Shown piece after piece: positions 1 to 32,000 of a stretch of 32,000 nucleotides of DNA (position 1 is its first letter; every line of letters starts with the position of its first letter). This DNA is from Vibrio cholerae ATCC 14035 (GTDB taxonomy: Bacteria; Pseudomonadota; Gammaproteobacteria; Enterobacterales; Vibrionaceae). The notes beneath the pieces were generated by a model. It was not told the DNA's origin and searched no databases. It was given only the letters and a program-made list of their open reading frames with translations. The translations under genes and the position numbers were made by a program. The stretch spans positions 30,001 through 62,000 of the forward strand of contig NZ_JHXR01000018.1 in the NCBI RefSeq assembly GCF_000621645.1. Reading direction: 5' to 3'.

Positions 1-440
1 ACGGGCACTGGTGCACCCTGCGTGTCGCGTAAGGCAAATCGTGCGACTTGCAAGGTATCCATCTGCCAAGAAAAACAGACCACTGCTCGAGACATGCTAG
101 TGAGCTCGAGCTGGCGAGCTAAACGCTCCGCGTCGGCAGCCTCATCGTCACTGTAATCCACAACAGCACGGCTAAGATAAGTTTGCTCAAACACGGTGAT
201 TTGCAGCAACGTCACCTGATGGTGCACTTCCCCTTGGAAAATCACCTCTTCGGTACTGCATCCAAGCAGGCAAGCTTGTGGATGGCGACTACGGATGAGC
301 CGCGCAAGCTGCACGACATGCTCGCGACTCAAAGGAGAGAAAATTTGCACTAAGATGGATTGCCCATGAGGAAGATCCATCGTTTCGAGCACCTGATTGG
401 CCGATGCTAAATCTGGGATGAGACGCGAGACCGTAAACAT
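1..440 (-). CDS. 5' part of a gene running off the left edge (about 146 N-terminal aa, product unidentified, possibly a sensory/signalling protein)
   Basis: Own minus-strand translation from ATG 440-438 gives [146 protein letters not shown]. It stays open to base 1, so it is absent from the ORF track (no stop in window). An in-frame stop lies upstream at 474-476. By V. cholerae synteny the gene after yigB is a GGDEF/EAL protein (VC0130), but no catalytic motif is visible here. Confidence 0.5.
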
Positions 441-549
441 AAAGAGCTGATAAGCCAGTGAAATGTTTAGGCATTATGCAATGCAATCGTTACCGCAGAC
501 TATACTCAATAACCATGCAATGTGATTTTTGTGACTCGATGTTATGCAC

Positions 550-1269
550 CTAGTTAACTATCAGAAGTAATTCCGAGAGACGCTCGATCTCCACGTCGGG
601 TAATACGCTCGCTTTGGCGAGCCGACGAATACTCTGCCCTTGATCGTTAAACCAGCAGGCTTGAAAACCATTTTGCCGCGCCCCTAGCACATCGGTTTGT
701 AAATGATCCCCGACATGCAAGATTGAACGGGGCTCAAGCTGAAGCTGTTGTGCTGCTTGTGCAAAGAGATCGGGATACGGTTTGGCACGGCCGTCTGGCC
801 CTGCGCGCAATACCGTTTGGAAATAGCCACTTAAACCAATTTTTTCTATCTGGACATTGCCATTGGTGATCGCAATCAGCGGCACTTTAGCCGCTAACTG
901 AGCCAACACCCGATGCGTTTCGGCAGGAACATCGACTTGATTACGCCAGCGCATCACTTGCTCAAGCGTCTCGCTCGCCGCTTGCTCCGCCTCTGGCTGC
1001 GCATAGCCTAATTCCAGTAAACCATGCTGCACCTGTAAATAACGCCATTGGCTCACATCATGGCACTGCTCCGGAAAGCGGCGCGCTATATCACGCTTCA
1101 TCGCCAGCCACCAAGCCAAAGGACGCGTCGCCGTAATGGGATGCTCACTTAACAACCACTCAGTGACTTTTTCCTCGACCTGTTTGATGACCGGACGGTT
1201 ATCGTAAAGGGTATCGTCCAAATCAAACGTCAGTGCTTGAATCGAAGCCAATGGGCGGTAAAACAGCAT
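550..1269 (-). CDS. yigB: HAD-superfamily phosphatase YigB (5-amino-6-(5-phospho-D-ribitylamino)uracil phosphatase family)
   Basis: 239 aa. The N-terminus [27 protein letters not shown] aligns closely with E. coli YigB ([27 protein letters not shown]), including HAD motif I DxDxT. It also has ITNGN and HVGD motifs. Position after xerC matches E. coli. Confidence 0.9.
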   Translation of the reverse strand: [239 protein letters not shown]

Positions 1270-1271
1270 GG

Positions 1272-2207
1272 TTAGTCATCCTTATTCTTTTTGCGCGCCC
1301 GAGGATGCGCTTGGTCATACACCTGAGCCAGATGTTGAAAATCGAGGTGGGTATAGATTTGCGTTGTCGCGATGTTCTCGTGCCCAAGTAGCTCCTGCAC
1401 CGCACGCAGGTTATTGCTCGATTCCAGCATATGGGTGGCAAACGAGTGGCGCAATTTATGTGGGCTGATATGACTGGCAACCGCCTGTTTTTGGCCCCAT
1501 TCGGCCATGCGTTTTTGCACACTACGGTGTGAAATACGGGTACCGAGTTTGGACACAAACAGCGCCGTTTCTGCGCTATCCGCCAATTGACTGCGCAATT
1601 TGAGCCATTTACCGACCCACTCTTGTGCCTGTCCAGCAAACCACACTTTGCGCTCTTTGTTGCCTTTACCGATGACGCGGATCTCACCTTCGCTTAGATT
1701 AACGTCTTTGATATCAATCGAAACTAGCTCAGCCAAACGTAAACCCGCGCCGTACATCAGCTCCATGATCGCCCGATCGCGAATCGAAAGCGGATCATCA
1801 TCGGTCACTTCCAGTAACTGCGCCATTTCATCAACATCGAGATTTTTCGGTAAAGTACGCTGCTTGCGCGGCGCAGAGACGCCTTTCGCAGGGTTAGCCT
1901 GAAGCTCGCCACGTAAAATCAGAAAATCCAGGAAACTGCGCAATGAAGACAAACGCGTCGCGATACTGCTGGCTTTCATCCCCTGCCTTTTCCCCTGCAT
2001 CACCAATTGACGCACCCACGCCGAATCAAGCTGTGTCCAGTGGGTGAGCCCAACCTGTACTAAGTACTGGGTCATGGTTTCCAACTGCTGCTTATAATTG
2101 CGCTGGGTATACAGGCTCAACCCTTTTTCCGTATGCAGGTAGGCGTAAAAACGCTCCAGCGGTTGAGCCAACGCATCAGGAAGCGGGGTGCGTTCGTCGT
2201 TCTTCAT
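1272..2207 (-). CDS. xerC: Tyrosine site-specific recombinase XerC
   Basis: 311 aa. C-terminal HKLRHSFATHMLESSNNLRAVQELLGHENIATTQIYTHLDFQHLAQVYDQAHPRA is nearly identical to E. coli XerC (R..HxxR..Y catalytic set). dapF-yigA-xerC-yigB synteny is conserved. Confidence 0.95.
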   Translation of the reverse strand: MKNDERTPLPDALAQPLERFYAYLHTEKGLSLYTQRNYKQQLETMTQYLVQVGLTHWTQLDSAWVRQLVMQGKRQGMKASSIATRLSSLRSFLDFLILRGELQANPAKGVSAPRKQRTLPKNLDVDEMAQLLEVTDDDPLSIRDRAIMELMYGAGLRLAELVSIDIKDVNLSEGEIRVIGKGNKERKVWFAGQAQEWVGKWLKLRSQLADSAETALFVSKLGTRISHRSVQKRMAEWGQKQAVASHISPHKLRHSFATHMLESSNNLRAVQELLGHENIATTQIYTHLDFQHLAQVYDQAHPRARKKNKDD

Positions 2208-2874
2208 CGTGTGACTGCCAAGGTAATGTCTCGATCAGATGAGCTAAGACTAACGCCAGATGGCGCAAAAACAAGGTATCCATACTCGGCTGAAAGTGGC
2301 CGCCATCTTCACTGGCGAAGGCCAAAATTCCCAACGGCGCTTGGCGCTGCAAAGGTAACACCACATACGAACCCATTTCTGGCGCGGGCCTATCCCCCAG
2401 CAGACGTTGCCGATCCGCTTGGCGTAAGCGACCTAAATAAGCCGATTTGCCATTAAAATGATTGGTCGCAAAGCGCTGCCAATCCTCACTGGCTAAACCG
2501 TATTTTTCATCATGACGCTGCAGCAGGCGCACGTAAGCACGCAGATTGAGTTCACGCGCTTTGGCTTCAATCGCGTGTAACACCGCTTGCAGCGACGAGC
2601 ATTTTAGAATCTGCTCTTGCAGATCCATAAACTCATGGAAAGTACGATCGTTATTTGCCGCGAGCGACATCAAGGCGGTGATCTCCTCTTCGAGAGAGTC
2701 TATCCGCTGGCGCTGACGCGCTAACTGCACATGAGCGAGCGATACCGCGCCCGTTTGGGTCGGTAAGGCTAAACGTTCGACCAGATGAGGATGATGCTGA
2801 AAAAAATCGGGATGTTCATAAAGATACTCTGCCACCACTTGGGCAGTCAGAGCATCCGCCGTTACCTGAGACAA
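2176..2874 (-). CDS. yigA: DUF484-family protein YigA
   Basis: 232 aa. It sits between dapF and xerC as in E. coli, and its 3' end overlaps the xerC start by 32 nt. It is similar in length and position to E. coli YigA. Function unknown. Confidence 0.85.
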   Translation of the reverse strand: MSQVTADALTAQVVAEYLYEHPDFFQHHPHLVERLALPTQTGAVSLAHVQLARQRQRIDSLEEEITALMSLAANNDRTFHEFMDLQEQILKCSSLQAVLHAIEAKARELNLRAYVRLLQRHDEKYGLASEDWQRFATNHFNGKSAYLGRLRQADRQRLLGDRPAPEMGSYVVLPLQRQAPLGILAFASEDGGHFQPSMDTLFLRHLALVLAHLIETLPWQSHDEERRTHPAS

Positions 2875-2887
2875 AATTGAACCTCAA

Positions 2888-3718
2888 TTAGCAAGAGATT
2901 TGGCCATCGTAGATATGAGTAGCCGGGCCTGTCATATACAGCGGTTTGCCGGGGCCTTGCCAGTGGATTTCCAGCTCACCACCGGGAAGATGGACACGAA
3001 CTTGCTCATCCAGTAAACCTTGCAAAATGCCTACCGCAACCGCGGCGCACGCGCCACTGCCACAAGCTTGAGTTTCGCCCGCACCACGTTCATACACGCG
3101 CAAATTGATCTCATCACGGCTCACGACCTGCATAAAACCGGCGTTGACGCGCTCAGGGAAACGCTCGTGCGATTCCAAAAGCGGCCCTAAGGTTTCTACC
3201 GCAGCAGTGCGGATATCGTCCACCACAGTCACTACATGCGGGTTGCCCATACTCACCGCGCCGCAAAACAAGGTGTGTTCACCGACACGCAGAATGTAGG
3301 TTTTTTCGCTCTGTTTGGCGCGAAATGGGATCTTGTTCGGCTCAAACTCCGGCACACCCATGTTCACGGTGATCAGATCTTCCTCTTCCACATTGAGTAC
3401 CATTTTGCCTTTCTTGGTACTGACATGGATGGTGTACTTGTTGGTTAACCCTTTCATGCGTACAAAACGGGCAAAACAGCGCGCGCCATTGCCACACTGC
3501 TCCACTTCGCTGCCATCGGCATTGAAAATGCGGTAATGGAAATCCGATTCTGGATCGTAAGGCGCTTCAACCACCAACAATTGATCAAAGCCGACTCCCG
3601 TATGGCGATCCGCCAGACGGCGGATCAATTCCGGAGAGAAGAAGACGTTTTGGGTAATACAGTCCACGACCATAAAGTCGTTGCCCAAACCGTGCATTTT
3701 AGAAAAATGGAAATGCAT
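2888..3718 (-). CDS. dapF: Diaminopimelate epimerase
   Basis: Start trimmed to ATG at 3718 ([19 protein letters not shown] versus E. coli [17 protein letters not shown]), giving 276 aa. Both catalytic Cys contexts are present ([16 protein letters not shown]). The 290-aa track ORF would overlap lysA. Confidence 0.95.
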
Positions 3719-3729
3719 AGAAGATAACT

Positions 3730-4983
3730 TTACTCCGGTAATACCGATTCTAACGCCCACAAGCTGCTAAGCTCTTCACGCTGACGCACCAAATAGGTTT
3801 TATTGCCATCAACCATGACTTCAGCCACTCGCGGACGGGTATTGTAATTCGACGACATGGTAAACCCATACGCACCAGAAGAGCGCACCGCCAGTAAATC
3901 CCCCTCTTGCAACACTAAGTCGCGATCTTTCCCTAGGAAATCACTGGTTTCACACACCGGGCCAACCAAATCATAAGTTTGGGCTTCGCCTTGGCGCGGA
4001 CGCAGTGGAATGATGTCTTGCCACGCTTGGTATAGCGCCGGGCGGATCAAATCGTTCATCGCCGCATCAATGATCGCGAAGTTTTTGTGCTCAGTGTGTT
4101 TGAGAAACTCCACCTTAGTCACCAATACTCCCGCGTTAGCCGCAATCGCGCGTCCCGGTTCAAAAATCAGCTCTAAATCGCGGTGGCGCTCTAGGCGGTC
4201 CAGCAATGCTTTGGCGTATTCCGAAGGCTGCGGAGGCAGTTCATCACGATAAACCACCCCTAAACCACCGCCGACATCCAAGTGGCGGATATGAATGCCT
4301 TCCGCTTTCAGCGAATCAATCAGTGCCAGTAAACGGTCAGTCGCATCAATAAACGGTGCGAGAGCGGTTAGCTGTGAGCCGATATGGCAGTCAATACCAT
4401 GTACATCGAGGTTGGGTAAGCTGTGCGCTAAGCGATATACCTGCGCTGCGCGGTCAAAGGTGATACCAAATTTGTTATCACGTAGACCCGTTGAAATGTA
4501 AGGGTGAGTTTTGGCATCCACATCAGGATTGATGCGCAGTGAAATCGGCGCTTTAACACCAAGCTCGCCAGCCACTTTATTCAGGCGCTGCAGCTCAGGC
4601 TCCGATTCCACGTTAAAGCATTTGATCTTCAATTGCAGGGCGCGCTTCATCTCAGCTTCGGTTTTACCCACACCAGAGAATACCACCTTGCTTGGGTCAC
4701 CACCGGCGGCCAATACACGCTCTAATTCGCCAACGGAGACGATATCAAAACCTGAACCCAAACGAGCTAAAGTATTCAATACCCCTAAGTTAGAGTTGGC
4801 TTTCACCGCATAACAAATTAGGTGAGGATAATCACCGACTGATTTATCAAACGCGTGCCAATGGCGCTCAAGTGTCGCTCTTGAGTAAACATAAAGCGGT
4901 GTACCGTACTGGTTTGCCAAATCGGCGAGTGGAACTTGCTCAGCCCACAACTGACCATCTTCCTGATAATTGAAGTAATCCAA
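3730..4983 (-). CDS. lysA: Diaminopimelate decarboxylase
   Basis: 417 aa. It has the PLP-dependent fold-III decarboxylase signature (YAVKANSN with the PLP lysine, GGGLGV, CETSD) and end-to-end LysA-like sequence. Confidence 0.95.
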
Positions 4984-5015
4984 AATGCTTTCCCTTTTAT
5001 TCTTAGTAGCGTGAT

Positions 5016-5132
5016 TTACTGACTTTGCTCACTTTGTTTTGCATCATCAGGCATATACAGTGGCCCAGTTTGCCCGCATCCCGCTAACGCGAGAGCCGAC
5101 AACAAAAACAGTGCAGTGAATTTCTTTTTCAT
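5016..5132 (-). CDS. lptM: Small lipoprotein LptM/YifL
   Basis: The 38-aa reading MKKKFTALFLLSALALAGCGQTGPLYMPDDAKQSEQSQ has a lipobox LAGC followed by GPLYMP, matching E. coli YifL (LTGCGLKGPLYFP). Position between cyaY and lysA/dapF is conserved. The 71-aa track ORF is an upstream extension. Confidence 0.75.
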   Translation of the reverse strand: MKKKFTALFLLSALALAGCGQTGPLYMPDDAKQSEQSQ

Positions 5133-5207
5133 TTTGCATATCGTGCTTATTGAATCAATGCCCCCTATAATCGCACCACGATTAGGAAAAGCAATAGGAT
5201 AGATAGG

Positions 5208-5522
5208 ATGAACGAAACTGAATTTCATCAACTCGTCGATAGCCAGCTAGAGCGTATAGAGGCCGCGATTGATGAGGCCGGCGCGGATATCGACTACGAA
5301 ACGTCAGGCAATGTGATGACACTCGAGTTTGATGATGGCAGCCAAATCATCATTAACCGCCAAGAACCGATGCGTGAAATCTGGCTGGCCTCCAAATCAG
5401 GTGGCTACCATTTCAAATCGATTGATGGCGAATGGATCTGTTCAAAAACTGGGCTTGAGCTGCTCACTCTGCTCAAGCAAGAGTGTGATAAGCACGCCGA
5501 TGAGCCGATTGATTGGGTTTAA
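5208..5522 (+). CDS. cyaY: Frataxin-like iron-sulfur cluster assembly protein CyaY
   Basis: 104 aa, MNETEFHQLVDSQLERIEAAIDEAGADIDYE...INRQEPMREIWLASKSGGYHF. This is the typical CyaY sequence, located next to cyaA as in enterobacteria. Confidence 0.9.
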   Translation: MNETEFHQLVDSQLERIEAAIDEAGADIDYETSGNVMTLEFDDGSQIIINRQEPMREIWLASKSGGYHFKSIDGEWICSKTGLELLTLLKQECDKHADEPIDWV

Positions 5523-5562
5523 GCACGAAAGTCGCTTAGGCATGCTGCCACTGACGCATAAT

Positions 5563-5590
5563 AAAAAAGAGCACGATTGTGCTCTTTTTT
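5563..5590. terminator. Bidirectional intrinsic terminator between convergent cyaY and cyaA
   Basis: AAAAAA-GAGCAC-gatt-GTGCTC-TTTTTT: a 6-bp stem (5569-5574/5579-5584) flanked by an A6 run and a T6 run. Confidence 0.7.
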
Positions 5591-5627
5591 ATTGATAAGG
5601 ATTTAGAAAACCTGAGACGTCAACGAG

Positions 5628-8159
5628 TTAGGCATTGACCACTTGCGAAGGCTTGGAATACACAGCGCTGTCGTTACGGTACGGCACCACGTACGTTTCT
5701 CCCTCTTCAGGGTGGATGATTTGGTAATACTGCGGCAAGTTAAAATTGATGCTTTTCGCGCCGAGTTTATTGCTGTCATCCAACATCGAGGTGTAGAAGC
5801 TGTTGACGCTGGCAATCATTTCGTCTTTTTCGCCATTAAACTGGTGATAGACTTCAACGCGGTTGGCCTCATCAAGCACATAGATGTTGAAACCTTTCTC
5901 GGTATCTTCAAAGAAGAACTGCACCAAACCTTCACTGGCAAAACTATCCACCACCGCTGGCAATGGGTAATCTTGATCGCGATCGAGCATCAGTAAAGGC
6001 GAGCCCTTGAGCTTATTGGTTGAGATGCTGCGATAGAAATCAACCGAGTTCTCCAACTTCTGAACCGAAACACCACGACGTTCAAAGAACAAACCATACA
6101 TCTGATCGCCCATGCGCAGCGCTTTGAAACGACGACGTTTCTCTTGCTCCATCGGCTTGAGGCGCAAATCGATACACTCAGCCAACAGTTGATAAACCAA
6201 GTTACGCATCACGCCGCGCAAGTTTTTGCTGTAGCAGAACACATCCACCGATTCTGGCGGCAGCGCATCCTGATGCATTTTTCCAAGCACGGTTTTCAAC
6301 GCATCAAGCATGGCCGTCTGGCCTTCAAAATGCAGGGTACGCACTTCTTGCCACGAGTTGCGATACACCAAATCGACACTGCCGACTAAGCATTTCTGCT
6401 CAGCACCAAAACTAAAAATATCGATATTTTTCAGGTCGACTTTCAGCGCTTTCCCACTCAATTCACTGGTTGGGTCGTGTTCAAAATTGATGAACATGGC
6501 AAGCTGGCTAATCTCACAAGGATTGGCCAGCGCTTGCATAGTAGGGCGACGCTTACGCAGCGAAAAGGTATTACGCAGATCGCTGACCATTTGGTAGAAC
6601 TTGTCGATGTCCAGCTGCGCTTCACGCACCACCGCATGCAAACGAGTCGACTCAGTGATCAGGCCATTAAAAAAGGCCCAAGCCACCAATTTACTCAAGT
6701 ATTCGTTGTGCTCAAGATACGGCTGACCAATCAAGCGCTGCGCCTGCAGCGGCTGCTTGTAGAGATACCAACCGGGCTTATTGGTGCGTCCAGCACAAAC
6801 CTCAATAAAACTTAAATCGGGCTCATGCAGGTCTGGGGAAATTTGTGGGTTGAGCAGTGTGACTTTCCCCGGCAGCACTTCAAACGCCGCGTACAGTTTA
6901 CGCGCCAAAATCGAGATATCTTGTGGGCTAATGGCCGAGGTGATGTCATTACGACGCGCAAACTGGATCAGGTTACGATAGCTGAGCATCAAGGCATCAA
7001 GCAGTGCGTGGTGCACGACCTTCACTTGCTCGACTTTCCAGTGACGACGGTTATCGAGCTCGGCAATCAAATCTGCGCTCCATTGCCATTCGCTGGTCAG
7101 TTCCCGTAACGCTTCACGACGCCAAGGCATCGAGCCGACGCCCGGCTCACGCGACAACTTCTCATGGGTTTTGAGATAGAAACAGCGGCGCACTAAATCA
7201 AGGCGCGTGCTATCACCAATTCGCACCAAATAGCGCGTCACTTTCTCTAACATCTGATAGTAAGAGTCCATGCCGTACAGATCCGGTTCATCGGCAAAGA
7301 AACGGCGTTTGCTGTCGATACTCAACAGTTGAGTGTGCGGGTACTCCCACGAATAGGCTTCAAGCAAAATGGCTTTCAGTACCGATTTATAAGGCGAGTC
7401 AATGCTCTTATACAGTTGCCACAAGTTCGCGCCAAAGTACTCTTCAGCCGGAATGCGGTTTAACTTGCCAAAATCGATCCATTCATTGCAGTTCAAATAC
7501 CCATTTGAACAGAGCTCGTGAACATATTCGTCGTAGCACTCTTCCATTTCTGGTGGCACGATTTGCCACAGCAGTCGCTTGCCCGCTAAGCGCACCGCAG
7601 AGCGATAAAACTCATCCAATAATAATAAGTGCTGTGATGAACCACAGTTTTCACCGCTTAACGCTTCGGAATGGTTATGGCGAAAACGCTCTTCATTCAT
7701 GATGAAGAAATTGGCTTCAACACCCTGACTTTTCGCCCAATCGGTAATGAGCAGACATTTACTGGAGAGGTTGTCGCGCGCCTCACAACTCATTTGAGCA
7801 GAGACACAGACCCAAATATCCAGATCGCTCGATGTGCTTTGACCGATCGATGAGGTACTGCCCATCGTATACAAGCCTAAAATCGCCGGATTGTCAGCTG
7901 GCGTTAACGGCTCGCCGAGCGTCAACTGAGCATCATCGATGAATTGCTGCTGGATAGGATTGGCTTCAAACAGATGGATACCGAAAGGCGTATCAGCAGA
8001 AAAATAACCGGGGATCAGAGGATGATTAAATTGAAATAGTGCGGGAATGAGGTGGAAAACACGTTGACTTTGCAAATCCATAAGAGCCAGCGCACGCTCA
8101 ATACGTTGCCGGTTTAGCTTATCAAGTCTATGGATTAAGGTCTGAGTATAAGCCTGCAA
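5628..8159 (-). CDS. cyaA: Class I adenylate cyclase
   Basis: Homology to E. coli CyaA begins at LQAYTQTLIHRLDKLNRQRIERALALM (E. coli [27 protein letters not shown]). TTG at 8159-8157 is preceded by AGGGAAG 6 nt upstream, and E. coli cyaA also starts at UUG. This gives 843 aa versus 848 in E. coli. The track ORF (885 aa, to 8285) is over-extended. Confidence 0.95.
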   Translation of the reverse strand: MQAYTQTLIHRLDKLNRQRIERALALMDLQSQRVFHLIPALFQFNHPLIPGYFSADTPFGIHLFEANPIQQQFIDDAQLTLGEPLTPADNPAILGLYTMGSTSSIGQSTSSDLDIWVCVSAQMSCEARDNLSSKCLLITDWAKSQGVEANFFIMNEERFRHNHSEALSGENCGSSQHLLLLDEFYRSAVRLAGKRLLWQIVPPEMEECYDEYVHELCSNGYLNCNEWIDFGKLNRIPAEEYFGANLWQLYKSIDSPYKSVLKAILLEAYSWEYPHTQLLSIDSKRRFFADEPDLYGMDSYYQMLEKVTRYLVRIGDSTRLDLVRRCFYLKTHEKLSREPGVGSMPWRREALRELTSEWQWSADLIAELDNRRHWKVEQVKVVHHALLDALMLSYRNLIQFARRNDITSAISPQDISILARKLYAAFEVLPGKVTLLNPQISPDLHEPDLSFIEVCAGRTNKPGWYLYKQPLQAQRLIGQPYLEHNEYLSKLVAWAFFNGLITESTRLHAVVREAQLDIDKFYQMVSDLRNTFSLRKRRPTMQALANPCEISQLAMFINFEHDPTSELSGKALKVDLKNIDIFSFGAEQKCLVGSVDLVYRNSWQEVRTLHFEGQTAMLDALKTVLGKMHQDALPPESVDVFCYSKNLRGVMRNLVYQLLAECIDLRLKPMEQEKRRRFKALRMGDQMYGLFFERRGVSVQKLENSVDFYRSISTNKLKGSPLLMLDRDQDYPLPAVVDSFASEGLVQFFFEDTEKGFNIYVLDEANRVEVYHQFNGEKDEMIASVNSFYTSMLDDSNKLGAKSINFNLPQYYQIIHPEEGETYVVPYRNDSAVYSKPSQVVNA

Positions 8160-8376
8160 GTTTGCTTCCCTGATATGACAGATAAAAGCCGCTTTTTGGT
8201 TATGTTTTACGCGACCATGCCAACAAAACGTGATCAATCTAACACTTCTTTCCGGTTTGGTAAAGCGCTCTTGGAAGCACATCACACCAAACTAAACACT
8301 TATCAACACAAAACAGCATAAATGATTACAGTGTTGTTGCAAATTGCCGTTTTGTAAGTATCGCCAAGATAATAAA

Positions 8377-8392
8377 TGCGAGTCGAATCACA
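8377..8392. promoter_or_regulatory. Candidate CRP site in the cyaA-hemC divergent spacer
   Basis: TGCGA-gtcgaa-TCACA matches TGTGA-N6-TCACA with 1 mismatch. E. coli cyaA is known to be CRP-repressed. This is a single site and unverified. Confidence 0.3.
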
Positions 8393-8515
8393 CAATCAAG
8401 CGGGAAAACGACATTCTTCTGCGCAAAATCGTTCCGACTCGAACTAGTTGTAAGCATTTTAAGCCCCAAGTGATAGGATTAGGCGATTTTAAAACAGATG
8501 GATAGGAACATCATA

Positions 8516-9451
8516 ATGACCGAGACGCCGATTCGCATTGCAACCCGCCAGAGTCCACTGGCTTTGTGGCAAGCCAACTATGTTAAAGACGCCTTAATGG
8601 CAGCCCACCCCGGACTGCAGGTGGAGTTGGTGACTATGGTCACGCGCGGCGATGTGATTCTGGATACTCCACTGGCTAAAGTGGGCGGTAAAGGCTTATT
8701 CGTGAAAGAGCTGGAAATTGCCATGCTCGAAGGGCGCGCCGATTTAGCCGTGCATTCAATGAAAGATGTTCCGGTCGATTTCCCTGACGGTCTGGGCTTA
8801 GTCACCATCTGCGAACGGGAAGATCCGCGTGATGCGTTTGTCTCAAATACCTACGCCAAGATTGAAGATCTGCCCTCGGGCGCTATCGTCGGTACCTGCA
8901 GTTTACGCCGTCAATGCCAACTCAAAGCGGCACGGCCAGATTTAGTGATTAAAGAGCTGCGCGGCAACGTGGGGACTCGCCTAAGTAAGCTTGATGCGGG
9001 CGAATACGATGCCATCATTTTAGCGGCAGCAGGCCTAAAACGCCTTGAGCTCGAAAGCCGTATTCGTAGCTTTATTGAACCGGAACAGTCCCTACCTGCA
9101 GTTGGCCAAGGTGCCGTTGGTATTGAATGTCGCGTGAATGATCAACGCGTGCGCGCCCTACTCGCACCTCTTAACCATGCTGATACCGCCGATCGAGTGC
9201 GCTGCGAACGCGCGATGAATCTCACGTTACAAGGTGGCTGTCAGGTGCCGATTGGTAGCTATGCACTGCTGGAGGGTGACACTATTTGGCTACGCGCTCT
9301 TGTGGGTGAACCCGATGGTTCGCAAATCGTGCGCGGCGAAATTCGCGGACCTCGCACACAAGCTGAGCAACTTGGCATCACGCTGGCTGAGCAACTGCTT
9401 AGCCAAGGAGCCAAAGAGATCTTGGAGCGTCTCTACTGTGACCACGAATAA
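8516..9451 (+). CDS. hemC: Porphobilinogen deaminase (hydroxymethylbilane synthase)
   Basis: [34 protein letters not shown]... aligns closely with E. coli HemC throughout. The start at 8516 follows AGGAA; the upstream ATG at 8498 lacks an SD. Confidence 0.95.
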
Positions 9452-9511
9452 TGGTAAGCCTATGTCCGCACGCATAGACTGATTGCTTATCTCGCATTGA
9501 TTGAGAGTGTT

Positions 9512-10279
9512 ATGACAGTACTGGTCACTCGTCCTGATGAACAAGGCGCAGAGCTGTGCCAGCTGCTGCACCAGCAGGGCATCCCCGCCCTGCACCATCC
9601 GCTACTCGCCATCTCTGCCAGCCCTCAACTTGCTGCGCTGGCAGAAGATTTATCTTCATTCGATATCATCATTGCCGTCAGTCAACATGCCGTCATCTTC
9701 AGTGACCAATTTCTGCAACATCGCCGAATTTGTTGGCCAAATAACGCTATTTACCTTGCCGTTGGTCAAAAAACCGCGCATGTTTTCAGCAAAGCCTGCC
9801 AACAATCAGTAGACTATCCAGAAATAAGCGATAGTGAACATCTGCTGGCACTCAGTATGCTGCGTGATGTCGCAGGTAAGAAGGTATTGATCTTACGTGG
9901 TAATGGTGGTCGTGAGCTGATTTATTCCACCTTAGTGGAAAGAGGAGCGACTGTGCGCTATCAAGAAGCGTATTGTCGGCACGAGCGGCCATTTGCCGCC
10001 GCCGAGTGTGTCCAAAAATGGCAGTTGGCGAAGGTCGACTCACTGGTGATCACCAGCAGTGAGCAGTTGGCTTTTTTTATCCGTCAGTTCGAGACATCAC
10101 ACTTGCCATGGGTGCAGCAGTTAACTTTGCTCGTACCCAGCCAACGGATTGCCACTCTCGCCCACCAACTAGGATTTCATCGCATCGTGGTCACGCTAAG
10201 TGCTGCTAATCGCGATTTAGTCGCGGCATTGATGCCCGAAAAACCAACAGGAACTCTGAGCAATGACCAACAACAATAA
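9512..10279 (+). CDS. hemD: Uroporphyrinogen-III synthase
   Basis: MTVLVTRPDEQGAELC... matches E. coli MSILVTRPSPAGEEL, and LILRGNGGRELI is conserved. ATG 9512 is preceded by GAGAG. The track start at 9497 is a TTG. Confidence 0.9.
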   Translation: MTVLVTRPDEQGAELCQLLHQQGIPALHHPLLAISASPQLAALAEDLSSFDIIIAVSQHAVIFSDQFLQHRRICWPNNAIYLAVGQKTAHVFSKACQQSVDYPEISDSEHLLALSMLRDVAGKKVLILRGNGGRELIYSTLVERGATVRYQEAYCRHERPFAAAECVQKWQLAKVDSLVITSSEQLAFFIRQFETSHLPWVQQLTLLVPSQRIATLAHQLGFHRIVVTLSAANRDLVAALMPEKPTGTLSNDQQQ

Positions 10280-11462
10280 ACCGCAACAAGAACCTGAAAT
10301 CACAGTAAACCCAAGCTCGGCAGCGGTGACTCCCCCGACCGCGCCCGACAAACAAGATAGCCCAGCGCCAAACCAACCGGCGGCCAAGAAAACCTTGGAC
10401 AGCACACCAGCTCAAGACAAGCCGCCACAACCAAACTCGCAAGGGAAAAAGTTGGCGAGCGTGGCGCTTTTGCTGGTATTAGCGCTCGGCGCAGGTTTTG
10501 CCTATGTGCATCAGCAGCAAAAAAGTGAATTTAACAACCAGTTGCAAGCCGTACGCGCAGAGCTGAAACAGACTCGTGATGCGCTCAATGCGCAGTTGGA
10601 ACAAACGGTATCGAAAGCCACGTCACAAGCCACTGAGATTACTCATCGCGCAGAAACCGTGCTGGAACAGCAACAAAAAAGTATTGAAAGCTTGCAGCTC
10701 GCCGTGGCGGATATTAAAGGCCGTCGCCCAAATGATTGGCTACTTGCAGAAGCGGATTACTTGGTCAAGCTCGCGGGTCGCAAGCTGTTTCTTGAGCACG
10801 ATGTGGAAACCGCAACTCAATTGATGGAAAGTGCCGATCAGCGCATCGCTGCGCTTAATGACCCTAGCCTCACGGCGCTGCGTAAAGCGATGGCCAATGA
10901 CATCACTACCCTGAAAAATATCCCGCTCATTGACCGCGATGGCTTAGTGCTGCGCCTCATCAGCTTGCAACAGCAGATCGATAGCTTACCGCTGGCCAAT
11001 GCCATCTTGCCTGCCGATCAGCCACAAACAAGCCAAGCGGTATCAGAAAACATCGATGACTGGCAAACCAACCTGAAAAATTCGCTCAAAGCGTTTGCCG
11101 ATAACTTCATCACTTTCCGCTCACGTGATGGCAATGTGATCCCTCTTCTCTCTCCTACTCAGCATTTTTATTTGCGAGAGAATCTGCAGGCCAAGTTAGA
11201 AACGGCGATCAAAGGGGTGTACACGGAACAACAAACACTCTATCGCATCGCTCTCGACACAGCCGCCCAGTGGTCAACATCGTTCTTCAATCCAGACGAT
11301 AAAGCCGTACAAAGCTTTAACGCAGCGTTGGCCCAGCTCGCCGAGCAGCAAGTGCAAGTGGAATACCCCGTTAAATTACAGGCTCAGCAACAGCTCGCCG
11401 ATGTGATCAACGAACGCTTGCGCCGCAGTGTTTCACCACTAACCACGGGGGCTGAGCAATGA
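10263..11462 (+). CDS. hemX: HemX-family membrane protein (historically annotated uroporphyrinogen-III C-methyltransferase)
   Basis: 399 aa, with a Pro/Gln-rich N-terminus, one TM segment (LASVALLLVLALGAGFAYV) and a coiled-coil periplasmic part. Its position in hemCDXY is conserved. It overlaps hemD by 17 nt and is coupled to hemY by an ATGA overlap. Confidence 0.85.
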   Translation: MTNNNKPQQEPEITVNPSSAAVTPPTAPDKQDSPAPNQPAAKKTLDSTPAQDKPPQPNSQGKKLASVALLLVLALGAGFAYVHQQQKSEFNNQLQAVRAELKQTRDALNAQLEQTVSKATSQATEITHRAETVLEQQQKSIESLQLAVADIKGRRPNDWLLAEADYLVKLAGRKLFLEHDVETATQLMESADQRIAALNDPSLTALRKAMANDITTLKNIPLIDRDGLVLRLISLQQQIDSLPLANAILPADQPQTSQAVSENIDDWQTNLKNSLKAFADNFITFRSRDGNVIPLLSPTQHFYLRENLQAKLETAIKGVYTEQQTLYRIALDTAAQWSTSFFNPDDKAVQSFNAALAQLAEQQVQVEYPVKLQAQQQLADVINERLRRSVSPLTTGAEQ

Positions 11463-12655
11463 TTCGTCTCATATTCCTCTTTGTTGTCTTAGGACTTGGC
11501 CTGTTTGTGGGAACGCAATACGCTGGCCAACAAGGCTATGTGCTGATCTCGATCGCCAATCGCACCATTGAAATGAGTGTCACCACTTTAGTGATTTTTA
11601 TCATTGGAGCATTGGCTGCCCTGTTCGCTCTAGAGTTTTTGGTGAAAAAAATCCTCTACACCAGCTTTCACACTTGGAACTGGTTTAGCGTGCGTAAGCA
11701 GCGTCGCTCACGCCGTTATACCAATGAAGGGATCATCAAACTGCTGGAAGGCGATTGGACACAAGCCGAGAAGAAAGTGACTCGTTGGGCCAATCACCAC
11801 GATATGCCGCTGCTTTGCTATCTTGTCGCTTCAGAAGCCGCCAATGGTATGGGCGATCGAGCTAAGCGCGATCGTTACTTAGCGCTGGCCGCTCAGCAAA
11901 ATAACTCGACTTTGGCGGTGGAGCTGACACGCGCCAAACAACAACTGGGTGATGGCGATAACCAAGCTGCCCTTGAAACCTTAACTCAACTGCAGCGCAA
12001 TCACCCGCACAATACGGTGGTGCTCAACTTGCTCAAGCAGTGTTATCAAGCCCTTGGCGAGTGGCAACCACTGTTGGCCTTGCTGCCCAAACTGGTCAAA
12101 GCGAAACGTCTGAGCAATGAGGAAGCGCAGCAACTGGAAATCACCGCTCAGCGTGGCATTTTGCAAGACATTGCCAGCCCAAAAGGCAGTGAAGGCTTGA
12201 TGCAACATTGGGCTCAGCTGTCACGTAAACTGAAAGCGGAGCCGGAACTTTTGATGTGCTTTATCACTCAGCTTATTCAACGCAAAGCTGACTATGAGGC
12301 CTTCTCAATGATCAAAGAGAGCTTGAAGAAACAAGCGACTCCTGAGCTGTACGCGCTACTGCCGGAGCTCAATATCAGCGATCGCCATCCCCTGATTGCC
12401 TTGCTGCAAGAAGCGCTGCGTCGGGATGGCAATAATGCCGAAGCACATAGCGCTTTGGGTCAACTGTATCTGCGTGAGAAACATTGGGCTGATGCGCAGA
12501 AACATCTCGAAAAAGCGCTGTCACTGCGCTCTAGCGTCTCCGACTATGCCTATTTGGCTGATGCACTGGAAAAGCAGAATTTCACGCGTGCCGCACACGA
12601 TGTTTCTCGTAAAGCGCTCTCTTTGCTGGAGTCACCTTCCGCTCAGTCATCCTGA
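11459..12655 (+). CDS. hemY: HemY-family TPR membrane protein
   Basis: 398 aa with two N-terminal TM segments and then TPR-like repeats. It is the last gene of hemCDXY as in E. coli, where HemY is also 398 aa. Confidence 0.85.
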   Translation: MIRLIFLFVVLGLGLFVGTQYAGQQGYVLISIANRTIEMSVTTLVIFIIGALAALFALEFLVKKILYTSFHTWNWFSVRKQRRSRRYTNEGIIKLLEGDWTQAEKKVTRWANHHDMPLLCYLVASEAANGMGDRAKRDRYLALAAQQNNSTLAVELTRAKQQLGDGDNQAALETLTQLQRNHPHNTVVLNLLKQCYQALGEWQPLLALLPKLVKAKRLSNEEAQQLEITAQRGILQDIASPKGSEGLMQHWAQLSRKLKAEPELLMCFITQLIQRKADYEAFSMIKESLKKQATPELYALLPELNISDRHPLIALLQEALRRDGNNAEAHSALGQLYLREKHWADAQKHLEKALSLRSSVSDYAYLADALEKQNFTRAAHDVSRKALSLLESPSAQSS

Positions 12656-12673
12656 ATTAAAATCAGAGCACAA

Positions 12674-12707
12674 ACAACAAGGCCACCGCATGCGGTGGCC
12701 TTGTTGT
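12674..12707. terminator. 34-nt perfect palindrome between convergent hemY and hemN (probable bidirectional terminator hairpin)
   Basis: ACAACAAGGCCACCGCATGCGGTGGCCTTGTTGT is self-complementary along its full length, giving a stem of about 15 bp. There are no clean U-tracts on either side. Confidence 0.55.
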
Positions 12708-12718
12708 GGAATGCGGTC

Positions 12719-14107
12719 TTAAATGACTCGCGAGAACTGCTGCTGACGCGCCCGCTCACGCAAGTATTTATCAAAACACATACAGATGTTGCGAATTAAC
12801 AAACGCCCACGCAGCGTCACTTCAATCATGCGTTCATCCACCGTCACCAACCCATCGTCGATAAAGGTTTGTAGCAGAGCTAAATCTTGGCGGAAGTAGT
12901 GATTGAAACGCAGATTAAACTCACGCTCAATCGCTGTTTTATCAAGCTTGAAATTACAAATCAGCTGCTTAATCACTTCACGGCGCAGTAAATCATCCTT
13001 ATCTAGTGTCACACCTTTCCACAAGGCATGACGCATCTCATTGACTTGCGCATAGTATTTTTTCAGCTCTTTCTGGTTTTGTGCATAGGCATCGCCCACC
13101 ATGGAAATCGCCGAAACCCCAAAGCCGACTAAGTCACATTCACCTTGGGTGGTATAGCCTTGGAAGTTACGGTGCAAGATACCACTGCGCTGAGCAATCG
13201 CTAGCTCATCATCCGGCAAGGCAAAGTGATCCATACCGATGAACTGATACCCCGCGCCTGTTAGCGTGGTGATTGTCTGCTGTAAAATCGCCAGTTTTTC
13301 TTCGGCGGCAGGTAAATCGGCTTCTTTAATTTTGCGCTGCGCTGCGAACAGTTGCGGCATGTGCGCGTAGTTAAATACCGACAAACGCCCCGGTTGCATG
13401 GTCAGCACTTGTTGCAACGTCTGGGCAAAGGTTACTGCGGTTTGCTTAGGTAAGCCGTAAATGAGGTCAAGGTTGGTCGAACGAAAACCCAGCTGTTTAG
13501 CGCGTTCAACCAGATCAAAAATGAACTGCTCATCTTGCTCACGGTTAACCAGCTTCTGCACTTCTTTATTGAAATCCTGCACCCCGATGCTGACTCGGTT
13601 AAAGCCTTCTTGGCGCAGGTGATCAAGCACCTCTAACTGGATTTCACGCGGATCGATTTCAATACTGATTTCCGCCTCATCGGCGAAGTGAAACTCGCTA
13701 CGCAGCAGCGTCATCAAACGACTGATTTGAGCGTTGGTCAAGAACGTCGGCGTACCACCACCGAAGTGGAGTTGAGTGACGTTTCTTCCGATTAATAGTG
13801 AGGCGCGTTGACGAATTTCATGCTCAAGCACATCAAGGTACTCATCCGCTTTGTGCGAATGACGAGTGATCACCTTGTTACAACCACAGTAGTAACAAAG
13901 CTTATGGCAAAACGGGATATGAATGTACAGCGATAATGGTCGCTCTGGGTACTGAGTACAGGCCATATCAAAGTCAGCGATGGTAAAGGCTTCATGGAAC
14001 TCAACCGCAGTCGGGTATGAAGTGTAACGCGGACCGGAGTAGTTGTACTTATCCAGAATGGCCTGATCCCATACGATCTGTTGGCTGGGTACGACATACG
14101 ACGACAT
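12719..14107 (-). CDS. hemN: Oxygen-independent coproporphyrinogen III oxidase (radical SAM)
   Basis: From ATG 14107 (SD GGAAAG): MSSYVVPSQQIVWDQAILDKYNYSGPRYTSYPTA.... It has the radical-SAM CHKLCYYCGC motif and a C-terminus QQFSRVI identical to E. coli HemN. Length 462 aa. The track ORF is extended by 18 aa. Confidence 0.95.
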   Translation of the reverse strand: MSSYVVPSQQIVWDQAILDKYNYSGPRYTSYPTAVEFHEAFTIADFDMACTQYPERPLSLYIHIPFCHKLCYYCGCNKVITRHSHKADEYLDVLEHEIRQRASLLIGRNVTQLHFGGGTPTFLTNAQISRLMTLLRSEFHFADEAEISIEIDPREIQLEVLDHLRQEGFNRVSIGVQDFNKEVQKLVNREQDEQFIFDLVERAKQLGFRSTNLDLIYGLPKQTAVTFAQTLQQVLTMQPGRLSVFNYAHMPQLFAAQRKIKEADLPAAEEKLAILQQTITTLTGAGYQFIGMDHFALPDDELAIAQRSGILHRNFQGYTTQGECDLVGFGVSAISMVGDAYAQNQKELKKYYAQVNEMRHALWKGVTLDKDDLLRREVIKQLICNFKLDKTAIEREFNLRFNHYFRQDLALLQTFIDDGLVTVDERMIEVTLRGRLLIRNICMCFDKYLRERARQQQFSRVI

Positions 14108-14245
14108 AATGAATCTTTCCGTTTTGCTCAATTCTTGACGGGCTATTCTGCCACACGACATTGACGAACGTCGGGCGGCAGAACAGGATCTGGCAACAAA
14201 ATATTCGATTCTGCTAGCGCGATCACTCCCCCTTTCGGGTTAGTT

Positions 14246-14734
14246 TCACACCATCTGAATCGCGATTTGATTATTCAGCGGCTGAATGCGCTGCTTGAGA
14301 GCGGTGAGTTCGACAATGATCGCATCTTGCAGACGACTTTCTGCTTTGGTGCGCTCCAGATTCTGTTTCATCCGCTCTTGCTTGGGGAGTTGTTGGCGCG
14401 CTTCACCACGCGGCATATTTTTCACCACATGGTACAGCTCGCTGATGGCGGGATACTCTTGTTCAAAATTGATGCGCTGCTCACCTTGTACGTAATCCAT
14501 AATGCAATAGACGCGGATACTGATTTCAGAGAGATCACACTGTCCCTGAATCCCCGCCATACAAAGGATATTAACGCTGTCAAAGATGTTGGCGTTACGC
14601 TTTTCAATCGCTAACTGTTGCTGTTGCCGCTGTAGCGCCTGCTGCTTTTTCACTTGCCACAGCAAGTAAGCTGCATAGCTGGCCAATGCCACGATAATGG
14701 CACCGCCCACACTAGCCAGTAGCATCCCGTTCAT
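14246..14734 (-). CDS. Membrane-anchored protein of unknown function (DUF2489-like, family name from memory)
   Basis: 162 aa from ATG 14734, with AAGGAG 5 nt upstream. It has an N-terminal TM helix (LLASVGGAIIVALASYAAYLLW) and then a Gln-rich coiled segment. It lies directly downstream of yihI. Confidence 0.7.
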   Translation of the reverse strand: MNGMLLASVGGAIIVALASYAAYLLWQVKKQQALQRQQQQLAIEKRNANIFDSVNILCMAGIQGQCDLSEISIRVYCIMDYVQGEQRINFEQEYPAISELYHVVKNMPRGEARQQLPKQERMKQNLERTKAESRLQDAIIVELTALKQRIQPLNNQIAIQMV

Positions 14735-14743
14735 CACCGCTCC

Positions 14744-15292
14744 TTAATCTTGGTACTTATCCACATCCAGCTGCTCAAACTCAGACAATAGATCGTCTTC
14801 AGTTTTGCGCTTTTTAGTCGGTTTTGACTGTGGTGCCGGCGCTGGCTCTGGTTCATCGTCGAGCAAGCCCAACTGCTCCATCAGCACTTCAATGCGATCC
14901 AGCTTCTCATCCACGTATTTCTGCAAGCCAATCCCGAGCTTTTCGCCGTTGTCGAGTCGGTCGAGCAGCACGTTGAGTTGCGCGTCTTTCTCTAGCATCG
15001 CTAGCTCTTGCTCAGCCGCCAGTTTGCGCTCTTGCTTATTGAGCTTCTTCGGCTCTGCCACAATCAATGGAATCGGCTTTTTGCTACCCAAACGCGGGTC
15101 GCGCTTTTGCGCCGCTTGGCGCACTTGGCTTTCACTGCCTTCTGAATGGCGGCTGCCTGACTTTAAGCCTTTACGCTTTTTCAGTTTTTTACGCAGGCGG
15201 CTTTCCAATTCGGATTCGCTGCGTGTACGTACCACGACCAGTTGATCGTTACTGTTGGTACCCGGTTTTCTCGATTTTTTTGAGCGACTCAT
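14744..15292 (-). CDS. yihI: Der GTPase-activating protein YihI
   Basis: 182 aa with a highly basic N-terminus (MSRSKKSRKPG...RKKLKKRKGLKSGSRHS) and an acidic C-terminus, typical of YihI. Its location next to hemN matches E. coli. Confidence 0.9.
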   Translation of the reverse strand: MSRSKKSRKPGTNSNDQLVVVRTRSESELESRLRKKLKKRKGLKSGSRHSEGSESQVRQAAQKRDPRLGSKKPIPLIVAEPKKLNKQERKLAAEQELAMLEKDAQLNVLLDRLDNGEKLGIGLQKYVDEKLDRIEVLMEQLGLLDDEPEPAPAPQSKPTKKRKTEDDLLSEFEQLDVDKYQD

Positions 15293-15930
15293 TACTGGGT
15301 TTTCCTCAGTAAAATTACATCATTACCAATAAATTCAAGTTCGAGCTGATCCCGCTCCGCCAGATACTGAAACGTAGCACGACTAAAAAAGATCACATGG
15401 GTGAGATCATTCTTGTAGTGCCAACCAGCAAACGCGTCTAAGTCTTTGACCATTTTTGTCATCAGACCAATCCAGCCGCCTGGCTTAACTAAATTTAACC
15501 ATTGCTGCCACACTCGGTGCGGATCGTGCAGATGCTCAATCACCTCGGTCGCAGTCATAAAATCATATTGACGGTTCAACACTTGCGTATCTGGATGATA
15601 GAAAATGTCGTACAACGCCATGCTGTGTCCCGCCTCTTCTAACATGAGAGACAAGGTTGGACCCGGCCCACAGCCAAAATCTAGCCCTTGTGATTGGGGA
15701 GGCACTCTCTCAAGCATAGGAGAACAGACGCGTGATAAAAAGCGTCGATAGCCCTCATCACTCGGAATATTCTGATGCAAGTCATAGAAGCCCTTTTCGC
15801 GCTCCGCACTTAAGCGTTGCTCAGGATTTACATACACCAGTTCGCACTGCTGACATTGAAAATAGTCGCGCTGCTTATCAGCAAAATACGCTTGGCTATT
15901 TTCACTGTGACATAACGGGCATAGATGCAT
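15292..15930 (-). CDS. Class I SAM-dependent methyltransferase with N-terminal 4-Cys zinc ribbon
   Basis: From ATG 15930 (GGAGGAGG upstream): MHLCPLCHSENSQAYFADKQRDYFQCQQCELVY (CxxC...CxxC), then SAM motif I LDFGCGPGP. Length 212 aa. Its stop overlaps the yihI start (TAATG). Confidence 0.8.
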   Translation of the reverse strand: MHLCPLCHSENSQAYFADKQRDYFQCQQCELVYVNPEQRLSAEREKGFYDLHQNIPSDEGYRRFLSRVCSPMLERVPPQSQGLDFGCGPGPTLSLMLEEAGHSMALYDIFYHPDTQVLNRQYDFMTATEVIEHLHDPHRVWQQWLNLVKPGGWIGLMTKMVKDLDAFAGWHYKNDLTHVIFFSRATFQYLAERDQLELEFIGNDVILLRKTQ

Positions 15931-16065
15931 GCTGACCTCCTCCAACGGGATGCGCAACATACCAGAAACTGCCTTGAGAGTGGAGTGTAAAAGGCGATTT
16001 TCTCATCAGCCTAAACAAAAAACGCTGAATTGTTCGATGCGTTACCCCAAAAGAGGTGGGCAAGC

Positions 16066-16103
16066 CATAAAAAGCAACAGCCCTAGTAAGGTCACTAGGG
16101 CTG
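16066..16103 (-). terminator. Intrinsic terminator of the cytochrome c4 gene
   Basis: Minus strand: CAGCCCTAGT-gacctt-ACTAGGGCTG followed by TTGCTTTTT. Confidence 0.65.
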
Positions 16104-16131
16104 TTTAGTCATCTTTGCTCGTTTTGTCTAA

Positions 16132-16749
16132 CTAGTGTAGGCCACCTACGTATTTGGATAGGATATCGATATCCGCATCGGTCAGCTTATGTGCCACATC
16201 ACGCATCATTTCGTTCATATCGTTCGCACGAGTGCCGGAACGGAACTTTTCTAGCTGCGCTTTAATGTAGTCAGCATGCTGGCCTGAAATTTTTGGAAAG
16301 CCTGATAACTCCGTACCATTACCGCGCGGACCATGACACGCAATACAAGCGGTCAGCCCACGTGATGCATCCCCAGCGGTATAAAGTACTTTACCTTGGG
16401 CCACGACATCTTCCGGTGTGGTATTGCCAGAGATAGGCATAGAGGCATAGTATGCTGCCAAGTCAGCGATATCTTCATCGCTCAGTGGCATCGCCATTGC
16501 ACTCATCACAGGATCATAACGGCCCTGTTTTCCGCCGCTGGAAGCACCCAATTTCAGTTCCTTGAGTTGTTTCTCAAGATACTTCTCATGTTGCCCTGCC
16601 AGTTTAGGGTAAATGGTTAACGGGCTGTTGCCGTCTGCACCGTGGCAGGCAGCACAGGTTAGAGATTTGGCTTTACCAGCTTCGATACTACCTTGGGCCC
16701 ATACAGAGCAGCTGGCTAAAACACTCAAGATTAGCGCTAATTTCTTCAT
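16132..16749 (-). CDS. Di-haem cytochrome c4
   Basis: From ATG 16749: [18 protein letters not shown] signal peptide and two CxxCH haem motifs (CAACH, CIACH), 205 aa. The track ORF carries an 18-aa upstream extension. Confidence 0.9.
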
Positions 16750-16900
16750 GACATTCCATTTATAATTATCAAGCTTCCAGTACCACTCTGAGGTACCTCT
16801 CATGGTACAATAGGCGACCTTATGCCGAGCACGGTTATTTTACACAATTTCACAAAAAAGTAATCAATCGACTACACAAAGTCGAGATGGAGTTAACACA

Positions 16901-17563
16901 GTGAGCGTAAAAATTCATTACCAAAACACGCATTTCATTACCAGTGCGCCTGATATTCGCCATCTTCCTGAAGATGAAGGTATCGAAATTGCGTTTGCAG
17001 GACGCTCTAATACTGGTAAGTCAAGTTCCCTTAATCGCCTGACCAACCAGAAAAATCTGGCCAAAACCAGTAAGACTCCGGGTCGTACGCAGTTGATTAA
17101 CCTTTTTAAAGTAGCAGACGGCTGTCATATCGTCGATTTGCCCGGATATGGCTTTGCTCAAGTCCCGCTAGAGATGAAGCTCAAGTGGCAGCGAGCCCTT
17201 GGTGAATACTTACAAAAGCGCCAAAGCCTAAAAGGCTTAGTGGTACTGATGGATATTCGTCATCCGATGAAAGACCTCGATCAGCAACTGATCATCTGGG
17301 CGGTAGAGTGCGGAATTCCAGTACAGGTGATGCTGACTAAAGCGGATAAGCTAAAAAGTGGCGCTCGTAAAGCACAAGTATTGAAAGTGCGTGAAGAGGC
17401 AAAAACCTTTGGTGGCGATGTGGCCGTTGATGCTTTCTCTTCATTAAGCGGAATTGGTGTCGATACTCTGCGCGCCAAACTGGATGAGTGGTATGCACCG
17501 ATGTTGGCAGCTCTTGCCGAACAAGAAGAAGGCGAGCAGCCTGAATCGTCTACCGACCAATAG
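16901..17563 (+). CDS. engB: Ribosome-biogenesis GTPase EngB/YihA
   Basis: 220 aa with a GTG start. P-loop GRSNTGKSS, then DLPGYG and TKADK G-motifs. The polA-spf-yihA neighbourhood is conserved. Confidence 0.95.
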
Positions 17564-17586
17564 TCTTAACACTATGTCACGACAAA

Positions 17587-17608
17587 CCTCGCTCATGCGG
17601 GGTTTTTT
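17587..17608 (+). terminator. Intrinsic terminator of engB
   Basis: CCTCGC-tcat-GCGGGG (6 bp including one G-U pair) followed by TTTTTT. Confidence 0.7.
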
Positions 17609-17668
17609 ATTACCACAATTCAGAGATGTCACTCAGGGCTGTCGATGGTAGGCCAACAAATATGAGGG

Positions 17669-17700
17669 AAAGCAACAAAATCCCCACCATCCTGGTGGGG
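17669..17700 (-). terminator. Orphan minus-strand intrinsic terminator with no annotated gene upstream of it
   Basis: Minus strand: CCCCACC-AGGAT-GGTGGGG (7-bp GC-rich stem, 17682-17700) followed by ATTTTGTTGCTTT. On the plus strand the same hairpin has no U-tract. Confidence 0.5.
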
Positions 17701-18027
17701 CAACGGGAGAGAAAACGGTTTTTATTGTTATGGCCCAAGCATTTCGCAAACGCGGCTCTTTTTCAAGTCGGCACAAAATGCTCAAGATCAGATGACTCAA
17801 GATAGCTTAACCCTTGCTGCTCTTGGCTTTCAGCATCGTTCGACGGCTTAAATGCTGTGTTTTAGAGACTTGATTTCTCGTTAGAAATAATAAAAGTGTG
17901 AATGGTGTTTAGTTACAGAATGGAGTGTTTTTGTCGAATCAATCCGCTTAAAGCACATAAGCGACCGACCACAAAATAAGCAGAGATATAGGCTAAAAGC
18001 GGGAGTGCCAACGTGGAATAGCGCCCA

Positions 18028-18134
18028 ATAAAAAACGCCCCAGTCAAATGGTGACTGGGGCGGCTGAATCAGCCTAATCCAATAACGTGAAACAAAAGGT
18101 CTGAAAGATAGAACATCTTACCTCTGTACCCTAC
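18028..18134 (-). ncRNA. spf: Spot 42 sRNA
   Basis: Minus strand reads GTAGGGTACAGAGGTAAGATGTTCTATCTTTCAGACCTTTTGTTTCACGTTATTGGATTAGGCTGATTCAGCCGCCCCAGTCACCATTTGACTGGGGCGTTTTTTATTGGGCG. The first 41 nt are identical to E. coli Spot 42 as I recall it, and the terminator hairpin plus TTTTTTATTGGGCG tail also match. Location downstream of polA matches E. coli. Confidence 0.95.
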
Positions 18135-18248
18135 GCGAGCTAATGTACAACAATTGGTCAGAATTGAAAATATTTTTTGTAGTTTTTTTTCATTAAATTT
18201 TAGTTAAACAACATAACTGTCTGAGCTAGGTAAACTTTTTTTAGTGAT

Positions 18249-18276
18249 AAAAAAAGCCAGCGAACGTGCGCTGGCT
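18249..18276 (-). terminator. Intrinsic terminator of polA
   Basis: Minus strand: AGCCAGCG-cacgtt-CGCTGGCT followed by TTTTTTT, 34 nt after the polA stop. Confidence 0.75.
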
Positions 18277-18309
18277 CATGTATTTCTTCAGTTTCGCTGG
18301 AAAATCGAG

Positions 18310-21114
18310 CTAGTGCGCCTGCTCCCAGTTGTCGCCGTGGCCGGCTTCGGCCACTAAAGGTACTGCAAGCTCGGCCGCTGACTCCATCAGCTGTTGTACT
18401 TTACTTTCAATTTCGGATAAAGATGACTCTTTAACTTCAAAGACCAATTCATCGTGTACTTGCATCAGCAATTTGACTCGGCCATCACCTTCCCGCTCAA
18501 TCCACTCATCCACCAACAACATGGCTTTTTTGATGATGTCTGCCGCGGTGCCTTGCATCGGTGCGTTGATCGCTGCCCGCTCAGCCGCTTTGCGACGCAT
18601 AGCGTTACGTGAGGTGATTTCCGGCAAATGTAAGCGACGACCGAAGATGGTTTCGACATAACCCAATTGTGCAGCACGGCTACGCGTATCTTCCATGTAC
18701 TGCATCACGCCGGGATAACGCTCAAAGTATTTATCCATATACTCTTGTGCTTCACCGCGTGGAATACCGAGCTGTTTTGCCAGACCAAACGCACTCATGC
18801 CGTAGATCAAACCAAAGTTCACCGCTTTCGCTCGGCGACGCTGCTCACTGCTCACTTGATCAATCGGCACACCAATGATTTCTGCTGCTGTCGCCGCATG
18901 GATATCTTTCCCATCACGGAAAGCATCCAATAACGCCTGATCGCCCGACAGGTGCGCCATGATGCGCAGCTCGATTTGCGAGTAGTCGACCGCCATGATT
19001 TTCCAACCATGCGGAGCAACAAACGCTTGGCGAATACGGCGTCCTTCTTCATTACGCACTGGAATGTTCTGCAAGTTAGGATCAGTGGAGGAGAGACGCC
19101 CAGTGGCCGTCACTGCTTGATGATAGGAAGTATGCACGCGCCCTGTACTTGGGTTAATCATCTTCGGCAACTTATCGGTATAGGTCGATTTGAGTTTGGC
19201 CAGACCGCGGTACTCAATCAGAACCTTGGGCAGTGGGTAATCCAAAGCCAGCTCTTGCAACACTTCTTCATTGGTTGAAGGGGTACCGGATGGCGTTTTT
19301 TGCAAGACAGGCAGCTTCATCTGCTCAAACAAAATGGTTTGTAGCTGCTTCGGCGAGCTTAAGTTGAACGGCTGACCTGCCAACTCATAAGCATTTTGTT
19401 CTAATTGATCTAAACGTAACGCAATTTCTTGCGATTGGGCACTGAGCAGCATGTCGTCGATCATCACGCCCGTACGTTCAATACGTGATAGCACAGGTAC
19501 CAGCGGCATTTCGATTTCGCGATACACTTGCTCAAGCTTAGCGTCTTGCTCAATCAACGGATGAATTCGCTGATGCAGACGCAACGTCACATCCGCATCT
19601 TCTGCCGCGTATTGTGCCGCTTCTTCTAAAGCGATTTGGTTAAAGGTGAGCTGGTTCTTACCCTTACCTGCCACTTGTTCAAACGAGATACAGCTGTGCT
19701 GTAAAAAACGCAGCGCTAAACTATCCATATCATGTTTGCCGCCCACGCTGTTATAGACGTAGGATTGCAGCATAGTGTCATGGCGAATACCACGCAGCTC
19801 AACGCCGTAGCGCGCCATCACGCTCGCATCGTATTTGAGGTTTTGGCCCACTTTGGCTTTGCTTTCATCTTCAAGCAGAGGTTTTAGCTGGGCAATCACC
19901 CAGTCGCGCTCCAACTGCTGCGGCGCATCCAGATAATCGTGCGCAACTGGCAGATAAGCCGCTTCACCTTCGGCAACTGCAAACGACATCCCCACCAAAT
20001 TGGCGACCATGTAATCAAGGTTGTCGGTTTCCGTATCAAAGGCAAACAGCTCGGCTTGTTTTAACTTCTCTAACCAAAGCTGGAAGTCTTGTTCGTTTAG
20101 GATGGTTTGATACTGGCTGCGATCGATGTGGGCCGCAGGGCTTTCAGGAATCGCAGCCGCATGAGTTGCTGCGGTTGAAACAGTAACTGAAGAGGTTTTC
20201 GTTTGCTCGTCCGCCGTCACAATACCTGTACCACCATCAAGCAATTCGGTCAGCCAAGATTTAAAGGTGAGCTTACCGTAGAGCGACATCAACGCATCTC
20301 GATCTGGCGTTTGCTTTAGCAGGGTTTGCGGAGATTCCTCAAGCTCGACATCACATTTGATGGTGGCGAGTTGATAAGAAAGCTTGGCATTACCGCGGTT
20401 CTCTTCCAGCTTTTGTGCCATGGTTTTTGAGCCACGGAAGCCTAAAGCAGCGATTTTATCGAGGTTGGCGTACAGCGCTTCTAAGCCGCCAATCCCTTGC
20501 AAAAGTGCGGTCGCGGTTTTTTCACCCACCCCAGGTACGCCCGGAATGTTATCCACTTTATCACCCATCAAGGCGAGGTAGTCGATAATAAGCTCTGGCG
20601 GGATACCGAATTTTTCAATCACACCTTCGCGATCCAGCACGACGTTGGTCATGGTATTGATCAGGGTAATATTATCATCCACCAACTGCGCCATATCTTT
20701 ATCGCCGGTACTGATCAAAACAGGCATACCAGCTTGTGAGGCTTGGCGCGCCAACGTACCAATCACATCGTCAGCTTCTACACCTTCAATCGCCAACAGC
20801 GGTAAACCCATAGCGCGAATAACTTGGTGTAAAGGTTCAACCTGACAGCGCAACTCATCTGGCATAGGAGGACGATGAGCCTTGTATTGATCGTACATCT
20901 CATCACGGAAGGTTTTTCCCTTGGCATCAAAAATCACCGCCATGCGATCCGAAGCGAACTGGCGCATCATGCTGCGAATCATGTTTACCACACCATAGAT
21001 GGCGTTGGTTGGGATTTCACCATTACTCATGGTGCCCGGGTAAGCATGAAATGCGCGATAAAGGTAAGAGGAGCCGTCGATCAAAATCAATGGATTGTCA
21101 GGTATATGAGCCAT
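18310..21114 (-). CDS. polA: DNA polymerase I
   Basis: From ATG 21114: [25 protein letters not shown] (E. coli [25 protein letters not shown]). It is colinear with E. coli Pol I through all three domains (5'-nuclease, 3'-5' exonuclease, polymerase) to ...GDNWEQAH. Length 934 aa. Confidence 0.97.
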
Positions 21115-21121
21115 AGAAGGA

Positions 21122-21506
21122 TTATCCAAACGTAAGTAAATGAGCCTAGGATGCCACGACTAATGCTTGGATTCCATGTTGTTACCGTTTTTGGCTCATT
21201 CAGGGGATATCCGACCCACTTATCCAACCCTACATTCTGTGGATAACTCTGTTTATAGATTTATTTATGTCGATTTAAAACCGATAAATTTACTGCATGA
21301 TTAATTTTTAAGTTAATGTTTTTAAACAATAAAAAAAAGGATCGACTGAAAATAAAATGATCTTTTGCGGATCGTAAATTGTGGAAAAGACACTCGCTGC
21401 CCTTTTGCTCACTCTGCTTACGTGATGGATTGGCCAGTGGATGAGTGCAGTGAAACTTCATACTTGTCCACTCATTGCTGGGATAATATTAAGCTTCAGT
21501 GGATAA
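21122..21506. promoter_or_regulatory. DnaA-box cluster A with an AT-rich tract and GATC sites (polA upstream region)
   Basis: Matches to TTATCCACA: 21122 TTATCCAAA (8/9), 21220 TTATCCAAC (7/9), 21238 TGTGGATAA (9/9, reverse), 21380 TGTGGAAAA (8/9, reverse), 21436 AGTGGATGA (7/9, reverse), 21464 TTGTCCACT (7/9), 21478 CTGGGATAA (7/9, reverse), 21498 AGTGGATAA (8/9, reverse). GATC sites at 21340, 21359 and 21370. Positions 21250-21360 are very AT-rich. Confidence 0.55.
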
Positions 21507-21537
21507 CTTCATGAGCGAGAGCGAGAACCATAACATA

Positions 21538-21758
21538 AAAAGAAAAAGCGACACCCGAAGATGTCGCCTAGCAAACGAGGTCAAAGCCAATTTTTTGATT
21601 CGCTTTACCAAAAAGCTAAAAATTACACTGGAAGCAATGTGAGCAATGTCGTGTCAAAAAGAACCTGCTCAAGTTCGGCCGTTTCGCTACCGCATATCGA
21701 TGACTCGATAAAGGGTGACTTAACGTCCTGGTGAACCTTCACTTGTTCCCTAAGACGT
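21538..21758 (-). ncRNA. ryhB: RyhB sRNA (long Vibrio form, about 215-220 nt)
   Basis: Minus strand 21653-21622 reads CACGACATTGCTCACATTGCTTCCAGTGTAAT. Of this, 27 nt are identical to the E. coli RyhB core (CACGACAUUGCUCACAUUGCUUCCAGU). Terminator: GCGACA-tcttcggg-TGTCGC plus TTTTTCTTTTT (21567-21537). Promoter: TTGACT (21791-21786), N16, TATTAT (21769-21764). It lies next to a yhhY-like GNAT gene as in E. coli. Ends are accurate to about 5 nt. Confidence 0.88.
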
Positions 21759-21763
21759 GGTTA

Positions 21764-21784
21764 ATAATAATAGTTCTCATTTAA
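21764..21784 (-). promoter_or_regulatory. Fur box overlapping the ryhB promoter
   Basis: Minus strand TTAAATGAGAACTATTATT lies between the -35 and -10 elements. By hand alignment it matches GATAATGATAATCATTATC at 12/19 positions. Fur repression of ryhB is established. Confidence 0.5.
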
Positions 21785-21796
21785 TAGTCAACACCC

Positions 21797-21824
21797 AAAT
21801 GAGAAAAAATCTCATTTATTTTTT
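21797..21824. terminator. Hairpin abutting the GNAT stop codon (terminator-like; the T-tract is on the plus strand)
   Basis: AAATGAGA-aaaaa-TCTCATTT followed by ATTTTTT on the plus strand. On the minus strand it follows the GNAT stop directly but lacks a U-tract. Confidence 0.4.
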
Positions 21825-22254
21825 AGAGCACTTTAACAAAGTGGATTCGGCTCTCGATGATGGATTCCTTTTTCTCATAATCCTCAATGAGATAACCATT
21901 TTTTATCAACAACCGTAACATGGCGGGAAACTGATTACGCGATTTCACTTTGATACGTTGATACCCCTGCTCTAACGCCCATTTTTCTTGCACGTCAAGT
22001 AAGCGCTGCGCGACACCATGCCCTCGTGCGGCAGGAGTCACACCACCAAACCAGCTGTAGAACGTTTTATTATCGAGCTCGTAACCCATTTTAAAACCTA
22101 GCAATTCGCTCTCATTTTCTGCAACGAGCACTAAGCAAGTCTTATCGTTCAGCCTAGCTTGTAAGCTCTGTTCCGTCTCTTTCTGCGCAAACTCATGAAT
22201 TTTTTCAACGATTTGTACAATTTCACTCAGGGAACCTTCACGAATTAACATCAT
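21823..22254 (-). CDS. GNAT-family N-acetyltransferase (YhhY-like by position next to ryhB)
   Basis: 143 aa. It carries the acetyl-CoA binding motif region TPAARGHGVAQRLL (Q/RxxGxG/A type) on a GNAT fold-length protein. Confidence 0.85.
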   Translation of the reverse strand: MMLIREGSLSEIVQIVEKIHEFAQKETEQSLQARLNDKTCLVLVAENESELLGFKMGYELDNKTFYSWFGGVTPAARGHGVAQRLLDVQEKWALEQGYQRIKVKSRNQFPAMLRLLIKNGYLIEDYEKKESIIESRIHFVKVL

Positions 22255-22300
22255 TTTTCCTCAAACAATCGCCATCGCTAAAAACAGTGGTTTAGAGATG

Positions 22301-22327
22301 TTAAAAAGGCTGACTTACGTCAGCCTT
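22301..22327 (-). terminator. Intrinsic terminator of hemB
   Basis: Minus strand: AAGGCTGAC-gtaa-GTCAGCCTT followed by TTTTAA. Confidence 0.65.
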
Positions 22328-22357
22328 GAGCTTTGCTTTATTAGCGCGGTGTATTCT

Positions 22358-23422
<1,065 letters not shown>

Positions 23423-23577
23423 TCAGTGCCTGAAAAATCAGGTGCTGAGGGAAGTGCTGGGCAAAATCATATCACTCTCGGCTCGGCATGCTAGCGGCAA
23501 AGCAGGAAAAAGCCAAAAATGACCTCGTGCTCACACTCACGTATACTCGCCACAAAACCGAATGTTGAGATGATCCG

Positions 23578-24345
23578 ATGATTGATACCCATGCCCACGT
23601 TTATGCCAGTGAATTTGACCATGACCGCGATGAGGTGATCGCTCGCGCTAGACAAGTCGGTATTGAAAAAATCTTGATGCCTAATATTGACCTCAATTCC
23701 ATTGCGCCCATGTTGGCAACAGAAAAAGCCTACCCAGATCTTTGCCATTCGATGATGGGACTCCACCCTTGCTATGTGGATGCCAATGTAAAACAGACTT
23801 TAGCGACCATTTATGAGTGGTTTTCTCGCCACACTTTTATTGCCGTGGGCGAAATCGGTATCGACCTATATTGGGATAAGACTTTTAAAGCCGAACAAGA
23901 AATGGCGTTTTTAACCCAACTCAACTGGGCAAAAGAGCTGGATTTGCCCGTGGTCATTCACACCCGAGATTCGCTCAACGAGACATTAGCATTACTCAAG
24001 CAAGCGCAAGATGGTCGCTTACGCGGTGTTTTTCACTGCTTTGGCGGCAGTGTCGACGAGGCAAAAGCGATCAATGATCTTGGTTTTCATCTCGGCATTG
24101 GCGGAGTCAGTACTTTTAAAAATAGCGGCATGGATCAAGTGATCCCGCAACTCGATCTCAACTACGTGATTTTAGAAACGGACTGTCCCTATTTAGCCCC
24201 CGTCCCCCACCGTGGAAAACGTAATGAACCTATGTTAACCCATCTCATCAGTGAGAAAGTTGCACAGCTTCGTTCACTCCCTCTCGGCGAGGTTATCAAA
24301 ATTACCAACAACAATTCTAAGGCATTGTTTGGACTGGATAAATGA
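23578..24345 (+). CDS. TatD-family metal-dependent hydrolase/DNase
   Basis: 255 aa. MIDTHAHV (HxH motif), EIGIDLYW, VVIHTRD, HCFGG and LETDCPYL are the canonical TatD/YcfH family motifs. Confidence 0.9.
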   Translation: MIDTHAHVYASEFDHDRDEVIARARQVGIEKILMPNIDLNSIAPMLATEKAYPDLCHSMMGLHPCYVDANVKQTLATIYEWFSRHTFIAVGEIGIDLYWDKTFKAEQEMAFLTQLNWAKELDLPVVIHTRDSLNETLALLKQAQDGRLRGVFHCFGGSVDEAKAINDLGFHLGIGGVSTFKNSGMDQVIPQLDLNYVILETDCPYLAPVPHRGKRNEPMLTHLISEKVAQLRSLPLGEVIKITNNNSKALFGLDK

Positions 24346-24436
24346 CAGTTTTATTAATTTAATTTCATAGCATTTTATTGAACCAAGATCACTTTCATTT
24401 CCTATGCAGCAAATGTAATATTCGTAACAATTTTTC

Positions 24437-24577
24437 ATGGTTAACTTATATATTATGCTCAATTGTACTCACACGAATCATTTGCAACGTAAACGGCGCA
24501 CACTGTGGCAAAAGCTGATTGGTATTAAAGAAGTCTACATCTGCAGAGAGTGCGGACATATCATCAAGATCAAATAG
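24437..24577 (+). CDS. Candidate small Cys/His protein (46 aa, or 40 aa from ATG 24455); hypothetical
   Basis: Own translation: MVNLYIMLNCTHTNHLQRKRRTLWQKLIGIKEVYICRECGHIIKIK. It has C-x-H-x2-H ... CxxCxH spacing and a basic middle segment. GC rises relative to the AT-rich flank. There is no convincing SD for either ATG and no clean terminator. Confidence 0.25.
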   Translation: MVNLYIMLNCTHTNHLQRKRRTLWQKLIGIKEVYICRECGHIIKIK

Positions 24578-24762
24578 TGGCTGCTTTGCTGTGAGAGCAT
24601 AGTGGCCTTATTAGCCTCTCTTTTGCACTAAGCTCATCGTCAATCAAGCTTCGATAAGTGAGCGAATGACTTGCCCGTGCAGGTCATTCTGGGTTTGTGC
24701 CTTTCCCCCTTCCTGTGACTTCCCACGAAAGACTCCACTCAAACGTTCAATTGCGCTGCAGT

Positions 24763-25025
24763 GATCCGATTTTAGATCGCACTCGGGATCTCGTTGCGCA
24801 AATCTACCTGTGGATAACTCTGTGATAAATTTCTTTATTCACTGTCATCAAACCGCCTATTTCAAGGCTTTATTACAATTCATCGATTGGGGATACTTTC
24901 AAAATTACCCACAGCAAAATCAGGATCATCGCTACATATTGTGGATCGAAAATCACAAAACCACTTTATCAACGCAATTCACAGGATTACCCACAGGTGC
25001 TGTCATTTTAATCACAAGTGGATAA
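24763..25025. promoter_or_regulatory. DnaA-box cluster B preceded by three 12-bp-phased GATC sites (upstream of glpE)
   Basis: GATC sites at 24763, 24775 and 24787 (exact 12-bp spacing), then 24924 and 24944. DnaA boxes: 24809 TGTGGATAA (9/9, reverse), 24905 TTACCCACA (8/9), 24940 TGTGGATCG (7/9, reverse), 24966 TTATCAACG (7/9), 24987 TTACCCACA (8/9), 25017 AGTGGATAA (8/9, reverse). Confidence 0.55.
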
Positions 25026-25105
25026 CCCTACTCTTGTCCAGTACTTGTCTAAACTTGAATAGGTTACAATTAGCCCGATTCGGCATGCCAAATGAGAGCA
25101 AACCT

Positions 25106-25426
25106 ATGGACCATTTTTTACACATCGACGTTAATGCAGCACAAGCCATGATGGAGCAGAAACAGGCTCATTTAGTCGATATTCGCGACCCACAATCTTT
25201 TCAACTCGCTCATGCTAAAAACGCTTACCACCTGACAAACCAGTCTATGGTGCAATTCATGGAACAAGCTGAGTTTGATCAGCCGGTTTTAGTCATGTGT
25301 TATCACGGCATAAGTAGCCAAGGCGCAGCCCAATATCTGGTTAACCAAGGATTTGAAGAGGTGTATAGTGTCGATGGCGGCTTTGAAGCCTGGCATCGTG
25401 CCAATCTCCCCATCGAAGCGAGTTAA
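25106..25426 (+). CDS. glpE: Thiosulfate sulfurtransferase (rhodanese) GlpE
   Basis: 106 aa from ATG 25106: [32 protein letters not shown].... It has the rhodanese active-site loop CYHGISS, and glpG follows it. The track ORF (179 aa from 24887) is an upstream extension across the DnaA-box array. Confidence 0.9.
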
Positions 25427-25432
25427 GGACTA

Positions 25433-26266
25433 ATGCATTTACTGACCACTTTTAACAATCCGCGTGCGGCACAAGCTTTTATCGATTACATGGCCGCCCA
25501 CCACATTGAAATTCAGATGATGCCGGATGCAGGTGGTCAGTTCACTCTTTGGGTAATCCAAGATCAACACATCGAAACCGCACAAGCTGAACTCGCGCTG
25601 TTTTTAGAGAACCCTTATGCGGAAAAATACCAAGCCGCCTCATGGGAAGTCGCTGATCAAAAGCGCCCCCAATTTCATTACGCATCGCCCAATTTACTCA
25701 GTCTGATTAAAGCCAAAGCTGGAGTGTTTACGCTGTTTATTATGGCGCTATGCATCATCATCTTTACTCTGCAAACGTTTGGTGCGGGAGATGAGGTGTT
25801 TAATGCATTACATTTTCCCGCTCTTGCTGGCCAGCAATGGCAAATTTGGCGCTGGGTTAGTCATGCTTTACTGCACTTTTCCGTCATGCATATTGCCTTT
25901 AACTTACTCTGGTGGTGGCAATTTGGGGGCGATCTTGAACAGCGCCTTGGCAGTGTCAGACTGATTAAGCTGTTTGTGGTGTCCGCGATTATCTCTGGAG
26001 CTGGTCAATACTGGGTTGAAGGCGCGAATTTTGGAGGCCTATCCGGTGTTGTCTATGCTTTGGCTGGGTATCTGTGGATTCTTGGTCAGCGCGCCCCCCA
26101 ACTGGGTTTATCCATTCCAAGATCCTTGATGGGCTTTATGCTGATCTGGTTAGTGTTAGGTTATGTGCAGCCGTTTATGGCGATTGCCAATACCGCTCAT
26201 TTAGCTGGCTTAATCAGCGGTGTCGTACTGGCATGGTTCGACAGCCAGCGCGACCAGCAAGCTTAA
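25433..26266 (+). CDS. glpG: Rhomboid intramembrane serine protease GlpG
   Basis: 277 aa. N-terminus MHLLTTFNNPRAAQAFIDYM matches E. coli [20 protein letters not shown]. It also has HALLHFSVMHIAFNLLWWW, the catalytic GGLSGVVYAL serine and the AHLAG histidine. Confidence 0.92.
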   Translation: MHLLTTFNNPRAAQAFIDYMAAHHIEIQMMPDAGGQFTLWVIQDQHIETAQAELALFLENPYAEKYQAASWEVADQKRPQFHYASPNLLSLIKAKAGVFTLFIMALCIIIFTLQTFGAGDEVFNALHFPALAGQQWQIWRWVSHALLHFSVMHIAFNLLWWWQFGGDLEQRLGSVRLIKLFVVSAIISGAGQYWVEGANFGGLSGVVYALAGYLWILGQRAPQLGLSIPRSLMGFMLIWLVLGYVQPFMAIANTAHLAGLISGVVLAWFDSQRDQQA

Positions 26267-26461
26267 GCATTTCCTCCTTTCTTGCGCCGCTTCTCTTTGA
26301 GTCGCGATCACGGTCAGCACGTATGCTGATCGTAAAACGGCTCACCGACTTGTACTAATCACCCAACCTCTGCTATGAGTTAGTATCGAATGTGCAACAT
26401 AATGCTTGTCAGTTCTGTGCTGTCCTGACTGCGTTGTGCCTTAGTGTTGCCATAAGATCAC

Positions 26462-26476
26462 GCGATCAATGATCGC
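26462..26476. promoter_or_regulatory. 15-bp perfect palindrome carrying clustered GATC sites (operator-like), about 165 bp upstream of the chemoreceptor gene
   Basis: GCGATCA-a-TGATCGC. GATC sites at 26456, 26464 and 26471, i.e. three within 19 bp. Confidence 0.3.
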
Positions 26477-26640
26477 ATGCCCTAACAACTTGCTGCGACG
26501 GCAGAGGGCCAGTGAGACCATCGTTACAAGCATAGATAAACTCTGTGACTGGACGAAACGAACACGGCATCCAGCGTGACCGCTTCAAGTAGAAAAGGGA
26601 AATAAAAACATCAGTTGGTCCCATCCAAGGAGAGCAGGTT

Positions 26641-28620
26641 ATGGGTTTATTGGCACGTCTTTTCTCTACAGCACCACATCATCCGACGCAACCAGCGGAG
26701 GTTAAGCCAGACCCGCTGATGCAATCTCCGGTAACCACCGAGACGACGGCATTACAGCCAGAACCACAGGTTGCGCCTTATCAAACTGACCTTGCGCTCA
26801 CCACGCCAGAGTCAGACCTCACACCCCAAGTCAATCAAGCTTTTGTTCAGGTGATTCGTGAACATCTGGCACTGTTGGAATGTGAGCCCAACGGCACGAT
26901 TTGCTATGCCAGTGATGCGTTTGCTCATCTCTGTCGGGTATCGGCTGAAGCGATGGTCGGAGCGGATTTTGCGAACTTATGGCGCACTCATCAGCAGCCA
27001 TCTGTGCAGCGCTTGCTGCAGGATGCTAAAAAAGGACACCCTGTTTCTGCCGAATTACAGCTCAGCCGCTCGCAAGAGGCAATCTGGATAAAAGCGGATC
27101 TGTATCCCATCAAGGCGATAAACGGTCAATTACAAAACGTGGTGGTACTGTTGCAAGATATCACTGCGGCCAAGCTGGAAAAAATTGACCGTAGTGGTCA
27201 AATGAATGCGGTCAATCTCACCCAAGCCGTGATTGAATTTACGCTCGATGGCACCATTCTGACTGCAAATCAGAATTTTCTGCAAACGGTGGGCTATCAG
27301 TTGGATGAGATCCAAGGGCGGCACCACAGCATGTTTGTTGATGAGCAGTATAAACAGAGTCAAGAGTACCAACATTTCTGGCAGCGTTTGCGCTCCGGCG
27401 AATTCTTTGTCGACGAATACAAACGTTTCGGCAAAGGGGGGAAAGAGATCTGGATCCAAGCCAGCTATAACCCGATTATGGACAGCGAGGGTAAACCGTA
27501 TAAGGTTGTCAAATATGCCACCAACGTGACTCAGCGTAAGATGGTGGTCAATGAAGTCAAACGCGTCATGACGGCGCTCTCCAGCGGCGATCTCAGTGCA
27601 CAACTCACGCATCCTTTTGAAGGTGAATTTGCTGAGCTCGGTGAGGTGATCAGTCAATTCATTGTCACATTGCGTCAAATCATTACTGACATCAACAGCG
27701 TCGCCGCGACCATCAAGCTAGCAGCGACGGAGATTTCCAATGGCAATACCGACCTCTCTAGCCGAACCGAGCAACAAGCCTCCAATCTGGAGCAAACGGC
27801 CTCCAGCATGGAAGAGCTAAACAGCACGGTGCGACAAAACTCGGATAACGCCATGCAGGCGAACATCCTTGCGGGTAAAGCCACGGAAATCGCCGCCAGC
27901 GGTGGAGAACTGATTGAGCAAGTGGTAGTGACTATGGCCTCGATTAACGAATCCGCGCAAAAGATCGCCGATATTATAGGTGTGATCGATGGTATTGCTT
28001 TCCAAACCAATATTCTGGCACTCAATGCTGCGGTAGAGGCCGCTAGAGCCGGTGAACAAGGCCGCGGATTTTCCGTAGTCGCCTCCGAAGTACGCTCACT
28101 CGCACAGCGCTCAGCCAATGCAGCGAAAGATATTAAGGCGCTCATCTCAGATTCCGTGAGTAAAATCAGCAATGGGAATGAATTGGTGGATCGCTCCGGC
28201 AGCACCATGAAAGACATAGTCGTGTCGATCAAGCGAGTCCATGATTTGATGGCCGATATCGCCTCAGCGTCAGCCGAGCAGGCAACGGGGATCAATGAAG
28301 TGAACCAAGCAGTCAATCAGATGGATGAGATGACCCAACAAAATGCCGCACTCGTCGAAGAGGCAGCCGCGGCTTCAGAAAGCCTATTAGCACAGGCCGA
28401 GCAGCTCTATGACCATGTCGCTATGTTCAGATTGCCAGATCAGGACACGAGCGCCCCATCACTGTTGAAAGCGGTCAATAAGCGCCCGCAATCCGCACCA
28501 GTGACTCGACATCCGGCCAGCCACATCGCTAAAACGCCAGCAAAAATCACGGCCAAAGCCAGCTCGAGGGCACAACCCGTTATGCAGGTCGCGCACGATG
28601 AAGAATGGGAGAGTTTTTGA
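26641..28620 (+). CDS. Soluble methyl-accepting chemotaxis protein with tandem PAS domains (BdlA-like architecture)
   Basis: 659 aa; SD AAGGAG. I see no hydrophobic TM segment. It has two PAS-like regions; the second (NLTQAVIEFTLDGTILTANQNFLQTVGYQLDEIQGRHH...ASYNPIMDSEGKPYKVVKYATNVT) is typical of cytoplasmic PAS-MCPs. The conserved signalling hairpin is IAFQTNILALNAAVEAARAGEQGRGFSVVASEVRSLAQRSA. The C-terminus ends EEWESF. Confidence 0.92.
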   Translation: MGLLARLFSTAPHHPTQPAEVKPDPLMQSPVTTETTALQPEPQVAPYQTDLALTTPESDLTPQVNQAFVQVIREHLALLECEPNGTICYASDAFAHLCRVSAEAMVGADFANLWRTHQQPSVQRLLQDAKKGHPVSAELQLSRSQEAIWIKADLYPIKAINGQLQNVVVLLQDITAAKLEKIDRSGQMNAVNLTQAVIEFTLDGTILTANQNFLQTVGYQLDEIQGRHHSMFVDEQYKQSQEYQHFWQRLRSGEFFVDEYKRFGKGGKEIWIQASYNPIMDSEGKPYKVVKYATNVTQRKMVVNEVKRVMTALSSGDLSAQLTHPFEGEFAELGEVISQFIVTLRQIITDINSVAATIKLAATEISNGNTDLSSRTEQQASNLEQTASSMEELNSTVRQNSDNAMQANILAGKATEIAASGGELIEQVVVTMASINESAQKIADIIGVIDGIAFQTNILALNAAVEAARAGEQGRGFSVVASEVRSLAQRSANAAKDIKALISDSVSKISNGNELVDRSGSTMKDIVVSIKRVHDLMADIASASAEQATGINEVNQAVNQMDEMTQQNAALVEEAAAASESLLAQAEQLYDHVAMFRLPDQDTSAPSLLKAVNKRPQSAPVTRHPASHIAKTPAKITAKASSRAQPVMQVAHDEEWESF

Positions 28621-28670
28621 GCCTGGGTTGGATGAAACCATGATGCAGCAGACATCGATACTCTGAGAGT

Positions 28671-28696
28671 AAAAAAGCGGCAACCGCCGCTTTTTT
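28671..28696. terminator. Bidirectional intrinsic terminator between the chemoreceptor gene and the FliL-like gene
   Basis: AAAAAA-GCGGC-aacc-GCCGC-TTTTTT. Confidence 0.75.
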
Positions 28697-28739
28697 GTTT
28701 ACTGACTCGTCGCTGAGCGATGCACCCAACACAATCCGA

Positions 28740-29150
28740 TTATTGGTAGATGTATTTCGTAAACAGCAGATCCGCGATCACAGTACGCCCTACCTCTGGC
28801 AACAGGATGTTGTTGAGGCGATTGACAAGCGACTTACGCAAATCCTCACGGCCCGCTAAGGATTTGATGGTGTCTTCGGTTTGCTTACCGAGCAGCTCAA
28901 CCACGGCATCACGAATCAAAGGTTGATGCTGCTCCACAACGGGGAGATCTGCAGCATTGGCGACCATAATATCGATCCGTACTTGGATATAACCCAATTT
29001 GTTACCTTTGGTAAAAAAATTGGTGGTGAGATCAGGTTCTAAAGTGAAATAAGCCAACTGAGGTACAGCAGATTTCTCTTCCGCATGGCTATGGAAAGGA
29101 ACAATGAAGCTCAAAGCGAGCATTATTTGGACGACGTAACGTTTTAGCAT
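28740..29150 (-). CDS. FliL-family (flagellar basal-body-associated) protein homologue
   Basis: 136 aa with an N-terminal signal/anchor (MLKRYVVQIMLALSFIVPF). YFTLEPDLTTNFFTKGNKLGYIQVRIDIMV...IRDAVVELLGKQTEDTIKSLAGREDLRKSLVNRLNNIL matches the FliL family pattern. No other flagellar genes are nearby. Confidence 0.75.
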   Translation of the reverse strand: MLKRYVVQIMLALSFIVPFHSHAEEKSAVPQLAYFTLEPDLTTNFFTKGNKLGYIQVRIDIMVANAADLPVVEQHQPLIRDAVVELLGKQTEDTIKSLAGREDLRKSLVNRLNNILLPEVGRTVIADLLFTKYIYQ

Positions 29151-29353
29151 ATTTCTGTCTGCTCTTTATTCTGTTCGCAATACTCGAACCGCCGGAGTCT
29201 TGTTACAATAGAGCATCCATTTGGTAAATAAAATGCTTTCCGCGTTCGAACTCTTTGGTTTGGAATCAAAATCTGAGCTTTATTGTATACCCAAACTCGG
29301 TGGTATTGCAGGTAGCTAGGGTAATCGGGTAAAGCGTCAAATTGAATAATAGT

Positions 29354-29893
29354 ATGAATCAATTAACTTCGCTCTATTTAGCCGCACTGAATCGCGTCAC
29401 TTGGCAACAGCCTGATGACATTGAATTTCCAGCCCCTTTAGCTCAGCAATGGCTACTCGAACAAGGCTCTCTTTCGCGCCGAATGGCGACGCAGTGTGAG
29501 CATCTGACCGTAGATTTATTAAGTAACCAAATCATGCTGGCGGACACCCTGAGCTATGATGAAACTCAACTGCTCGCCTCTGAAGAGTATCTTCTACGCC
29601 AAGTGATTATTTATGGCGACCAACAACCTTGGGTATTTGGCCATACTTTGATCCCTCGCTCATCCATGCACAATCAGCCGTTTGATTTCACCCAACAAGG
29701 GAAAATTCCACTAGGTCTCACCGTATTTAGTGCGGATAATGTTAAGCGAGATGCACTGCAAGTTGGCTGGGTAGAGACAGAACTCGGACGACTATTAGCC
29801 CGTCGCTCTCGCTTATGGATGAACAACAAACCCATGTTAGTGACGGAGCTGTTTCTCGCCACATCCCCGATTTACTCTAAGGAGAGAGTGTAA
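29354..29893 (+). CDS. ubiC: Chorismate pyruvate-lyase
   Basis: 179 aa from ATG 29354 (the track start at 29342 is a TTG). LGRLLARRSRLWMNNKPMLVTELFLATSPIY aligns with E. coli UbiC ([28 protein letters not shown]). ubiA follows immediately. Confidence 0.85.
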   Translation: MNQLTSLYLAALNRVTWQQPDDIEFPAPLAQQWLLEQGSLSRRMATQCEHLTVDLLSNQIMLADTLSYDETQLLASEEYLLRQVIIYGDQQPWVFGHTLIPRSSMHNQPFDFTQQGKIPLGLTVFSADNVKRDALQVGWVETELGRLLARRSRLWMNNKPMLVTELFLATSPIYSKERV

Positions 29894-30748
29894 ATGACCG
29901 CTGTAAAAGCGCGCGCTTACTGGCAACTGATGCGCATGGATCGCCCGATTGGCTCCCTACTCTTACTTTGGCCTACTCTGTGGGCGCTGCTTTTAGCCGC
30001 TCAAGGCTTGCCGGATCTTCGCGTCTTAGTCGTGTTTGTGTTAGGGGTTTTTTTAATGCGCTCGGCTGGGTGTGTGATCAACGATTACGCCGACCGCCAT
30101 GTCGATGGCCATGTGAAGCGCACGAGCCAACGTCCATTGCCCGCAGGGTTAGTTTCGGCCAAAGAAGCCTTACTGTTATTTGTTCTTCTTGCTGTCAGCT
30201 CGTTCTTACTCGTGTTGACTATGAATACCCTAACTATCCAGCTCTCTTTTATCGGTATTCTGTTAGCCTTTGTTTACCCGTTTATGAAGCGCTTCACTCA
30301 CCTGCCTCAACTGGTGCTTGGCCTCGCGTTCAGTTGGTCGATTCCTATGGCTTGGGCTGCTCAAGCAAATACGCTGACTCCACAAGTCTGGGTACTGTTT
30401 TTGATTAATGCGTTATGGACGATTGCTTACGACACTCAATACGCCATGGTCGACCGAGATGATGATGTGAAAATTGGCATCAAATCGACCGCGATCTTAT
30501 TCGGGCGTTGGGATAAACGCATCATTGGCCTACTGCAATTGGCCACTTTGAGTTTACTGGTCGCTCTAGGCCAAGGTTTAGCGCTTGGCACCAGTTACTA
30601 CTGGGGTCTACTGATCGCAGCGGGGCTGTTTGCTTACCAACAACATTTGATCCGTTATCGCGAACGTATGCCTTGTTTTCAGGCGTTTTTAAATAACAAC
30701 TATGTAGGAATGGCCATCACCGCAGGCATTCTGCTCAGCGTTTGGTAA
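29894..30748 (+). CDS. ubiA: 4-hydroxybenzoate octaprenyltransferase
   Basis: 284 aa polytopic membrane protein with UbiA prenyltransferase motifs [15 protein letters not shown] and [13 protein letters not shown]. The ATG directly follows the ubiC TAA. Confidence 0.95.
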
Positions 30749-30764
30749 TCCCAGCTTAAGGCAA

Positions 30765-30795
30765 AAGAAAAGGCATCCGCAGGATGCCTTTTTCA
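30765..30795. terminator. Bidirectional intrinsic terminator between ubiA and plsB
   Basis: AAAAGAAA-AGGCATCC-gca-GGATGCCT-TTTTC. Confidence 0.7.
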
Positions 30796-30823
30796 TTCGG
30801 TTCGATTGGCTAGAACACAATCG

Positions 30824-32000
30824 TTACGCGTCAACCTGACACAAGCTTTCTTGAATCGTCATGCGCACTTCTGGGTAGATCAGCGCATAAAGCTGGCGAG
30901 AGAGCGGCTTCGCTGTTTCTAATACGCAACGCCCCTGATCATCGAGATATCCCTGCTCTTGCAACGTCACGAATAGCGAAGCAAATACCCCTTTGTCAAA
31001 GAACTCAGGCGCATTAATGCCATGCAAACGACCAAGACGCTGCGCCACTTCCTGACTCTTCTCTTCCAGCTCTGCTTTACCCAAATGTGGGCAGCTCACC
31101 AGCAGGTTCAGCGCAATCGCATAACGCTGCAGTGTTTCGGAGATAATGCGCCCCAGCAGCATCAGCACTTGAGTTTGCGCTTGATTCAGGGTGACGGTTT
31201 TCCCTTCCACCGTGACCAAACCTTGGCGTGCTAGCTCTGCCACATAACGCAGTACCAGATCGTTGAGTTCTTCTGCCTCAAAACGCAAAAACAGCTCTTG
31301 TTTCAGGAAAGGATAGATTTGTGCAACGGTCGCTTGCACCTTTTCCAGCGATACGCTTTGCTGACGAATCAACAACTGAGCGATCAGCGATGGCAGAGCC
31401 AACAGGTGGATAATGTTGTTGCGATAATAAGTCATCAGGATCGATTGGTTGCGATCCAGCGAAATAATGTCGCCCATGGTATCGGTTTCCACCACAAACT
31501 TATCCAACGACTCCGCATGTTCAACCAGCTTTTCTGCACTCTCACTCGGCAGCGTTGATGTGGCTGAATACGGCACATTGCGCAGCAGCGATAAGTAACA
31601 ATCCACCTGCTTAATCAGGTTGTCACGCGCCAAGGCACGCTGACGGGAAGCCAGCAGCGCCGTCGCACACAAGGTCATCGCATTCACTGCCGCGGCATCG
31701 TTGATGTGTGTCATCATACGGGTCGCGAGTTTATTCACCGTTGGCGTCATCCATTGCGGCTTGCTCTCGCCCATCGGGTCAATATCTTGCGTCCATTGCG
31801 GTACGGTTTCATTCAAAAACTGGTTGAGTGGGATCGGCTCACCGAAGTTCACGTAACCTTGACCAAAATTGCGCAGCTTACGCAACGTGCGCAGCACTAA
31901 ACCCGCATTCTCTTTCTCTTTACGTTTGCCGCGTAACTCTTTGGCGTAAGTACCTACTTCCATCACATGCTCATAGCCGATGTAGACTGGGACCAAAGTC
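30824..32000 (-). CDS. plsB: Glycerol-3-phosphate acyltransferase, C-terminal part (the gene continues beyond the right edge)
   Basis: [60 protein letters not shown] aligns closely with E. coli PlsB. The ORF is open to base 32000. Its position next to ubiCA matches E. coli. Confidence 0.95.

Follow-up and report, generated by a model that had tools for sequence, protein, structure and literature searches.

Directly upstream of glpE in Vibrio lies a putative cis-acting DNA element of ~310 bp without a gene role (positions 24763-25071 of the window, i.e. the whole 32-kb stretch of Vibrio cholerae DNA that was analysed), which we interpret, with a probability of about one half, as a non-origin DnaA-assembly locus coupled to Dam/SeqA, probably serving as an origin-proximal DnaA sink or inactivator that would also set glpEG transcription. 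The element carries DnaA boxes whose order, orientation and spacing recall those of oriC, together with conserved GATC sites, and is kept with base-pair rigidity across the genus.

Box array of the element and its conservation in Vibrio

A scan of both strands of the window with the DnaA-box consensus TTATCCACA (threshold of at most one mismatch) located 20 sites against 6.5 expected, a total that none of 100 shuffled windows reached (0/100). Four of these sites (boxes A, B, D and E, Table 1) lie within 217 bp (24809-25025), a density attained once when the window was simulated 300 times with a first-order Markov model, and further sites matching the consensus at 7 of 9 positions start at 24835, 24888, 24940, 24966 and 25008, with those at 24888, 24940 and 24966 being kept across species. 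Five GATCs (24763, 24775, 24787, 24924 and 24944) fall within 185 bp, where the GATC density of the window would predict 0.94, and one of them is embedded in the box at 24940 (TGTGGATCG). The array of four boxes and five GATCs given in a preliminary description of this DNA is thereby borne out, and its boxes do lie in the span that was proposed (24763-25025), but the right edge of the element reaches beyond 25025, to ~25071. The 12-bp phasing of the three leftmost GATCs, to which the same description drew attention, is exact in the V. cholerae sequence analysed, whereas V. metoecus and most other Vibrio species keep the GATCs at a different spacing.

Table 1. Anatomy of the element and the genes downstream of it (window coordinates; single numbers are start positions)
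Feature	Coordinates	Strand	Sequence	Remarks
GATC cluster, left of box A	24763..24790	.		GATCs 24763, 24775, 24787
Box A, perfect DnaA box	24809..24817	-	+ strand reads TGTGGATAA	Left anchor; R1-like position and orientation
Box A', weak box-like 9-mer	24821..24829	-	TGTGATAAA	3 bp inside box A, co-oriented
Box a, weak	24888..24896	-	TGGGGATAC, read as NTATCCCCA	17 bp before box B
Box B, R2-like	24905..24913	+	TTACCCACA (genus consensus TTACACACA)	Fixed A-B and B-C distances
Conserved block	24918..24948	-	ATCAGGATCATCGCTACATATTGTGGATCG	GATC 24924 and box C
Box C	24940..24948	-	Read as NGATCCACA	Holds GATC 24944; 1-2 mismatches in 65/75 species
Right arm, three tandem boxes (x2, D', D)	24966..24995	+		R4-like anchor; inverted repeat of left arm
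Box x2	24966	+	TTATCAACG	
Box D'	24975	+	CAATTCACA	
Box D	24987	+	TTACCCACA	Reads TTATCCACA in 59/75 species
Box E	25017..25025	-	TTATCCACT	21 bp past box D, facing box D
Promoter-like conserved block	25036..25071	+	GTACTTGT ... TTGAATAGGTTACAAT	Pairwise identity 0.65
glpE (VC0100), rhodanese	25106-25426	+		ORF, Pfam, N16961 annotation
glpG (VC0099), rhomboid	25433-26266	+		ORF, Pfam, N16961 annotation; operon with glpE

Conservation among Vibrio, the lack of which the preliminary description had named as a refuting condition, was followed through 75 species of the genus and a further 34 metagenome contigs (an RpoH search aimed at other Vibrionaceae genera returned Vibrio only, and the scope of the survey is this genus). 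Eight box-like 9-mers keep their order, orientation and spacing throughout this set, and each distance between boxes is the same in 93% or more of the 75 species (A to B 96 bp in 71/75, B to C 35 bp in 74/75, C to D 47 bp in 75/75, D to E 30 bp in 75/75, and A to D 178 bp in 70/75); the neighbouring spacers are free to vary in length between species. Pairwise identity of the element (0.70) equals that of the glpE coding sequence, with flanking spacers at 0.32-0.39 and third codon positions at 0.43-0.46, and column conservation amounts to 0.91 in the boxes versus 0.71 outside of them. Box A deviates from the consensus by 0-1 mismatch in all 75 species, and its 16-mer (CTGTGGATAACTCTGT) is identical to those of the high-affinity E. 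coli R4 and datA box 2 with their flanks, while a perfect box is present at A and/or D in 71/75 species. Among the weaker sites, box a (1-2 mismatches in 75/75) stands 79 bp from A in 75/75 species, box E has one mismatch in 62/75, and box A' consists of an invariant TGTG and a variable remainder (1-4 mismatches across species), with the A-A' pair mirroring D'-D as an inverted repeat (I1/I2).

In the 75-species alignment conserved GATCs occupy six to seven positions of the element. The two in its middle (24924 and 24944, the latter inside box C) are 20 bp apart and found in 74/75 and 75/75 species, and those to the left occur at the 24775 position in 70/75 and at the 24787 position in 61/75; in most Vibrio species the rpoH terminator has the site aligned near 24763 in its 3' arm. 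Averaged over 105 sequences, 3.8 GATCs fall within 100 bp upstream of box A.

The element appears to be a single syntenic copy. It is followed by glpE-glpG in 75/75 genomes and in every metagenome locus that is long enough, and the 34 metagenome loci, which were found by the architecture pattern, read rpoH-element-glpE wherever neighbours are visible. The comparison gives rpoH terminator, element, glpE as the ancestral order; in the cholerae clade the linkage to rpoH was lost by rearrangement and the element is still with glpE. Its earlier placement in a tatD-glpE spacer is correct for the cholerae clade, but elsewhere it sits between rpoH and glpE. In this clade, the filler at 24346-24762 holds the VC0102 ORF (with only sub-threshold zinc-ribbon-like matches) and is unconserved even in V. 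metoecus. When 5,426 E. coli genomes and the PLSDB plasmids were searched with the element by blastn, chance matches of box size or none were obtained.

Comparison with oriC and other DnaA-binding systems

The closest likeness in layout is to the E. coli-type oriC, the origins compared being those of E. coli, Aliivibrio and three Vibrio other than V. cholerae (the Vibrionaceae oriC1 were located via Aliivibrio MioC and then Vibrio MioC, as the matches listed for E. coli MioC came from Enterobacteriaceae only). Both have a strong reverse box on the left and a strong forward one on the right, separated by 178 bp in the element and by 179-180 bp in oriC, and both follow the orientation order -,-,+,-,+ (R1, R5M, R2, R3 and R4 in oriC). 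The 35 bp between boxes B and C have their counterpart in the 34-35 bp between R2 and R3 of E. coli and three Vibrionaceae origins (for V. rumoiensis no reverse R3 was called), the weak reverse box 17 bp before box B in a reverse box 18 bp before R2 of the Aliivibrio oriC, and the weak box that lies 3 bp inward of the right anchor in the one upstream of R4. Furthermore, both are rich in GATCs and have weak boxes that contain them. The differences are these: the AT-rich 13-mer unwinding element of oriC is not found in the element, the A-B distance is 96 bp compared to 106 bp for R1-R2 and the C-D one 47 bp compared to 39 bp, an extra box (E) is present, and the surroundings are rpoH (or tatD) and glpE, unlike those of the true oriC1, which in Aliivibrio and Vibrio lies between mioC and mnmG. 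An nhmmer search with the 75-species profile against oriC, datA, DARS1 and DARS2 of E. coli and four Vibrionaceae oriC1 yielded matches at the level of boxes only, and the element is therefore no recent copy of oriC, datA or DARS.

With datA the element shares the nature of a DnaA-box cluster outside the origin, in the origin-proximal part of the chromosome, as well as a weak box-GAG-perfect box arrangement (A'-CTC-A on the + strand) that corresponds to the 16-mer of datA boxes 7 and 2. IHF is required by datA and by DARS2, and the essential datA boxes (7, 2 and 3) are co-oriented around an IHF site, whereas the arms of the element are inverted and no match to the IHF consensus WATCAANNNNTTR (at most one mismatch) is common to 15 or more of the 75 species. 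Moreover, datA has one GATC versus the six to seven conserved ones of the element, and the two have no sequence homology beyond single boxes. E. coli datA is reported to lie just downstream of glyVXY, which is transcribed towards it (PMC10950094); in the element, too, the upstream unit (here rpoH) reads towards the locus.

The element was also compared with DnaA-box clusters of Pseudomonas and Bacillus. In Pseudomonas a second origin-like DnaA-box cluster (oriCII, at gidA) exists family-wide near the true origin, and the boxes within it regulate the p1 promoter of gidAB-parAB (PMC13438810). The element resembles oriCII in being an origin-like cluster close to the origin and, probably, on the promoter of an adjacent operon, and differs in host family, neighbouring genes and box layout, and in lacking an unwinding region, whereas oriCII replicates when cloned. 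Clusters near the Bacillus subtilis origin are thought to restrain initiation by titration. Intergenic DnaA-box clusters outside oriC are reported to bind DnaA stably in this species (PMC2533591). They share with the element their intergenic place outside oriC and are looser, with neither a base-pair-fixed oriC-like geometry nor Dam sites being known there (the latter are not expected, since Bacillus is without Dam/SeqA). As for RctB, its iteron core TGATCA is absent from the element as read, and published RctB ChIP-chip gave only one chromosome 1 site, an enhancer to which the name crtS was given afterwards.

Alternative readings

The reading in which the conservation would be owed to the small protein VC0101 (24810-25025) or to a small RNA, instead of to DNA-binding sites, is close to refuted. 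Although the N16961 annotation carries VC0101 as an ORF of 71 codons, and a related frame is open in a few other species, the VC0101 frame is open in 7/75 species only, its conservation by codon position is flat (0.785/0.780/0.774, with no codon periodicity) and it has no Pfam match, which agrees with the earlier judgement that the ORFs of the region are not credible. Neither is there a known sRNA, as had been stated: an Rfam search with an E threshold as permissive as 10 gave nothing for the element, the only pairs in the RNAalifold consensus fold are those between the inverted DnaA boxes (-9.7 to -12.8 kcal/mol for 275 nt), and the best-conserved columns are those of the DnaA boxes. That the element might be a dormant or auxiliary origin, firing under some conditions, we consider very improbable in spite of its oriC-like box order, orientation and overall span, of an origin-like GATC density beside box A (mean of 3.8 per 100 bp versus 4-6 in true origins), of flanks that in some species are fairly AT-rich and contain GATCs, and of the ability of Pseudomonas oriCII to replicate when cloned in a plasmid (PMC13438810). 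No AT-rich unwinding element adjoins the boxes: the 60 bp left of box A have a GC content of 0.50 in the window, the left flank averages 0.39 (105 sequences) versus 0.23-0.25 in four Vibrionaceae oriC1, and the lowest 26-bp stretch averages 0.27 versus 0.08-0.12 in real origins. In addition, GC skew is negative across all 32 kb, with no switch at the element, most species have the rpoH terminator as their left flank, and the A-B and C-D distances are unlike those of oriC. The preliminary description had noted the missing unwinding element and regarded an active origin as the less likely option, and both points stand. Box conservation, the lack of credible ORFs, of a known RNA family, of an unwinding element and of a skew switch, and the ~99 kb to oriC1 together make a functional DnaA-binding locus other than an origin well supported; the choice between a datA-like, DARS-like, SeqA-sequestered or glpEG-controlling locus, which the same description had offered, cannot be made from sequence alone.

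A DARS-type element, which would strip ADP from DnaA and regenerate ATP-DnaA in order to promote initiation, seems improbable. Boxes E, D and D', when taken on the reverse strand, match boxes I (forward), II and III (reverse) of DARS1 and DARS2 in order and orientation, and the 3 bp between D and D' equal the II-III gap, yet the head-to-head gap is 21 bp in 75/75 species as opposed to 5 bp between I and II in both DARS, which would place the facing boxes on a different helical face. Besides the absence of a conserved IHF site, a Fis scan over the alignment gave weak, non-conserved matches only (18-20 species), so that neither module of DARS was found, and the origin-proximal place would fit a negative regulator better than a positive one. 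A less remote, if still doubtful, reading confines the element to elaborate promoter control, with DnaA and Dam/SeqA setting glpEG by the replication cycle and without any feedback on initiation. E. coli DnaA regulates the dnaA, nrdAB and polA promoters. The element is directly upstream of glpE in 75/75 genomes and in all informative metagenome loci, and remained beside it after the cholerae clade lost its rpoH linkage. Furthermore, a TACAAT at 25065-25070 (+), 36-41 nt before the glpE ATG, is likely the glpE -10; its distance to box E is 48 bp in 64/75 species (the ATG follows it at 40 to 96 bp, depending on the species), and pairwise identity of the 25028-25071 block is 0.65. From this fixed E-TACAAT distance the glpEG-control option gains support, and the boxes on the gidAB-parAB p1 promoter in Pseudomonas oriCII (PMC13438810) provide a precedent. 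Weighing against a role in transcription only, eight base-pair-exact boxes over 220 bp, an inverted repeat and six to seven GATCs exceed what most DnaA-regulated promoters have, boxes A to C are 130-270 bp upstream of the inferred glpE start, and a consensus promoter/terminator scan of the V. cholerae sequence called no canonical -35/-10 pair (and no terminator). An operon of a rhodanese and a rhomboid is not known to be connected to the replication cycle, which also counts against this reading.

Proposed role

In the preferred reading, that of a non-origin locus which gathers DnaA and is coupled to Dam/SeqA, a defined multi-protomer DnaA complex would be built on the element, much like the DnaA-oligomerisation region of oriC without its unwinding element. 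The complex would be anchored by the strong, inverted boxes A and D, 178 bp apart and each with a weaker box 3 bp inward, after which ATP-DnaA would fill the weaker sites a, B, C, x2 and D'. As such a complex would be unable to open the DNA, we propose that approximately eight to ten DnaA molecules would be held away from oriC1, and that hydrolysis of DnaA-bound ATP, which E. coli datA stimulates, may be stimulated here as well. The distance to oriC1, measured in two species, is 48 kb in V. rumoiensis (on one contig) and ~99 kb in V. cholerae N16961 (where the array occupies about 99.19-99.45 kb of chromosome 1), the latter matching the ~100 kb first estimated; at 50-100 kb from oriC1, the element would be duplicated and hemimethylated soon after initiation, and the conserved GATC pairs (one GATC being in box C) may at that stage bring in SeqA, whereby the complex would be reset once per cycle. 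With the inferred start of glpE transcription ~56 bp downstream of box E, the same DnaA occupancy could set glpEG transcription. What the sequences show directly is the anatomy of the element, its rigid conservation, that it is neither coding nor an RNA, the missing unwinding element and its position; binding of DnaA and SeqA, a negative effect on initiation and an effect on glpEG are what we infer. Several observations count against this reading: no IHF consensus is conserved in the element, simple titration by itself needs no base-pair-exact spacing, and transposon insertions in VC0101 scored neutral in rich medium (a weak argument, since E. coli also survives the deletion of datA or DARS). 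Moreover, the persistence of the element beside glpE and the fixed E-TACAAT distance would be explained equally well by a purely transcriptional role.

Three non-coding loci, datA, DARS1 and DARS2, govern the DnaA cycle of E. coli, and in V. cholerae, the main model for two-chromosome bacteria, work has centred on RctB, crtS and Dam/SeqA. No publication describing the Vibrio element was found, and neither was, in the searchable literature, a datA/DARS-equivalent DnaA-controlling locus for V. cholerae. We tentatively raise the possibility, to which we would give clearly less than even odds, that Vibrio chromosome 1 has in the element its long-missing regulator of DnaA activity, a decoy derived from an origin or mimicking one, on which an oriC-like ATP-DnaA complex would form without IHF or unwinding, and where DnaA would be inactivated or sequestered once per cycle under Dam/SeqA control, helping to time chromosome 1 initiation. 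As the firing of chromosome 2 is tied to the replication of chromosome 1 via crtS, such a decoy, if real, would indirectly affect chromosome 2 too. The element is a good candidate for this role, being a single-copy, origin-proximal locus of 310 bp with eight boxes and Dam sites fixed to the base pair genus-wide, and its small size allows deletion, relocation and box-by-box mutation. It would show whether oriC-like DnaA assemblies were reused as regulators without an unwinding element and whether such complexes work without a recognisable IHF site. With regard to annotation, we consider that a regulatory DNA feature should take the place of VC0101 and its counterparts.

Conservation of the DnaA-box array upstream of glpE

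Re-scanning of the window sequence recovered every DnaA-box and GATC site listed in the preliminary description. Four boxes with at most one mismatch (24809, minus strand and perfect; 24905, plus; 24987, plus; 25017, minus) fall within 217 bp, a density reached in 1 of 300 Markov simulations; weaker (7/9) sites were found at 24835, 24888, 24940, 24966 and 25008, and five GATCs (three of them spaced by 12 bp) occupy 185 bp, against 0.94 expected. Across the whole window we counted 20 sites with at most one mismatch (6.5 expected).

With GlpG as anchor, the loci of 80 Vibrio species were fetched (75 species in the alignment), and in nearly all of them boxes lay where the window has them relative to the glpE ATG (at -297, reverse; at -119, forward; at -89, reverse). 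The conservation of the boxes among Vibrio species, proposed earlier as a check, was confirmed by the alignment: eight box-like 9-mers retain their place and orientation, the distances between them are practically invariant (see table), and the A-to-E stretch measures exactly 216 bp in 68 of the 75 species. Mean pairwise identity is 0.70 both in the element and in the glpE coding sequence, 0.66 in glpG, 0.43-0.46 at third codon positions and 0.32-0.39 in adjacent spacers; the box columns are the best conserved (0.91 vs 0.71 for the rest), and in 71/75 species a perfect TTATCCACA stands at outer box A, at outer box D or at both. An architecture-only pattern retrieved 34 further loci from metagenomes (total length identical in 33), and all those long enough displayed the order rpoH, element, glpE, glpG. 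Two metagenome contigs (L104, QGCX01002382.1; L110, BCQL01001894.1) carry copies beside GlpG proteins that share 51-55% identity with the V. cholerae protein, a value below all 80 species fetched, and may originate from more distant Vibrionaceae; in L104 alone the matched pattern is one base shorter.

The possibility that the element is a gene or an RNA was rejected, as the frame of VC0101 (the annotated ORF covering it) is broken by stops in 68/75 species, shows no codon periodicity of conservation in the alignment and has no Pfam match, while the element has no Rfam match even at E = 10. In the consensus fold the inverted DnaA boxes pair with one another, as expected, and nothing else pairs.

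Features of the glpE-upstream element (window positions unless stated; boxes and intervals from the 75-species alignment, genes from annotation)
Feature	Position or length	Strand	Remark
Box A	24809	-	
Box A'	24821	-	ninth site, weaker, less conserved; mirrors D'
Box a	24888	-	
Box B	24905	+	
Box C	24940	-	
Box x2	24966	+	
Box D'	24975	+	
Box D	24987	+	
Box E	25017	-	
Interval A-a	79 bp		75/75 species
Interval A-B	96 bp		71/75 species
Interval B-C	35 bp		74/75 species
Interval C-D	47 bp		75/75 species
Interval A-D	178 bp		70/75 species
Interval D-E	30 bp		75/75 species
VC0100 (glpE)	N16961 98786-99106		
VC0101 (71-codon ORF)	24810-25025; N16961 99187-99402		over element
VC0103 (TatD-family gene)			N16961 annotation

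Boundaries and chromosomal position

In most Vibrio species ftsE, ftsX and rpoH lie upstream, and the element starts directly after the rpoH terminator, whose stem holds two conserved GATCs, one per arm. This intrinsic terminator (GCCGAGATC-N4-GATCTCGGC-T6), situated ~60-110 bp upstream of box A and aligned to window 24740-24770 in the fetched loci L005-L080, is conserved in sequence in ~60 Vibrio species. Terminator stems usually drift via compensatory changes; it is possible that the GATCs of this one are functionally part of the DnaA/Dam element. In the cholerae clade (V. cholerae, V. mimicus, V. metoecus and V. chanodichtyis) a rearrangement exchanged ftsE-ftsX-rpoH for hemB and a TatD-family gene; its breakpoint falls inside the rpoH terminator and coincides with the left edge of the conserved element (window 23578-25106 against L005-L080). 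The 417 bp that separate tatD from the element (24346-24762) are filler confined to this clade (34% divergent in V. mimicus, largely absent or poorly conserved in V. metoecus), in a region with a 28% GC stretch (24300-24480) and the 46-codon ORF VC0102 (24437-24577), for which only sub-threshold, zinc-ribbon-like Pfam hits were obtained.

On the right, the conserved block reaches a TACAAT (25065-25070), which in 64/75 species keeps a spacing of 48 bp to box E, its distance to the ATG being variable (40-96 bp); the element therefore includes what is, judging by sequence, the probable glpE promoter. Conserved GATCs correspond to 24775, 24787, 24924 and 24944 (within box C), to 25010 in 44 species, and to the two terminator sites. 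The three 12-bp-phased GATCs pointed out previously are present in the window, but their exact phasing is not conserved across species.

The window belongs to V. cholerae chromosome 1 (its GlpG is identical in thousands of assemblies) and follows the gene order of the reference strain N16961 from VC0108 to VC0098 (polA, Spot 42, RyhB, hemB, TatD-family gene, glpE, glpG, chemotaxis receptor). As a Tn-seq study places the chromosome-1 origin (oriC1) at the intergenic region at coordinate 1, the N16961 positions put the element ~99 kb from it, in agreement with the roughly 100 kb estimated beforehand. In V. rumoiensis one contig holds both oriC1 (~44.3 kb) and the element (~92.1 kb), which lies 48 kb away from the origin on its mioC/dnaA side. 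The record start is 15-50 kb from the locus in several complete chromosomes, a distance that would be origin-proximal only if these records begin near dnaA/oriC.

Comparison with origins, datA and DARS, and possible function

The element was compared with E. coli oriC and, via MioC, with oriC1 of Aliivibrio, V. rumoiensis, V. ordalii and another Vibrio. All five origins possess R1 (reverse), R2 (forward, +106), R4 (forward, +179/180) and an unwinding element of 23-25% GC with phased GATCs; a reverse R3 (+140/141) was called in four, V. rumoiensis having overlapping forward and reverse 7/9 sites in its place. The element shares with them the order of box orientations, a nearly equal span (A-D against R1-R4), with most of them the R2-R3 distance (B-C), and with Aliivibrio a weak reverse box before the R2-like one (17 bp vs 18 bp). 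In contrast, its A-B distance is 10 bp shorter and C-D 8 bp longer, box E is additional, and the left flank has a mean GC of 0.39 (0.50 in V. cholerae), which bears out the reported lack of an adjacent AT-rich unwinding element. Since the 32-kb window is also devoid of any GC-skew sign change, and profile and BLAST searches found no element-origin similarity beyond single boxes, the element is origin-like in design and not an origin; a recent oriC copy was likewise rejected, and we regard a cryptic origin as highly improbable.

The left arm, which on the reverse strand reads as a weak box followed by GAG and a perfect box, reproduces the box 7-box 2 pair of datA, including the 16-mer ACAGAGTTATCCACAG, which is also the R4 flank of oriC, while boxes E, D and D' follow the DARS order I-II-III with a 3-bp II-III gap. 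However, its two arms form an inverted repeat, which is not so in datA; the alignment shows no conserved IHF consensus; and the I-II gap is 21 bp in every species as compared to 5 bp in DARS. The element shares parts of the datA/DARS grammar, membership in either family is not supported at the sequence level, and a DARS-like role seems unlikely.

The constant spacing of the array, its two inverted anchors, each with a weak box on the inner side, and its weak sites of the ATP-DnaA type argue for a single, defined DnaA oligomer like that at oriC; sites bound independently would not require such an arrangement. Lacking an unwinding element, the complex would be unproductive, and its simplest consequence would be DnaA sequestration near the origin, possibly with inactivation, while the GATC pairs, with spacings of 12-22 bp and 20 bp, would allow a SeqA-dependent reset after fork passage. 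Because its link to the glpE promoter is fixed, the element very probably has transcription of glpEG as an output, and this transcription may also feed back on the complex. We give this combination of DnaA sink and glpE-promoter control about even odds (roughly 0.5); control of the promoter only, which the same fixed link would accommodate, is possible though less probable. VC0101 is neutral in rich medium (Tn-seq), and therefore only essentiality is excluded.

We found no description of the element in the open-access full-text literature (it may have been described elsewhere), and mention of datA/DARS in the Vibrio papers found is confined to an analogy for RctB sites. The nearest precedent is Pseudomonas oriCII, an origin-like DnaA-box cluster that is conserved across Pseudomonadaceae and regulates the gidAB-parAB promoter (PMC13438810).

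Neighbouring features of the window

The sRNAs Spot 42 and RyhB (18029-18144 and 21593-21658, minus strand, above Rfam gathering scores) are ordinary known features. Between polA and RyhB, upstream of polA, a second DnaA-box cluster (21122-21506) explains the remainder of the window's box excess with four sites of at most one mismatch (21122, plus; 21238, minus and perfect; 21380, minus; 21498, minus). The box at 21238 shares its extended 16-mer (CTGTGGATAACTCTGT) with box A; after it comes a very AT-rich stretch containing three GATCs (~21340-21375), the cluster appearing more AT-rich than the glpE element.
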